IMG/VR virus record: IMGVR_UViG_3300046782_000129
Span: 32,001 to 96,000 of that record
Strand: one strand, 5' to 3'
Origin: a virus
DNA: 64,000 bases
Below are positions 1 through 64,000 of the stretch, piece after piece. The notes below the pieces were generated by a model that searched no databases, had not been told where the DNA came from, and worked only from the letters and a program-made list of their open reading frames with translations. Each line of letters begins with the position of its first letter. Within the stretch, counting starts at the first letter, position 1. The translations under genes and the position numbers were made by a program.

Positions 1-14
1 CAAAGGGAGAGCTA

Positions 15-260
15 ATGGCAAATCCTGATCGAGAAACGGTGGCGGAGAGTACGGACAAGGTGGTGAAAGTCGTACAGTATCCCAACGGGGATTACATTGT
101 CCGTTTTCAAGGGATCCGGTTAACGGTGGAGCGGTTCATCTTCGATAAGAACGGGGGCAACATCGTGTTGCGTAGAGATACCCGTCCGTCACGACGTGAT
201 GAAGCGTTCATCGTGATTCCGAAGGCGGCTGGCGTCGAGGGTGAAGAGGAGAAGTCGTGA
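15..260 (+). CDS. Hypothetical protein
   Basis: GGGAGAG RBS; stop overlaps next start (GTGA). Confidence 0.55.
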   Translation: MANPDRETVAESTDKVVKVVQYPNGDYIVRFQGIRLTVERFIFDKNGGNIVLRRDTRPSRRDEAFIVIPKAAGVEGEEEKS

Positions 261-622
261 GACTGCTGGAGACCAGAGAAGACGTCACCAACTACATCGA
301 TCATTTGATGTGGGGCATCGAGCATCACGCGGCCAGTCTCAAAGGCGTTGCGGAGACGGCCTTGACGCATCTGTTGCGGTACGCGGAGCAGCCTCCGCAA
401 GTGCGGACGTTCCGTGGATCGATTGCCAATGCATTGTGGGCGACCATTGGTGGGCAGCGGTATGCGTTCAGTGCGGCCAAAAATGCGCTGAGCCAGTACT
501 CCATCGTGATCAAGCGTGGCGGCGTGCAGGGTCCCGTGGTAGCCACCTTGACCGCCACGATGTCACGAGATGAAATTGTATCGGTGTTCAGGCAGTTGAA
601 GTACGTCGGCAAAGCGGCGTAA
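257..622 (+). CDS. Protein resembling the VCH_CASS1 integron-cassette family
   Basis: HHA, LWxTIxGxRYAFS and RGxxQG segments match my recollection of that family. Confidence 0.45.
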   Translation: MRLLETREDVTNYIDHLMWGIEHHAASLKGVAETALTHLLRYAEQPPQVRTFRGSIANALWATIGGQRYAFSAAKNALSQYSIVIKRGGVQGPVVATLTATMSRDEIVSVFRQLKYVGKAA

Positions 623-643
623 GTAACTTTCGTCGGGGGGATC

Positions 644-1732
644 ATGACCCATCCGGTGTTGTTGCGTCCTGAGTGTGTCGAGGCAGGGGGAGACGTGGTT
701 GTCGGTCTCCTTCTGTCTCAGATCGTGTACTGGTACCTTCCAGACAAAGAGGGCAAGCCCAAACTCCGAATCCATCGCCACGGGTTATACTGGGTAATGA
801 AGACCCGTGAGGATTGGATGGAAGAGACCGGGTTGACGCTGGAGCAGTACAAGCGTGCTGTGGCCGTGTTGAAGCGGAAGGGGTTGGTAGAGACGCGGGT
901 GATGCGGCGGTTCAATGGAGACGCCGTGACCCATCTGCGTCTCTTGCAACCGATTGCCGGGGCCACACTGCCCCTGCCGCCACGGTGGCTGAAGCCCCCA
1001 ACCGGCTGGAGTCAGACCCCCCACGCGGATGGTGGGAAAGCCACCACGCAAGTACAGATAGTACAGAAAACAGAGAAGACCGAAGAAGAGAAAGAAAAGA
1101 TCCTCATAAGTATTGGCGAAACACAGAGCAGTTTCGCTAGTAATCTTGGATCCTCTGTAAAAGGAAGTAATAGCGAGGGGAATCAAGAGCAAGGTCAAGA
1201 GCAGGGAAAGAGCAGTACAAAAGCTATAACTCCGAATTTGTCAATTGCAGTTCAGAAACACCCATGGTGGGCCATGAACGCCAAAGAGGTCTTGAAAGCG
1301 CATCAGGCGAGTCTCAACGGAGAGTTGGGGGCCTACTGGCAATCACGGGTCAAGCTGGTGACAGAGAACCCGAAGGCGTATCTGCCACCCCTGACGCTGA
1401 AACAGAGGGGACAACTTTCCCATCTGAAGAAGAAGCTGGGTGAGATGACGAGACCGGTGATCGCCTACGCGGTGGAGCACTGGATGAAGTTTGCGAGTGA
1501 GGCGGCTGACTACGCGGGCTGGTCCGACTACCCGACCAACCCGGATATTGGCTTTCTCTTGAAGCACCACCATGTGGCAGTGAATTTGCTTATGCCAAAG
1601 GCACCCAAGCCGAAGGCGACCCCGGCAGTGGAGGCGGTGCAATCGGTTGCACCGGTAGCGAAGAAGGAACCCGTTCATGTGCTGACGTTGAAGGAGTTGA
1701 CGGAGCTATTGGACGAGTACCACTCTTCGTAA
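644..1732 (+). CDS. Phage replication initiator (N-terminal winged HTH)
   Basis: LLLSQIVYW...WMEETGLT...AVAVLKRKGLV wHTH pattern, low-complexity linker, upstream of loader and helicase. Confidence 0.65.
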   Translation: MTHPVLLRPECVEAGGDVVVGLLLSQIVYWYLPDKEGKPKLRIHRHGLYWVMKTREDWMEETGLTLEQYKRAVAVLKRKGLVETRVMRRFNGDAVTHLRLLQPIAGATLPLPPRWLKPPTGWSQTPHADGGKATTQVQIVQKTEKTEEEKEKILISIGETQSSFASNLGSSVKGSNSEGNQEQGQEQGKSSTKAITPNLSIAVQKHPWWAMNAKEVLKAHQASLNGELGAYWQSRVKLVTENPKAYLPPLTLKQRGQLSHLKKKLGEMTRPVIAYAVEHWMKFASEAADYAGWSDYPTNPDIGFLLKHHHVAVNLLMPKAPKPKATPAVEAVQSVAPVAKKEPVHVLTLKELTELLDEYHSS

Positions 1733-1744
1733 GGAGACGGAATC

Positions 1745-2314
1745 GTGACGACCGGCATGCTTGACGCGAAGGAGCACGAGCGGATTATTGCCGACTTTGA
1801 ACGGGTGTGTACGACCGCTGGCATCCAAGGCCATTTTTTGCACGAGTCCATGATGACGTATTGCGGCCCGATTGAAGTGGATTGGGTCCGAAAGTTCTGG
1901 CGATACAAGAAAGCCGGGGTGGCGGGACTGGCCTTGGTGAACATCTCTCGCCCCGACACCCGGTGTCAGGCGATTGCTGCCGCCTTGGTGCGGCACTACG
2001 TGGATGCCCGTGTGATCCCGTTGAACACGCTGATCGATAGCACTTCCAATGGCAACCGTCCTCCGTCTCCTACGGTGCTGTTGATCCCCAACCTGTACAT
2101 GGCGGCGACCAACTACAAGACGTTGGCGTGGCGGGTGCAGGCCATGTACGATTTGTTGTTGGAGCGGGCCACGAGAGGCAAGCCCACCGTGGTGTACGTC
2201 GAGAACCTGAAGCCGGGGATGGGTCTGGCCAAAGCCTACGGCGAACCGTTCCGAGATTTTCTCAGCCGATTCATGCAGGTCGAGGAGGAAGCCGTCCATG
2301 AGCAGGTCGGATGA
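1745..2314 (+). CDS. Degenerate DnaC/IstB-like helicase loader
   Basis: Between initiator and DnaB; DLLLERATRGKPTVV resembles the DnaC C-terminal half; no Walker A. Confidence 0.4.
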   Translation: MTTGMLDAKEHERIIADFERVCTTAGIQGHFLHESMMTYCGPIEVDWVRKFWRYKKAGVAGLALVNISRPDTRCQAIAAALVRHYVDARVIPLNTLIDSTSNGNRPPSPTVLLIPNLYMAATNYKTLAWRVQAMYDLLLERATRGKPTVVYVENLKPGMGLAKAYGEPFRDFLSRFMQVEEEAVHEQVG

Positions 2315-2519
2315 CGATCACAGCGATTTGAGGATCATCGCAGCGGTACTGGCGCACAAGGCGGGGTTGAATGCCGTCCAGCCTGATCCGGAACAGATTG
2401 CGATGATCCAGACGTTTGCCCAGCAGCATGGGCAGACGTTGGACAAGGAAGAGATTATCCGGTGCTTGCGAAAAGCCCAGATTGAGCTACTGGAACGCCA
2501 GCTAGACAACAAAGAATAG
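2298..2519 (+). CDS. Hypothetical protein
   Basis: GAGGAGG RBS, fills operon gap. Confidence 0.5.
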   Translation: MSRSDDDHSDLRIIAAVLAHKAGLNAVQPDPEQIAMIQTFAQQHGQTLDKEEIIRCLRKAQIELLERQLDNKE

Positions 2520-2528
2520 GAATCTGCC

Positions 2529-3815
2529 GTGGCCTACGCAATTGGAGTGAAGGCAATTAAGCGGTTGTGTGTCGAGCAGAGTCCTATCACGTGGCAGAAG
2601 GCAAAGCTCTCGCCCATCCTCTTCAAACCGTATGAACAACCCCTGTTTGCGTGGGTGCAGACGCATGTGAAGCAGTTCCATGTGCTGCCGCAAGTCGAGA
2701 CGTTGCAGGCGATGTTTCCGGACACGGTGCCGGTGGAGACGCCCGAGCCGTCGAGCTACTACCTCAAGGCCCTAGAGCAGCAGTTCTTCTACGACACGCT
2801 GAACAAGACCAATCTGGCGTCTCAAGACCTCCTCAAAGAGGATCAGGACGCTTCAGACGCCGCGATGGAGATTCTGCGAACTGGAGTCAGAACCATTACG
2901 GAACAGAAGTACCGGGCACGGATTTTGGACGTGGGGATGGATGCGGCGGCGTTGGTGCTCAAGGCGTATCACAATACCGCGCTGTTAGAGTATGTGGCCG
3001 CGTTTGGGTGGCCGTATTTAGATGAGCAGTCGGGTGGCGTCATGCCGGGGGATGTCATCAGCTTCGTGGGGCGACCAGCGGTCGGGAAGACATGGCTGAC
3101 GTTGTGGAGTGCGCTCCACAACTGGACCGTCAGAAAATTGAATGTGCTCTACGTCTCTATGGAGATGATGACGCTGCCGATTGCCCAGCGTATCACGGCG
3201 TTGTATTCCAAACAGAACATCGCGCAGTTGAAGATGGCGGGCTACAGTAATCAGACCTTCGATAAGTTCATGAAGGGTCTGAAGGCCATGAAGAAGGAAG
3301 AGGCCAAGATGTACGTGGTGGACGGCAATCTGGCCACCAGTGCCGAAGACCTGTTTGCCTTGGCGGAGATGCTGGAGTGCCGGGTGGTGTTTATCGACGG
3401 GGCCTACCTCCTTCGCCATCGCAACGTGCGACTGGACCGCTTTACCCGAGCGGCAGAGAACGTGGAACTGATCAAGCGGCACTGCACCGACTTAGAAATC
3501 ATGACGTTCTGTAGCTGGCAGTTCAACCGCGAAGCCTCCAAGAAACAGAAGAAGGGCGGCGTGGAGCATGGGGACTTGGAAGATATCGGCTACACGGACG
3601 CCATTGGACAGATCAGCAGTATTGCCTTGTCGCTCTTTCAAGAAGACAGCGTGGAGACGATCAAGGAGCGGAAGATCCAAGTGATGAAGGGCCGCAACGG
3701 AGAGGTGGGGCAGTTTACCATCGCGTGGGACTTCATCAGCATGTCCTTCCAGCAAATCTATCCCGTGGTGGGCATCGAGAAGGCTGAACCGAATACGGAT
3801 TTCGATACCTTGTGA
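2529..3815 (+). CDS. dnaB: Replicative DnaB-like helicase
   Basis: Walker A GRPAVGKT, SMEM, VFIDG Walker B, QFNRE, KGRNG. Confidence 0.92.
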   Translation: MAYAIGVKAIKRLCVEQSPITWQKAKLSPILFKPYEQPLFAWVQTHVKQFHVLPQVETLQAMFPDTVPVETPEPSSYYLKALEQQFFYDTLNKTNLASQDLLKEDQDASDAAMEILRTGVRTITEQKYRARILDVGMDAAALVLKAYHNTALLEYVAAFGWPYLDEQSGGVMPGDVISFVGRPAVGKTWLTLWSALHNWTVRKLNVLYVSMEMMTLPIAQRITALYSKQNIAQLKMAGYSNQTFDKFMKGLKAMKKEEAKMYVVDGNLATSAEDLFALAEMLECRVVFIDGAYLLRHRNVRLDRFTRAAENVELIKRHCTDLEIMTFCSWQFNREASKKQKKGGVEHGDLEDIGYTDAIGQISSIALSLFQEDSVETIKERKIQVMKGRNGEVGQFTIAWDFISMSFQQIYPVVGIEKAEPNTDFDTL

Positions 3816-4011
3816 CCACCGTGCCGGTCTCCCCCGAGGCATTGAAGCCGTGGCATCGTTGGTTGGTGCAGATTCGTCCCATGCGATTGGGGCGGTGGAT
3901 GCCGTTCACCGTGCATACCTTTCGATGGATGGCCTATCGTCAAGCTGAGTACGCCACCCGCGAATACAAATGTGAAGCCCGAGTCATTCGTCCGAGTGAG
4001 CAGGAGGAATA

Positions 4012-4935
4012 ATGCCGTGCATTTGTCCGAGTGATCCCAAGCTGGAACTGGTGTACACCGTCATGGACTGCCCGGTGCATGGTGTGGGAGTGCGTGCCCC
4101 CGGAGGCGTGCCCGGACCACCCGGAGCACAAGGCCCTCCCGGACCTCAAGGTGAACCCGGACCTACTGGTCCAGCCGGTCCCGCAGGGCCAGCCGGTCCT
4201 ACTGGTCCTGAAGGTCCAGTCGGGGCGACCGGCCCCGAAGGTCCCAGAGGACAGCAAGGTCCTCCGGGAGAGTACGCCATCGGCCCTCCCGGAGAACAAG
4301 GCCCTCAGGGGGTACCGGGACCACAAGGCCCCAAAGGAGACCAAGGTGAACCCGGAGATGTTGGGCCTACTGGTAGTGCTGGACCTGTTGGCGATCACGG
4401 GGCTGATGGCCCACGCGGCGAAACAGGACCGCAAGGAAGCGATGGCCCGCAGGGACCACAAGGACCCCCCGGACCCCAAGGTCCCACTGGTATGACCGGA
4501 CCCGGTGGCAGCGGCCCAGCCGGTCCTCCCGGCCCGATGGGTCCCCAAGGCATGCCCGGACCCGTGGGAGCCACCGGACCCTCAGGACAGGGGCCAGCCG
4601 GTCCAGTGGGGCAGGCAGGCCCACCGGGACCTCCCGGACCCGCAGGCCCTCCCGGCGAACCGATGGGGTGTTCACGTGAGGAAGTGCAGGCGATGATCGA
4701 TGCGGCACTCGCCCCCATCTTGTCGGCGTTATCAGACGCCGTGATGTACGGCGGATCAGTGGCCCTGAAGTCGTCTGGAAGTCACGGACAGACTGGGGTT
4801 TTTGACCACGAGGGTAAGTATCTGTGCGCGGACAAGGGTGGACCCGAAAACAGTGGGGACCTGTTCAAATTGACAGGTCGGAACTACGTGGATGTCAACG
4901 AGTCGTGGACCATCGACCGAGGTAAGGACGAATAG
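4012..4935 (+). CDS. Collagen-like protein with C-terminal fascin-like segment
   Basis: Long G-X-Y run; C-terminal [10 protein letters not shown]...ESWTI. Confidence 0.75.
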
Positions 4936-4953
4936 GCAACTGATTGCAGGCAC

Positions 4954-4982
4954 TTGACAAACGGGGGACGGTGTGGCATACT
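4954..4982 (+). promoter_or_regulatory. sigma70-type promoter
   Basis: TTGACA-N17-CATACT; 14-bp motif at 4935-4948 just upstream. Confidence 0.7.
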
Positions 4983-5005
4983 GTTCCCCTCGCCAAGGAG
5001 TGGTC

Positions 5006-5443
5006 ATGTTCGAACGCACACGGTGTGATTGCACTGAATGTCAGAAATGCTGCCACACACAGCCCGGTCATCTGTTGCCCGGACAGATGGAGAAGATCGC
5101 GGAGCATCTGAACCAGCCCATCGCTGAAGTCAAGGAGATGTTCTGGGCGAGTCCCGGTGCCGTGGTCATGGACCAGCGGACGCAGATTCAGTTCCGCGTG
5201 GGCACCATCACCCCCAAATTTGATCGCCGCAAGAAGGCGTGCGTCTTCCTCACCGAGGAAGGGAAGTGCCGCATCCACGAGGTGGCCCCCTTCGGGTGTA
5301 GTTTTTTTGATGCTCACATGTCGAGCTTCGAAGCGCAGAAGCGGGCGCGTTGGGGATTGCAAGTCATCCTCAGCGATGGGGACTACAAGATGTTGCGGCA
5401 GACCCTGCCGTTTGCCGATCATTACAAACCACGTGGGTACTAA
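5006..5443 (+). CDS. YkgJ-like cysteine-cluster protein
   Basis: CxxCxxCC ... CxFL...CxIHxxxPxxC; AAGGAG RBS before ATG 5006. Confidence 0.75.
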   Translation: MFERTRCDCTECQKCCHTQPGHLLPGQMEKIAEHLNQPIAEVKEMFWASPGAVVMDQRTQIQFRVGTITPKFDRRKKACVFLTEEGKCRIHEVAPFGCSFFDAHMSSFEAQKRARWGLQVILSDGDYKMLRQTLPFADHYKPRGY

Positions 5444-5843
5444 GTGGTCTGGAAAACGACATGGCCGGTATGTGGCTGTGAGTAGTGACCGCCACAATGA
5501 ACACCGAGAAGTTGCTGAGAAGGCAGTAGGGAAACCTTTGCCTCTTGGGGTTGAAATTCACCACGTCGATGGTAATGGAAGAAATAATGAAAATCGAAAT
5601 TTGGTGATTTGTCAGGATCACGCTTACCACTACTTGCTGGAGGCCCGAGCGAAGGTTGTGAAGAGGGGTGGAAATCCAGACACGCAACGATGGTGCAGTT
5701 TTTGTAAAGCTCTTAGACCGTTGGAACTATTTTACGTGCGTAAAAGCGGCAGAAACACTGGCCAATGCACTTCAACCTGTAGGCTGTGCCGTCCCGCCAG
5801 ATACAAGAAGTATGGCGAGTACGAGCGCAAGACGGAAGATTGA
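5433..5843 (+). CDS. HNH homing endonuclease
   Basis: EHR...EIHHVDGNGRNNENRNL...H; C-terminal CxxC pairs; lower GC; start uncertain. Confidence 0.8.
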   Translation: MGTKWSGKRHGRYVAVSSDRHNEHREVAEKAVGKPLPLGVEIHHVDGNGRNNENRNLVICQDHAYHYLLEARAKVVKRGGNPDTQRWCSFCKALRPLELFYVRKSGRNTGQCTSTCRLCRPARYKKYGEYERKTED

Positions 5844-6178
5844 TGCTGAAGTGGAAACCGTCCAAAATTGAAAAGCAGTTTTGGGCGTTTCATTACGCTA
5901 ATCCACAGGTGTACGAGAAATTGAGAGAATTAGCGTTCCAAGTAAAAAACAGTGGACAACGACGGTTTGGTATTCGTTGTTTGTGGGAACGTCTTCGATG
6001 GTGGAGGATGTTGGAGACGGGTGGAAAAGATTTCAAGTTGAATGACCACTACCATTCCCACTACGCCAGACTGTTAATGAGTAATGAACCTACACTTCAT
6101 GGTCTATTCGAATTGCGTAGTTTGAAGTGGAGTAAGAGTCTTCGTGCTGATTTTACAAAAATCTCTCGTTTTGGTTGA
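5843..6178 (+). CDS. Conserved phage hypothetical protein
   Basis: FHxxNPxVY...FKLNDHYxSxYAR pattern; TGATG coupling. Confidence 0.6.
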   Translation: MLKWKPSKIEKQFWAFHYANPQVYEKLRELAFQVKNSGQRRFGIRCLWERLRWWRMLETGGKDFKLNDHYHSHYARLLMSNEPTLHGLFELRSLKWSKSLRADFTKISRFG

Positions 6179-6740
6179 CCGAGCCATGGCCTATGCCATG
6201 GCATTTCCCCAGAACAAGGCGTCCCACCTATGGACCGCACAGGAGCAGGGCCGAGACGTGCTCTATGGCCGGTGGCTGTTGGGCAATGACTACCGCAACA
6301 AGACCGAGTACTACGGAGCCTACCCACCGGGGTATCTGAAGCGAGTCATGGCGTTGTTTCCGGATGCCCATCAGGTGCTGCACATGTTCTCTGGGAGTCT
6401 CCCACCGGGCGACTACACCCGAGTGGATCTAGTGCAGCCCGCCGAGTACCAATGTTCGGTCTATGACTTTCCACAGGTGATTACAGACAAGTTCTTTTTG
6501 GTGCTGGCAGACCCGCCCTACACGGCTGAGGATGCCAAGCGATACACCACGCCGATGATCAGTCGGCACCGAGCGTTGGCGGCGTTGGCGGCATGCACGC
6601 AGCCCGGAGGGTTTCTCGTGTGGTTGGACACGTGTTGGCCCATGCATTCGAAAGAGCAGTGGCTGACGGTCGGTCGTATCACCATCACTCGTTCGACCAA
6701 CCATCGAACTCGTGACGTGACCATTTTTCAACGGAGATAA
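6144..6740 (+). CDS. Putative amino (N6A/N4C) DNA methyltransferase-like protein
   Basis: LHMFSG (motif I-like) and ADPPY catalytic motif. Confidence 0.6.
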   Translation: MLILQKSLVLVDRAMAYAMAFPQNKASHLWTAQEQGRDVLYGRWLLGNDYRNKTEYYGAYPPGYLKRVMALFPDAHQVLHMFSGSLPPGDYTRVDLVQPAEYQCSVYDFPQVITDKFFLVLADPPYTAEDAKRYTTPMISRHRALAALAACTQPGGFLVWLDTCWPMHSKEQWLTVGRITITRSTNHRTRDVTIFQRR

Positions 6741-6741
6741 C

Positions 6742-7227
6742 GTGGCTCTCAAACTGAAGAAACCCCTACTGGAAGTCTCAGCGGTGATCGAACCGGTGGT
6801 GATCCCCGACAAGGTACTGGTGCAGCAGCCGGTCGAGTCCGAGACCGAGGCCCTGACGTCCGAGTACATCGAGTTGTATCGGAAGTACGACTACTTCGAA
6901 GTCAAGGCCATGATCAAACGGATGGACGAAATCCGCAAGCAGTTGCTGGCCATCGCCAACGAGACGATGGACGAGAAGAAGCCCGCCATCTTTACCAGTC
7001 CTCAAGGCGAAGTGGAGTTCTCGATCCGCAACAAGGTGGCCGAGGTCCCAGAGCCGTTGACGTTGGTCAAGGATTTGCTTGAGAAGTTTGGTCCCGAGGT
7101 GACGGCAAGTGTGGTGGACATCGCCATCACGCCTCTGCGACAATTGCTCAGCGAATTTGAATTGCAAAAGTACCTCGTGGACGTACCGGGAGGTCGGACA
7201 ATCAAGTCCGTACGCCCGGTGGGGTAA
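6742..7227 (+). CDS. Hypothetical protein
   Basis: GGAG RBS, phage-like codon usage. Confidence 0.65.
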   Translation: MALKLKKPLLEVSAVIEPVVIPDKVLVQQPVESETEALTSEYIELYRKYDYFEVKAMIKRMDEIRKQLLAIANETMDEKKPAIFTSPQGEVEFSIRNKVAEVPEPLTLVKDLLEKFGPEVTASVVDIAITPLRQLLSEFELQKYLVDVPGGRTIKSVRPVG

Positions 7228-7245
7228 AACCAAGGGAGACTGCAC

Positions 7246-7389
7246 ATGCTTCACCTCCTCCTGCTTGTGTTCGCGCTCGTGTTCTTCATTCTCGCTACGC
7301 TGCCCATGACTGCGCCGTATCACCCACGGCTGGTCGCAGCGGGATTGGCGTGTCTTACCGCGTCCATGATTCAGTGGCCGGTGTCTTAG
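7246..7389 (+). CDS. Small two-TM membrane protein (47 aa; not in ORF track)
   Basis: AGGGAG RBS; MLHLLLLVFALVFFILATLP...LVAAGLACLTAS. Confidence 0.55.
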   Translation: MLHLLLLVFALVFFILATLPMTAPYHPRLVAAGLACLTASMIQWPVS

Positions 7390-7412
7390 AAGCCGGGTAG
7401 TAGGAGAGTACC

Positions 7413-7652
7413 GTGGCGCAAGAGCCAGAGGCTCAGGTATGCGGGTGGACACTTTACATGCGTCCACCCGACTACCCTGATCACTTTGTGGTGCTTCAGT
7501 GGTGGGTGACCGCTGAAGGAGGACTCCGGACCAGAAGTACGGCGGTGGTCTGTAACACCTTGGAAGAAGCACGGGCACAGGTGCCCCCCGGCACCATCTG
7601 CATGCCGCGTGATGAAGATGACGATCCCACCGTGATAGAAACGTGGATATGA
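7413..7652 (+). CDS. Hypothetical protein
   Basis: AGGAG RBS. Confidence 0.6.
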   Translation: MAQEPEAQVCGWTLYMRPPDYPDHFVVLQWWVTAEGGLRTRSTAVVCNTLEEARAQVPPGTICMPRDEDDDPTVIETWI

Positions 7653-8599
7653 ACGAAGCACAGGGTGTGGCTTTTCTGGAAGCGTTGCGGTGCAAGAACA
7701 TCAGAGTCAAAGAGAACGGCTGGATCGAAGCCGGTTGTCCGCTGGCCCGGTGGCTTCATAAACACCATGTCGATGCGACCCCGAGCTTCGGTCTGAACGT
7801 CAGGCCGGGAGAGCGGAGCTACTTCTTGTGCTTTGCGTGTCGGCAAGGAAGTGCCGAAGAACTGCTGCACACCTTGGAGATGTACACACACGTCTCTCAG
7901 GACTACGACTTCGCGCAGTGCCACAAGCTCTTGTCAGACGAAGAGTATGTCGTACCGCTCCCGGCCTACGGAGAGTTCCCGAGACCACAACAGGTCTTTA
8001 GTGAGTGGCCCGCCTATTGGCTGGAGAGTTTCAAACCCGCCGAGTGGGTGGCAGAGTCGGCGGTGTATCTCGCAGCCCGAGGCGTACCGCTGTCCATCGT
8101 CCAGCAGTTCCATCTTCGGTTTGACCACAAGCGGCAGATGATTGTCGTCCCCTACTGGGATGTGTTCGGACGGTTCGCTGGAGCCAGAGGCCGGTCGATC
8201 TTGGAAACCCCGCCCCAGAAGCACCATGACTATAGTTTCCAAGGCGTGAACAACGCCCGACTGGTCTGGCTCAATGAACCGGTGTTGAACCAGACCGGTC
8301 CGGTCGTGGTGGTGGAAGGCCAGTTCGATGTGATGCGAACGGCCCAAGCCTACCAGAAGACGGTGGGCAATCTCACGGCTAAGCCCACCCTAGAGAAGAT
8401 GAAGAAGCTGGGGGACTGTGAGACGGTGATTCAGATTCCGGATCGAGACGAGGCCGGGGAGCAGAGCATCGGGAAATATGCAAGGTTTTGTAAGGAACTA
8501 GGGCTGAAACACAAGGTCGTCTGGTTGGACGAGGGAGTGAAGGATCCGGCAGAGTGCGCGGTGGCGTACCTGAAGGACAAAATCTACGAGCAAATGTAG
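7643..8599 (+). CDS. DNA primase (Zn finger + TOPRIM)
   Basis: CP...H...CFAC zinc finger; VVEGQFD; DRDEAG; KDP. Confidence 0.88.
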   Translation: MDMNEAQGVAFLEALRCKNIRVKENGWIEAGCPLARWLHKHHVDATPSFGLNVRPGERSYFLCFACRQGSAEELLHTLEMYTHVSQDYDFAQCHKLLSDEEYVVPLPAYGEFPRPQQVFSEWPAYWLESFKPAEWVAESAVYLAARGVPLSIVQQFHLRFDHKRQMIVVPYWDVFGRFAGARGRSILETPPQKHHDYSFQGVNNARLVWLNEPVLNQTGPVVVVEGQFDVMRTAQAYQKTVGNLTAKPTLEKMKKLGDCETVIQIPDRDEAGEQSIGKYARFCKELGLKHKVVWLDEGVKDPAECAVAYLKDKIYEQM

Positions 8600-8683
8600 C
8601 TGCAATCCGTTGCACTTGACAAACCCACACACAATGTAGTAGGATGGCAAGATGGTCGTGTTACGACCGGAGCGAGGTGACAT

Positions 8684-9463
8684 TTGGCGTTTACCTTCTT
8701 GAAAACAGGCGCAGAAAGCGCAAAGATGGCTCAGAAAGCAGCCTTAGAAGCGGAGCAGCGTCGGTCTGAACAAGGCAAGATGTTTCGGTTCTGGTTGAAG
8801 GAAAAAGAGGAAGCCCGCATCACGTTCGTGGACGGAGACTTGGGTCCGGATGGGTTCTTGGTGCCGCCCCGGTATTGGGAGCACAACCTGTTCCATGACG
8901 GGACGTGGAACAACTTCTACGTGTGTCCCGAGCGGACCAACCCCGAGTCCAATGACAAGTGTCCGATCTGTGAAGCGGGAGAGAACCGAGCCTCCTTGGT
9001 GGCCCTGTTCACCATCATCGATCATCGGTCCATCCAGAGCAAGGACAAGACCAAGACGTACAAGGACACGAAGAAGCTGCTGGTCGCCAAGTCGCAGACG
9101 TTCGAACTGCTGAACAACCGAGCGATCAAGCGGGGCGGGTTGACCTGCTGCACCTTCGATGCTCAGCGAATCGGGGACAAGTCGGCGTCAGTCGGCAGTC
9201 AGTTCGACTTCGTGGAGAAGCACGACCTCAAGGAACTCCAGAAGCTGTACATGATCGAGAAGATCGACCCGAAGACCAACCTGAAGATCAAGATGACCAA
9301 CTTCACTCCTGCCGAATACGAGAAGGAAATTACCTTTCGGACGGGGGAACAGTTGCGGATGCTGTTGAAGGGAAAGATTTCTGACGGCGGCGGCGGGGAC
9401 GATAATCCCCCTTTTGAGAAGGCTGGGTCCACGGGGGCAGTGGACTACAGCAAGGAACTGTAG
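8684..9463 (+). CDS. Single-stranded DNA-binding protein (gp32-like)
   Basis: H...C...CPIC zinc site, acidic/Gly tail, replication context. Confidence 0.65.
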   Translation: MAFTFLKTGAESAKMAQKAALEAEQRRSEQGKMFRFWLKEKEEARITFVDGDLGPDGFLVPPRYWEHNLFHDGTWNNFYVCPERTNPESNDKCPICEAGENRASLVALFTIIDHRSIQSKDKTKTYKDTKKLLVAKSQTFELLNNRAIKRGGLTCCTFDAQRIGDKSASVGSQFDFVEKHDLKELQKLYMIEKIDPKTNLKIKMTNFTPAEYEKEITFRTGEQLRMLLKGKISDGGGGDDNPPFEKAGSTGAVDYSKEL

Positions 9464-9587
9464 GCCCGTCGTATAATGTTCGTCGGGGGGCGTGCTGGGT
9501 GGAAGTGTGGTCATTGCACCTTGTCCCTGCCCGTGGCTGCATGGTTCTGGTGCGCCTCCCTAATTTTGACCGATGGAGCGGTGAAGC

Positions 9588-10931
9588 ATGGGATTTGTAG
9601 TAGAAGTAGTGCCGATCTTAACGGGGGCGATGTCAGCCTTGCCCTACTCGGAGGGGCTGGAACATCTGTACACGTTTCAATCGGCGTTTGACGAGACGGT
9701 ACGCGGAGCCGTCAAGCAGGGCAACACGTTGTTGGTGCCACGGGAGAGCGTGCCGTACGCGCTACCGAAGAATGACTATCGAACGCTGAGTCCTTCCAAG
9801 CCGGTGAAGGTCACGTTCATCCCTCGCAATGAGGAACAGCAGAAGCTGAGCGTCAAATCGTTGAACCTGTTGTATCAGGGACACAGCCATTTGTTCGAAG
9901 CCCCTACGGGGTGGGGCAAGACGGTGGTGGGAGGTGTCATCGCGGCGTCGTTCGGTCAGCCCACGCTGATTGTCGTGACCAAGGAAGACCTGATGCACCA
10001 GTGGCGCGATTCGCTGACACAGGTGCTGGGAATTTCCCCGTCGCTGATCGGCCACATTCAACAGGACGTGTGTGACTGGAAGGGCAAGCAGTTCGTTCTA
10101 GGCATGGTGCAGAGTCTGATCATCGAGGACAAGTACCCATCGGAGATGTATCGAAACTTCGGGCTGTTGGTGTTGGACGAAGTACACCAGATGGCGGCAG
10201 AGTGCTTCGTCCGGTCGTGCCAGTTGTTCACGGCCAAGCTGAGACTCGGCTTCAGTGCGACCCCCATGAGGAAAGACGGCAAGACCAAGCTCCTGCACTG
10301 GCACATTGGTCAGACGCTGGTGAAGGGCACCATTCTGAATTCTAAACCCAAGGTGCTGATTAGGCAGACGGGCTGGAAGATTCCGTACCACAGCAAGCTG
10401 ATCGGCCACAATTGGCAGCAGGTCCCGATCCCTCACTCGCCCGGTCGCATGATGACGGTGAACAAGGCCATCGCGGCGTCGGAAGGCCGGAACCTAGAGA
10501 TTGTAAATTTTGTCGTCCAGAGCTACAAATCTGACCGTATCACCTTGGTGATGTCCGACTTACGGGAGGCCCATCTGAATCGGCTGTTTCAGATGTTGAC
10601 AAATGAGGGCATTCCGGGTAATGATATTGGATACTATCTTGGCGGCATGTCCAAGATCGAACTGTCGCACACAAAGCAGCGACGAGTGGTCCTTGGGACC
10701 TACAAAATGTGTGCGACGGGTACAGACGTACCGAGGTGGGATACGCTGGTGATGGCGACCCCCCGAGCGGACGTGAAGCAGGCGATAGGCCGAGTGCTCA
10801 GAGCAGCCGAGGGCAAAAAACAGCCGGTGATTCTCGACCTCGTGGATTACAACGCCATCTTTCAGGGATTCCACATGGCACGTCTCAAGACGTACTACGC
10901 CATCGGGGCGGAAGTCGTCAAGGTGCAATGA
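9588..10931 (+). CDS. Superfamily 2 helicase (UvsW/XPB-like)
   Basis: APTGWGKT, DEVH, SATP, QAIGRVLR. Confidence 0.9.
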   Translation: MGFVVEVVPILTGAMSALPYSEGLEHLYTFQSAFDETVRGAVKQGNTLLVPRESVPYALPKNDYRTLSPSKPVKVTFIPRNEEQQKLSVKSLNLLYQGHSHLFEAPTGWGKTVVGGVIAASFGQPTLIVVTKEDLMHQWRDSLTQVLGISPSLIGHIQQDVCDWKGKQFVLGMVQSLIIEDKYPSEMYRNFGLLVLDEVHQMAAECFVRSCQLFTAKLRLGFSATPMRKDGKTKLLHWHIGQTLVKGTILNSKPKVLIRQTGWKIPYHSKLIGHNWQQVPIPHSPGRMMTVNKAIAASEGRNLEIVNFVVQSYKSDRITLVMSDLREAHLNRLFQMLTNEGIPGNDIGYYLGGMSKIELSHTKQRRVVLGTYKMCATGTDVPRWDTLVMATPRADVKQAIGRVLRAAEGKKQPVILDLVDYNAIFQGFHMARLKTYYAIGAEVVKVQ

Positions 10932-11395
10932 TGGAGACGAACATGGCGTTGATTATGAAAACGCAGGAGCCGGTGACCTCTGGACCGGCCAAAGGATTCA
11001 GTTGGGATGCGTGGTATGCCAAGAACAAGTCCCGGCTGTCCGAGAAGCGTGCGAGGCGATACCGTGAAGACACCGCCTATCGTGAGGCCGCGTTGGAGCG
11101 AAGCCGCAAGCAGCGTGAGACGAAGAAAGTCACCGTGAAGGATGACAACTGGGTGTCCTTCAACGATGCCGCTGTTGGTCTCGGCATCACGGTCTGGGTG
11201 CTTCGTGAGTGGCGGCGGAAGGACTACTTCCCCGAGCCAGCACGGCGACAGGGACGGCTGTGGTTTACTCCACCGCAGGTCCAATTGCTGCAACGATTGC
11301 ACGAGTTCTTCGTGGCGCACGGGGTGCGTGTGACGGAGGCCAATCGTCAGGCCCTTGAGGAAGTGGTTAGTTTGATTTATGCGAATTGGAGCTAA
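10928..11395 (+). CDS. MerR-like HTH DNA-binding protein
   Basis: AAVGLGITVWVLREW...GRLWFT. Confidence 0.6.
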   Translation: MMETNMALIMKTQEPVTSGPAKGFSWDAWYAKNKSRLSEKRARRYREDTAYREAALERSRKQRETKKVTVKDDNWVSFNDAAVGLGITVWVLREWRRKDYFPEPARRQGRLWFTPPQVQLLQRLHEFFVAHGVRVTEANRQALEEVVSLIYANWS

Positions 11396-11398
11396 CGT

Positions 11399-11749
11399 GT
11401 GCCGTTGAAGATGAAAAAGGGGATTCTCCCGAAGGGACCGGACTACCACAAGCACCTGATGTCCAAGCCGATCACGGGGATGGAGTCATCGTCCAAGTCG
11501 GTGTCTGGAGAGAAGGTGGCCGAGTCCACGGGAGAAACCCAGACGCTCCACCCCGGCGTCTTCACCAACGGCATGTCCATTACGGTTGAGGGCGGTCGCG
11601 TGTTGAATCTCGGCAACTACGAGACCGCCCGCGTTGGCGTCACGATCACGGTGCCCTGCGACAAAGACACGTTGAATGAGGCGTACATCTTCGCCACCGG
11701 ATGGGTGTCTTCGAAGATCGAAGAAGCGGTCAAACTTGCTAAGGAGTAG
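11399..11749 (+). CDS. Conserved phage hypothetical protein
   Basis: NLGNYETARV motif. Confidence 0.6.
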   Translation: MPLKMKKGILPKGPDYHKHLMSKPITGMESSSKSVSGEKVAESTGETQTLHPGVFTNGMSITVEGGRVLNLGNYETARVGVTITVPCDKDTLNEAYIFATGWVSSKIEEAVKLAKE

Positions 11750-11751
11750 CC

Positions 11752-11952
11752 ATGTATGAGCCGGTTGAACCGTTGCTGGTGAACAAAGAAAACGCGGCCA
11801 AGATGTTGGGCGTGGGCCAAGTGGCCCTGAACCGTCTGATTCGAACCGGTGAACTGTCGGTCATCGACTTGGGCCGCAGGTCGCCACGTCTTTCGGTCGA
11901 GGAAATCAAAAGTCTCATTGCCCGTCGCATGAAGTTGACCGCAGCAGAATAG
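11752..11952 (+). CDS. Excisionase-like HTH protein
   Basis: AAKMLGV...LIRTGEL...GRR. Confidence 0.7.
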   Translation: MYEPVEPLLVNKENAAKMLGVGQVALNRLIRTGELSVIDLGRRSPRLSVEEIKSLIARRMKLTAAE

Positions 11953-12007
11953 ACTTGACAAATAGGTCTGGTTCTGCCAGACTGCGGGTCGTCATCCCAC
12001 GCAAGGA

Positions 12008-13186
12008 GTGCCTTTGGCCCTAGTCCTGAAGTCTGAGGGGAAGACTGTCCCGTCCGTCAAGAAGGATAGGAAGCCTCCAACTGGTACGTTGCAAGAGGTG
12101 TTGGTCGGGATCCGCAAAGACAAGGGTGAGAAGGTCGTGGTGGCAGGAAACGAAATTCCTGTCGTCAGACGTCTCCCCACAGGCATCTTCGAATTTGATT
12201 TTTATACCGGTGGCGGCTTCCCGTGTGGCCGCTACAGCATTGTGTACGGTCCCGAGTCCGGGAACAAGACCAACGTCTGCCTCAAGGCTGTGTCCCATGC
12301 ACAGAAGCAACCGCCTCCCTGTAACAAAGCGATCTGGGTCAACATCGAACAAAGCTTCGACCCCGTTTGGGCAGAGCGTATGGGCGTCGATACTAAAGCT
12401 TTGTTGGTGGTTAACGCTGGCTATGGTGAGGAAGCCATTGATCTGGTGGATGCGCTGGTTCGGGCGGAGGATGTGGCCATTGTGGTTGTGGATTCTATGG
12501 CGGGTCTCATCGCCAGCAAAGAGATTGCCCAATCCGTCGAGCAATATGACGTCGGAACCTCCGCTCTCCTGATCAAACGCATGGTGAACAAGCTCATGAT
12601 CGCCTTCGGGGAAGAATCGAAGCGTGACCATGACCCCTGCGTCATCCTGATCAACCAGACTCGGTACAAGGTCGGGGTGATGTTCGGAGACCCGGAGACC
12701 ATGCCCGGTGGAGAGGCCCAGAAGTTTCTGTCCAGCCTCCGCGTGCGGTTGAGTGCGAAGAACGTCATCGACAAGGCCACCGGGATCTTGGTGTTCAAAG
12801 AAACCAAGGTGGTCGTCAAGAAGGCCAAGGTCCCAGTCAGGACCACCAGCTTTGAGTTCAGCCTCTGTGTCCACGCCCACGATGATCTGAAGGTCGGAGA
12901 GACCGATAGCTTCAACACCGTGAAGTCTCACCTCCAAGCGTTAGGGATGTTGGTCAAGACCTCCAAGGGTTATGCCCTGACGCAGAATGGAAAGACGCAG
13001 AACTATTCTACGCTGACGGCGATGCAGGACCGGTATCTGAAGGACGCCGTGTTCAAGATGTTCTTGCAGAGCATGGTGATCGAAGCGTACCGAGACAAGA
13101 TGGTGTTGGTCGAAGAGACGAATTATTCCCCGAATGATGTGGAGCCGGGAACGCCGGTCGAAGTGCAATCAGTTGCCGAGGAATGA
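12008..13186 (+). CDS. recA: RecA/UvsX recombinase
   Basis: YGPESGNKT, VVDS, INQ.R.KVGVMFGDPETMPGG. Confidence 0.92.
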   Translation: MPLALVLKSEGKTVPSVKKDRKPPTGTLQEVLVGIRKDKGEKVVVAGNEIPVVRRLPTGIFEFDFYTGGGFPCGRYSIVYGPESGNKTNVCLKAVSHAQKQPPPCNKAIWVNIEQSFDPVWAERMGVDTKALLVVNAGYGEEAIDLVDALVRAEDVAIVVVDSMAGLIASKEIAQSVEQYDVGTSALLIKRMVNKLMIAFGEESKRDHDPCVILINQTRYKVGVMFGDPETMPGGEAQKFLSSLRVRLSAKNVIDKATGILVFKETKVVVKKAKVPVRTTSFEFSLCVHAHDDLKVGETDSFNTVKSHLQALGMLVKTSKGYALTQNGKTQNYSTLTAMQDRYLKDAVFKMFLQSMVIEAYRDKMVLVEETNYSPNDVEPGTPVEVQSVAEE

Positions 13187-13187
13187 A

Positions 13188-13511
13188 GTGGGATTGCATA
13201 TCAGTCCGGAAGCGAATGACCTCATAAAAGTGCATTGGACAGATGCGGCACTGGAGGTTGTTCATGCCATAGCCCAGACTACTATGTACCTTACGACAGA
13301 TAAGGTCTGGTGGACGCTACCAGCACACTATCGAAAAGTCGTGAGAGAGCCACGAAGGTTGGGACCGGTGATGGTCAGAGCGCGGTCACTTGGGTGGATT
13401 ACTTCTATGGAAAAGTGGTCCAAAAGCAATCGTTCTGTGAATCATCACAGACCTCTTAGGATGTGGAAGTCATTGCTGTTCAAAAAAGTGGTGGTAATAC
13501 GCAGAGGGTGA
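13188..13511 (+). CDS. Hypothetical protein
   Basis: Fills operon; lower GC; start uncertain. Confidence 0.5.
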   Translation: MGLHISPEANDLIKVHWTDAALEVVHAIAQTTMYLTTDKVWWTLPAHYRKVVREPRRLGPVMVRARSLGWITSMEKWSKSNRSVNHHRPLRMWKSLLFKKVVVIRRG

Positions 13512-13877
13512 GTGATGCCGAACCCGTATCTGGACCGCTTAGCAGCGCAGGGTAACAACGCCCACGGCAAGAAGTCAGAGCGCAAGGTGGCCAAGAAGTT
13601 GGGTGCCAAACTCCATCCGAATTCCGGAGCCATGGTGGGGGCGAAGTCTGATGCCAGCCTCAAGACTTATCGACTCGAAATGAAATCGACCACCACGCAA
13701 ACGCTCATCATCGAGATGGCGTGGCTGGTGAAAATCGCACAAGAAGCCTTAGCCCATGGGCAGACCCCTGCCGTCGTGGCGTCCTTCGTGGACCCCCAAG
13801 GGAACCCACGAATGAAGACCTACGCCGAGTGGGTGGTACTGCCCATGGCCACATTCAAAGACCTCACTGAGACGTAG
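13512..13877 (+). CDS. PD-(D/E)XK nuclease, Hjc-like resolvase
   Basis: E...SGA...KSD...LEMKST. Confidence 0.65.
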   Translation: MMPNPYLDRLAAQGNNAHGKKSERKVAKKLGAKLHPNSGAMVGAKSDASLKTYRLEMKSTTTQTLIIEMAWLVKIAQEALAHGQTPAVVASFVDPQGNPRMKTYAEWVVLPMATFKDLTET

Positions 13878-13879
13878 CC

Positions 13880-14776
13880 ATGACCTCGTGGTTGCACAAC
13901 GCCATTCACCAGTCCAACAAGCCGAAGCAGTCGGTGATTGGTGTGCTCAAGCGGCACTTGGGGGGCATGCACCCCGGACGGTCGATGAAGGTGCTCCATG
14001 CCTCCGACGTGACTAAGCCACACTTCTGTCCACGTCGATGGGCCTTCTTCGATATCTTTGAGAAGGATCCACCACCCGATCCTGTGTCGGCGGCACTAGA
14101 CGTGACGTTCCAGATGGGTCTCCATGCTGAGCAACTGGTGGTCGAAGAGTGGGGCGGCGATGCCGTGATTGGGAACTGGCGATGCCGATATTGTGGAGAG
14201 CAACGGTCAATGGTACCCAAGCCCGAGGGCTGGTGCTCCGACGACCGGAGGCACTGGTGGCAGTATCTTCAGATGACCGTGGAGGCCCCGGAGTACGGAA
14301 TCCAAGGCGGCATCGATGCGTTGTTCAACATCGGGGCACCGCAACTGGTGATTACCGAGATGAAGACGCTGAACCCCACGGAATTTGAAACGATCCTGAC
14401 GCCTCTGCCAGAGCACCGGCTCCGCACCAACCTGTACATGCGGATCTTGGAACAGTCGTTGCATCCGTTCAAAGAAAAAATCAACACCAAGGAAGCCAGA
14501 GTGTTGTATATTAGCCGTGGCTATGGAAAGCTGAACGCCGAGTGGAATGAGATTCTGCCGTTCAAGGAGTTCACGGTCAAAAGGAACGACGGGGATTTAC
14601 AGGAGTTTCTGAAGCGGGCAACGTTGTTGAAGGAGTTCCGAGACCATGGTGTGATGCCTCCGGGCATCTGCACCACCGCGTTGGACAAGATTGCCAAGGC
14701 GTGCAGCGTGTGTCCCCCGTGCTTCTCCGGGAAGTATCCAGCCGGGAAGAAGGTGGAGTGCGTACCGCAGGTTTAG
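13880..14776 (+). CDS. Cas4/AddB-like PD-(D/E)XK exonuclease
   Basis: ASD...CPR, GGID, EMKT, C-terminal cysteine cluster. Confidence 0.75.
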   Translation: MTSWLHNAIHQSNKPKQSVIGVLKRHLGGMHPGRSMKVLHASDVTKPHFCPRRWAFFDIFEKDPPPDPVSAALDVTFQMGLHAEQLVVEEWGGDAVIGNWRCRYCGEQRSMVPKPEGWCSDDRRHWWQYLQMTVEAPEYGIQGGIDALFNIGAPQLVITEMKTLNPTEFETILTPLPEHRLRTNLYMRILEQSLHPFKEKINTKEARVLYISRGYGKLNAEWNEILPFKEFTVKRNDGDLQEFLKRATLLKEFRDHGVMPPGICTTALDKIAKACSVCPPCFSGKYPAGKKVECVPQV

Positions 14777-15249
14777 ACCCAGCCACCTGTACTGGTCTAG
14801 CACTGGTAGGAGAGGACGAAGACCGAGGCAAGACGATCCACATCAAGAAGGAGCGTGGCTTTCTTCGACTGCAACTGATTGCCAACGAGGTTTCTGAAAC
14901 GCTCCACACATGGGATCCGCTCTTTGTGGCGGTCGAGGGATACGCTTACGTCCGGAACGTGAGTTCGTTCGTCACACTGGTAGAGATTGGCACGGCGATT
15001 CGGATCGCCTTGAAGCAGATGGACATGTCGTGGGTCGAGGTGCCGCCGACCGTGCTAAAGAAATGGACGACAGGACGTGGAAACGCAACAAAAGACGAGA
15101 TGGCACTGGCCGTTAACCAGCGATGGGGATTCCATAGCCACTCGCATGATATCGTGGATGCGATTGCACTGGCGCAGATGGCGCAGCTAGGCTGGAAAGA
15201 AGTGCAAGAAATTCACGGCGTCACGGTCGGATGGACAAATTTCCGTTGA
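14758..15249 (+). CDS. ruvC: RuvC-like Holliday junction resolvase
   Basis: GLDP, VEG, PTVLKK.TTGRGNATKDEM, DIVDA. Confidence 0.85.
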   Translation: MRTAGLDPATCTGLALVGEDEDRGKTIHIKKERGFLRLQLIANEVSETLHTWDPLFVAVEGYAYVRNVSSFVTLVEIGTAIRIALKQMDMSWVEVPPTVLKKWTTGRGNATKDEMALAVNQRWGFHSHSHDIVDAIALAQMAQLGWKEVQEIHGVTVGWTNFR

Positions 15250-15339
15250 CAAACGGATACTAACTTCAGTAGAGTGAAAACAGCCACAAAAGCTGGGCTA
15301 AACAGATCGTTGAGTCCAAGGAGTGGAAAGGAGTAGTTT

Positions 15340-16074
15340 GTGATGAAAATCGGAGCATTTCGAAAGAACGTCGGGAAGACTCTCACGGTCAAGTCCACCA
15401 AACTGGGGCTGAAGACCGTCGCCAAGAACACGGCCCGGACGAACATCGCACTGGGCACCGTCGCGCTGAAGGTCCACACGGGCCAGTTGCTTCAGACGAT
15501 GAACCAGTACCTGCTCGGCGTGCAGCAGACGCAGGAGATGAAGGACTCGGCTCTGCCGGTCATGGGCAACATCGGGTACGACTTGGCTCTGTTGGCCAAG
15601 GTGCTCAAGGGCAAGCTGCCGTCGAGCACGAAGAAGATCAAGCTGGTGGGCACGCGGGCGGCGGCGATCCTCATGCTGGACGGTCTGGCCACGGATTTGC
15701 TGGTGCAGGTTCAGCGAGGCGCGTTTCAGGCCCCCAAGATGACCACGGTCAAGAAGCTGGTCTCCATGCCCCTGAAGGGCGGAGCCAAGGAAGAGCGCAA
15801 CGTCGAGGTCGTGGACTCGGAGGCCGAGAACGCCGCCGAGACGGAGCGTCAGACGGAGATGAAGTCGTTCCTCAGCGGGGCGGTGGATGTCTACTGGCGG
15901 CTGTGCTTTGACCTGTTCGGACAGCCCCCGGTGCATGTGCTGGAACACCAGTTCAAGGTCATGCAGCAGGCGTACCCGTCCGTCGAGTTCAACGCGAAGC
16001 CCAAGGTGAAGAAGGCCCCGGCGAAGGCCGTTGCCAAGGTCAAGAAGAGCAAGGCCGAAGCGGTGTCCGCGTAG
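15340..16074 (+). CDS. Lys-rich hypothetical protein
   Basis: Own promoter (15246), AAGGAG RBS, strong codon bias. Confidence 0.7.
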   Translation: MMKIGAFRKNVGKTLTVKSTKLGLKTVAKNTARTNIALGTVALKVHTGQLLQTMNQYLLGVQQTQEMKDSALPVMGNIGYDLALLAKVLKGKLPSSTKKIKLVGTRAAAILMLDGLATDLLVQVQRGAFQAPKMTTVKKLVSMPLKGGAKEERNVEVVDSEAENAAETERQTEMKSFLSGAVDVYWRLCFDLFGQPPVHVLEHQFKVMQQAYPSVEFNAKPKVKKAPAKAVAKVKKSKAEAVSA

Positions 16075-16077
16075 GAC

Positions 16078-16107
16078 TTGACAAATCAGCACCGGCCATG
16101 CCATAAT
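16078..16107 (+). promoter_or_regulatory. sigma70-type promoter
   Basis: TTGACA-N18-CATAAT. Confidence 0.7.
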
Positions 16108-16136
16108 AGGCAGGTTCGGTTCAAGGAGGAACAGAA

Positions 16137-16937
16137 ATGAGTTCAGCAGCAGAGTCAGCAACGGTGGTCGAGGAAGCCAAGACGGAAACGACCGCCATCG
16201 GGAAGAAGAAGGTCGAGAAGACGGGCAATCTGATCGTGGACATCGCCCATGAGGTCGAAGGTCTCACGAAGACGAAGGCCCTCAACGAGGCCGACCGGTT
16301 GGCCGAGAACATCGAGGTCAACTACTTCAAGATGGGCGGCGTCTTGAAGCTCATCAACGACAACTCGTGGTTCGAAGGCTTCGAACTGTTCGATGACTTC
16401 GTGCGGGAGAAGTATGGATTCGAAGGGCGGAAGGCCCGCTACCTCGTCTCCATCTACGACAACCTCGTCACCAAGATGATCCCGTGGGAGAAGGTCAGTC
16501 ATCTGGGCTGGACCAAGCTCAAGGATCTGGCCCCCGTCCTCACGGTGGACAACGTGGACGAGTGGGTGGCGAAGGCCGAGAAGCTGACGGTCAAGGAACT
16601 CTTGGCCATCATCAAGGAAGCCAAGGAGACCGGTGAGGGCGGCGACAAGAAGATCAAGACGACGGACGAGTTCGTCAAGATCAACTTCAAGCTCAAGCCC
16701 GATCAGGCGGAGATTGTGACGCAGGCTCTGGCGAAGGCCAAGGGTGAGCTTCACACGGAATTCGATGCCGTGGCTATCGAAAATATCTGCATGGGCTACG
16801 TCGGCGGGACGATTTCTGTCCCGAAGCCCTTCAGTCTGGACGAAGTGATCGAGACGACTGGGTTCGAACCGATGCTCAAACGGATCGCGGAGCTTTTCCC
16901 GTCCTATGACATCACGGTCGCGCCGGTCGAAGCGTAA
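16137..16937 (+). CDS. Putative DNA-binding protein
   Basis: FDDFVREKYGFEGRKARYLVSIY HTH-like segment; strong RBS and promoter. Confidence 0.55.
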   Translation: MSSAAESATVVEEAKTETTAIGKKKVEKTGNLIVDIAHEVEGLTKTKALNEADRLAENIEVNYFKMGGVLKLINDNSWFEGFELFDDFVREKYGFEGRKARYLVSIYDNLVTKMIPWEKVSHLGWTKLKDLAPVLTVDNVDEWVAKAEKLTVKELLAIIKEAKETGEGGDKKIKTTDEFVKINFKLKPDQAEIVTQALAKAKGELHTEFDAVAIENICMGYVGGTISVPKPFSLDEVIETTGFEPMLKRIAELFPSYDITVAPVEA

Positions 16938-17093
16938 GAAATTCGGGCGGCAACTGACGCCCGAGGGGTGGTTGGGTCAGGGTGAGGATGTCATTCCGCA
17001 GCCCGCCCAACCATGTTTTTCTTTTGGCACTTGATTGCATAGGGTCAAGCAGCGTAGACTGTGGCTCCCCCGCCGTATAAAAGGAGCACATGA

Positions 17094-17333
17094 ATGGCTG
17101 AGACACCAGAACAACCCACGGATCCCACGTCCCCACCGGAAACGACTCCACCGGCCCATCCCGATCACGAACTACCGGGTGGCCCCGGCAGACCGGGTGG
17201 AAGTCCCGGACGTCCGGGTGGACCTATCGGACCCGGAGGCCCCGGTGGACCGGCTGGTCCCGGTGGTCCCGGTGGTGGTCCCGTCAGGCCCGGAGACAAA
17301 CCGGAACCCGGACGGCCACAGCCGAAGCGGTAA
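17094..17333 (+). CDS. Small Pro/Gly-rich protein
   Basis: AAGGAG RBS; PGGP repeats; followed by terminator. Confidence 0.55.
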   Translation: MAETPEQPTDPTSPPETTPPAHPDHELPGGPGRPGGSPGRPGGPIGPGGPGGPAGPGGPGGGPVRPGDKPEPGRPQPKR

Positions 17334-17347
17334 ACGTTACGCACGGA

Positions 17348-17379
17348 AGGGGGCGGTGTAAGCCGCCCTCTACTTTTTT
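17348..17379 (+). terminator. Rho-independent terminator
   Basis: GGGCGG-tgtaag-CCGCCC stem followed by T tract. Confidence 0.65.
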
Positions 17380-17394
17380 GTTGGTGGAGGCGTT

Positions 17395-17607
17395 GTGGGC
17401 AAGGAAGATCGTCAGTCGGGGATTGTCGTCCGAGTGTTCCCGGACAAAGGCTTTGGCTTCATCCGGGATCAGAAGGGCACAGAATACTTTTTCCATCGAA
17501 CCGCATGTCGTGAGTGGGACACCCTGAAGATGCACCAGTCAGTGACGTTCATGGTGCAAGACAACCCCAAGGGACCACGCGCCGAAGACATTGCGGCTTT
17601 GTCGTAG
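17395..17607 (+). CDS. Cold-shock domain protein
   Basis: KGFGFI (RNP1), FFH (RNP2), KGPRA. Confidence 0.9.
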   Translation: MGKEDRQSGIVVRVFPDKGFGFIRDQKGTEYFFHRTACREWDTLKMHQSVTFMVQDNPKGPRAEDIAALS

Positions 17608-17722
17608 GAAAACACCCCACTTGACAAACGTTTGACAAGTGTGTTAAGTTAGGGGTTCGGTCGTCGTCAAGTAGTTGTCATGACACTCGGGTACTATTGT
17701 CGGCAATAGGAGGAAGTTCACA

Positions 17723-18397
17723 ATGAAGCAGTTCAAGACTCTCACTCTCGCAGTCGCACTTCTCGCGGTCCCCGCACTCGCGTCGGCCAGCACCATTCTC
17801 CAGTTCACGGAGTCTGGTGGGTTCAACACGCCGTTCACGATTACCGGGAATGGAGCCACGGCCACCATCAGTGGCAACAAGACCGTCAGCGTCACCATCG
17901 ACCCGGCGTTCTGTGCCGTGGCCGGTTGTGGTGGGATCCCGACCACGGATACCTACGTGCTGAACTTGGTGGCCAACAGCATCGGGACCGCTCAGGTCGT
18001 CGGTACGTCATTCAGTGAGGCGTTCTCTGGGACGTTCTCGTTCACCGGCACGGGTGCTCACGCTGGTCTGAACTTGCTGACGGTTAATTTCACCGACCTG
18101 CTTCAGGGCAGCATCGGCGGAACGAACCCGACGCTCCAGTCCAGTCAGCCGCCTGACTCGTTCTCGGGCACGTCGGCCATCTTCGGCACGCTCAATCCGC
18201 CGCGTGGGTTCAGCTTCGGGTTCTCGAATTTGAACCCGGCGTTGGGCGTCAACGGTACGGCAGTCCGCAGCGGTGTTGGTGACCTCGCAGGCACCATCAA
18301 CGCGACGGCCTCCACGGTTCCGGAGCCGACGTCGATGGTGTTGCTCGGCAGCGGGCTGGCACTCTTCGCACGTAAGCTGAAGGCCCGCAAGCAGTAA
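17723..18397 (+). CDS. PEP-CTERM surface protein
   Basis: Signal peptide; C-terminal VPEPTSMVLLGSGL + basic tail. Confidence 0.92.
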   Translation: MKQFKTLTLAVALLAVPALASASTILQFTESGGFNTPFTITGNGATATISGNKTVSVTIDPAFCAVAGCGGIPTTDTYVLNLVANSIGTAQVVGTSFSEAFSGTFSFTGTGAHAGLNLLTVNFTDLLQGSIGGTNPTLQSSQPPDSFSGTSAIFGTLNPPRGFSFGFSNLNPALGVNGTAVRSGVGDLAGTINATASTVPEPTSMVLLGSGLALFARKLKARKQ

Positions 18398-18412
18398 GTC
18401 TCCCCAGCAAGG

Positions 18413-18460
18413 CCCACGCAGTGGCAGACCTCGTTCGAAGGGCACCACTGCGTGGGATTT
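18413..18460 (+). terminator. Hairpin/terminator after PEP-CTERM gene
   Basis: CCCACGCAGTGG ... CCACTGCGTGGG 12-bp stem followed by ATTT. Confidence 0.55.
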
Positions 18461-18704
18461 CTCTCTAGATCCATAGGACAATTGGACTTGATGTAGGCTC
18501 TGTGGTAGAGTGCGGGCTTTCCCATGCCCAATTGCCATGATTGCCAGTTCTGGAAGAAAGATTGGGGTATCTGGGCGCACAACCGATGGACACGAGCGTA
18601 TTCCGAGAGAGGCTGGTGTACGTATCGTAAATTGGATCCACCCCTAGAGATGTCAGGCACGGCGATCTTCTGCCACTTTTATCAAGCCCTTCCAGAAAAA
18701 CCTG

Positions 18705-18902
18705 ATGTCTTCTATGCCCCCGGTCAATCGCAAGCTAGTCATCCAAGCGATGCTCAATGCATTGACCGCGCCCACCAAACCCCTGACTCAGTGGGAAGAG
18801 AAATTCTTGGAAAGCATCGGTGAAGATTTCGATGCCAAAGGTACGCTGTCAGAGAAGCAATTCGCGGTGCTAGACAGGATTTACAACGCGAAGGCGAATT
18901 GA
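18705..18902 (+). CDS. Hypothetical protein
   Basis: WEEKFLESI...LSEKQ motif common in small phage proteins. Confidence 0.55.
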   Translation: MSSMPPVNRKLVIQAMLNALTAPTKPLTQWEEKFLESIGEDFDAKGTLSEKQFAVLDRIYNAKAN

Positions 18903-18914
18903 ATTTGACGAGAG

Positions 18915-19030
18915 GTTAGGCCCCGCAGTAGGATGGGGCTGGGTCGCCCGATGGGATTAGGTTGTAGACGATGTGAGGATGGGAGAGTCTTCTCACCGCG
19001 TCTGCTGGGGAGCCGAACCCACCGGGCGAC
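18915..19030 (+). ncRNA. Candidate structured RNA (long nested hairpin)
   Basis: Intergenic; nested pairs GTCGCCCG/CGGGCGAC, TGGG/CCCA, GTAGACG/CGTCTGC, GTGAG/CTCAC. Confidence 0.35.
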
Positions 19031-19075
19031 TGCTTTCTGCAACTGAGTGCAAAATCTTTGGAGGGAGAGCATACC

Positions 19076-19441
19076 ATGGATGGGCTGGTGCCGGGTAGGG
19101 TCGTCTACTACGTGCTCAGTGCGAAGGATGCCGAGGAAATCAACCGGCGAAGGACGACGCCGGGATCCATTGCCCAAGCGATGGAAGAGGGCACGTGGAC
19201 GGTGGGAGCGCAGGCCCACGTCGGCAGTGAGGTTCACGAGGGAGATGTTCTCCCGGCCCAAGTGATTCGCATCTGGAGTCAAGAGACGGGTAACGTTAAC
19301 CTCAAGGTCAATCTTGATGGCAGCGACACGTTCTGGGCGACGACTCGTGCCTATACCGAGAGTAAAAATCCCGGCACATGGCACTGGATGTTTGATGGCC
19401 AAAACACTCGGTACAGGCCGGATCGCGTGGAGAAAGCATGA
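19076..19441 (+). CDS. Conserved phage hypothetical protein
   Basis: GRVVYYVL...VNLKVxLDG...GTWHW. Confidence 0.65.
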   Translation: MDGLVPGRVVYYVLSAKDAEEINRRRTTPGSIAQAMEEGTWTVGAQAHVGSEVHEGDVLPAQVIRIWSQETGNVNLKVNLDGSDTFWATTRAYTESKNPGTWHWMFDGQNTRYRPDRVEKA

Positions 19442-19615
19442 GCACTGCACGGTGTCAACTGTGCGGGTCGTCAGAGTCCGCGTGGCGGATCAACGAAGCC
19501 AACATCAACGTTGGAGAACTCCGGAACTACTCGATTCAAGCGTGCGAACGATGCACGGATGTTCTGTCCGAAGCCATCGTGACTGCGTGTGAGTCGTTGA
19601 CAAGGGTGATGGATC

Positions 19616-20236
19616 ATGGCGGGCAGACCACCGTTCGAACGACTGAGGGCGTTGGGCGAAGCACGGTTCCAGAAGATTCTGAATCATCTGATGCAAGGGA
19701 AGCCAGCGATGACGCTGGCCCGAGAGATTCAGCAACCTTTGCCCGTGGGTTGGGGTGAGTTCCAAGACGTCGCAGAGAAGACCCTCACTCAGCAACTGAA
19801 CCGTCTCCGTATGGAGGCGGCAGAGGGAGCCTTTGGTCCAGAGATGGCCAAGCAGATCGTGGCCGTCGCTGCCCAACCGAGTAAAGTGCTCGGACATATC
19901 TCCGTCAGTGTCCTCCAGCGCATGGAGGCGTTGTCCGACATCCAGCAGCAACGAGTCCTCACCCTTGTAGAGAAGGAGCAGGTAGGGAAGTTCGTCCACC
20001 CGGCCACCAACGAAGTCATCCTGACCTATCGGCAACTTCTGCTCGATTTACAGAAGATTCGCTTTGATTTGGGACTCGATGACTTCAAGGGACCGGTGAC
20101 TTCTACCGCGATGCGCGGGGCGACCCAGCAGGTCTCCCTTCCTGACGGAACAAATATTCAGCGGCAGGTCTTCGAAGCGGTCAGTACGGTCGAGCAAATC
20201 TTTGACGCCCGGAAGATTCCTCTGCCGGGGCGATGA
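19616..20236 (+). CDS. Putative terminase small subunit
   Basis: Helical protein upstream of TerL; positional inference. Confidence 0.4.
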   Translation: MAGRPPFERLRALGEARFQKILNHLMQGKPAMTLAREIQQPLPVGWGEFQDVAEKTLTQQLNRLRMEAAEGAFGPEMAKQIVAVAAQPSKVLGHISVSVLQRMEALSDIQQQRVLTLVEKEQVGKFVHPATNEVILTYRQLLLDLQKIRFDLGLDDFKGPVTSTAMRGATQQVSLPDGTNIQRQVFEAVSTVEQIFDARKIPLPGR

Positions 20237-20292
20237 TGCTTGCTTGTGCTTGCTTGGAAAATGCTTGCTTGTGCTTGCTTGTGCTTGCTTGG
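20236..20292 (-). repeat. Iteron-like cluster: (CAAGCAAGCA)x3 - 5 bp - (CAAGCAAGCA)x2 on the minus strand
   Basis: Read directly; inverted counterpart at 61884-61950. Confidence 0.9.
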
Positions 20293-20294
20293 AC

Positions 20295-20519
20295 ATGTTG
20301 ATTTTCAAGGAAGAGAAAAAACTACCGAAAGTATTGGAAATTGTGCTGGTTTGCCCGGAGTGCTTGCACGTGTGGCATGCCGCGTCCATCGTGCTCGGTA
20401 CGTGGTGGGCGGGACCACCGGAAGCGACCGCCAAACAGTGTTACTGTCCGAAGTGCGAGACGCCGCCACCGATGCGTATCCACAAGATTCGTCATGTTGA
20501 CTTTCAAACGGGGAGATAA
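20295..20519 (+). CDS. Small zinc-ribbon protein
   Basis: CPEC ... CPKC. Confidence 0.45.
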   Translation: MLIFKEEKKLPKVLEIVLVCPECLHVWHAASIVLGTWWAGPPEATAKQCYCPKCETPPPMRIHKIRHVDFQTGR

Positions 20520-22500
20520 CGGCAAGAGTCTGGTCGCCCACAAGACCAGCCAAGAACATCTGGATGTGGTGAACGAGCGTGCCCACCTGTACCTCCGCCA
20601 GTACCTTGGCCACCATCACGCCGAGAAGATTTGGTTCGCGGGCCAGAAGATCCTTGACCTCAACGAGCGGGCCATGTTCTACGCTCAGATGGTCGTCCAC
20701 GTCGAAGAAGAACTCCGGGGCCAGTCCTCCACGGTTATCCAAGACTTCGCCCAGTATAAGTGGAAGCCGGTGGGCATCAAGGAGTTCATCTGCTCCACGC
20801 ATTACCTGAATAAGCAGGCGGAGATTTATCCCGGTGTGCTGGAAGCTGCCGAGGAGTTGAACAACGGCACGTACGTGGAAGCCGTCATGACCGGAGGTAT
20901 CGGGTCAGGCAAGACCACGCTGGCTCTGTACACGAACGCCTATCAGTTGTATCTGCTGTCCTGCATGAGAAGTCCGCACAAGCAGTTCGGGCTGGACCCG
21001 TCATCTGAAATCATGTTGATTTTTCAGTCGATGACCATGCAGTTGGCCAGAGGCGTGGACTATCAACGGTTCCGGAACATGATCGAGGGCAGTCCCTACT
21101 TCCTGAAGCACTACCCCTTCCAGCGAGACTTGCAGAGCCGGTTGGTGTTCCCGAACCGCGTGGAGGTCGTGCCGGTCTCAGGCTCAGAGACTGCCGCCAT
21201 CGGCCAGAACGTCATGGGCGGATTGATTGACGAGTTGAACTACATGGCCGTGGTTGAGAAGTCGCGGGTGGCCGTGGACCGAGGCACTTACGACCAAGCC
21301 ATTCTCCTCTACAACAGCATCGCCAGACGCCGGAAGAGCCGTTTCATGGAGAACGGCAAGCTCCCCGGCATTCTCTGTCTGGTGTCCAGTAAGAAGTACC
21401 CCGGCCAGTTCACGGACCAGAAGGTGGCCGAGGCAGAGCGGGACCCCAGCATCTTCGTCTACGACCGCCGCGTCTGGGACATCAAGCCGGATGACTTCGG
21501 GAATCAAGGATGGTTCTCGGTCTTCGCAGGCGACCTGACGCGCAAGCCACGCATCATGGACGAAGACGATGAGGTGGCCGACGAGGATCGTCCGTTGGTG
21601 GTGGCCGTCCCCGAAGAGTTCAGAACCGAGTTCGAAAAGGATGTCATCAATGCGCTGAGAGAAATTGCAGGCGTGAGCACACTGGCCCGCCACCCCTTCT
21701 TCTTGGAGGTGGACAAGGTGCATCACTCCTTCATGGAACGAGAGTCGATCTTCAGCCAGCCTGTGGTGGACTTCGTGAACCAGCGGCTGACGCTCTTGAA
21801 ACGCAACTTCTGGAACCCCGAGGTGCCGAGGTTCGCGCATTGTGACTTAGCCCTCTCCGGAGATAGTGCAGGCTTAGCCATCGGCACGGTTACGAACTTC
21901 AAGAACGTGTCCAGCGACCAAGGCCAGCCCGCCTACATGCCGAACATCTGGATCGATGGGGTGTTGGAGGTCCGTCCCCCGAAGAACTGTGAAATCCTTC
22001 TGAGCAAGATCCGAGAGGTCATCATCGTCCTGAAGAAGATGGGCCTGAACATCATCTGGGTGACGTTCGATCAATTTCAGTCGAGCGACAGTCAACAGAT
22101 TCTCAGGCAGCAGGGATTGATCACGGGCCACCAGTCGATGGATGAAGTGCCGTGCAGGCCCTATGATTTCTTGAAGACTGCCGTGTATGAAGGCCGGTTG
22201 AACGCCCCGATCATGCCGAAGCTTCAGCGAGAGATGCTGATGTTGGAGAAGGATACGAAGCACGGGCGAGTGGACCACCCACCGGGCGGGAGCAAGGACT
22301 GCGCGGATGCGTTGGCGGGTGTGGCCTTCGGCCTGACTATGCGACGGGAACTGTGGGGCCTGTATCGGATCCCGACCCTCATGATCCCCCAGAGCGTCTA
22401 CGCCAGCGTGGATAAGCTCAAGCCGAAGGAAGACCAGCCAGACTACCAGCCCGAGTTGAGTCTGGTGGCGACGGAGCGAGGTCTTACGACCCCGATGTAA
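20494..22500 (+). CDS. terL: Terminase large subunit
   Basis: Walker A GGIGSGKT, Walker B LIDE, nuclease HCDLALSGD, TFD, KDCADA. Confidence 0.9.
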   Translation: MLTFKRGDNGKSLVAHKTSQEHLDVVNERAHLYLRQYLGHHHAEKIWFAGQKILDLNERAMFYAQMVVHVEEELRGQSSTVIQDFAQYKWKPVGIKEFICSTHYLNKQAEIYPGVLEAAEELNNGTYVEAVMTGGIGSGKTTLALYTNAYQLYLLSCMRSPHKQFGLDPSSEIMLIFQSMTMQLARGVDYQRFRNMIEGSPYFLKHYPFQRDLQSRLVFPNRVEVVPVSGSETAAIGQNVMGGLIDELNYMAVVEKSRVAVDRGTYDQAILLYNSIARRRKSRFMENGKLPGILCLVSSKKYPGQFTDQKVAEAERDPSIFVYDRRVWDIKPDDFGNQGWFSVFAGDLTRKPRIMDEDDEVADEDRPLVVAVPEEFRTEFEKDVINALREIAGVSTLARHPFFLEVDKVHHSFMERESIFSQPVVDFVNQRLTLLKRNFWNPEVPRFAHCDLALSGDSAGLAIGTVTNFKNVSSDQGQPAYMPNIWIDGVLEVRPPKNCEILLSKIREVIIVLKKMGLNIIWVTFDQFQSSDSQQILRQQGLITGHQSMDEVPCRPYDFLKTAVYEGRLNAPIMPKLQREMLMLEKDTKHGRVDHPPGGSKDCADALAGVAFGLTMRRELWGLYRIPTLMIPQSVYASVDKLKPKEDQPDYQPELSLVATERGLTTPM

Positions 22501-22798
22501 GGCACCCCTCCTTGAGTGCCGTGCCGTACATCTCTTCGAACCCCTCCGGGGCTTCCGTGCAGACCACGGCCAGCTTGTTGCAGGTCACGCAGAACGAGTT
22601 CCACCGGCCAGCCGGGTCATTGGACCGACGCACCCACGAGCGCATGTCGTGGCCCAGCTTGCGGGCGGCAGCAGCAGCGGCCTTCTTGCGGGCCGACAGA
22701 TCCCCGAAGTGATCGATGGCGTTGTAACGCTGGACGATGATGCGACGTTTCCTTGGTGCCAGATTTGAAGAACGACGACGAGCAAACTTCAAAGCCAT
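22484..22798 (-). CDS. Small basic putative Zn-binding protein (only clear minus-strand gene)
   Basis: AAGGAG RBS on minus strand; GH...W...CxxC...G.A....C; resembles 62069-62380. Confidence 0.6.
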   Translation of the reverse strand: MALKFARRRSSNLAPRKRRIIVQRYNAIDHFGDLSARKKAAAAAARKLGHDMRSWVRRSNDPAGRWNSFCVTCNKLAVVCTEAPEGFEEMYGTALKEGCLTSGS

Positions 22799-22950
22799 GT
22801 TTTCTCCTTGGTTTGATTGCTCACTCCTTGAGCGTACACATGGATCATATCATAGGCCCCTCAGGTTTGTCAAGTTTGACAAATCCCAAAGCTGTGTGAT
22901 ATGATCAGTAGAGTCGGAAACTCATGGAGGAGTTTCTGGAGGGAGAGACA

Positions 22951-23199
22951 ATGGCAAAGAAGAAGACGACAGCGGTACCCACCCCGGTGAAGTACGACAG
23001 CCGGATCTGTTTCGGGATTGCCTACTTCACGACGGAGGAAGACGCCATGGCATTCGACCGTCATGTGCGGGCACTAGGCATCACGTACAACGGCGGCTAC
23101 TTTCACGGGATGGCCTGTGGCCGGGACAAGACGTGGGACCACGTGGACCAGTCAGGCGGCTATCTCCATGGCAAGAAGCTCTACGCGGTGACCCAGTAA
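22951..23199 (+). CDS. Hypothetical protein
   Basis: Promoter at 22876, GGAG RBS. Confidence 0.6.
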   Translation: MAKKKTTAVPTPVKYDSRICFGIAYFTTEEDAMAFDRHVRALGITYNGGYFHGMACGRDKTWDHVDQSGGYLHGKKLYAVTQ

Positions 23200-23507
23200 T
23201 GGCGCGGCTCACCAAAGAACGTTACGAGGTCGAGTGGTGGGTGTTGACCGATGCCGCCAAAGCTCGGAAGGCCCGTGAGCAGACTGAAGCGGGTTACATC
23301 TACGAGCACGACCGAGACCAAGACGAGCAGTCGATGTTCGAAGTCTTCCTCAAGGAGAAGGACGCTCTTGCCTTCGCCCGGAAGGTGGTGGACGAATATC
23401 AGACGGTCTACGGCCATGCGACGGTGACGAAGCAGCGACTGGAGAACGTGGAGGGCACACGGATGTGGGAGTGGGAAGACATCGGTGAACCCACCTACGT
23501 CGAGTAA
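23199..23507 (+). CDS. Hypothetical protein
   Basis: TAATG translational coupling. Confidence 0.55.
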   Translation: MARLTKERYEVEWWVLTDAAKARKAREQTEAGYIYEHDRDQDEQSMFEVFLKEKDALAFARKVVDEYQTVYGHATVTKQRLENVEGTRMWEWEDIGEPTYVE

Positions 23508-23513
23508 ATCTGC

Positions 23514-23558
23514 TGCAATCGGTTGCATTTGACAAACCATTGGGGGGCGTGGTAGTAT
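23514..23558 (+). promoter_or_regulatory. 14-bp operator-like palindrome abutting a sigma70 promoter
   Basis: TGCAATCGGTTGCA-T-TTGACA-N18-TAGTAT. Confidence 0.7.
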
Positions 23559-23619
23559 CCACGTCCCCCCTCTTTCTAGGGGAGGGGGTTCGTTCCCTAA
23601 GACAGAGGAGCAAGCACAC

Positions 23620-24423
23620 ATGAAGAAGACTCTCCAGTTCGTTCTTGCAGTGGCTATGGTAGGGATCTTCGCAGCGTCGGCATCGGCGGCGTCCATCACG
23701 TTCGTGGGTTCATCGGGCACCTTGGCAGCAGCCACACGTATCACCGATCTTGGTGGTGGCCTGCTGCGGATCGAGTTGGGCAACTTCGGGAGCGCAGCGG
23801 TGATCCCGGTGGATGTGCTGACCGGCGTGTTTTTCGACGGGAACAACGCGGTGTTGTCCAGCTTGGGCAACGTCTCAGCGATCACGTCGGCCACGACGAC
23901 CATCACGAATCCGAATAGTTGTGGCGCAGGCGCGGCAGCGTGCCCGAGTGGAGCCAACCTGAATGTCGGTGGCGAGTTCGCATCGGCGGCGAATCCGCTG
24001 GGCGTCTACGACTTCGGCATCAGTAGCTCGGGACTCGGCATTTTCGGGAACGCCAATTTCCTTGGCCCCGATTTGTCCGACCCGGTTGCTGTCAACGGCC
24101 TGAACTTCGGCATGGTCAGCATCCCGAACGGCATTTCGGGTGGGGCCAATCCGGCAGTCTTGGCTGCTCCGCTGCTCCGTGGCGTCGTGACGTTCACGTT
24201 GCAGGGGCAAGTCGGGTTCAATCCGGCGACGGGGATCACCGGCGTTCGCTTCCAGTATGGGACGGCCCTGACGGATGCGAACTTCATCGGTACTCCGCTG
24301 CCTCCGGGTGTTCCAACGCCGTTCGACGTTGGTCCGACAGCGGTGCCGGAACCGGCATCGATGATGCTTCTCGGTAGCGGGCTACTCGCTGGTGCCCGTT
24401 ACGCCCGTCGTCGCAAGAAGTAA
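23620..24423 (+). CDS. PEP-CTERM surface protein
   Basis: Signal peptide; VPEPASMMLLGSGL + RRRKK; VRFQYGT. Confidence 0.92.
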   Translation: MKKTLQFVLAVAMVGIFAASASAASITFVGSSGTLAAATRITDLGGGLLRIELGNFGSAAVIPVDVLTGVFFDGNNAVLSSLGNVSAITSATTTITNPNSCGAGAAACPSGANLNVGGEFASAANPLGVYDFGISSSGLGIFGNANFLGPDLSDPVAVNGLNFGMVSIPNGISGGANPAVLAAPLLRGVVTFTLQGQVGFNPATGITGVRFQYGTALTDANFIGTPLPPGVPTPFDVGPTAVPEPASMMLLGSGLLAGARYARRRKK

Positions 24424-24529
24424 GTTCTCCCTGCTCGGAAGCGTACTGCCATTCGCTTAGCCCGTTGTTACGGCCCCGGCACAACGCCGAGAAAGTCCGG
24501 GGCAATTTTCCTTCCAGACTGGGCGACCT

Positions 24530-25639
24530 ATGACACGGTACACGCCTGACCAGTTAGCGCAACGAGCGAAGATCGAACCACGTGCCGCCGGGTATCGTTA
24601 CGGCTGTTGCTGGAACGATGCAGAAACGCTGTTCACGTGTGTGACCGGAGCCACCACTGAGGTCAAGGCCACGGATGGTCGCACGTGGACCGGAGTGCTG
24701 CCGCATGCGGCCATCTTCCAGAGCGGAGCATCGTCACACGGTACGTGGGCGGTGGCCTACGGTAGTTGGGACGATGACCAGTTATACGTGTTCGGCCCGG
24801 ACAGTTTTGTGCAGGGCCAGATTCGTGTGGCGGCTCTCGGTCCCAAGTGGGGCAACAACACCACGTTCATCGAAGCCGCCGAGTGGGGCTTCACCGTCTA
24901 CTGGATCAATGCCAGTGACATTTGGAAGTACACGAAGACGCGCCTGTCGTTGGCCCTTGGCGTGATTGGCACCGAGATGATCCCGGTGCCGGTGGAACTT
25001 GCGCCACCCGCAAGCGGATGGGCCGATGTCGTGAGCCACGAGCCGTTGTGGTTGGCCGGTCCCGTGGTCAATGGCACCGGCAGCTACGGCAACATGGCGA
25101 CGACCGCCCCTGATGGCACGACGCATCTGTTTCGTCCGATGACCCGTGGACGTTTCACGTCGGGGCAAGCGGACAACACGGTGAGCGGTCTACCGGGAAC
25201 GATCATCCTCGATGTGCCCACGGGAAAGATTTTGCGTGCGACCAACGTGGACTCGCAGATTGGACCCGTCCTCGCATGTACGCCGAGTGGCCGTGGAGTC
25301 ACGGTGTCCCCCGGTCCAGAAGGTCCGTATCAGATTCAGTTCTCGGAGCAGTGGACGCTGGAACCAGTACACTCCGTTATTACGCCGCCTACGCCGCCTG
25401 ATCCAGTCAAACCGCCCAACCCTGTGGAGCCGCCCATGAACAAACCCGGTGTCAACATCACGTCCTACGACAAGACGCTCACGCCAACAACGAACTGGCG
25501 TGTCGTAGTTGAAGACCGCAACAATCCGGGCGTTAAGTGTGTCGTGGAACTGCTGCACGGGGATCTGCATGTGACGTTGGACAACCCTGCGGGAAGTGAT
25601 CGGAGCGGACTGGCACGACCCATCGTCATTCAAAGTTAA
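24530..25639 (+). CDS. Hypothetical beta-rich protein with Pro-rich linker
   Basis: Long ORF; PPTPPDPVKPP linker. Confidence 0.65.
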   Translation: MTRYTPDQLAQRAKIEPRAAGYRYGCCWNDAETLFTCVTGATTEVKATDGRTWTGVLPHAAIFQSGASSHGTWAVAYGSWDDDQLYVFGPDSFVQGQIRVAALGPKWGNNTTFIEAAEWGFTVYWINASDIWKYTKTRLSLALGVIGTEMIPVPVELAPPASGWADVVSHEPLWLAGPVVNGTGSYGNMATTAPDGTTHLFRPMTRGRFTSGQADNTVSGLPGTIILDVPTGKILRATNVDSQIGPVLACTPSGRGVTVSPGPEGPYQIQFSEQWTLEPVHSVITPPTPPDPVKPPNPVEPPMNKPGVNITSYDKTLTPTTNWRVVVEDRNNPGVKCVVELLHGDLHVTLDNPAGSDRSGLARPIVIQS

Positions 25640-25649
25640 GGAGCCTCAC

Positions 25650-26096
25650 ATGAAGAAGGACAATCCCGCGTCAGATGTTCCACCACCGGATGACCCGATG
25701 CACTTTCCGGCGAAGAAACCGCAGGCGAAGAAAGAAACACGCACCGTGACGGCGCAAGCTGGTCCGATGGCCGCGAGAGCCGTGTTCAACGCTAGCCAGT
25801 TGGTGGACCTGCACGATGGGTCGTTTGCGGTGCATGTTGAAAATCCGCTCCGCTACAGTTACGACCAAGGTCCGGATGCTGGCACGACGCTCTCTGGACA
25901 AGGCGAATCACCACAGGGCACGGTGTTCTTGTCGATCAATCCGCTCGGAGGGTGGGAGTGCCGTCCGAATGATCCCGCCGTGATCGGCGCGTGGGAACGT
26001 TTTTACAAGCAGGACGGGTTGATCATCGTGAAGCCGTCCGACTTCGATGCCAACCAGCCGCACGTGGCGTACGCCTTCATCTGCTCGGAGAAGTAG
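25650..26096 (+). CDS. Hypothetical protein with fascin-like segment
   Basis: FLSINP...R...IGAWERF; AAGGAG RBS. Confidence 0.55.
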   Translation: MKKDNPASDVPPPDDPMHFPAKKPQAKKETRTVTAQAGPMAARAVFNASQLVDLHDGSFAVHVENPLRYSYDQGPDAGTTLSGQGESPQGTVFLSINPLGGWECRPNDPAVIGAWERFYKQDGLIIVKPSDFDANQPHVAYAFICSEK

Positions 26097-26099
26097 GTT

Positions 26100-27185
26100 A
26101 TGAACACACGCATGGTTGCGGCGATGCGCCGTGCTATGGAACCGGGTCCCGGTCCGGGGCCGGGTCCGGGACCCCTGCCTCCGGTGATTCCTCCCACCGA
26201 TCAGTCGATGATACGAGCGAACTTCTGTGGTCATCGGGACCACGTGGGACGCATCGTCTTTGACCCGGCGTACTTCTGCGCGAATGAAGTGACGCCAGAG
26301 GATCGCAAGCAGACCTACGCCATCAAGAAGCGGATGGGTCTGAACGCCATCGTGCTCCAGACTCCTGATGGACACGTGTATCCGGGGTACAAGGGCTTCT
26401 CGATCCCTGACTGGCGTCAGCGCATGGACCTGATGAAGGCGTTGGTCGATGAGGTGATCGCCCATGGGTTCCTGCCGTTGGTGTTCCTGACGACCGGCAA
26501 CAACGTGGACGACCTTGGCCTGTACGATGGAGAGCTACGCCGAAAGACCAGAGTCTTCGCAGGCTACGGCAAGGCCGCATGGTTCTCAGGTGGCTGGGAG
26601 ATGACCGGGAGTCAAAACCCGACCATCAGCACGAAGCAGGTCAACGAAATGCTCAAGATCATGCACGAGGAGTTGGGTGACGGTGCCCTGCTGTTTGTGC
26701 ATGGAGCGGACTGGGAGCGGTGTACTGCTGCGAGTTATCGAGGCAGTAATCCGGACATCCAACCCCCCGGTTGTATTTGGGTGAACGATACGTGGGTGGA
26801 AGCCGATGATCCCTCGCAGGGTGGAGAAATCGACTGGTGGTACACGCCAGAAGCTCTGTGGTGCAAGGCGTGGTTCTGGCAGTCACGACACGGTGGAGCC
26901 GGTCCCAGTTACAACGATGACACTGAGTTGAAAGCGTGGCGGGGTCGTGCAATTGAGTGCCAAATCCGGTTCTTGGAGCCGGGAATGCGTCCACCACCGA
27001 TGGTGGCGTACGAACACGGTGCTCCAGATTGGATGGGGTCACGACACGGCAATCGCCCGATCTTCGTGGTGTTTGAACTCTCTCCATACGAATACATCCG
27101 AGAGTGGTGTGATGAAGCTCGGGTGCAATACGTGGCCAAGCTCCTGCACGATGACGGGTTCTTGCATCTGGGTAGCGGCACATGA
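26100..27185 (+). CDS. Putative glycoside-hydrolase-like TIM-barrel protein
   Basis: MGLNAIVL, GFLPLVFL, GGWE, VVFE pattern reminiscent of clan GH-A. Confidence 0.45.
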   Translation: MNTRMVAAMRRAMEPGPGPGPGPGPLPPVIPPTDQSMIRANFCGHRDHVGRIVFDPAYFCANEVTPEDRKQTYAIKKRMGLNAIVLQTPDGHVYPGYKGFSIPDWRQRMDLMKALVDEVIAHGFLPLVFLTTGNNVDDLGLYDGELRRKTRVFAGYGKAAWFSGGWEMTGSQNPTISTKQVNEMLKIMHEELGDGALLFVHGADWERCTAASYRGSNPDIQPPGCIWVNDTWVEADDPSQGGEIDWWYTPEALWCKAWFWQSRHGGAGPSYNDDTELKAWRGRAIECQIRFLEPGMRPPPMVAYEHGAPDWMGSRHGNRPIFVVFELSPYEYIREWCDEARVQYVAKLLHDDGFLHLGSGT

Positions 27186-27277
27186 CTGCTGCTGATGTGC
27201 TGATCCCAATTGCGGTTGCGCTGGTGGCGGCGTTAGTCGGTGGTGCTATTGGTTGGTGGTTTGGTCGGAGACGTTGA
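27182..27277 (+). CDS. Tiny single-TM protein (31 aa)
   Basis: ATGA overlap; hydrophobic helix followed by RRR. Confidence 0.4.
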   Translation: MTAADVLIPIAVALVAALVGGAIGWWFGRRR

Positions 27278-27416
27278 TAATGAAGCGCGACACGTTCTGG
27301 GCGACCGTGCTGTGGCCGTTCAACGTGTTGCGCGTCATTTGGAAGGCTCTAACTACTAGAAGGGACAAGACTTAGAGTCCTTGACAAATTAAAGCTGGGT
27401 GTGAGACACTAGGGTC

Positions 27417-27665
27417 ATGGATCGCACACTGACAGGCGAAGTGCTCTACAAAGAAGGCCAGTTTTTCGTGGTCAAGACGGATGGCCCGTCCCACCTGACC
27501 ACGATGCACATGACCCCCCGAGAGATGAAGGACGGCGACGTCGGAGACGTGGTGGAGTTGAAGTATTTCTCCACAAACACCTACGGGTTCTGGTACGTCA
27601 GCCGGGTGGTCGATAAGGGGCCGGTTAGCGATGAAGAACAGCTTCTGAGTAGGTATCTGCCCTGA
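27417..27665 (+). CDS. Hypothetical protein
   Basis: Own promoter at 27381. Confidence 0.55.
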   Translation: MDRTLTGEVLYKEGQFFVVKTDGPSHLTTMHMTPREMKDGDVGDVVELKYFSTNTYGFWYVSRVVDKGPVSDEEQLLSRYLP

Positions 27666-27725
27666 TTTGACAAACTGCTAGGACCTGTGCGACAATGGGT
27701 TCCTGCTCATGGAGGAGCGAAATTT

Positions 27726-27992
27726 ATGGCCCTGAACCGATACGACGCTGACAAGATGACCCTCCCCCTCTGCGACGACTTTGAAGACACGCCGATCTTC
27801 GTCTCGTGCGAGAAGTGCGAGAAGCCGGTGGAGTCAGAGACGGTGGAAACGGTGGAGCTTCTGACGGAGCGCAACCCCGACGTCTACGAGGATCAGGTGT
27901 GGTGCATGACGTGCCGGGAGCGGGCGGAGTATCTGAGCGATCCGTTCAACGAAGCGTACGAGCGGGCACGGGCGAGAGGCTGGGAAGACTGA
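27726..27992 (+). CDS. Small Zn-finger protein
   Basis: CEKC...CMTC; promoter at 27667, GGAGG RBS. Confidence 0.55.
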   Translation: MALNRYDADKMTLPLCDDFEDTPIFVSCEKCEKPVESETVETVELLTERNPDVYEDQVWCMTCRERAEYLSDPFNEAYERARARGWED

Positions 27993-29157
27993 TGGGATGG
28001 ACAGCGATTGATCGGTATGGCCAGACGTGGTGTCTGGTCCGAGTGCAGCGACAGGACGGCACGGAGTTCGCGGACATCGTGCCCGGACCCGATGACGACC
28101 TTGCTATCATGGGAGTGTTTGCATGGGCGTTGTTCCCCCTCGCCAAGGAAATTCTGTACAAGGGTCAGCCACTGGTGAACCCGGTGAAGCATCAGGACGA
28201 CGTGTCAAGCGGTGTCTGATTTGTGGGAAGACATTGGAGCAGCACGACCGGGTGGATCTGCGGATCTGCCAGCGGAAAGCCGATGCCCTGAAGAACAAGG
28301 GAATGAAACGGGTGCGGCCAGAATCCGTGGAACGTCTCCTGATGGTGGAGCGTGAGGCCGAGGAGCGGGGATTTCAGCGGGGTCGGGAGGCCAGTCGAGC
28401 CATGGTGTTGAAGTGGGGCATCAAGCATGACTCGTTTCCCCATCCTAACGAGCGACCGCACTACCGCTGTCAGGAGTGCGCGGTGTCATGGTCAGGAGCG
28501 AGAGATGCCCACCCCCCTAGCGAAGGGTGTGCGGTGCAGCAGGCTCTTGCTAAGGTGGATGTCAGGTCATGAGGCAACGAGAGTGGATGACGTTGATTCT
28601 TCTCGTGGTGGTGCTTACATGGTTTATTGCGAAAGCCATCGCATGGTGGTGGGGGTATCGATGAAGTATCTGGATCGGTTGGAAAAAGACAATGCGTATC
28701 GGGTGGCCGTGGAATTCGGCCAGCAGCAAGGTCAAGAAGACCCGGCGTCAGATGCCGTGGCTTTCTGGTCGGCATGGAGAGCGGCAAGGAACGCAGCAGC
28801 CGCCCTGTTGAACAAGGCGGAGGAACTGAACCTGACGCCTGAGCAGATGGAGGCCCTGACCCGTGTCGCGGAAAAAGTCGCCTACGACTAGGCTGGAGCC
28901 GTGGTGGTTGATCTGGCCCCCGATGATCTTGCTGGCGGGGGTGGTGCTCGGCGTGTTCTGGGGCGTGGTCGAAGACCTACCGTGGTTGTGGAGGCACTGA
29001 TGGCGAAGAAGCGGATTCATCCGATCACGGAGATGAACAACGAGTTCAGCAAGGCTATTTTTCTGGCCCCGTTCGGGTGCCTGTTCATTGGCCTGTTCTG
29101 GGGGCTGGTCTTCACGGTGCTGGGCTGGCTGGGGCTGATAACCGTCCACCACTGAGT

Positions 29158-29201
29158 GGCAATCAAGTGCATTTGACAAACTAATCCTCCTGTGTCATAC
29201 T
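29158..29201 (+). promoter_or_regulatory. 14-bp motif plus sigma70 promoter
   Basis: GGCAATCAAGTGCA-T-TTGACA-N17-CATACT. Confidence 0.7.
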
Positions 29202-29210
29202 GGTCTGGTC

Positions 29211-29546
29211 ATGGAGGATACATTGACTGTCAAACACGCCACTCCCGAGTTCAACGCCGCCCTCGATGCCTTCGTCGCGGCCACGCAAGCCAAAATCAAC
29301 GCGGACTTCGCCCACAATTACTCGCGGGTGACGCCCCCGGTCCTGACGGTGGAAGCCGGTCAGAAGAACGCCAAGATCGTCAAGACGGACAGCCAGCGGT
29401 CGGTGTTCTGCTTCGTCCGGATCGCGGACGGAGCCATCCTCAAGGCGGCAAGCTGGAAGGCTCCTGCCAAGCACGCCCGAGGGTCCATCTTCGTGAACGC
29501 CGGTCAAGACGCGGTGACCACCTTCGGCGCGAACTACCTGCGCTGA
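29211..29546 (+). CDS. Conserved phage early protein
   Basis: GxILKAASWKAPAKHARGSI motif widespread in phages. Confidence 0.7.
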   Translation: MEDTLTVKHATPEFNAALDAFVAATQAKINADFAHNYSRVTPPVLTVEAGQKNAKIVKTDSQRSVFCFVRIADGAILKAASWKAPAKHARGSIFVNAGQDAVTTFGANYLR

Positions 29547-30234
29547 GCCTCAAAAAGGGCCAAATTCCCTAGCAAAAACAGGGGAATTTGGTCCTTGACA
29601 AACTGGGCTAGTGGTGTCATACTGGGTGGGTAAGGTCATGGAGGATTCGATGGTAGCAACAATTCGCCCGGTCCACTTCGTCCCCGATGTTCGTCGGCCC
29701 TTCAAGACGGCGTGCCAAGCTGGGCGGCACACAAAGCGGTGGAGGTCGGTGGATACGACCACGGTGAAGGCCGCAGTGACGTGCAAAAAGTGCAGGAGGG
29801 TGGCATGAAGGACATGGTACAGCATCACACTGACATCAAGAAGCAGGGCGTAAAGCCAACTACGTGGGTGGTCGTCTGCTCCTGCGGCTATCAGAGCCGT
29901 CCCTACGAACGCAAGCGGGACGCGGACAACGACGAAGGCGAACACGTTCGCCTGATGACCTACGTGAAGGATTGATCCAAGTGAGAAACTTCACGCACGA
30001 GCGGGACAAACGCTGCACAGAGACCGTGTTCAGACGGGGCCGGGACGGGCAGGGGTTCAAGCGGTGTGCATTCAGCACCCTGATGCACCTGTCCCCCCAG
30101 CGGTGTGGGCGTGTGGCCCCTGAGGGGCGGAGCAAGTGCTGGCAGCACGACCGGGAGCAGTCGAGGCGGCGGCGGCAGGCCCACGTCGAATTCCCTGACT
30201 CTAAACCCTTGAGAAATAAGGGGTTATAGACCAC

Positions 30235-30263
30235 TTGACAAATGGAGTGATTGGGCGTATACT
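30235..30263 (+). promoter_or_regulatory. sigma70-type promoter
   Basis: TTGACA-N17-TATACT. Confidence 0.8.
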
Positions 30264-30295
30264 TGTTCTGTAAGGTCATGGAGGACAACAAAGTT

Positions 30296-31150
30296 ATGGC
30301 ACACACACCCACGGTCCACAATCCGACGCACTTCGAACCCGCGCACTACGAGGTCGTAGACTATCTTGACAACAAGCGTCCCGCCTACTACGGGCAGGGC
30401 ATCGAAGCGTTCGAAGCCGAGATCAAGTTCTGGCAGGACGAGATGATCGCCACCTTCGGCGCGGACTACGCGAAGAAGATTCACCACTGCGTTCACTGCG
30501 GCAACGGTCGCGTGCGCTGGATCACGGCGACCAAGCACCTCCCCACGGGCGACGTGGTGGTCTTCGGGTCGGACTGCACGGCGCGTCTCGGGTTCCGCAA
30601 TCAGGTCGCCTTCAAGCTGGCGCAGCTTCAGGCGAAGGCGGAAGCCGGTCACAAGCGGATGAAGATTTGGGTCGCCCGCACGGCGTTCCTCGCGGCGAAT
30701 CCGGAGTTCGCGGCGGCGGTCGAGCAGGCGAAGAACGAAGTCCACGCGAAGAATACCTTCGTGGCCGACGTCATCAGCAAGCTGAACCTTTACGGAAGCC
30801 TCTCAGAGCGTCAGGTGGCGGCGGTCATCAAGTCCATCGCCCGTGACATCGAGATGGCGTCAGGCAAGGCGGCAGAGGCCACCGAGGTCAAGGGAGACGC
30901 CCCCACGGGTCGCCAGACGGTCACCGGGGTCATCCTGAGCATCAAGCAGGTCGAAGGCTACTACGGCTGGCAGTCGAAGATGCTCCTCAAGCTGGAGAAC
31001 AACGCCCGCGTGTGGCTGACGGTCCCCAGCAAGGCGGCGGTGGAGGTCAAGAACACCATCACGGTGACGGCCACCTTCGAAGTCAGCAAGGATGACAAGT
31101 CCTTCGCCTTCGGTAAGCGTCCGAGTCTGGTCAGCGTCAAGGCGGCGTGA
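30296..31150 (+). CDS. Phage protein with Zn site and C-terminal OB-like domain
   Basis: CVHCG...GSDC; LSERQ; strong codon bias. Confidence 0.7.
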   Translation: MAHTPTVHNPTHFEPAHYEVVDYLDNKRPAYYGQGIEAFEAEIKFWQDEMIATFGADYAKKIHHCVHCGNGRVRWITATKHLPTGDVVVFGSDCTARLGFRNQVAFKLAQLQAKAEAGHKRMKIWVARTAFLAANPEFAAAVEQAKNEVHAKNTFVADVISKLNLYGSLSERQVAAVIKSIARDIEMASGKAAEATEVKGDAPTGRQTVTGVILSIKQVEGYYGWQSKMLLKLENNARVWLTVPSKAAVEVKNTITVTATFEVSKDDKSFAFGKRPSLVSVKAA

Positions 31151-31234
31151 AATCGATTGCAGGGGGAGGGGGTTGACAAACTCCTCCCCCTCATGCGATA
31201 CTGGGTGGGTAAGGTAGTCCCAAAGGAGTTGGGT

Positions 31235-31591
31235 ATGACAGACATGACGGTCGCAAAGACGATTCTGGAACAGCTTGGTGGGCGACGGTTCTCGGTGATG
31301 ACCGGAGCCAAGAACTTCATCGGCAGCGAAAACACTCTGTCCTTCCGTTTGCCCGGTAGCGGCTTCGCCAAGGATGGCATCAACGCTGTTCGGGTCACGC
31401 TCAATGGGCTGGATCTGTATGACGTGGAGTTCTCGCGGGTGCGTGGGGCCAAGGTCAAGGTCCTGCACACGGAGACGAACATCTACGGCGACAAGCTGGC
31501 GGAGGCGTTCCGTCTCTGCACGGGCCTGAACACGTCGCTGGGCACCATGGGTGGCGAGATGCGGCGGTTCAACAACCGCCACGAGGATTAA
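31235..31591 (+). CDS. Conserved phage hypothetical protein
   Basis: TILEQLGGRRFSVMTGAK...DLYDVEF; promoter at 31173. Confidence 0.7.
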   Translation: MTDMTVAKTILEQLGGRRFSVMTGAKNFIGSENTLSFRLPGSGFAKDGINAVRVTLNGLDLYDVEFSRVRGAKVKVLHTETNIYGDKLAEAFRLCTGLNTSLGTMGGEMRRFNNRHED

Positions 31592-32285
31592 GGCCATGGC
31601 GTTCAAGATGCCGTGGGGGCGGGAAGAAACGGCGGAGCGGCTGGCCAGAGCCTTGATGTCCACTGGCGACAGCTACCGCAGGGGGTGCATGTCCAGACTC
31701 ACCTACCGGTCGCATATGGCATCCTTGTGGGGGCAGGCACGGGTGCATGGGGTGATGGCAGAAGTCGAGGCACAGGTGGACCCAGCGTTGGTGGGTCTCC
31801 GGCCACTCGGGGAGCAGAGGATCGCATGAAACCGCATCAGTGTTTTAGTCGTTCAGGATGGTGGCAGACGCTGTGTGGACTCGATGCCGCCAATCAAGGG
31901 TTCGGGTGGACGTCGGTGCCGGGTAACGTGGGTTGCATCGAGTGCAAAAAGCTGATTCAAAAGGGTGAGCACTTGAAGTGGACAGAGAAGCACATTCTTG
32001 TCTCGATGCGAGTGAGGGATCGAGCAGAGCAGTTGAAGCCGTCTCCGACATCGGAGACGTGTCAGGCACTGGTAGCGGCAGGCTACAAGCCCTACGCCAA
32101 GCGATGGGTGCGGGGCAAGCTGATGGAGGTCATCTCCCTGCCGTTCGTGCAGGACGGCCACACGAAGGGGTGTGGCATCGGGTTGATGGTGCGGGAGCCG
32201 GATGATCCGACCACGATGGTCGAGTGGTCCATCCCGGTGGTGGAAGTCAGGGCAGCATTACAGCAGAAAAGGAGCCGGTAAGCGC

Positions 32286-32852
32286 GTGAAGAAGACAGTG
32301 TGGTGGGTGGTGGTGAGTCTGGCCATGGCGGGGGCCAGTCTGGTGATGGGTCGAGGGACGGCGTGGGCGCAGGAGACGCAGGAACCAAGAGCCGTTGTCC
32401 TGTGTAACGGGGACCTGACCAAGGTGTCGGTGACGGAGGCCGAGTGGGCACGGATGGACTTTCTGGAGCAACACACGGAGTGCTTCAATACGTGGATCCG
32501 TAAGAATGTGGCGCAGGCGCAACCGACTCCGGTTGCTCAGGAACACGGTCGAAAGCTAGCCATCGCTGGATTGGTCGTGACACTTGCTGGCGTGGCATTG
32601 GTTCTCCCGCAGGGGCACAACGATTACATTCTCGGAGATACGTATTGCGTGCAGGACACCACGTCCAGCGTGAGCGTGGACTACGGAAGCTGCACGTCAG
32701 TGGCTCCGAAATACGGAGCTATCGCGTTGGCGGCAGGCGTGACGATGATGGCCATCGGATTCCATCAGATGAGCGTGTCGCCTGAAATCACGCCGACGAG
32801 CAAGGCCATCAAGGCCACCATCAAGTGGGGAGGATCACATGCCAAACGTTGA
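32286..32852 (+). CDS. Putative secreted/membrane protein
   Basis: Signal peptide (AWA) and two hydrophobic segments. Confidence 0.55.
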   Translation: MKKTVWWVVVSLAMAGASLVMGRGTAWAQETQEPRAVVLCNGDLTKVSVTEAEWARMDFLEQHTECFNTWIRKNVAQAQPTPVAQEHGRKLAIAGLVVTLAGVALVLPQGHNDYILGDTYCVQDTTSSVSVDYGSCTSVAPKYGAIALAAGVTMMAIGFHQMSVSPEITPTSKAIKATIKWGGSHAKR

Positions 32853-33069
32853 AGACGACAACCTGTTGAAGTGGACGGCAGAGGCCAAGACGGTCGGCAT
32901 CCACGTGGACGAGACGCTGAAGTTCAGTTCTCGGCACTGGCCAGACACCTTCCAGTACGAGGGCATCACGTGGAAGAAGGACAATGCTCTGACGGCGGCG
33001 AACGGCGAAGTCCAGTACGTTGAGTACACGGACGGCAACGGCAAGTGGCTGGTGGTCTACCGGGACTAA
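32839..33069 (+). CDS. Hypothetical protein
   Basis: GGAGG RBS. Confidence 0.55.
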   Translation: MPNVEDDNLLKWTAEAKTVGIHVDETLKFSSRHWPDTFQYEGITWKKDNALTAANGEVQYVEYTDGNGKWLVVYRD

Positions 33070-33099
33070 CGGTGCAATCAGTTGCCAAGGAGGGCGGCG

Positions 33100-33441
33100 G
33101 TGTTGAAGAAGATCGTGTCATTCGGGTTCCGCCACAACGGCGGGCCGGTGGCGGTGGCAGGGATTGTGGTGGTGGATGTCCGGAGGATGTTCAGGAATCC
33201 CTTCCACGATCAAACGCTCCGAGACAAGAACGGCACGGACCCTGACGTGCAGGCAGACGTGATGAAGACGCCGAACTTCGACGCCAAGTACGCCCACGTC
33301 AGGGATCAGGTGACCACACCGGGCATCGAAGAGGCGTGGATCGGGTGCTCAGGGGGCCATCATCGGAGTGTGTTTCTGGCGGAGAAGTTGGGGCAGGAGT
33401 TGGGCGTCACGGTCGAGCACCGGGACATCGAGAAACCGTAA
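33100..33441 (+). CDS. Stand-alone RapZ C-terminal-domain protein
   Basis: SFGFRH, DVR.F.NP, IGCSGGHHRSV. Confidence 0.8.
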   Translation: MLKKIVSFGFRHNGGPVAVAGIVVVDVRRMFRNPFHDQTLRDKNGTDPDVQADVMKTPNFDAKYAHVRDQVTTPGIEEAWIGCSGGHHRSVFLAEKLGQELGVTVEHRDIEKP

Positions 33442-33716
33442 AGGAGAACGTGATGCTGATCAAACTGCGACCGATGCAGTTATCGGAACAGGAACGTCAA
33501 GAGTTGGTGCGGCTGCGTGGGGAAGTGGCCAAGCTGAAGTCGGAGCGACGGGGGTCGAGGGCGAAGGGATCGCATCTGCACAGTCGAGTGTGGACGATGA
33601 TGGAGATGCTGGGCGAGTTGGTGGAGCCGGGGTTGAAGACGATTAAGAAGCGTCGGTATGACGATGCCGTCGAGCCGGTGAAGCGTCTGTTGGGCTGGGA
33701 GTAGACGCCAAGAGCC

Positions 33717-33962
33717 ATGAGCTACAAGGATGAACAGGATCTGCTCTTCCAAGAGATGGAAGACCGGCAGCGGCTGGCAGAGAAGGTCGAGCGAGAGCGG
33801 GTGTGGAAGTACGAGTGGGTAAGTCTGGGGTATCCTGAAGCCGGGTTTGAAGCGTGGTTCAAACTGGTGCAGGATCTGGTGAAACTCGATCCCCAATACA
33901 CGTCCATTGTGGACTACATGGAGTCGTTTTTCGAAAATCGCAAGGTGGCGAAGAAGAAATAG
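33717..33962 (+). CDS. Hypothetical protein
   Basis: In-operon ORF. Confidence 0.5.
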   Translation: MSYKDEQDLLFQEMEDRQRLAEKVERERVWKYEWVSLGYPEAGFEAWFKLVQDLVKLDPQYTSIVDYMESFFENRKVAKKK

Positions 33963-34261
33963 GAGAGGGCCATGGAGGGCGACGTGAAGGGCAAGTTTTG
34001 TGCGGAGTGTGGGTGGCCGGATTTTTGTCGGACGGATTGCCGAAGGACGACGGCACATGACCGATACCGGCAACGGCAGGCGTGGGTGGCCACGGTCATG
34101 CTCCAGACGGCGGGGAATGAGGAACAGCGGGGATACTGGAAAAGGCAGCTAAATTGGGCCGAAAAAGCCCAAGAAATGGCCGCTTGACAAACCACCCCCT
34201 GACATGAGACAATGGTCTTACGTCAGCCGCCCAACGGAGTGAGCGGCACCCAAGGAGCCTT

Positions 34262-35269
34262 ATGAACCTCAACGAATCAGTCGCCAAGCTGCACAGTCTT
34301 CTTCCCTCCCTCTCGGCCCGTGACGCCAAGTTCGCGTCCGACCTGATCGCGTCCTACAAGAAGTACAACGGTCTGACCCCCAAGCAGGAGCCGTGGATCG
34401 GTCGCCTGATTGCCCGTGCAACGATCCCAGCGTTTCAGGTGGTGGCGTCGTCTCCGGTGGTCGCAGGTCCGGTGGTCAGCGTCGGCGGGTTCGAAGGCGT
34501 CATCGCCCTCTTCAACGCGGCGAAGGCGCACCTGAAGTTCCCGAAGATCACGCTGGTCTGCAACGGCCAGACCATCAAGTTGGCCCTGCTCGGCGCGAAG
34601 TCGAAGCACGTCGGCGCGGTGAACATCACGGACGGCGGCAAGTACCCGCACGCGGTGTGGTTCGGTCGCGTGACCCCCAACGGTGAGTGGACGCAATCGT
34701 CCAAGACCGCCCCGGAGTTCACAGCCGCCCTGACGGCTCTCCTCAAGGAGTTCAGCGAGAACCCCGCCCGTGTCGCCAAGGAGCACGGCAAGCTGACGGG
34801 TCTCTGCTGCTTCTGCAACAAGGCCGTGGGCTACGGCGAAGACAAGCGGTCTATCGCGGTGGGCTTCGGTCCGGACTGCGCGAAGAACTACGGTCTCAAG
34901 GCCGAGTGGCTGGCGGGCGTGGCCAAGGCGGAGGCGGGGATCACGGAGGTCCCCACCCTGACGGCCAGCATCGCAGCGGTGGACGCGGCGGTGGCGGGGG
35001 CAGTGACCCCCGCCCCGGTGGTGGAGAAGCTGGAAGAGAAGCTGGCGGTCATCGACGCGGCGGCTGATGCCTTCTTCGGGGGCGACACGGCGGCGGTGGT
35101 CGAGGCCAAGGCCGAGAAGATCGCGGCGGCGAAGACGGACAACGAACTTCTCGCAGCCATCATCTTCGGTGAGCCAGTGAAGTGCTTCTTGTGCGGCGAG
35201 GAAGCGCATGAGACGAAGGAGCTACACGGTCTCAAGGTGTGCTTGGACTGCGTGAAGCAACTGGTCTGA
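34262..35269 (+). CDS. DUF6011-like Zn-finger domain protein
   Basis: CCFCNK...SIAVGFGPDCA; promoter at 34184. Confidence 0.7.
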   Translation: MNLNESVAKLHSLLPSLSARDAKFASDLIASYKKYNGLTPKQEPWIGRLIARATIPAFQVVASSPVVAGPVVSVGGFEGVIALFNAAKAHLKFPKITLVCNGQTIKLALLGAKSKHVGAVNITDGGKYPHAVWFGRVTPNGEWTQSSKTAPEFTAALTALLKEFSENPARVAKEHGKLTGLCCFCNKAVGYGEDKRSIAVGFGPDCAKNYGLKAEWLAGVAKAEAGITEVPTLTASIAAVDAAVAGAVTPAPVVEKLEEKLAVIDAAADAFFGGDTAAVVEAKAEKIAAAKTDNELLAAIIFGEPVKCFLCGEEAHETKELHGLKVCLDCVKQLV

Positions 35270-35365
35270 AGTCCTTGCCGTCGAGATGGGAGTCAAAGCG
35301 GCAGGGCAGGGGTGGCGCGGGGCGAATGTCCCGGCCATCCCGGTTCGTTTTTTTGTGGAGGATGA

Positions 35366-35611
35366 ATGGCTAAGCGAAAGCACTGGACACAAACCCCGGC
35401 AGGCAAGAAGAAGATCGCGGCGGCAAAGAATTGGGGACGGCCCAAGAAGACGGAACCCACCAAGAAGAAGATGACGAACGGCAGCGGGAAGAAACCGGCC
35501 AAGGCCGAAGTGATGGAATTGGCGAGAGCGGGGGCACGTCAGCGGTTACAGGATATCGAGCGGGAGCGGCAGAAGCTGTTGATCTTCTTGGACGAGCCGC
35601 ACGATGCCTAA
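35366..35611 (+). CDS. Small basic protein
   Basis: GGAGG RBS, Lys-rich. Confidence 0.55.
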   Translation: MAKRKHWTQTPAGKKKIAAAKNWGRPKKTEPTKKKMTNGSGKKPAKAEVMELARAGARQRLQDIERERQKLLIFLDEPHDA

Positions 35612-35831
35612 GCCTCCGCGTCGGCGGCAGATTGCCCCCCGCATGGCGGGCGGGTTGATCCGAGTCAGCATTGGCCACGGTCTTCCGCCACAGGTCAAGG
35701 AGGGGCTGAAGATGCTGGCCTACAAGCGGGGCCAGTCGGTGAGTTGGGTGCTGGAGCAGGTGATCATCGAGTATTTTGACCTGCAACGACCGGTCTACAT
35801 CCAGCCGAAGAAGAAACCCGTGAAGGACTGA
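35604..35831 (+). CDS. Ribbon-helix-helix-like regulator
   Basis: LPPQVKEGLKMLAYKRGQSVSWVLEQVI. Confidence 0.55.
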   Translation: MPKPPRRRQIAPRMAGGLIRVSIGHGLPPQVKEGLKMLAYKRGQSVSWVLEQVIIEYFDLQRPVYIQPKKKPVKD

Positions 35832-36385
35832 GTGGGTGGTATCATCTGATACCACATGACGGCGGTCTGGATAGTCGTCGGCATTTTTGTTGGCTGGGGA
35901 TTGGCCGGATGGTTGACGGGGCACAAGAATCCGTGGACGTCGTTGTGGCATTGGATGCGTGGACATCCCATCAAGGCGACGACCGTGATCGTGGCCATCA
36001 TACTGGTCACCGGCCAGTTACTGTTCGGGTGGTTCGTACACAAGAAGTCGGAGACCTCAAATGATCCCTGCACTGGGTATGTTGTTGCTGATCGCCGTGC
36101 TGATACAATGGCCGAAGTGGAAACGACAACGCGCCGAAGTTCACATGTCACGCGATTGGATGCGAGAGCACGTGTATCGAGCCGGAATAGAACGGTATCG
36201 TTGGTAAGTCATTAAAAAATAATTGATCGCCGGATTAAAATAATGGGTCGGCCCCACGGATCGCTGGGGGGGAAGAGAGCGATTCAACGAGCACCTTGCA
36301 CCAACAAAACTAATCGTGGGTCAGGCCGGTTACGGTATACTTGTGCTTTGCTGATACCGTTCCGCGTGAAGGAGTCCGCCTGCCG

Positions 36386-39300
36386 ATGGACGATTATCAG
36401 AATCTTGCTGTTGGGGTTGTAGAGGTTCCCCCGTCTCCCGCCCAAACGGGGAAGACTGTTCGTCTGAAGACCGGTCACGGTCAGCGATTCCCCGATCCTC
36501 CGTTCAACGTCACGGCGTGGCCGAAGATCGGCATGCCCAATCCGGACAACGCTGAGATTGCTCGATGCACAGCCGTCGAAGGCGATGACCTGACGCTGGA
36601 GATACGTGGCTATCAGGACACGGTGCCACGAGCCATCCAATCCGGTGACTGGATCGCGGCGACGATCACGGATGAAACGATCATCGAACTGCACCGGCCA
36701 GTCTTTGCTAAGTATCTGGTCCAGCAACCGTACATAGACCTGCCCAACGCGCAAGCTATCGGAGACCTAGAGACCGGCTACCTGAAGGGTGAGACCAGCA
36801 CGGGTATCGTCAGTTCCGTGCAACTGATTGCCACGACGGACTTGGAACTGCCCCACGATGATTCGGTCTACCTGAACGGCGAAGGTGAGTTTGTCGAACC
36901 CCCACCGGGGCCAGATGGTCCTCCGGGGCCTGAAGGTCCGCAGGGAGAACAAGGAGCACAAGGCGTCCAAGGCCCTCAGGGTATTCCGGGACCCACAGGT
37001 CCACAAGGCCCAGTCGGTTCAGAAGGCCCCACCGGGGAGACCGGGGCGGATGGACCTGAAGGTCCGCAGGGGGTGCCCGGAGTGACGGGTCCTCAAGGGT
37101 CCACCGGGCCAGCCGGTCCTCAGGGTTCGCAGGGGGTGCCGGGGGCGGTTGGAGCCACGGGACCTCCCGGAGCTACCGGAGCGACGGGATCGACCGGCCC
37201 AGCCGGTCCTATTGGCCCACAGGGTCCTGTGGGGGCCACGGGGCCGAAGGGGGCGACCGGAGACCAAGGTATCACCGGTCCACAGGGGGAAATGGGGGTT
37301 CCCGGTCCAGAAGGCCCACAGGGGACCACAGGAGCCACCGGGCAGACCGGACCACCGGGACCTCTTGGCCCAGCCGGTCCTACGGGATCGACCGGCCCAG
37401 CGGGTGTCCAAGGGGCGACAGGAGCTACGGGGGTGGCGGGGCCAGTCGGTCCTCAAGGTCCGCAAGGACCCATCGGCACGACCGGGCCAGCCGGTCCACT
37501 CGGTCCCAAGGGAGACAAGGGTGATACGGGAATTCAAGGCGTGCCGGGTCCGCAAGGATCACCGGGTGATACCGGTTCCACGGGTCCCGTAGGACCAGCC
37601 GGTGCCCAAGGAGCCAAGGGGGATCAGGGCGTGCCCGGTGTGCCGGGGCCAGAGGGTCCGGAAGGTCCAGCGGGAGCCGGGTTAGAAATCAAAGGCACGG
37701 TGCCAACAGTTGGGGACTTGCCACCAACCGGGGTGCCCGGAGATGCATGGCTGGCCGCAGATACTGGCCATTTGTGGGTCTGGGACGCAGAGACGAGCAC
37801 GTGGATCGATGCGGGTCAGTTGCAAGGGCCAGCCGGTCCTCAAGGCCCACAAGGTGTGGTCGGTCCTCAAGGCATACCGGGTGCGACAGGTCCTCAAGGG
37901 ACGACCGGTGCCCAAGGCGTTGCTGGTCCTCAAGGTTCGAAGGGCGATGTTGGCGCGACGGGTCCACAAGGGACGCAAGGTATCAAAGGGGATCCCGGAG
38001 TTGCTGGACCCTCAGGTCCTCAAGGACTCGATGGTCCGACAGGTCCGCAAGGCGCACAGGGAGCGAAGGGAGATACTGGTGCGACAGGACCGCAAGGGAC
38101 GAAGGGTGATCCGGGTACGCAGGGCATCCAAGGGACACAAGGCCCAGCGGGAGCTACCGGAGCCGATGGTCCAGCCGGTCCAGCAGGGTCTCAAGGTACG
38201 CAGGGGGTGCAGGGTCCGAAGGGAGACACGGGAGCCACTGGCACTACTGGGCCACAAGGTGATCCCGGACCCATTGGCAGCACTGGTCCGAAAGGTGATC
38301 CGGGTTCACAAGGTCCGATTGGAACCACAGGTCCTCCGGGGCCGCAAGGAATTCAGGGTCCGCTAGGTCCAGCCGGTCCAGATGGTCCGACCGGTCCCAA
38401 AGGAGATACGGGAGCGGCTGGACCACAAGGTTCCCAAGGCATTCAAGGAGCGACGGGAGCTACCGGTTCAACTGGAGCGACAGGTCCCGCAGGACCCACG
38501 GGGCCACAGGGGAATGATGGTCCACAAGGTGTGCAAGGGTTACAAGGATCCAAGGGGGACACCGGAGCCACCGGATCCCAAGGTCCAGCCGGAACTGATG
38601 GCGCACCGGGGGCCAAAGGAGACAAAGGGGATCCGGGTCCAGTTGGTCCAGAAGGTCCAGAGGGGCCACAAGGCCCACCGGGCACGGGTACAGGTGGTGG
38701 AGGCACGGACCTAGAGTACTTAGGCGATTACGTCTCGACCACGTATGACGATGGTGACATCGTGGTGGCGTCGGACGGAATCGCGTACATGTGTGTCAAG
38801 GATGGCGTCACGACGCCGCCTGAACCATGGCCGGGAACAGGCATCATTTCAGCGGTCGGTCCTCCGGGACCCACAGGACCGGTGGGACCACAGGGATTGC
38901 CGGGGCCAACAGGCTCAGCGGGAGCTACAGGAAGCCAAGGACCCGCAGGATCCAAAGGGGATCCGGGGCCACAAGGTGATCCGGGACCCAAGGGAGACAC
39001 AGGACCGACAGGACCACAGGGATCACAAGGTACGCAAGGCACACAGGGTCCGCAAGGATCACAAGGGAGTCAAGGGACGGCAGGTACGCCCGGAGAAAAA
39101 TGGTACTCAGATACGGGTGCGCCAGCCGGGGCCACAGGAATTGTTGGAGACTGGTACCTCGATACGGCGACAGGAGATTTTTACGAGAAGACCGCCACGT
39201 CAGCGTGGACGAATCGCGGCAACCTCAAGGGGCCGCAGGGTGCGGCAGGTTCACCGGGAGCGCAGGGCAATCCCGGCATTACACGTCCATTCAGACTCGG

Positions 39301-39613
39301 CCACACGTGGGGACTGGTGGGTGATGTCTCTGGCCTGACCACGTTGCCGTCGATTTTCATTCCGTTCAACGGGACGCAAGCCGCCACGTTGGTGGGTTTG
39401 CGTATGAAGATCGCCACGGGAACGAGCGTGGGCGTGCAGTTGAAACGCAATGGAGCCAATGTGGGAAGTGTGGTCACGGTGACCACGACCGTAGCGACGA
39501 CCACGCTGAGTCAGGTACTGGCCGCAGACGATGAACTCACCATTGTGTTGTCGTCTCCGGTCGGCACCCCAACGCATTTGACGGCGACGTTGTATATCGA
39601 GCACACACCCTGA
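36386..39613 (+). CDS. Collagen-like tail fibre protein
   Basis: Several hundred residues of G-X-Y repeats interrupted by globular modules. Confidence 0.85.
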
Positions 39614-40350
39614 TGGCAACAACCTCAGCGGTGCTCACGACGGTCGGGTCTCAGACGTGGAATTGGCCTGCGGGCGTGACGTCCGTGATTGCTGAAGCGA
39701 TTGGTGGTGGAGGGGGCAGTGGATCTGCCAATGCGAATCCCTCGACGGGTGGAGGCGGCAAAGGTGGCGGCTATGCCAAAGCGACCATCACCAAAGGGGC
39801 AGAAGCGTTATTGACCGTGGTGGTGGGAGGACCGGGACCGGCTGGAGCGGTTGGACCGCCATCCACCGTGACGCAAGGGGCTACTGTCGTCCTGTGTGCG
39901 GTCGGGGGTGGATTCGGAGCGACAGCGACGGTCGCTAGTACCAATGGGGCTGGAGCGACGACGGATAATGGTGGACCAGCGGTTGGATCAGTGACGTTTT
40001 CTGGAGGCAATGGCGGCACGGGGAATTACACGTCCGGTGTTGCTGGTTCAGGGGGCGGAGGCGGGGCAGCAGGACCTACGAGTGCAGGGGGAGCCGCGAA
40101 TGTGAATGTGGCAGGCACGGGAGGTACTGGGACGTTCTCTGACGGGAATAAGTATTCTGGAGCGGGTGCGGCTGGGGTTGGGAATAGCACGCAAGGAGCG
40201 GCTGCGCCGTCTGGAGTGTCCAACAGTGGAGGAGCCGCATCAGGAGGTAAAAGTAATTCAGGAGCCGCCAAAGGTGGGTGGTCAGGACGGCAGGGTGTTG
40301 TGGTTTTGACGTGGACGGTGTATCAGCAACCGATGGGAACGATCACATGA
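39613..40350 (+). CDS. Glycine-rich tail-associated protein
   Basis: [15 protein letters not shown]...GGGGKGGGY glycine-rich domain. Confidence 0.75.
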
Positions 40351-42119
40351 GCGGACCAGATCCAGCCACTACTGAATGGGTTCCGATTTGGAACTCGCAG
40401 ACGTCTGGACCTGCGGGACCTCCGGGTCCACCCGGTCCTGATGGACCACAGGGTGATCCCGGTCCTACGGGACCTGTGGGTCCCCTTGGTCCGAAGGGAG
40501 ATGCTGGTCCCACGGGAGCGACGGGAACTCAAGGCGCGTCAGGACCACAAGGCGTACAAGGCTCACAGGGTGTGCCGGGTCCTACGGGATTGCCGGGACC
40601 CACGGGTCCGACCGGACCAACCGGACCGCAAGGTACGACTGGACCCCAAGGACCTATTGGAACCACGCCAGCCCTGACCGAAACGTTTTTGACGTCGGGG
40701 GCTGAGCCAGCCCTGCCCAATTCTCGGAAATTGATTGCAGGCGCGAACATCGTCCTCGATGCGACGACCCCCGGTCAGTTAGTGATCAACGGTGGCGGGG
40801 CGGGAGGCATGGATCTGGAGTACTTAGGCGGGTATGTCACGCCTAAGACGTATTTCGATGGCGATATCGTCATCGGAGACGATGGGGTCGCCTACATGTG
40901 CGTGGTGGACGGCACGACCACGCCACCAGAACCATGGCCGGGAGTCGGCATTGCCACGTCCGTAGGTCCTCCGGGACCACCGGGGCCAACCGGACCACAA
41001 GGTACCGTAGGCCCAGCCGGTCCGACCGGCCCAGCAGGACCCACGGGATCGACCGGCACTCAAGGTCCACAGGGTGTGGTAGGACCCACGGGTCCGAAGG
41101 GTGACACGGGACCGCAAGGCGTCCAAGGTATTCAAGGCCCACAAGGTGTGCAAGGCCCTGCGGGGGTGAGTGCGGCGGTCGATGCGACGTACTGGGTAGC
41201 GTCGGCCCACCCCACGTTGACCAACGAGCGAAATCTCGGGTCATTGGCGAATGGCTACGTCAAGAGTACCGGTGGGGAACCCAGCACGGTGGCCGTCATT
41301 CCCATTGCGGATGGCGGCACGGGAGCCACGAGCGCATCCGTGGCCCGGACGAATCTCGGACTTGGATCGATGGCCATTCAGAATTCAAACAGTGTGGCCA
41401 TCACGGGCGGCACAATAGCCGGATCGCATTCAGGCGATGGATCAGGACTGACGAATCTTCCAGCCGGTCAGTTGGTGGGTACGATACCCATCGGATCGAT
41501 TCCCGCAGGCGTGGCCCCCTTCAGCGGCATGATCGTGTTGAGCTTGTCTCCCTGTCCAGCGGGATGGACCCGCATTGCATGGATGGATGGCTATTTCCCG
41601 CGTAGCAATTCAGTGGCAGGAGGGTCAGGCGGATCAGGAAGCCATCAGCACGGAGTGGGGAGTTACGCAGCCCCAAGTCACGCGCACGATGCCGGGTCCC
41701 TCGTGACGGCCAGCCACAGCCACGGTGGCCGAGTTGATATCAACCTGAACACGAATAGTTCAGGGTCGCATGGCCATTCATTCAGCGTAAGTCTGACGGC
41801 CAGTGCTCACGTGGTGGCAGACACGAACAACGGCAGCAACAGCACGAACAACGTGCAGGGCGGATCGATTAGCGTGTCCAGTTGGGCGCACTCGCACCAC
41901 ATTGATACGAACGCTGACGTACCGATCAACTACAACGGCAGCACGGCGGGGGTCGGAGACCACTACCACAACGTGACAGGTTCGGCTGGAATCAGTGGAG
42001 ATGCCCCTGCGGTGTCTGGATCGACGGGCGTGGCCGGTGGACTCGCCATCACGGGTGCCTCAGATGTGGTGTCCCATTTGCCGTACTTCGTAGATTTCTT
42101 CTTCTGTCAAAAGAACTAA
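40347..42119 (+). CDS. Collagen-like tail fibre with HxH metal-binding needle tip
   Basis: G-X-Y runs, GGTGAT..ARTNLG, CPAGW, repeated HxH motifs, LPYF. Confidence 0.85.
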
Positions 42120-42122
42120 GCC

Positions 42123-42491
42123 ATGATTCTGAACTTCGAAGACGAGTTGGGGAAGCGGCACTTTGAGTTCTGTTTTGTGGGCTTCGTGTTGGGCGGAAGC
42201 CTCCAAAATCAGAAGGGCATGCAAGTCCTCAGAACCGAAGTGGGCCTCTTCGAAAAGCTGGAGAGTATCAGCGAGTTGAAATCCTGCGGCAAGAAGATGG
42301 TGAACGGGGAACCCGAACGCCAATTGAAGGCCGAAGGCAATGGGAGCCGCCAGATTCAAATCACCGTGCATGAGTTCGACTTGTTGTATAGCTACGTGAC
42401 TACGACACCATGGCAGTCAGGGACGCCCGCCAAGATGGCGGTGGAAACAATTGATTGGCTGGAGAACGCGAATCGTTCCAGCCGGGGGTGA
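42123..42491 (+). CDS. Hypothetical protein (possible fibre chaperone)
   Basis: Position after fibre gene. Confidence 0.55.
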   Translation: MILNFEDELGKRHFEFCFVGFVLGGSLQNQKGMQVLRTEVGLFEKLESISELKSCGKKMVNGEPERQLKAEGNGSRQIQITVHEFDLLYSYVTTTPWQSGTPAKMAVETIDWLENANRSSRG

Positions 42492-42494
42492 TGG

Positions 42495-42896
42495 ATGCCT
42501 ATTACGGTGACGCTTCGTGCGTTGTTAGAAGCCCAGCCTGCATTGGTCCGACTGAGCAATGAAAAATTGCCCGTCAAGCTGGCGTATCGTGTGGCGAGAC
42601 TGATGAAGGTGGTGCAAGTCGAGCTAGATGATTTTCACAAGCAACGTATTGTGCTGGTGAAGCAGTACGGAGCCACACGACCGACAACTGAAGAAGAGCG
42701 TGCCATTCATGGCACGGAAATCACTGAAGTGACCCCCGACAGGATGGTGGAGTTTCGGCAAGACGTTGATGATCTGGCGGATGAGAAGGTGACATTGGAG
42801 CGTGAGCCGTTGAAGCTTGAAGACAACTTTCCGGCCATTACGCCAGCCGATTTGATTGCGCTCGGTCCATTGGTGGCCGATGAAGAGGATGTATGA
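42495..42896 (+). CDS. Tail-region protein (DUF1617-like)
   Basis: [12 protein letters not shown]...LVKQYG. Confidence 0.55.
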
Positions 42897-44254
42897 GTTT
42901 TCCTGATCCCGCCACTACGGAATGGGTCCCTATCTGGAATCCGACGAGTCAGGGACCAGTTGGACCGGCTGGACCAACAGGACCAACGGGTTCACAAGGT
43001 ACTCAGGGTATACCGGGGCCAACAGGACCCACAGGTCCTACAGGATCTACAGGCCCACAAGGACCTATTGGAAATACGGGACCGCAAGGACCACAGGGAG
43101 CCACGGGTCCACAAGGCCCACAAGGTGATCCCGGTATCGTTGGCATTCATCACACCACGCATCAGCCGGGGGGCACAGATATTTTGACGCTCACCGGAGG
43201 TTCCCTGCTTTTTGGCCGGGGCAGTAGTGGTGCAGGCGCAATGCAAGAGCTTTCGTTGGGTACTGGATTGGCGATGACCGGCACGGTCTTATCAGCCACG
43301 GCCCAAGGGATGGTGGCGCATCACGCGACCCACGAGCCGGGTGGAACGGACGTTTTAGTGAACTCCGTGTGGTCGAACGTCGCCAACACGTTCACGCAGA
43401 ATCAACTGGTCAACAAGGCTTACCCAGAATGGACACTGCGACACAGTTCTGACGCAACTAGAGGACGACTGCTATTGCTTGCTAGTGGTCAGATGTGGGC
43501 GTCGAGCAACTTGAGTTATAACGGCACGACTTGGCTCCTCGATGATCCAGCACTCAAGGGCCTGTTGTATGGAACGGACGGTGCTGGAAGCTTCTTCATC
43601 TACACATCTACTAGCGGCACGGTAGCGTTGACGAATGTGTTCTCAGTAAGCAGTGGTGGGAATGTTTCGGTAGCTGGCACGCTGACGATGGCTGGCGGGT
43701 TGACCGTGACCGCAGGCGGTGCGTCTATCACGGGCGTCACCACGATCAACTCACTGATTTCCAACGGTGCTGCGCTGTCTCAATTCGCTGGACCACTCTA
43801 CTGCAACTCTTACATCTACAACGCAGGCGTGATGTATCCGGGCAGGATCGACAACGGCGCAGCGCAGACGAATTGGTATCTCGCCGGTCACGGCAGCTAT
43901 GGCATCTATATCAACACCGGGTTGTATGTCGCTGGCGGTATCTGGGTCAACGGTGTCGCAGCAGCCGTGGCAGCTAATCCAAACTCACTTATGCTGCGAG
44001 ACGCGAGTGGGTTCTGCAACTGGGTGTATGGGTATGGGAGCTACGTTAATACGACTGACGATCCCAGTGCTGGAACCATCTCGTATGTCATGGCGAAGTT
44101 CGGGGATAACTACCATCGCTCCGCATCGCAGGCGAAGCTCCGAGAGTTTATCGGTGGATTGACTGGCAATTTGGGATCGACGGTTATTTATAACGGATAC
44201 TATGCATATCTGTCGTTTACCAACGGGATTTTGACGGGTGCGACCCCAGCATGA
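42893..44254 (+). CDS. Collagen-containing tail fibre/receptor-binding protein
   Basis: [14 protein letters not shown]-terminus, G-X-Y run, HHxTHxPGGTD twice. Confidence 0.8.
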
Positions 44255-44263
44255 GGAGGCACG

Positions 44264-44626
44264 ATGCCTGAGGAACTGATTCTCACGACGCCAATTACAC
44301 CACCGGCACCGACGCCGACGACGAAGTATCGCGTGTCGGCGTTCACGATGGACTTGGAGACCGCCGTGCCGCCGACTGGATCTGCCATTCCTCCGGACGT
44401 GCCGCCTCCACCAGATCCCGGCTTTGTCAACATCAAGCTGAAGGACGACGCGGGTAACTATAGCGTCTATCAGTATACCGGCAAGAAGGCGGTGCAGATG
44501 ATTCAGCAGTTGAACACCGCGAATCTCACGCAGAAGTCCATGCAGAAGCGGATCTTGGAAAAGCTTTCTGCGGATGGTTTGTTGCCCGGTACGGTGCAAG
44601 GCACACCCGATCCGGTCGTGCCGTAA
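44264..44626 (+). CDS. Hypothetical virion-region protein
   Basis: GAGGAGG RBS. Confidence 0.6.
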   Translation: MPEELILTTPITPPAPTPTTKYRVSAFTMDLETAVPPTGSAIPPDVPPPPDPGFVNIKLKDDAGNYSVYQYTGKKAVQMIQQLNTANLTQKSMQKRILEKLSADGLLPGTVQGTPDPVVP

Positions 44627-44635
44627 GAGTAGATC

Positions 44636-45118
44636 ATGTCCGTCAATCTCGTTGGTGGACTCTATCCGGGCCTGTATGACTGGCTGACAGAAGTCCCAGT
44701 CATCCCGGTCTTTCCACCGGGCACGTGTGTCACCAGCGGAATTACTGTTAGAAATTGTGTGGCCGCAGACGCCATCGAGTGTGGCACGACCGTCACGGCC
44801 TGTGTGAAGGTGACGGCCACCACAGGAACCGTGGTGGTGAAGACGCAGACCGTCACGTGTCATATCCACGTGCTGAACCGTGTGCAGTGTGACACCATCG
44901 CGTGTAGTGAGCGAGTGGTGGGATGTGTGAAAGTCAACATGCTGGAGCCACCGAGTGGTATCATAGCCCCGACCGTGTGTGCAGATGTGAGCTTCCGGTA
45001 CGCATGCATCGCGGAAATTGATTGCACGGTGGGTGTGACAGCCGAGGTCACAGCACGCACGAGGGTGACGGCAGATGAGAGTCTGATGTGCTGTTGTAAG
45101 GAGACGACCCATGGCTAG
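44636..45118 (+). CDS. Cys/Val/Thr-rich hypothetical protein
   Basis: Fills operon; unusual composition. Confidence 0.45.
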   Translation: MSVNLVGGLYPGLYDWLTEVPVIPVFPPGTCVTSGITVRNCVAADAIECGTTVTACVKVTATTGTVVVKTQTVTCHIHVLNRVQCDTIACSERVVGCVKVNMLEPPSGIIAPTVCADVSFRYACIAEIDCTVGVTAEVTARTRVTADESLMCCCKETTHG

Positions 45119-45428
45119 AATCGTCTTGAAGCGTGGCAACGATCAGGTGGTGACGCTGACGGGTCTCCGGACCACGGATCCCACCCCGATTTATTTGAAC
45201 GCCGCCACGGTCAAAGCCACGTTGTGTGATAGCAAAGGCCAGCCGCTTCCAGATTTCTCTGATGTGGTCATGCCCTACGTGGATGGCAGCGAGGGCAACT
45301 ACGAGTGGGCCATCGAAGCCGACGCCATGATGTTGCCTAAGAGCACGGAGTACTCGTTGATCCTCACGGCCCAACAGGACGAACTGGATTATCGAGCGGT
45401 CCACGCCGTGTCCGTGGTGGATGGCTAG
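45111..45428 (+). CDS. Ig-like (BppU N-terminal-like) virion protein
   Basis: LKRGND...LNAATVKATL beta-sandwich pattern; AAGGAG RBS. Confidence 0.5.
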   Translation: MARIVLKRGNDQVVTLTGLRTTDPTPIYLNAATVKATLCDSKGQPLPDFSDVVMPYVDGSEGNYEWAIEADAMMLPKSTEYSLILTAQQDELDYRAVHAVSVVDG

Positions 45429-45579
45429 CCATGGCTGAAAAAGAAAAGTTTCTGACGTACGCGGACATCTTGCGGAAGAAGCCCAAGAAAAAGAAGCTCA
45501 GGGGCGGGCAAGAGGTCCCGATGGACATCGACAAAATTAACGCATCGATGGCGGCAGCGAACCCGTCAAAGGAGTAGTC

Positions 45580-45954
45580 ATGCCTGCTTACGGATCGAGT
45601 ACCCCCGCCACGCTGGAGTCGGGACGGCCCACGCTGGTGTGGAACAATGAAAACGTGCCCACGTCCGGGGCCGCGCAGATGAGTCAGGCGGTGTGCCTGC
45701 GACGGAATCCCAACCTGCCGAACTGCGTGTCTGTGGAGGTGATCTTCGCGGCCAACCCCGGCACGTTTGGCGTGGACCTGCAAGCCGCTGATACCGATCA
45801 GGACTCGTTCTACGTGACGAAGGCCACGTTGAACTCGGGACTGAACGGGACCTTCGCGGGCCGCATTGAAGCCACGAATTTGGTAGCAAAGTTTCTCCGA
45901 CTGAGGATGGCGACCCTGACCAACAACGTGAAGGTCACAGCCAAGTTCTTCTGA
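45580..45954 (+). CDS. Hypothetical virion protein
   Basis: AAGGAG RBS, beta-rich. Confidence 0.6.
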   Translation: MPAYGSSTPATLESGRPTLVWNNENVPTSGAAQMSQAVCLRRNPNLPNCVSVEVIFAANPGTFGVDLQAADTDQDSFYVTKATLNSGLNGTFAGRIEATNLVAKFLRLRMATLTNNVKVTAKFF

Positions 45955-46712
45955 TGGCGACCGATGCCGTTCTCTCGTTGCCGGTTCCTTGTGCGAACGT
46001 CACGTACCCGTATCCGGTGTTGACCTTGCCGGGAGAGTGCGCGGGTGGAGGTGGGGGTGGTCCACTTGCCCGTGTGCAAGCGACCCCCAAGGCGACGGCC
46101 ACCAGTACCGCATCCGTCGTGATGGTGTTTGCGGCTCCGCCCACGGTAGGCAATGGAGTCGTGGTGGTGGTGGCCAGTAACTCGCCAACACAGGGTGTAA
46201 CGAGTTGCATTGACAATTTTGGAAACGTGTACACGTTGACCAAACGTCAAGGTGGACCATCAGCAGGCACTGCGGTGGACTTCTGGTGCTGTCCGAAGAT
46301 TGCGGCCACAGGAGGGTCGTTCACCATCACAGCCGCAGGAGCCGCTGGTATCAGTCGCATGGGCGTGGCCATCGAGGCATCGGGAGTCGGGGCAGGATTA
46401 GTTGCCGATCAAAATGTGAGTGCAGAGACCGTGGCCGTGGGATCTTCGATTGGTCCAACACCAGCACTGACGGCAGATATCGTCTTACTTCTGGCGGCGA
46501 CTGGAGTCGGTGCTTCATTACCTGCTATTACCGTGGGGGTGGTGACGCCACCGTGGCTTCAGGAAGCTGAGGCACTGAGCACGACGCCAGTGACGGCAGA
46601 GATAGATAGCCGTGTGCTGACGGGAGCACTCGGGACGACACAAAGTGTGTCATGGACGTGGGGCGGGGCAACGTACGCGAACTCGGCACTGGTTGCCTTC
46701 AAAGCCAGCTAG
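45954..46712 (+). CDS. Hypothetical virion protein
   Basis: TGATG coupling; Thr/Ala/Gly/Val-rich. Confidence 0.6.
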   Translation: MATDAVLSLPVPCANVTYPYPVLTLPGECAGGGGGGPLARVQATPKATATSTASVVMVFAAPPTVGNGVVVVVASNSPTQGVTSCIDNFGNVYTLTKRQGGPSAGTAVDFWCCPKIAATGGSFTITAAGAAGISRMGVAIEASGVGAGLVADQNVSAETVAVGSSIGPTPALTADIVLLLAATGVGASLPAITVGVVTPPWLQEAEALSTTPVTAEIDSRVLTGALGTTQSVSWTWGGATYANSALVAFKAS

Positions 46713-46714
46713 TC

Positions 46715-48559
46715 ATGTACCTCCGGGCGTTGAAGTTTGATCCCAGTGAACCTCGTGATGAACGAGGACGCTGGGTCCATCAGCGGATGGCGGAACTCAA
46801 AGCCAAGTACCCCGTGGTGGCTTTCAACTACCCACGATCCAGCCACACCGAGATGGGCACCATCGAAGCTCACACCAAGGACGTGGGCCGCGAGTGGGAA
46901 AAGCAACTGACCCACGAAGAACTGGTAGGCATCTCTGAGCGATTCGGCAGCGACGTCGAGAAGTTGATGGCGTCCACCGTGCCCCTCCATGACATCGGCA
47001 AGGCCCAAGCCATGGAGTCGGGAGCCGGGAGAGAACGTCAGCACGAGTACACCACGCCCATCATGCAAGACGTCCTTCGCAAGGAAGGCTTCAGCGAGAA
47101 AGACGTAAGTCTAGCCACTGAATTGACGAACCATGACCTGATAGGTCCTTTGTTCAGAGGCTATGAAGGATTCTCGGCCAAAGAAGCTGTGGTGGTGGAC
47201 AAGCTCAAGGAGAAAGCCCAGAAGGTCGGGATGAACGTCCCCGACTTCGTGAAGCTCCAACTCGCCTTCTATCAAGCCGATGCCTCCGCGTATCCGTACA
47301 TCACGCAGTTCATGACGCAGGAGCCATCAGGGAAGTGGACGTTCACGGGCAACAAGAAGATCGCGGCCATCGAAGCGTTGATCCACCCTCTGCAATCAGT
47401 TGCCAAGTTCGTGGACATCCTGAAGTACGACCCCAATGAACCCCGCAACCCCAAAGGCTCCCCACTCGGAGGCCAGTGGGTGGGTGCTGGGGGTCGTCAA
47501 TTTACCAGTGAAGAAGGCTATCAGTGGCACGAGACAGGGCCGGGACGTGAGTGGGCTACCCACACGATGTCGCCCGAAGACCATCGAGCGTTAGATGCTT
47601 ATGTGGGATTTGGTTATCGGCAAGTGAATGAACTACGGCGAGGGATCCAACCGACACGGGAAGTAAAGATCAGGAGATTGACGCCCGAAGAATACACAGC
47701 AGTTCAAGCGGCTGAGAGTCACGAAGACATTCAAAAAATGGTGCCCCCCGAAGGTCAGGGGTTCCGATACAGATCATCGTATGAATACGCGAAAGACGTG
47801 CCGTCAGGCCCGGATAAATTGGCCGCGCAATGGGCTGTCGTTGGGCCGAAGGTCGATACGGAACGACTGGCGGATGTGACGCAGGAAGCGAATCAACTGG
47901 ATGACATGATCGCCCATCGTGGACTGGTGCTGGACGAAGCGATAGAAGTACAACGAGGGGCCTATCTTCCCGGTGTGTCGGTAGAGGATTTGAAGACGCT
48001 GGAACAGTATCCAGATGACCACGTGTGGGAAGAGAAGGGGTTTACCTCCACGTTTCTGGGAGAGGCTGGAGGACGGGCCAAAAGTTATCCGGCCTTGGGG
48101 AAGTGGGAGAGCCTTCACCAGCGATACGGCAGCGGCAAGCTTTTTGAACATCAAGACGACGTGGGCACCGCTGTGCGTTTCTATATCACGTTGCCGAAGG
48201 GAACGAAGGTGGCGTCAGCGGAGGCGGCACGACGGGTGGACGTGATCTATCCGCGCACTCAAGATCCGGCAGTATTTCAGCATCCTGAGTGGACGGCGGA
48301 TGGGAAATTGAAACCCGAAGACTTTACGATACCGGATCTGACCAAGAAACCCACGGTGCGAACACGGGATCTGGACGACAAGGGGCAACGTTCTGAGAGC
48401 GAAATCCTGTTGGGCAGTGGGGCACGGTTCCGGGTGACGAAGGTCAAGAAGGGGTATACGTACCAGACGGGAGACACGACCCTCAAGCCGGTAGATGTAT
48501 ATGAGGTCCATATGGAGTATATTGGTGGGGGTAGTAGTGACTCCCATGGAGGGATGTAA
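46715..48559 (+). CDS. Polyvalent effector: HD domain + VIP2-like ADP-ribosyltransferase
   Basis: LHDIGK...HE...HD...AD; Y...INxxLR-like, QRG, GFTST, ESEILL; two K(F/Y)DPxEPR motifs. Confidence 0.75.
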   Translation: MYLRALKFDPSEPRDERGRWVHQRMAELKAKYPVVAFNYPRSSHTEMGTIEAHTKDVGREWEKQLTHEELVGISERFGSDVEKLMASTVPLHDIGKAQAMESGAGRERQHEYTTPIMQDVLRKEGFSEKDVSLATELTNHDLIGPLFRGYEGFSAKEAVVVDKLKEKAQKVGMNVPDFVKLQLAFYQADASAYPYITQFMTQEPSGKWTFTGNKKIAAIEALIHPLQSVAKFVDILKYDPNEPRNPKGSPLGGQWVGAGGRQFTSEEGYQWHETGPGREWATHTMSPEDHRALDAYVGFGYRQVNELRRGIQPTREVKIRRLTPEEYTAVQAAESHEDIQKMVPPEGQGFRYRSSYEYAKDVPSGPDKLAAQWAVVGPKVDTERLADVTQEANQLDDMIAHRGLVLDEAIEVQRGAYLPGVSVEDLKTLEQYPDDHVWEEKGFTSTFLGEAGGRAKSYPALGKWESLHQRYGSGKLFEHQDDVGTAVRFYITLPKGTKVASAEAARRVDVIYPRTQDPAVFQHPEWTADGKLKPEDFTIPDLTKKPTVRTRDLDDKGQRSESEILLGSGARFRVTKVKKGYTYQTGDTTLKPVDVYEVHMEYIGGGSSDSHGGM

Positions 48560-49684
48560 GTGGCGTTGAAGATGATCGTGAAACAGGAACCGCGTCTCCC
48601 GAAGGGCGCGGATCGGTTTCTGTGGAACGAACTCCCCCTGATGGTTCCGGCCAGTCAACGACCCGACTACGGCCACATTTTGAAGTTTGATCCCAGTGAA
48701 GCACGCAACCCCAAGGGGTCAGGACGAGAAGCAGGACGCTGGGCACGGTCTCCGCTGGAACAGAAGCGTCGAGACTTCATGGCGTTGATCAAGCGTGAGG
48801 ATCGCGGCGAAGGGCAGCTTGACAAGTTACGTGCGGGTTTGAACGAGGCGTGGAAGGCGTGGGCCGACGACACGAAGAACCGAAAGAAGCCACTCAAACC
48901 CGATGGGGCGGCAGCGAAGAAGTTGGAGTCGTACAAACGAGCCAAAGCCTTGGAAGATACGTTTCATGCTCAGTTTGCGGCGACCAGTGAGAAGAGACGG
49001 GCCTTTGAGAAGCAAGCGAAAGAAATGTTGAAGGTACCGGTGGATCAACGGTCACCCGTGCTGTTCAAAGAGGATCCCAAAGCTCCACTTCACCCGGCAG
49101 TCGTGACACGAGCGAAACAGATTTTAGAAACCTTCAAACAGTTTGACGGATCTGGAGCGTTCATACCGCTGTCATTCCCTGCGGACAAGGTGCAGGCATT
49201 TCGTGATGCTTTTGGTGACGATACGCCCCTCGTGCAGAACAAAGATGGCACCTACGCACTTGAGTCCAAGCTGCGGTTGAGCAAATCAGAGTCAGGACGG
49301 GCGCATGCGACGATTCAAGGCATTGCGGTAGGCGGGAGAGATTTGGAGCGTGAGGTGAGCCACGAGGTCGCCCACCACATTGAGTTCAAATCACATGCGG
49401 TGCTCCAAGCCGCCGTGGCTCTCCGTGAGTCGCTGGCGAACACGCCGCGTGAGGTCTATAGCCTCTATGCCAACAATAAGGCTCTTGAGCAAGATGAAGT
49501 CGCGGTGCGTGGAAATTTTCCCGATCCGTATTCTGGGAAAATCTATCCACAGGACATCTCCACAGAGATGGTTTCGACGGGGGTCGAATCGTACCTGTCT
49601 GATCCCGTGCATTTTGCTCGGACGCGGCCAGAACATTTCAATTTCATTTTTGACGTGATGCACGGAAAGTATCGGGGACAATGA
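48560..49684 (+). CDS. Zincin-like metallopeptidase effector
   Basis: HEVAHHIE; Y.GKIY...TEMVSTG; KFDPSEAR motif. Confidence 0.65.
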   Translation: MALKMIVKQEPRLPKGADRFLWNELPLMVPASQRPDYGHILKFDPSEARNPKGSGREAGRWARSPLEQKRRDFMALIKREDRGEGQLDKLRAGLNEAWKAWADDTKNRKKPLKPDGAAAKKLESYKRAKALEDTFHAQFAATSEKRRAFEKQAKEMLKVPVDQRSPVLFKEDPKAPLHPAVVTRAKQILETFKQFDGSGAFIPLSFPADKVQAFRDAFGDDTPLVQNKDGTYALESKLRLSKSESGRAHATIQGIAVGGRDLEREVSHEVAHHIEFKSHAVLQAAVALRESLANTPREVYSLYANNKALEQDEVAVRGNFPDPYSGKIYPQDISTEMVSTGVESYLSDPVHFARTRPEHFNFIFDVMHGKYRGQ

Positions 49685-49914
49685 TTACTCTCAAACTTAC
49701 GACCGGAGAAGAAGCGACGGTCAACAACGGGGTGTGGACTGTCACAGACAATGCCGAACTGACTCGGGTGTTAAACGATCCCGATATGCAGCCCCCGGCC
49801 AATGGTCCGTATGCGCCGACTGAGGATGCCCGGAAGGCCGCGTACGTGATGGCGACGTGGGGCGCGACATGGGTGAGTACTGACGAGCACCACCCACCGG
49901 GAAAGCTGTATTGA
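49681..49914 (+). CDS. Small hypothetical protein (possible partner of upstream effector)
   Basis: ATGA overlap with upstream gene. Confidence 0.5.
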   Translation: MITLKLTTGEEATVNNGVWTVTDNAELTRVLNDPDMQPPANGPYAPTEDARKAAYVMATWGATWVSTDEHHPPGKLY

Positions 49915-50051
49915 CAAACGAAAGGCACCTATGCTAGGCTAGAAGGACTCGGTAGCACGGTCAGGCCACGAGGTCTTGACAAACGGTAGGGCAGTCGTGC
50001 TACAATGGGTCCAGTTCGAAGTTCGGTGGCCAATGGAGTGGGGGAGCCAAA

Positions 50052-52022
50052 ATGCAGTTTTATCCTTTCGGGCTTGAGAAAAACGAAACGACCGGTTCTA
50101 CGGAATTGCTCGGCGGCAAGGGAGCGGGTCTCCTGTGGTTGGCCAATCAGGGTGTGCCGGTGCCTCCGGGGTTCGTGATCCCGACGTCGGTCTGGGCCGA
50201 GTACGACAAGAAGCCCAAGTCCACAATGAAATTGATTGCCAAAGAGTTGCCCGCGTATCTGGCGAAGCTGGAGGCCCACTTCGGGTATCTGCCGCTCCTG
50301 TCGGTCCGCTCCGGTGCCCGCGTCTCGTGCCCCGGCATGATGGACACGATCCTGAACGTCGGGCTGGACGAAAACAACCTGACGGCATGGGCCAAGCGTC
50401 TCGGCCCCAAGTGCTTCGGAGATAGCTTCTATCGGCTGGTCCTGATGTATGGATCGGTGGTGGCCGGTCTCCGCCGTGAATCACTCGGCGTCAACCTGAA
50501 GTCCGCGTTGGATGGCTACCGGGAACAGACCGGTCAGGATTTCCCCACGGCACAGGCTCAACTTCTCGGCGCAATCGAAGCCGTCTTCAAGTCATGGGAT
50601 AACAACCGGGCCAACGAGTACCGGAAGATGCACAGCTACGCTCGGGAGTGGGGCACGGCGGTCACGGTGCAGGCCATGGTCTTCGGCAACCTGAACGATC
50701 AGTCTGGCACGGGCGTGCTCTTCACGCGCAACCCGGACACGGGCGGCATGCTGGTCACGGGCGAGTTCCTTGCGAACGCGCAGGGGGAAGACATCGTGGC
50801 AGGCATCCGGACCCCGATGCCGTTGGACGAAATGAAAACGTGGAACCTCACGGTCCACGATCAACTGCTCTCGCAGGTCATCGGGCTGGAAAATCTCAAG
50901 AAGGACATGCTGGACATCGAGTTCACGGTCCAAGACGGGAAGCTCTACCTTCTGCAAGTTCGCACGGGCAAGCGGAGTGCGACAGCGGCGATCAAGATCG
51001 CGGTGGACATGGAGAAGCAGGGTCTGATTGACGCCAAGACGGCGGTCAAGCGTGTCACGCTGAAGCAGTTCGACTTGGCACAGATGGCCACGCTGGATCC
51101 GAAATTCACGAAGGCCCCGGCCTTTCAAGGGATCCCGGCGTGCTCGGGTGTCGTGACTGGCAAGCCGGTCTTCACGAAGGAAGACGCGATTGCCTGCAAG
51201 GAACCGTGCATCCTCGTGACACACGAAACGACCCCGGATGATATCGCAGGCATGAAGGCGGCGGTGGGCATCGTGACGATGAACGGCGGCATGACCAGCC
51301 ACGCGGCAGTGGTCGCACGCGGGATGGATCGCGCCTGCATCGTGGGTGTCGGTCAGTCGGTCGAATCCTTCAAGGACATCGAAGTGCTGAGCCTTGACGG
51401 CGCGACGGGCCGCATCTGGACTGAGAAGGTCGCCATCGTGGGTGGCTCCGCGAATGGCCTGATCCACGAGTTCAACGAGATGGTGTGCAGGACGCTGGGC
51501 GTTGTGCCGGTCATCTTCGACGTGCCGACCCAGAAGATGGACGAAGCTCTGCTCTATCTCGGAGACAAGATTCTGAGAGACGATTGCCGGGGCACGTTTG
51601 CTCACACGCTGAACAAGGTGAATCACTTGTATCTGGATCTGGTGCCGTCCGAGGAAGAAAAGCGATATTTCGGTATCGTGGGCGCACACAATCATGTGGG
51701 CCGGTTTCTGGTGTGGTTGGAAGCCCTGTATGGGAAGGCATCCGGCAACCCGAAGTTTTCGAAGATCACGTTGATCGCCACGTCCGAATACGTGTCGAGT
51801 TTCAAGCGGATCGCTCCGGGCACGGACCTGCGGTCGATTGTCCTGTCGGACAAAGAAGTCATGCTCGATGGTGTGGACGTGAACGACCCGGCCATCAAAC
51901 GTGTGCTTTCGTGGAAGAAGGCCGAAGGCACCACGGTGGTGTCGCTCGGGAAGTATCTGGCGGATGTCAAATCGATTGTCTCTGTCCAGCAAGCAATGCA
52001 TCTGTTGGGGGAGGTATCGTAA
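50052..52022 (+). CDS. PPDK-like dikinase lacking the PEP/pyruvate-binding domain
   Basis: GGKG, PPGF, SVRSG, GMMDT, FTRNP, GEDIV, DIEFT; phospho-His GGMTSHAAVVARG; unrelated ~190-aa C-terminus. Confidence 0.88.
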   Translation: MQFYPFGLEKNETTGSTELLGGKGAGLLWLANQGVPVPPGFVIPTSVWAEYDKKPKSTMKLIAKELPAYLAKLEAHFGYLPLLSVRSGARVSCPGMMDTILNVGLDENNLTAWAKRLGPKCFGDSFYRLVLMYGSVVAGLRRESLGVNLKSALDGYREQTGQDFPTAQAQLLGAIEAVFKSWDNNRANEYRKMHSYAREWGTAVTVQAMVFGNLNDQSGTGVLFTRNPDTGGMLVTGEFLANAQGEDIVAGIRTPMPLDEMKTWNLTVHDQLLSQVIGLENLKKDMLDIEFTVQDGKLYLLQVRTGKRSATAAIKIAVDMEKQGLIDAKTAVKRVTLKQFDLAQMATLDPKFTKAPAFQGIPACSGVVTGKPVFTKEDAIACKEPCILVTHETTPDDIAGMKAAVGIVTMNGGMTSHAAVVARGMDRACIVGVGQSVESFKDIEVLSLDGATGRIWTEKVAIVGGSANGLIHEFNEMVCRTLGVVPVIFDVPTQKMDEALLYLGDKILRDDCRGTFAHTLNKVNHLYLDLVPSEEEKRYFGIVGAHNHVGRFLVWLEALYGKASGNPKFSKITLIATSEYVSSFKRIAPGTDLRSIVLSDKEVMLDGVDVNDPAIKRVLSWKKAEGTTVVSLGKYLADVKSIVSVQQAMHLLGEVS

Positions 52023-52288
52023 TGGCTTTGAGCATCGGCGTTTCAGTCGGGAGTAAAATTGATATCGGGGGACACCTGTTACACGTCAAGGCGTTGGTGC
52101 ATCCCAATATCGTGGTGGTGACGGTGGATCGGGGTCCTGAAGTTGTCATCAGTGAAGATCAGGCGGTGGACATCCTTCCGGGCGTGAAAGTCCAGTCCGG
52201 ACTGGGTGGCAACCGTCTGGCCTTCCAAGCGGCCAAATCGATTCGTATTTCGCGGGTCGAAGGGGCAGAAAAAGAACGGAGGAAATGA
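52022..52288 (+). CDS. CsrA-like small beta protein
   Basis: RLAFQAAKSIRISR resembles the CsrA C-terminal strands; GGAGG RBS. Confidence 0.4.
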   Translation: MALSIGVSVGSKIDIGGHLLHVKALVHPNIVVVTVDRGPEVVISEDQAVDILPGVKVQSGLGGNRLAFQAAKSIRISRVEGAEKERRK

Positions 52289-52617
52289 CCGTGCAGATCA
52301 GTACCAAAGTGCTGAAGGTGCTCAAGGCTGAGAACATCTCAGCGGAAGAACTCCGGCGCATGCTGAACAAGATGGCGTTAACGTCCATCCGTGGGTGCAA
52401 CCGTCGATACTTCCAGTGGCTGTTCCAGATGAATAGCACCAACACGGTGCTGTCTGACATGCAGCGACTGGACGTGGTGGAGATTGGCCGTGGACAGAAC
52501 CGCATGCTGGAAGAGCACGAGGAATGCGGCGGCGAGGGCTGTCGGACGTGCGGCTGGGTCGGACAGGTATCGAGAGCGGTGCAGGACGCCACGGCAGTGG
52601 CCATGAGTGGTTCTTGA
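52285..52617 (+). CDS. Hypothetical protein with CxGxGCxxC motif
   Basis: GGAGG RBS, ATGA overlap. Confidence 0.55.
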   Translation: MTVQISTKVLKVLKAENISAEELRRMLNKMALTSIRGCNRRYFQWLFQMNSTNTVLSDMQRLDVVEIGRGQNRMLEEHEECGGEGCRTCGWVGQVSRAVQDATAVAMSGS

Positions 52618-52660
52618 CAAACGGTAGACTTTAGGTGTAAGATCCGGTGAGGGGTGGGGT

Positions 52661-53194
52661 ATGGCAGGTCTGGGGCAGTTGAAGATTCAAGTCAACAAGC
52701 GGCAGTTCTTCGTGGTGACGGGCGGTCCCTTCCGGGAGTGTCCCCCGTCGATGAAGGGTGTCAAGATGGCCAAGGAGATTGCGGCGGTGTGTGCCGTGGA
52801 TATCCCGACCCAAGATTTCCAGACCCCCGACCGGAGAACCCTCTACCGGGGCCTGAGCAAGGCGATTGACCTGTTGCTGGCGGGTGAACCCCTCTACGTG
52901 GGCTGTATGGGCGGCAAGGGGCGCACGGGCCTGTTCCTTGCAGTGCTGGTGAAGGCGTTCGGCGTCAAAAAGCCGGTCGAGTACGTGAGGGCCAACTACT
53001 ACGCGCATGCCGTGGAGACCCCGGAGCAGTACAAGTTCGTGAAGCAGTTCACGATCACGCCGCCCATCAAGCGGAAGGTGAAGCTTCTGCGCCGATGGTC
53101 GTGGCTGAAGTTCTGGAAGACCAACCTGACTCGGTTGCCGATGGAGGCCCCGAAGGACAAGGTGCTCCTCCAAGTAGGCCAGAAGCTGATTTGA
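52661..53194 (+). CDS. PTP/dual-specificity phosphatase
   Basis: CX5R loop GCMGGKGRTG; AVETPEQ. Confidence 0.85.
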   Translation: MAGLGQLKIQVNKRQFFVVTGGPFRECPPSMKGVKMAKEIAAVCAVDIPTQDFQTPDRRTLYRGLSKAIDLLLAGEPLYVGCMGGKGRTGLFLAVLVKAFGVKKPVEYVRANYYAHAVETPEQYKFVKQFTITPPIKRKVKLLRRWSWLKFWKTNLTRLPMEAPKDKVLLQVGQKLI

Positions 53195-53220
53195 CAAATC
53201 CCGTAGGGTTTTGCTATACT
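53191..53220 (+). promoter_or_regulatory. sigma70-type promoter
   Basis: TTGACA-N18-TATACT with extended -10 TG. Confidence 0.75.
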
Positions 53221-53255
53221 GGGTGAGTAAGTTTCGCTCAAGGGAGTGGGCAGAC

Positions 53256-54365
53256 ATGAAGTTCTTACCGAAAAACACGCTGGCATACTTCAACGATGCA
53301 CCTCAGGTGCATCAGCACGATTTCTCGGAGTTGCCGACCGGAGTCTTTGCGGAGTCCACGGGGATCTACAAAAAGGACTGCGACCAGACGTCGCCCAACA
53401 ATGACGCGGTGACGTTCTATGCGCTGAATCACTGCGCGTCGGTTGTCCGGAAGATGTTCACGCAAAACGAAGTGCTCCCGGCGTGGGCACTGAAGATCAT
53501 GACGATGTACACCGACGTGTGCATGTCGCAGGGAGAGCGCATCCTGCATTACATCCTGTGCATTACGACACGGGAGACCCGCCATCTGAAGTCCTGCACA
53601 CCGAAGTTCTGGGCTGACGTGGCGTCGAAGTTCGACCAGAAGTCCGTGAACATCCTGAAGCACATTTCCAGCGATGGCGACGAAAACACGGCGATGAACA
53701 AGTACATCAAAACGCCTCCGGACATGACCATCGGTCAGTTCGTGAACACGTTGTCGTATGCGTTTCATCATGCGGGGTCGCATGGCTGGAACGGCAGCTA
53801 CGGCGGTCATCCGTGGGGTCAGGTGACGGATGCGGTGATCAGCTACTTGCATGGCGTCACGTCGATGGAGATGCTGGTGGATACCGGCTACACGCTGGCT
53901 CACAACGGTGGTCCCATCTTCAACAAGGGCATGATGTATGGCCATCAGGACACCAACAAGCTCTTCACGGTGCTCGATGTCCAGCGTAGCGGCCAGATGT
54001 TGGACTTGATCGTGGCGACGGAAACATTGGGTGTCAACAAAACCGTGGAGGCTCTTGAAGCGGTAGCGTTGATCAAGGAACATTGCCCTACGGAATTTCA
54101 GGGATACGTGGACTGGAAGCTGGTCGATGACCTGCGTCCTGCGAAGGACAAGGCCGCGAACCCCCACAAGTACCAGAAGCAGACCACGGCACAGAAGCAG
54201 CCGACGAAGGTCGCCAAAGCGAAGGCCGCGAAGGCTGCGGCGGCGGCAAGTGTGACGGCTCCGTCAACGATGACGACGTTGCTCGGGAAGAAGATCAAGG
54301 TGACGGGCACGTTCCAAGTCTATCCGCACCAGAACGTCAATATCGTGGAACGGGTGGGTAGCTAA
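53256..54365 (+). CDS. Conserved hypothetical protein (YGGxxW / HNGG..FNK motifs)
   Basis: RETRH, YGGHPW, D...LAHNGGPIFNK look like active-site motifs. Confidence 0.7.
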   Translation: MKFLPKNTLAYFNDAPQVHQHDFSELPTGVFAESTGIYKKDCDQTSPNNDAVTFYALNHCASVVRKMFTQNEVLPAWALKIMTMYTDVCMSQGERILHYILCITTRETRHLKSCTPKFWADVASKFDQKSVNILKHISSDGDENTAMNKYIKTPPDMTIGQFVNTLSYAFHHAGSHGWNGSYGGHPWGQVTDAVISYLHGVTSMEMLVDTGYTLAHNGGPIFNKGMMYGHQDTNKLFTVLDVQRSGQMLDLIVATETLGVNKTVEALEAVALIKEHCPTEFQGYVDWKLVDDLRPAKDKAANPHKYQKQTTAQKQPTKVAKAKAAKAAAAASVTAPSTMTTLLGKKIKVTGTFQVYPHQNVNIVERVGS

Positions 54366-55106
54366 GTGTGGGGCGAGAAGAAGGGCGACGAGAAGGCGTT
54401 CTCGGGCACGGCACTGACGGTGCGGTGCTACGAGAAGCATCCGGCCATCAAGATCGGCAAGGGCAAGTTGTACGGGGGCAGTGCCAGCCACCCGGTGATG
54501 GAAGACGCGGACATCTACGTGGCGTTGCAGAGTGGCAGCACGAGCGGGCTGTCGTCGGACCCATGGGAAAAGGACAAGGTGGTGGAGATTCACTACTCCA
54601 TCACAGACATGCACGCGCCCAAGGACGTGGACCGGTTCAAGAAGCTGGTGACGTGGCTCTGCACTCAGTTGCAAAATGGGCAAACGGTTCACGTGGGGTG
54701 CATCGGGGGCCACGGGCGGTCAGGGCTGTTGATTTCATCCATCGTGGCGGAAGCCTTGGAGAAGAAGGACGCCATCCAGTGGGTGCGGAAGCACTACTGC
54801 AAGAAGGCGGTCGAGTCCAAGGCGCAGATCCAGTTCCTGATGAAGCACTACGGGGTGACGGAAGCCGACCCGACGAAGGAAAGCTACACCAAGCCCAACG
54901 GCCACGGCACGAACTACACGAGTTGGGGGAGCAAGTCCTTCCAGTCGATTGAGAAGTTCATGACGAGCGGTCACCAGCCTGAGTCGTGGGTGAGCGAGAC
55001 CAAGGGCAAGCAGATTGTCCCGGAGGGCGTCTCGGCGTCCACGCGGTCCTTCGTGCCAGCGGCATCGTCCCGGAACCTGTGGAAGGTCCGGAAGCGGAAG
55101 ATTTGA
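54366..55106 (+). CDS. Second PTP/dual-specificity phosphatase
   Basis: HVGCIGGHGRSG; AVESKAQ. Confidence 0.85.
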   Translation: MWGEKKGDEKAFSGTALTVRCYEKHPAIKIGKGKLYGGSASHPVMEDADIYVALQSGSTSGLSSDPWEKDKVVEIHYSITDMHAPKDVDRFKKLVTWLCTQLQNGQTVHVGCIGGHGRSGLLISSIVAEALEKKDAIQWVRKHYCKKAVESKAQIQFLMKHYGVTEADPTKESYTKPNGHGTNYTSWGSKSFQSIEKFMTSGHQPESWVSETKGKQIVPEGVSASTRSFVPAASSRNLWKVRKRKI

Positions 55107-55167
55107 CAAATTCCTAGACCCCGTGCTACAATGGTCTAGTTGAATTTTGTCCAAGGAGTGGGCTGAG

Positions 55168-56136
55168 ATGGCATTCAAATTGAGTTCAGACGCGCAAACG
55201 GTGTTCTTCGCCAAGGTCTTCGGAGACACCCATCCGGTGACGGAGCAGGTTAAGGCCCTCGTGTTGGCGGGCGTCACGTTCGAAGTGGGCCTGTACAGCA
55301 TTACGGCGACCGCCAAGGGACTGGGCGGCACGGCGTCATCCAAGGCATCCTCCGTGACCCTGACGGCGGGGTCCACGTCGCTGATGAAGGGCACCGTGGC
55401 TCCCATGATCGCGGAGCAGAACAAAACGCTGATCGACCAGTGGGTGTCGGTTCTCGGCATTGGCGTCAAGCCAGAGCCGGTGGAACCGCCCAAGGTCACG
55501 CTGACGATTCTCGGGATTCCTCCCGGTGACAGTCAGCCGAATCTCATTGTGCTGATCAAGGCGATCCGCACGGTGACGGAGTTCGGACTGGCACAGGCCA
55601 AGAAGCTGGCGGAGGATGTGCTGGCGGGCACGTCCGTGACGGTGGAAGTGGTGCCCTCGATGACAGCCACGGCAGTGATGACGTTGCAGAAGGCAGGCGT
55701 GAAGCTGTCCTTGACGGCGCAGGCCCCCACGGTGCCGGATGTTCTGCACCAGACCATCCCGCCACCGAAGTCCGTGGCCAAGCCCATCAACACGGTGATG
55801 AATCTGAAGGATGCGGCGGCACTGGGCCAGAAGGTTCACGGCACGAGCAACGGCAGCATCTACTACACGATTGCCCTCAGCAAGCAGGGTCTGAAGTTGG
55901 CGGCACGTCTGACCTCAGGCGGGGCCATCTCCATCCGGGCCGAGTGGCAGGGCCAGCCGACTGCGGAACTGAAGAAGCTTCAGGAGTCTGGCGTCTCGAT
56001 GAAGACCGGGTACGGCAGCATTCACTTCGATGGCGCGGGTGTGCCTCTCCAGAAGGTGGTCGGAGCGTTCTTGTTCGGCACGGGGATCGACTGGGCCGCG
56101 ATGGTCACCAACGGATCAGAACTGGTCGTGGCGTGA
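55168..56136 (+). CDS. Protein containing a ribosomal L7/L12 C-terminal-like domain
   Basis: IVLIKAIRTVTEFGLAQAKKLAE; promoter at 55103. Confidence 0.6.
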   Translation: MAFKLSSDAQTVFFAKVFGDTHPVTEQVKALVLAGVTFEVGLYSITATAKGLGGTASSKASSVTLTAGSTSLMKGTVAPMIAEQNKTLIDQWVSVLGIGVKPEPVEPPKVTLTILGIPPGDSQPNLIVLIKAIRTVTEFGLAQAKKLAEDVLAGTSVTVEVVPSMTATAVMTLQKAGVKLSLTAQAPTVPDVLHQTIPPPKSVAKPINTVMNLKDAAALGQKVHGTSNGSIYYTIALSKQGLKLAARLTSGGAISIRAEWQGQPTAELKKLQESGVSMKTGYGSIHFDGAGVPLQKVVGAFLFGTGIDWAAMVTNGSELVVA

Positions 56137-56392
56137 TGTTTCATCATGACTTCATGCGCCATGACGTGCCAGCGGCCAAGGCCGAGATGGACCTGCTGAA
56201 GACCACGAAGGTCGGGGACATCCGTCGAGGGACGTTGTTCCCCGCCTTGGACGTGGGCATGGAATGGATCTGCCGGGTGGCCAAGGACCCCGTGTGGGAG
56301 TTCGAAGGGCTGTTCTTCGGCCAGCCGGTGTACCACGTGGTCATCACTTCGACCCCCGAGTCTGTGTCGCTGGACCTGAAGGAGCTACAGCC

Positions 56393-56791
56393 ATGAACCT
56401 TGGCTTCTTCGCGGCAGACACGTTGAACATGACGTTGTACCAAATCCAGAACCGTTTGAAGGCGAGTGAGATTCACCAGCTACGGCTGGGGCCATGGAAG
56501 ATCGAGATGGACATTGACGTGGAGTCCGACATCATCACGAACACGGAACTGGCGTTCTGGGTGACCATCGCCAAAACCCTGCGGCTGTACCTGATCGTCA
56601 GGGAGAAGGAAAGCTGGCTCTTCGTGCTCAACGCGGCGGCATTGAAGAAGTGTGGGGCCAAGACCGGCTTCGCGGGCCAGAGCAGCAAAGAGCGAGTCAA
56701 CGAGTTCAAGCCTGCCATCAAGGGTCTGTTCCGGTGGCGTGATGGTCGCTGGGAAAAGATTCAGCACGAGGGATGGCAGGAGAAGCCGTGA
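56393..56791 (+). CDS. Hypothetical protein
   Basis: AAGGAG RBS, ATGA overlap. Confidence 0.5.
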   Translation: MNLGFFAADTLNMTLYQIQNRLKASEIHQLRLGPWKIEMDIDVESDIITNTELAFWVTIAKTLRLYLIVREKESWLFVLNAAALKKCGAKTGFAGQSSKERVNEFKPAIKGLFRWRDGRWEKIQHEGWQEKP

Positions 56792-57024
56792 GTGACAAGT
56801 GGTTCGCACGAGCGTTAGTCTTCGGTCTCACGGTCTGGATGGGCATCGTTCTGTTAAGCTGGTGGGTGATTCACAATGGGTGACTCTGGTGTCGGTGACG
56901 TGATGCTAGGCATCGCAGGCGTGGCTTTCTTCGTGGCCCTCGTGGCGTTTATTGGGTGGGCCATGATCAGTCTCGGAGTGTGGCGCGGCCAGTTGAAGTC
57001 GTGGAATCGGGCAAGGAAGCAGGT

Positions 57025-57459
57025 ATGAGCGACGTCGAATCTCACGAAGTCGATGAACTTCGTGCCGAGATAGCACGGCTCAAGGCTGAACTCAATCGAG
57101 CCGCTGCGCTTGTCGAAGCCATCGGTCGCACCTCTGGTTGGCGCGAACAAATGCGTGAGGCCCGAGAGCAGGGCCAAGCGCAGTTGCGGGAGGAAATCGC
57201 CACGGTGACGAAGGAACGGGACGACCTCAAGGCTTTGCATGAGCGGGTGCTAGGACGCTGGACGAATACTAGCGACGAACTCACTGAGGCCCGCGCCGAA
57301 CGGGACAAGTGGCAGACGGACTGGGAGCTATTGAAGTCTGACTACCAAGCCTTGCAACGCGATTTGGTCGGGACGTACGCAAAGATTCAGCGGCTCAAGG
57401 AAGAAGTGGACGAGTTAAAAACGACGCTGGCGGTTCACACCGACATGGATCCGCGATGA
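57025..57459 (+). CDS. Coiled-coil hypothetical protein
   Basis: Heptad pattern; first of several small coiled-coil ORFs extending to 58112. Confidence 0.5.
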   Translation: MSDVESHEVDELRAEIARLKAELNRAAALVEAIGRTSGWREQMREAREQGQAQLREEIATVTKERDDLKALHERVLGRWTNTSDELTEARAERDKWQTDWELLKSDYQALQRDLVGTYAKIQRLKEEVDELKTTLAVHTDMDPR

Positions 57460-58011
57460 CTGACGAATTGACGGCGTTTCTGAAGGCGGCAACATCGCAC
57501 TACATGCAACACGGGATGAAGACTGAATCGTGGATGCGTGTCGATGAAGCCGTTCGCGTTCACAACGACTTGACCGCATCTCTTCGTGCCGACCGTGATC
57601 GCCTGCGGGAGGAACTGGCGAAGCAGAAAGCTCGGTATTGCTCGATCTGTGAGTTCGGCCACGAGGGAGAATGCCGTGAGCACCGATAAGCGATTATACG
57701 AGGCGCTTGAACTAATTGACCGGCTGGAGCGCGAGTTGGCCAAGTTGCGGGAGGAGATCGCCGCGAAGGACGCCGAGATTCAGCGGCTCAAGGATCAGCA
57801 CCAAGAAGATTTGGAACTCATGCGTGATATGCGAGAGCGGCTGTGACTCTCGTTCGTTATCCGGGGGTTCTGTACATCAAAGACATCGCAGACCTGCGTC
57901 AGCAGTTGCTGGAGGCCGCAGATACTATCGAAGCCTTCGGTCGCAAGTTGGCGGAGCAAGGTCAGCAATTGATCGAAGCCAAGGCCGAAGTTGCCCGGTT
58001 GAAAGAGAAGC

Positions 58012-60393
58012 ATGCGACTCACGATCTGGTCCAAGACCATCCCCGCCAAAGTCCTGCGAAACCTGTCGCCCGTCCTTCGCACCGCAAACGTAAACGCCAC
58101 GGTCGTCGCTGACCATTCGGTGCCTGAGGGCACGACGGTCATTCTCGCACTCGGCACGGAATCCCTCAAGAAGCTGCAAGAGCACAAGGTCCTCGCCAAG
58201 AACCGCACCACCACGTCCTATCGCACGATGCCCCACATGCTGGGCACCACGCCCGTGTTGGTGAGCTACAGTCCGGAGATAGGCGAGATAGACCACGGCT
58301 ACTATATCGATCTGTTGACCGATGTCAGCTTGGCCATGCGCTACTGCCTGACGGGCAAGTGGCATCCCATCTACGGCAAGTATCGGTACGTCAAAGACTT
58401 TTCCGAGTTGTGCCACGCGATTGAGCAACAGCACGCCGACACCGGCCAGCCCGTGGACGTGGCGAAGGACTTGGAAACACTGGGGCTGGATCCCTACGCT
58501 GAACCAGAGCTAGGCTTCCCCGGTGCCTACATCGTCTCCATGCAGGCGTCACACCAGAAGGGCACCGCTGATGTGGTCCGGTTCGCTGATCGGATGCACG
58601 AGAGCCAGCGATTATCTGACCCAGCCTTCAGAGAGCAAGTGGAGTTTCTGTTGCGCTGTCCCTATGTCCGGTTGAAGGGCGCGAACTTCAAATACGATCT
58701 GCACTGGCTGTGGAAGCGTGGCGGCTTTACGTGCAGCACGTTCACCTTCGATACCACCATCGTGGGCAGTTTGCTCGATGAGAATCGTAGCAATGCGCTG
58801 GATGTTCACGTCAAACTCTACGCCAACACGCTGGCCGGGTACTCCGACAAGTTTGATCGTGAAGTGGACAAGAGCCGCATGGACAAGGTACCCCCCGATG
58901 CCCTGCTCCCCTATGCTGGCGGCGATGTGGATGGGGGCCTGCAAGTGGCCGAGGCCATGAAGCAGGAACTCCTGCAAGACAAGCGGCTGACCAGTTTCTA
59001 TGTGAACGTCCTCCACCCCGCCGCCAGAGCCTTTGAATGGGTCGAGCAGGGGGGTGTGGTGATTGACCCCGAAGCCTTCAAAGAACTGAAATCTGATTTG
59101 GAGACGGAGCACGCCAGACTCGTGAAGGAAGCCAGCAGGATCATGGGGGGCCGCATCGTCATCAAGCATGCGTATAACAGCTTGATCGGGATGGGGGCCA
59201 TGAACCTCACCAAAGCGTCCATGCTGGTGGACTTCATGTTCACCACGATGGGTCTCAATCTCAAGCCTAAGATGTGGACCCCGAAGCCCGACAAGGATGG
59301 GATCAAGCGACCATCAACAGCCATGGAACATCTGGAGATGTTTGCGGCCCTCCCAGAGGCCAAAGCCTTCGTGGACATCATCCGGCAAGACTCCAGCGTC
59401 ATGAAGACCTACAACACCTACGTGGTGGGCTTCTTGGAGCACCTGAGGTCGGACCATCGTTTCCACCCATCGTACTGGCTCTTTGTGGGCAACAAAGAAG
59501 AGGGAGAGGGTGGCGCGAAGACTGGACGATTGTCTTGCACTGGACCCGCTTTTCAAACCGTACCCAAGCACACGGCATGGGCACAGAGAATCAGACGATG
59601 CTATCCGGCTCCACCGGGCTACGTGGTGGTCGAGCGAGACTATGGACAGGGTGAACTCCGGGTGGTGGCGTGCATTGCGAACGAGACGAACATGCTCAAC
59701 GTGTTCAAATCGGGCAAGGACATACACGCGGATACGGCAGCACCGTTCGCAGGGTACACCTACGATGCGCTGATGGCGTTGGAGCAGACGGATACCCACA
59801 AATTCGAAGAGACTAGACAGCTTGGGAAGGCGGGCAACTTTGGGCTGGTGTTCGGCATGCGTGAGGATGGCTTCGTGGCCTACGCCAAATCCAATTACGG
59901 CGTGGAGCTAACGTGGGAGGATGCCCACACCTTTCGCAACACGTTCTTTAAGAAATATCCCCGCCTAGAGGTGTATCATAGGTCCGCGATTGAGTTTGCG
60001 AAGCAGTACAAACACGTGAGAACGCCACTCGGCAGAATCCGGCACCTCCCGTTGATCACGTCGCCCAATCGTGAGGTGGCCGCGAAGGCGGAGCGACAGG
60101 CCATCAACAGCCCGGTTCAAGGTACCCTCACGGACATGACCCTCTGGACCATTGCATTGGAGCACAAGTGGGGACTCGCCAAGATCGCGCCTTGTTTTGG
60201 AGCCTGCCACGACTCCATTCTGAATTATGTCCCCGAGGATCAAGTGGACAGCATCGTGAATCAGCAACTCGATCAGATGGAATCCCTGCCGTTCCACGAG
60301 GTTGGCTGGTCCCCGCAAGTGAAGTTCGTGGCCGAGGCCAAGGTGGGAAAAAATTGGGGCGAGGTCAAGAAGTTTCACAGGAAAGCCTCATGA
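58012..60393 (+). CDS. polA: Family A DNA polymerase with 3'-5' exonuclease
   Basis: DLET, NFKYD, YAGGD exonuclease motifs; TGRLS, DYGQGELR, KAGNFGLVFG, RQAINSPVQG, HDSI. Confidence 0.93.
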   Translation: MRLTIWSKTIPAKVLRNLSPVLRTANVNATVVADHSVPEGTTVILALGTESLKKLQEHKVLAKNRTTTSYRTMPHMLGTTPVLVSYSPEIGEIDHGYYIDLLTDVSLAMRYCLTGKWHPIYGKYRYVKDFSELCHAIEQQHADTGQPVDVAKDLETLGLDPYAEPELGFPGAYIVSMQASHQKGTADVVRFADRMHESQRLSDPAFREQVEFLLRCPYVRLKGANFKYDLHWLWKRGGFTCSTFTFDTTIVGSLLDENRSNALDVHVKLYANTLAGYSDKFDREVDKSRMDKVPPDALLPYAGGDVDGGLQVAEAMKQELLQDKRLTSFYVNVLHPAARAFEWVEQGGVVIDPEAFKELKSDLETEHARLVKEASRIMGGRIVIKHAYNSLIGMGAMNLTKASMLVDFMFTTMGLNLKPKMWTPKPDKDGIKRPSTAMEHLEMFAALPEAKAFVDIIRQDSSVMKTYNTYVVGFLEHLRSDHRFHPSYWLFVGNKEEGEGGAKTGRLSCTGPAFQTVPKHTAWAQRIRRCYPAPPGYVVVERDYGQGELRVVACIANETNMLNVFKSGKDIHADTAAPFAGYTYDALMALEQTDTHKFEETRQLGKAGNFGLVFGMREDGFVAYAKSNYGVELTWEDAHTFRNTFFKKYPRLEVYHRSAIEFAKQYKHVRTPLGRIRHLPLITSPNREVAAKAERQAINSPVQGTLTDMTLWTIALEHKWGLAKIAPCFGACHDSILNYVPEDQVDSIVNQQLDQMESLPFHEVGWSPQVKFVAEAKVGKNWGEVKKFHRKAS

Positions 60394-60665
60394 CCCCCAG
60401 TGGTGAGAGCAATATCCAATTCGTCCCCGAGCATCAGTGTCCTGCCTGCAAACGGACCATGGATGTGGTGATGATCTTAGAAGACGATGAACCGTATCTC
60501 CCCGAGGCAGGCGACATCACCATCTGTGGGTTCTGCCTGACCGTGAACGTCTTCAAAGAGGATGGCCAGCTACGGTTTGCCACCAGTGAAGAGTGCGAGA
60601 AGATTCCTCATTGGGTAAGAGTCAGGATGGCCGAGGAACAGAAGAGACGACAGCGGGTGTTCTGA
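60390..60665 (+). CDS. Small Zn-ribbon protein
   Basis: CPAC...CGFC; ATGA overlap. Confidence 0.55.
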   Translation: MTPSGESNIQFVPEHQCPACKRTMDVVMILEDDEPYLPEAGDITICGFCLTVNVFKEDGQLRFATSEECEKIPHWVRVRMAEEQKRRQRVF

Positions 60666-60673
60666 TCGCACAG

Positions 60674-60703
60674 TTGACAAATCGTGGCGGCGCGTGTTAG
60701 GAT
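60674..60703 (+). promoter_or_regulatory. sigma70-type promoter heading the Tas/array locus
   Basis: TTGACA-N18-TAGGAT with TG extension. Confidence 0.65.
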
Positions 60704-60733
60704 CCACCCAGTCAATGGAGTGTTGTAGATCCC

Positions 60734-60907
60734 ATGTGGAGAATTCGCTCACTCACCGAGACGGATAACAAAGGCCAACCCAAGTACTGGTCCACCGATG
60801 TGGGCTGGACGTGGAAGACCTTTGCTGACACGTTCACACAGGAAGAAAAAGATGCCGTGATGCTGCCGAAGCACGCGGTCTGGGAAGCAATCACAGAGCA
60901 GGAGTAA
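60734..60907 (+). CDS. Small Trp-rich hypothetical protein (57 aa; not in ORF track)
   Basis: MWRIRSLTETDNKGQPKYWSTDVGW...; ends at the RBS of the next gene. Confidence 0.5.
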   Translation: MWRIRSLTETDNKGQPKYWSTDVGWTWKTFADTFTQEEKDAVMLPKHAVWEAITEQE

Positions 60908-60910
60908 CCA

Positions 60911-61783
60911 ATGGCAGAAGAGAATTTCGATGATCAGCAGTTAGACCCCATCAAGCGGCTCAACAGGGACCTGAAGAAGGCGGCGGCGACCCTCTCGGCT
61001 AATGAAGCGAGATTCCTCGTGGATGCATATTATCAGATGCAAAGAGACCGCATCCGAGCCGCGCATCAGGCGAGAACGTTGGAGGAGGCAGGAGAGCCGA
61101 ATCAGATTCTCGGTTGGTTGTTCGACAACACCGAAACCCTCGAAAGAAACATCAAATCTGCCTTAGGCACTTACAGCAAGCATCACCCAGTCGGCAAGTG
61201 GGCGGAGTCCATCGTGGGCATCGGCCCCGTCATCAGCGCAGGTCTCTTGGCCCACATCGATATCCAGAAGGCCCCTACCGTGGGCCATATCTGGAGGTTT
61301 GCTGGTCTCGATCCTACCGTCGTGTGGGGCGAGGGCAAGAAGAGACCTTGGAACGGTGCTCTCAAAAGACTCTGCTGGATCATCGGAGAGAGTTTCACGA
61401 AGCAACAGAGCCACGAAGAGGACACCTACGGCCAGTTTTACGTGGCCCGCAAGGCCCAAGAAGAGACCAAGAACGCCAACCATGACTTCGCAGACCAAGC
61501 GAAGAAGTCTCTCTCCACCAAGAACTGGAAGAAGGACACTCAGACCAAAGCGGCCTATGAACAGGGGATGTTGCCGCAGGCCCGCATCCATCTAAGAGCA
61601 CAGCGATACGCCGTGAAGCTCTTCCTTAGCCACTGGCACGAGGCCGCATTCTTCAACCACTATGGTGTCCTCCCTCCAAAACCCTACGTGATCCAACACA
61701 TGGGCCACGCACACTTCATTCAGCCCCCAAACATGCACTTGATTGCCGGATGGGCGGAGGCCAGAGCCAAGGCAGGCATCTAA
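60911..61783 (+). CDS. tasA: TasA-like Nop-domain RNA-guided DNA-binding protein (IS110/Nop5-related, no nuclease domain)
   Basis: Coiled coil RFLVDxYYxMQxxRI; GIGPVISAGLL, IWRFAGLDP, PWNxxLK, HLRAQRYAVKLFL; no DEDD RuvC or HNH; upstream of the 36-nt array. Confidence 0.8.
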   Translation: MAEENFDDQQLDPIKRLNRDLKKAAATLSANEARFLVDAYYQMQRDRIRAAHQARTLEEAGEPNQILGWLFDNTETLERNIKSALGTYSKHHPVGKWAESIVGIGPVISAGLLAHIDIQKAPTVGHIWRFAGLDPTVVWGEGKKRPWNGALKRLCWIIGESFTKQQSHEEDTYGQFYVARKAQEETKNANHDFADQAKKSLSTKNWKKDTQTKAAYEQGMLPQARIHLRAQRYAVKLFLSHWHEAAFFNHYGVLPPKPYVIQHMGHAHFIQPPNMHLIAGWAEARAKAGI

Positions 61784-62088
61784 TGGCTCAGCAGTGGGAT
61801 GAGTTTGAAGGCCGGTTCATCGAGATAGAGGAAAACATCAAGCCTTCATTAGCGGTAAGGCGTGGGGCATCGGTGCCCCCGCCCCAAGCAAGCACAAGCA
61901 AGCACAAGCAAGCATTCCCCAAGCAAGCACAAGCAAGCACAAGCAAGCATCCCTCACCGGGCACTCCAGAGGGCAGAATGAAGGGTGGCAAGGCCAGATT
62001 GAGGGATGATCCGAAACGCCGTAGAGAGATTGCCCTCAGAGCCGCAAAAGTGCGTTGGAACAGAGGTCATGACACCAAGGGGTCGTAA
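61783..62088 (+). CDS. Small basic protein with GGKAR...RRxEIAxxAAxxRW motif
   Basis: TAATG coupling to tasA; contains the iteron cluster in frame. Confidence 0.55.
   Translation: MAQQWDEFEGRFIEIEENIKPSLAVRRGASVPPPQASTSKHKQAFPKQAQASTSKHPSPGTPEGRMKGGKARLRDDPKRRREIALRAAKVRWNRGHDTKGS
61884..61950 (+). repeat. Iteron-like cluster: (CAAGCAAGCA)x3 - 5 bp - (CAAGCAAGCA)x3
   Basis: Read directly; inverted counterpart at 20236-20292. Confidence 0.9.
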
Positions 62089-62380
62089 ATTGTTGGCGGC
62101 GGCTCTGGAAGCCAAGAAGATGGTCATAGGCAGGGGCCACGTTCTGGGTAAGTGGAAGTCACAGGTGGGTGGGGATATGCACCCATCGAAGGCGCAGATT
62201 CTTCACGTGCAGTGTGTGCAGTGCCAAGCGTGGCTCAATCTTGAACTAATGGTGGACGAGACCATCCACGTGGGTGGAGCAGCCTACAGACGGCCCTGCC
62301 AAGGTATCATCAGAAGCAGGAAGCGGAAAGCCGCCAAGCAACAACCGGTGAATGAAGAGCGTGCCGTGCAAGGAGAGTGA
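62069..62380 (+). CDS. Small putative Zn-binding protein
   Basis: GHVLGKW...CVQC...GGAAYRRPC; last codons overlap the first array repeats. Confidence 0.55.
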   Translation: MTPRGRKLLAAALEAKKMVIGRGHVLGKWKSQVGGDMHPSKAQILHVQCVQCQAWLNLELMVDETIHVGGAAYRRPCQGIIRSRKRKAAKQQPVNEERAVQGE

Positions 62381-64000
62381 GCCGCTAAGGTGGGAGAGTG
62401 CCGTGTGCTCAGAGCGATCCGGGTAGCACGAGCGCACCGATGTTGGAGAGTGAGTCATCATCAATGAGGCGCACCGTATCTGCTGAACGAGTCGTGACAT
62501 GTGAGGGTGCCAAGGTAACGAAACGAGTCTGCACAAGTGAGCGTACCGAGTACAGTGAACGAGTCTGAGGCGAGGAAGGGTGCCGTGAACCGTGAACGAG
62601 TCTAGGTCAGAGAGCGCACCGAGATGTTTGAACGAATCGTTCCAACGGAGCGTGCCGTCCATTGCGAATGAACCGAAGCCTCCTGCCCGGAGGCCGCAGA
62701 GCGTACCTGAAGGGCGTTGAGTGAGCCGCTGAACTACGAGCGCACCGTAGCAGTTGATCGAGTCGTGCTTCATGAGCGTACCGAAAAGCTTGGAACGAGT
62801 CATGTTGAGCGAGAGGACCGTTAGCCATGATCGAGTCGAGTTGAACGAGCGCACCATACTTGGTGAACGAGTCGTGTGGCCCCGAGGGCACCGTGATTGT
62901 TGAACGAGTCGAGAGACGCGAGAGCACCAGAATAACTGAACGAGTCTCTTTCGGAGAGCGTGCCGCAGTATCGGAACGAACCACATGCGACGACCGCACC
63001 GAATCACACGAGTGAGTCGTTGAGTGCGAGTGGACCGTTGTTAACGAACGAGTCGTCTAGTAAGAGCGCACCAAAATACAGGATCGAGTCGAGCAGTAAG
63101 AGCGTACCGTGGCTTAGGAACGAGTCGTAAGGAGAGACATCACGAAGCATCTGAACGAGTCGGGGCAATTGAAAGTTACGTACGGATCGAACGAGTCGTG
63201 AATGGTTAGCGTACCGAAGCATCTGAACGAGTCCTGACAGCAGTGGGTGCCGTAATGACAGAACGAGTCGTATAGGGTGAGAGTACCATCAGACGAAGAA
63301 CGAGTCGTGAACGAACGAGCGCACCGTGGGAGTTGAACGAGTTGTGTCAAGCGAGGGTGCCGATCTTCTTGAACGAGTCGTGTTGACCGAGCGTGCCGTG
63401 GTTTGAGAACGAGTCTCCTATGTAGAGCGTACCGAGCCTGTTGAACGAGTCGGAATTGCGGAGAGTGCCGAGTTGTTTGAACGAGCCGCACCGATTGAGG
63501 GCACCTTAGACGTGGATCGAGTCGGGCAAAGAGAGCGTGCCGTGATAGAGGAACGAACCAAGCGTACTTGAGCGCACCGTGATCTAGGAGTGAGTCGAGC
63601 CACTTGAGTTACCCGCGAGGTTCGAACGAACCGCAAATATTGAGAAGGCCGGGACATGGGAGTGAGCCGAGACAGCCGACCAGTCACGAGATGAAGTAGC
63701 GAGTCGCTGACATACGAGGGTGCCGCGCAAGGTGAACGAGTTGGAAGCTTCAGAGGGCACCGAGACGGACGAACGAGTCGAGCCACGTGAGTGTACCCTG
63801 AGGTTCGAACGAGTCGAGACTACTGCGAGTACCGAGCTAACGGAACGAGCCATGCGAGACGAGCCGGGGATCATGATCCCACGTTGGCCATGAGCGAGTC
63901 GTGCAAGTGAGGGCATCGTCCTAGAAGAACGAGTCGTGACAGTCGAGCGCACCACCCGCAAAGAACGAGTCGAGATTTTTGAGCGTACCAAACTCATGGA
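62357..64000 (+). ncRNA. TIGR-like dual-repeat guide-RNA array (at least 44 units, 36-nt period; runs off the window)
   Basis: Alternating GAACGAGTC-type and GAGCGYRCC-type 9-mers separated by ~9-nt variable spacers; e.g. first repeat at 62485, 62521, 62557, 62594, 62630 ... 63927, 63963. Confidence 0.9.

Follow-up and report, generated by a model that had tools for sequence, protein, structure and literature searches.

What kind of system is formed by a small gene and the 36-nt periodic DNA that follows it in a soil phage? The window, that is, the whole stretch of DNA analyzed, comprises 64,000 nt (positions 32,001 to 96,000 of IMG/VR record IMGVR_UViG_3300046782_000129), and its source record is a complete, terminally redundant soil phage genome of 117,534 bp with terminal repeats. 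The gene, tasA, and an array of ~57 units of 36 nt (2.1 kb) lie on the same strand where the replication module, with the DNA polymerase, meets the structural module, with the portal, and they are bracketed by a promoter-like site and by a hairpin with a T-run. TIGR-Tas systems were described in 2025 (Faure et al. 2025, Science, PMC12045711), and the explanation that, taken as a whole, we consider very probable is that the phage is tailed and that the locus is its dual-repeat TIGR-TasA system. The locus is a genuine and ordinary instance of the known TIGR-Tas kind and not a new kind of system.

Structure and extent of the array

The array and its two irregular stretches were placed as follows:

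62357–64000 in the window (~45 of ~57 units), plus strand: dual-repeat TIGR array, from a repeat search and a chaining parse
62666–62737, plus strand: irregular array stretch with a spacer lengthened to 24 nt and the hairpin GCCTCC-TGCCC-GGAGGC
63843–63891, plus strand: irregular array stretch whose loop repeat is degenerate and which contains the palindrome GGGATCATGATCCC

Two 9-nt repeats alternate at half-periods of 18 nt, in the order GAACGAGTC(G), spacer, GAGNGYRCC(G), spacer. A preliminary description had read this pattern from 62357 onward, and both repeats proved to be enriched over shuffled sequence. With at most one mismatch, GAACGAGTC matched 52 times on the two strands of the window, whereas 100 shuffles averaged 21.3 matches and never exceeded 36. 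Of the 52 matches, 32 (21 of them exact) fell on the plus strand at 62485–63971. GAGNGYRCC matched 39 times in the window (shuffle mean 12.8, maximum 22), with 30 matches on the plus strand between 62357 and 63989. When the whole 117,534-bp genome was searched, every exact plus-strand copy of the first repeat (28/28) and every exact copy of GAGCGCACC (9/9) was found inside the array.

The chaining parse returned 115 half-units, from which the initial two, matching at only 4–5 of 9 positions, were removed, leaving 113 half-units (57 of the second type and 56 of the first) or ~57 guides. The earlier count of 44 copies of the first repeat was right, with 44 lying wholly inside the window and a 45th split by its end; 12 of the 44 have two or three mismatches to the consensus. 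The array does not stop with the window, as had been described, but runs 435 nt further, to window-equivalent position 64435 (genome 96,435). Most half-units are 18 nt long (n = 91), followed by 19 nt (n = 16), 17 nt (n = 2) and 20 nt (n = 1), with three irregular ones of 26, 27 and 30 nt in the two irregular stretches. All 91 nine-nt spacers are distinct, in line with the earlier statement that nearly all spacers are unique.

These lengths bear on whether the periodic DNA could be the gene of a repeat protein. The 36-nt period corresponds to 12 codons, and minus-strand frames of 122 to 253 aa extend across the array; however, the 19 of 113 half-units that measure 17, 19 or 20 nt shift any reading frame, plus-strand frames within the array reach at most 57 aa and two minus-strand frames were without a PHROG family match. 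A CRISPR array fits no better: CRISPR-Cas loci combine cas genes with one kind of repeat, 25–36 nt long, and with spacers of about that length, whereas the repeats here are 9–10 nt long and of two kinds, with spacers of 8–9 nt.

In dual-repeat TIGR-Tas arrays, edge and loop repeats have box D and box C motifs in common, and these co-vary. Both repeat types here open with GA and close with YC followed by G, the base 3' of the repeat being G in 33 of 40 clean half-units for one type and in 35 of 43 for the other. The ends reported in the preliminary description therefore hold, except for a leading T, since the base preceding each repeat is not a conserved T. Because the following base is mostly G, the repeats are effectively 10 nt long and the variable part 8 nt, and the resulting 8 + 8 nt agree with the 16 nt reported for SpTIGR. 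The box-C-like end, YC plus G, differs from the CCA described for TasR. Across the clade, the base after the repeat was identical between the two types in 54 of 57 arrays, a count that includes near-identical loci (G/G in 31, A/A in 23, discordant in 3), and this agreement would be consistent with a symmetric dimer.

Several observations bear on which repeat delimits a guide. The first type is more conserved than the second within 52 of the 57 arrays, with the form GAGCGAGCC common to 42 of 51 distinct arrays; of 54 chains, 32 open with the second type and 38 close with the first; and in one relative (L061) the last element of the array is a truncated GAACGA, after which a hairpin lies. We infer that the first repeat, GAACGAGTC, is probably the edge repeat and GAGNGYRCC the loop repeat. 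The array is not uniformly well preserved. Roughly one half-unit in four is degenerate or irregular: 22 of 113 depart from 18 nt, and several loop repeats match at only 4–5 of 9 positions. Part of the array may therefore be non-functional.

TasA protein

60911–61783, plus strand: tasA, encoding a nuclease-less Tas protein of 290 aa, from sequence, fold and family searches

When TasA was compared to the PDB with phmmer, the best match was TasR (9mty_A, E = 5.9e-15), and TasH (21kl_A) was found together with seven further entries (E = 2.3e-7). An AlphaFold2 model (mean pLDDT 90.9, pTM 0.87) provided the structural comparison that the preliminary description had proposed. With this model, TasH and TasR took up the first ten places in Foldseek (E = 7e-8 to 2e-6), and the next matches were to ISCro4 and IS621, recombinases of the IS110 family. 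VIA-align likewise ranked TasH (Z = 20.1, 224 residues) and TasR (Z = 18.9, 193 residues) above ISCro4 (Z = 13.2, covering only ISCro4 residues 125–318), and the remaining matches listed had Z < 10 and covered the helical hairpin only. Sequence identity to TasH and TasR is only 19–28%. TIGR-Tas identity, as first proposed, is thus borne out by best matches to TasR and TasH in both sequence and fold, and by the published 36-nt dual-repeat layout.

The protein consists of an N-terminal helical hairpin in the coiled-coil region (helices 30–59 and 65–90 in the model), which aligns with Tas structures, a Nop-type RNA-binding domain with GIGPVISAGLLAHI at residues 103–116, and a C-terminal loop bearing Y259 and H266. 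TasH from Salicola phage CGphi29 and TasR from a Thermoproteota archaeon (PDB 9w03, 21kl and 9mty) share the coiled coil and Nop fold, as well as the 36-nt dual-repeat guide layout, but carry HNH or RuvC domains, whereas TasA has neither. Alignments of TasA begin at TasR/TasH residues 112–148 and 66–123, past their N-terminal nuclease domains, and no DEDD or HNH family was found on TasA in Pfam at E up to 1, which bears out the earlier reading of a protein without a nuclease domain; DNA cleavage is therefore not expected. The only Pfam family on TasA at E up to 0.1 was PF02371, over the GIGP/AGL stretch. The Nop-type assignment stands through the fold matches to TasH and TasR, but the direct kinship with Nop5 and Nop56-58 that had been described did not appear: Nop5, Nop56/58 and Prp31 were not among the Foldseek and VIA-align matches listed, which comprised Tas proteins, IS110-family proteins and generic helical chains, so the Nop label rests on the published Tas structures.

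Both Pfam and PHROGs label the protein an IS110-type transposase, and IS621 and ISCro4, which are RNA-guided recombinases of the IS110 family, do have a related RNA-binding domain (PF02371). These recombinases, however, combine a DEDD RuvC-like domain with a single bridge RNA. Here the DEDD domain is absent (no PF01548 at E up to 1), the structural alignment to IS110-family proteins starts at their residue 125, and 57 units of a guide array stand against one bridge RNA.

TasA is intact and retains all 16 columns that are invariant across 31 aligned sequences. In the phmmer PDB alignment, Y259 and H266 align with Y289 and H296 of SpTasH, with identical spacing, and the latter pair is named as catalytic for pre-tigRNA cleavage in the account of SpTasH (PMC13421893); a Tyr/His pair is also said to mark dual-repeat systems (Xu et al., preprint of September 2026, 10.64898/2026.09.09.750476). 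All 31 aligned relatives carry H266, and at least 90% of them carry Y259. TasA thus keeps the Tyr/His pair predicted for pre-tigRNA processing.

Features flanking tasA and the array

The following features surround the gene and the array:

60674–60703, plus strand: sigma-70-like promoter candidate (TTGACA, 18 nt, TAGGAT, with TG before the second hexamer)
60734–60907, plus strand: orf57, a small gene immediately 5' of tasA
61783–62088, plus strand: orf101, an open frame whose status as a coding gene is in doubt
62069–62380, plus strand: orf103, an open frame whose stop codon (62378–62380) lies inside the second array repeat, GAGTGAGCC
genome ~96,488–96,515, plus strand: GC-rich hairpin with a T-run, read by eye 3' of the array

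The promoter candidate matches 10 of 12 consensus positions and is the only plus-strand site in the 6-kb locus, so the promoter described upstream of tasA can be found; however, such sites are common (4 found versus 2.0 expected) and the assignment is a consensus match only. It may possibly be the start of a tasA-array transcript. The hairpin beyond the array has an 8-bp GC-rich stem followed by TTTT and lies ~50 nt past the last good repeat, but its folding z score is only −1.68 relative to shuffles, and a terminator pattern scan missed it and listed a weaker site ~100 nt further on.

By tblastn, orf57 was found at the same position in 4 of 80 related loci (L075, L049, L051 and L053; 53–62% identity), and it matched no Pfam or PHROG family. 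The first repeat begins 573 nt after the tasA stop codon, a gap given earlier as ~570 bp. This gap is filled by orf101 and orf103, and most relatives are without such a gap. Within orf101, a 35-nt repeat of the CAAGCAAGCA type occurs twice at 61882–61950, and the repeat is also present at two other sites in the genome. Neither frame matched a Pfam or PHROG family or had a homolog in the 80 related loci, and Atlas scores for orf103 were all <0.9. The window yielded no tRNA genes, and an Rfam search of the locus at E up to 1 gave zero matches.

Relatives and recurrence of the locus

Among isolated phages, the closest matches to the DNA polymerase were from Stenotrophomonas phages (at most 49%), and a TasA-like match occurred in one of 50,697 records (25% identity). 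Relatives of TasA were found at 59 loci in bacterial genomes (at most 59% identity), 16 of which bear names that we take to be those of Acidobacteriota. In IMG/VR, 532 of 537 stretches encode TasA relatives, and 36-nt periodic arrays were detected from k-mers at 75 of the 80 related loci that were kept. The ~57 units here compare to 'most often 5 to 15' in the original account of TIGR arrays (PMC12045711) and to a mean of ~16 per dual-repeat array in a later preprint (65,635 tigRNAs in 4,126 arrays; 10.64898/2026.09.09.750476). Within its own clade this length is unexceptional, given arrays of ~113 units in L059 and ~64 units in L007.

Two sister phages, L053 and G001, each carry an array at the corresponding position that is similarly long but has different guides; a blastn search for guides in common with them gave nothing beyond short matches driven by the repeats, and no collinear array. 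The array itself recurs in several soil and rhizosphere samples. In four other DNA runs, short contigs matched tasA and the array (40 of 45 at ≥99% identity), and pieces of the locus were identical in four other samples. One variant was seen:

62793–62864 (72 nt; 3383–3454 in L001), plus strand: two-unit deletion, where a variant contig skips exactly two whole units

The deletion comes from one contig in run X5 at a depth of 3.1, with its junction in the 9-nt edge repeat, where nine letters fit both sides.

Spacers are poorer in GC than the genome that carries them (43.1% versus 57.2%, or 14 points lower). Spacer GC was below flank GC in 47 of 48 related arrays, yet tracks flank GC (r = 0.58).

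Search for targets

Targets were sought in an inferred geometry, in which spacer A is followed by the reverse complement of spacer B, with the reverse order as control. In the phage's own genome, with the array masked, guides in the register with the first repeat as edge (n = 34) and in the other register (n = 37) gave a best match with 3 mismatches in the inferred geometry; the best overall had 2 of 18 mismatches, one per register, both in the control order. Against the phage's own array, no 16-mer of the guides matched with ≤2 mismatches. The guides of 57 arrays, amounting to 765 unique sequences in one register and 798 in the other, were then searched against related phage loci totaling 0.93 Mb, with arrays masked. 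At 2 mismatches the predicted geometry gave 49 matches compared to 45, 33 and 36 in the controls, and at 1 mismatch it gave 2 compared to 0, 1 and 1. The split-spacer 18-mer search suggested in the preliminary description accordingly yielded no excess over control geometries.

In the whole phage genomes G000–G003 (424 kb), 116 and 124 guides produced no matches at ≤1 mismatch and 3, 2, 3 and 2 at 2 mismatches. Exact scans of IMG/VR used 3 of the ~57 guides: the merged pattern of a duplicated guide hit three mutually unrelated loci and the first example guide of the preliminary description four loci representing three unrelated sequences, both at chance level, and the second example guide had zero matches. 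A 5-mer search over 765 predicted targets revealed no clear motif. Target matches were therefore at chance level only, in the phage's own genome, three other phages, 0.93 Mb of related loci and, for three guides, IMG/VR.

Interpretation and alternatives

The closest described counterpart is the FpTasA system of Flavonifractor plautii (PMC12045711; 10.64898/2026.09.09.750476). As described there, FpTasA is likewise a solo Nop-domain protein with a coiled coil, and FpTasA-type systems likewise have two alternating short repeats, ~9-nt spacers and a 36-nt unit, a same-strand array downstream of tas followed by a hairpin terminator (a candidate hairpin here), a Tyr/His processing loop and a phage-borne location. 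Unlike dual-repeat TIGR-TasA systems such as FpTasA, the locus here has two open frames between tasA and the array.

By analogy with the family, the array would be transcribed, probably jointly with tasA. A TasA dimer would bind each unit via the GA...YC(G) ends common to both repeats, and the loop with Tyr259 and His266 would cut within the edge repeat GAACGAGTC to yield 36-nt tigRNAs. The two 8–9-nt spacers of a tigRNA would then pair with opposite strands of one 16–18-bp site that reads, on one strand, as spacer A and then the reverse complement of spacer B. Because TasA is without a nuclease, the complex most likely occupies DNA and blocks transcription or another DNA transaction rather than cutting. 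The preliminary description proposed such binding, rather than cutting, for DNA of the host or of rival phages and mobile elements; this may be so, and the searches above gave no target match beyond chance.

The role of TasA, called unresolved in the preliminary description, is now less so in one respect: MbTasA is reported to bind target DNA and to reversibly repress a reporter and an Escherichia coli gene (10.64898/2026.09.09.750476). MbTasA comes from a different organism than the phage TasA studied here. According to the same authors, most loci of the family are on fragments and natural targets cannot yet be determined (10.64898/2026.09.09.750476). From the AT-rich spacers and the chance-level guide matches in the phages tested, we tentatively consider that the ~57 guides might be directed to control regions that are rich in AT and melt easily, either in the host chromosome or in prophages residing there, with TasA acting as a multiplexed silencer during host takeover, a reading that we regard as possible but on balance improbable.

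A TIGR-TasA system might instead serve a natural job other than transcriptional silencing, such as blocking replication or packaging of rivals, bending DNA or recruiting an effector encoded elsewhere. Blocking of replication and DNA bending are named as open options for TasA in the original description (PMC12045711), the locus adjoins DNA polymerase and portal genes, and two open frames without an assigned role intervene between tasA and the array. However, the sole experimental result reported for a TasA is reversible transcriptional repression (10.64898/2026.09.09.750476), the absence of orf101 and orf103 from 80 related loci indicates that they are not conserved partners, and no ParB-like or enzyme family was found in Pfam or PHROG among five small frames around tasA. 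We consider this alternative unlikely.

That the array is a decaying relic, no longer in use, is less likely still. Its many degenerate loop repeats, two irregular stretches and 19 half-units with small length changes would be expected of a relic, but tasA is intact with 16/16 invariant columns, 21 edge repeats in the window are exact, none of the 91 nine-nt spacers is repeated, stretches of the array recur without change in four other samples and both sister phages retain arrays of similar length. On the evidence given above, the probability is negligible that the periodic DNA is a CRISPR array, encodes a repeat protein or belongs to an IS110 element together with its bridge RNA.

If the locus is a dual-repeat TIGR-TasA system, as we hold to be very probable, its value lies in the material: a complete phage genome, an intact TasA and a long array. 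The recurring array and its variant lacking whole units give a small direct view of array change, a question that the literature calls open, and the clade-wide AT bias of the spacers is a cheap clue to the targets or to a melting constraint on PAM-free binding. As the genome is complete and the array recurs in several samples, this phage could be a tractable case for determining the first natural targets of a TasA.

A TasA locus in a tailed phage genome

At the sequence level, this locus shows all the tested protein and repeat hallmarks of a dual-repeat TIGR-TasA system, and it is assigned to this kind. TIGR-Tas systems, RNA-guided systems whose dual-repeat arrays give ~36-nt tigRNAs, have been known since 2025 and were extended by several papers in 2026; a published catalogue of tas loci holds 20,096 entries. 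The virus record spans 117,534 bp with direct terminal repeats and has an estimated completeness of 100%; the window covers its positions 32,001–96,000. Upstream of the tasA-array locus are genes for tail fibres, a kinase-like product and a family A DNA polymerase, and the first large gene past the array matches portal proteins (phrog_12, E 2.2e-22). The main features are as follows.

36341–39613 and 42893–44254: large tail-fibre proteins with collagen-like repeats
58012–60393: family A DNA polymerase
60390–60665: small frame after the polymerase gene, before a promoter-like site
60911–61783: tasA, encoding a 290-aa protein
62666–62737 and 63843–63891: irregular half-units of the array

The polymerase is no more than 49% identical to any from isolated phages, with Stenotrophomonas siphophages closest. 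Because of this and the gene content (tail fibre, portal), the element is classified from its sequence as a tailed phage that lacks close relatives in culture. The collagen-like proteins match many PHROG tail-fibre families, with 7–11 matching stretches each. The small frame contains two CxxC pairs (CPACK and CGFC) and may encode a zinc ribbon; its product had only sub-threshold matches in Pfam.

Protein similarity and predicted fold

Using Pfam, we obtained a single match for the 290-aa product (PF02371, residues 99–138, 22.3 bits, cut-off 21.3), and a PHROG family labelled transposase also matched. Among sequences of solved structures, the best phmmer matches were 9mty_A (E 5.9e-15), titled ‘TIGR-TasR in complex with tigRNA and target DNA’ in the fold search, and the TasH sequence present in eight entries (E 2.3e-7). 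We also searched solved structures with an AlphaFold2 model built from 31 sequences (pLDDT 90.9), following a suggestion in the preliminary description. The best ten Foldseek matches were TasH or TasR throughout, followed by IS110-family recombinases, and VIA-align gave Z scores of 20.1 for TasH, 18.9 for TasR and 13.2 for ISCro4, with all other listed matches scoring below 10 and covering only the helical hairpin. Because the matches to TasR and TasH start past their nuclease domains, and because no DEDD or HNH family matched, the product belongs to TasA, the nuclease-less class, in agreement with the initial proposal. Phmmer aligns Y259 and H266 with Y289 and H296 of SpTasH, which are reported as the catalytic residues of pre-tigRNA maturation (PMC13421893); H266 is invariant and Y259 almost so across the 31-sequence alignment.

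Structure and extent of the array

Allowing up to one mismatch, the first repeat type, GAACGAGTC, has 52 matches in the window, above both the mean (21.3) and the maximum (36) of 100 shuffles, with 32 of the 52 on the + strand at 62485–63971. The second type, GAGNGYRCC, has 39 matches (shuffle mean 12.8), including 30 on the + strand at 62357–63989. Chaining over the genome yielded 115 alternating half-units (one repeat plus one spacer), the first two of which were discarded as too weak, leaving 113 from 62357 to window-equivalent 64435. The array thus comprises ~57 units. Its start and repeat pattern are as first described, as is the count of 44 first-type repeats (44 positions lie wholly inside the window), but it does not stop at the window end, running 435 nt further.

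Half-units are exactly 18 nt in 91 of 113 cases, off by one or two bases in 19 and irregular in three. All 91 nine-nt spacers are distinct, bearing out the earlier statement that nearly all are unique. G occupies the first spacer position in 33/40 and 35/43 clean half-units, and A or G does so in 96–97% of 928 guides across the clade; since this position is near-constant, the repeats amount in effect to 10 nt, which leaves 8+8 nt as the variable part. Some 50 nt past the last good repeat, an 8-bp GC-rich hairpin precedes TTTT; it is absent from the terminator scan output, which contains a weaker site ~100 nt further on. The stop codon of orf103, a frame between tasA and the array, lies (TGA, 62378–62380) within the edge-type repeat GAGTGAGCC (62375–62383), and the array start therefore falls in the last 24 nt of orf103.

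Translation of the array as a repeat protein, which the preliminary description had considered, was rejected because length changes of one and two bases shift every reading frame; + strand frames within the array are at most 57 aa, and a PHROG search with two minus-strand frames across it matched no family.

At this locus, 40 of 45 contigs from four other DNA runs (four other studies) had ≥99% identity. One low-depth contig from the run X5 lacks exactly 72 nt, or two units (62793–62864), with a 9-nt overlap corresponding to the edge repeat, and its loose end implies one more missing unit and three point differences in the next. This variant is compatible with unit loss or gain via recombination between edge repeats. 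The spacer pairs of the units at 63588–63623 and 63771–63806 are nearly the same (GAGCCACTT/GCGAGGTTC versus GAGCCACGT/CTGAGGTTC, differing at 3–4 positions), probably through duplication of one guide and later divergence. Across the array, pairs of 8-nt spacers that resemble each other are somewhat commoner than in shuffles (36; shuffle mean 21.2, maximum 35).

Separately, a 35-nt unit rich in CAAGCAAGCA occurs as two exact tandem copies in orf101 (61882–61950), also between tasA and the array, and recurs with 96% identity at genome positions 2521–2575 (+) and 52237–52292 (−). In other samples it has 3–4 times the contig depth of the flanking DNA, and a variant with a 5-nt deletion occurs there, consistent with a dispersed multi-copy repeat.

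Related loci and repeat roles

Homologues of TasA form a large family, in which 2,929 cluster representatives reach E ≤ 0.001 and 1,352 reach E ≤ 1e-30. Many (for example, P0003, P0006 and P0014) are 50–400 residues longer and match in two stretches split near residues 142–143, which points to a shared insertion site in the loop that follows GLDPTVVWG. In IMG/VR, 532 of 537 pattern matches encode relatives, and 80 loci were retained for comparison; none has a counterpart of orf101 or orf103. K-mers recur at ~36 nt in 75 of the 80, and a stricter parser found arrays in 66, the longest with ~113 (L059), 64 (L007) and 52 (L024) units, so a length of ~57 units is unremarkable within the clade.

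The base after the repeat is identical for both repeat types in 54 of 57 arrays (G/G 31, A/A 23, near-duplicates included), the co-variation that would be expected of a symmetric dimer and is described in the structure section of Faure et al. 2025 (PMC12045711). We infer that GAACGAGTC is the edge repeat because the first type is better conserved than the second in 52/57 arrays, because most chains open with the second type (32/54) and close with the first (38/54), and because one array (L061) ends in a truncated GAACGA followed by a hairpin. Two relatives, the locus L053 from a 118.9-kb contig and the 111.9-kb phage record G001 (71% identity over 41% of the present genome), have the polymerase, orf57, tasA, array, hairpin and portal in the same order as here. 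Their arrays are similar in length to this one, and no guides collinear with those of this array were found in them.

Spacer composition, targets and predicted function

Spacer GC is 43.1% (728 nt) compared to 57.2% for the genome. It is also below flank GC in 47 of 48 related arrays (L007–L086; means 51.8% versus 62.2%), with which it correlates (r = 0.58); in these 47 and here, spacers are 10–14 GC points under their own phage DNA. No mention of spacer base composition was found in the preprint of Xu et al. 2026 (10.64898/2026.09.09.750476), and the two mentions of ‘AT-rich’ in a tigRNA paper do not bear on it.

In the published TIGR-Tas account, spacers A and B pair with opposite DNA strands, and cleavage is reported 5' of the nucleotide that pairs with base five of the spacer, leaving 8-nt 3' overhangs (PMC12045711). 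Derived from this geometry, the target half-site order would be spacer A plus the reverse complement of spacer B, since it alone gives that cut position and those overhangs; the opposite order served as a control. The excess of split-spacer 18-mer matches envisaged in the preliminary description was not seen: when the guides of 57 arrays were compared with related phage DNA (0.93 Mb), the predicted geometry had 49 two-mismatch matches and the controls 45, 33 and 36. The best guide match in the phage's own genome had 2 mismatches in 18, its own array was not matched, and no guide matched four whole phage genomes at one mismatch or fewer. An exact IMG/VR scan with three guides returned 3, 4 and 0 loci, unrelated to one another save two copies of one phage. 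No target was thus found in the DNA searched, which agrees with the preprint authors' remark that short spacers produce numerous spurious matches and that most natural targets have yet to be determined (10.64898/2026.09.09.750476).

By analogy with the published systems, the two spacers of each guide would pair with opposite DNA strands. TasA is reported to bind target DNA and reversibly repress transcription in E. coli reporters (10.64898/2026.09.09.750476), and the TasA of this phage would most likely act in the same way.
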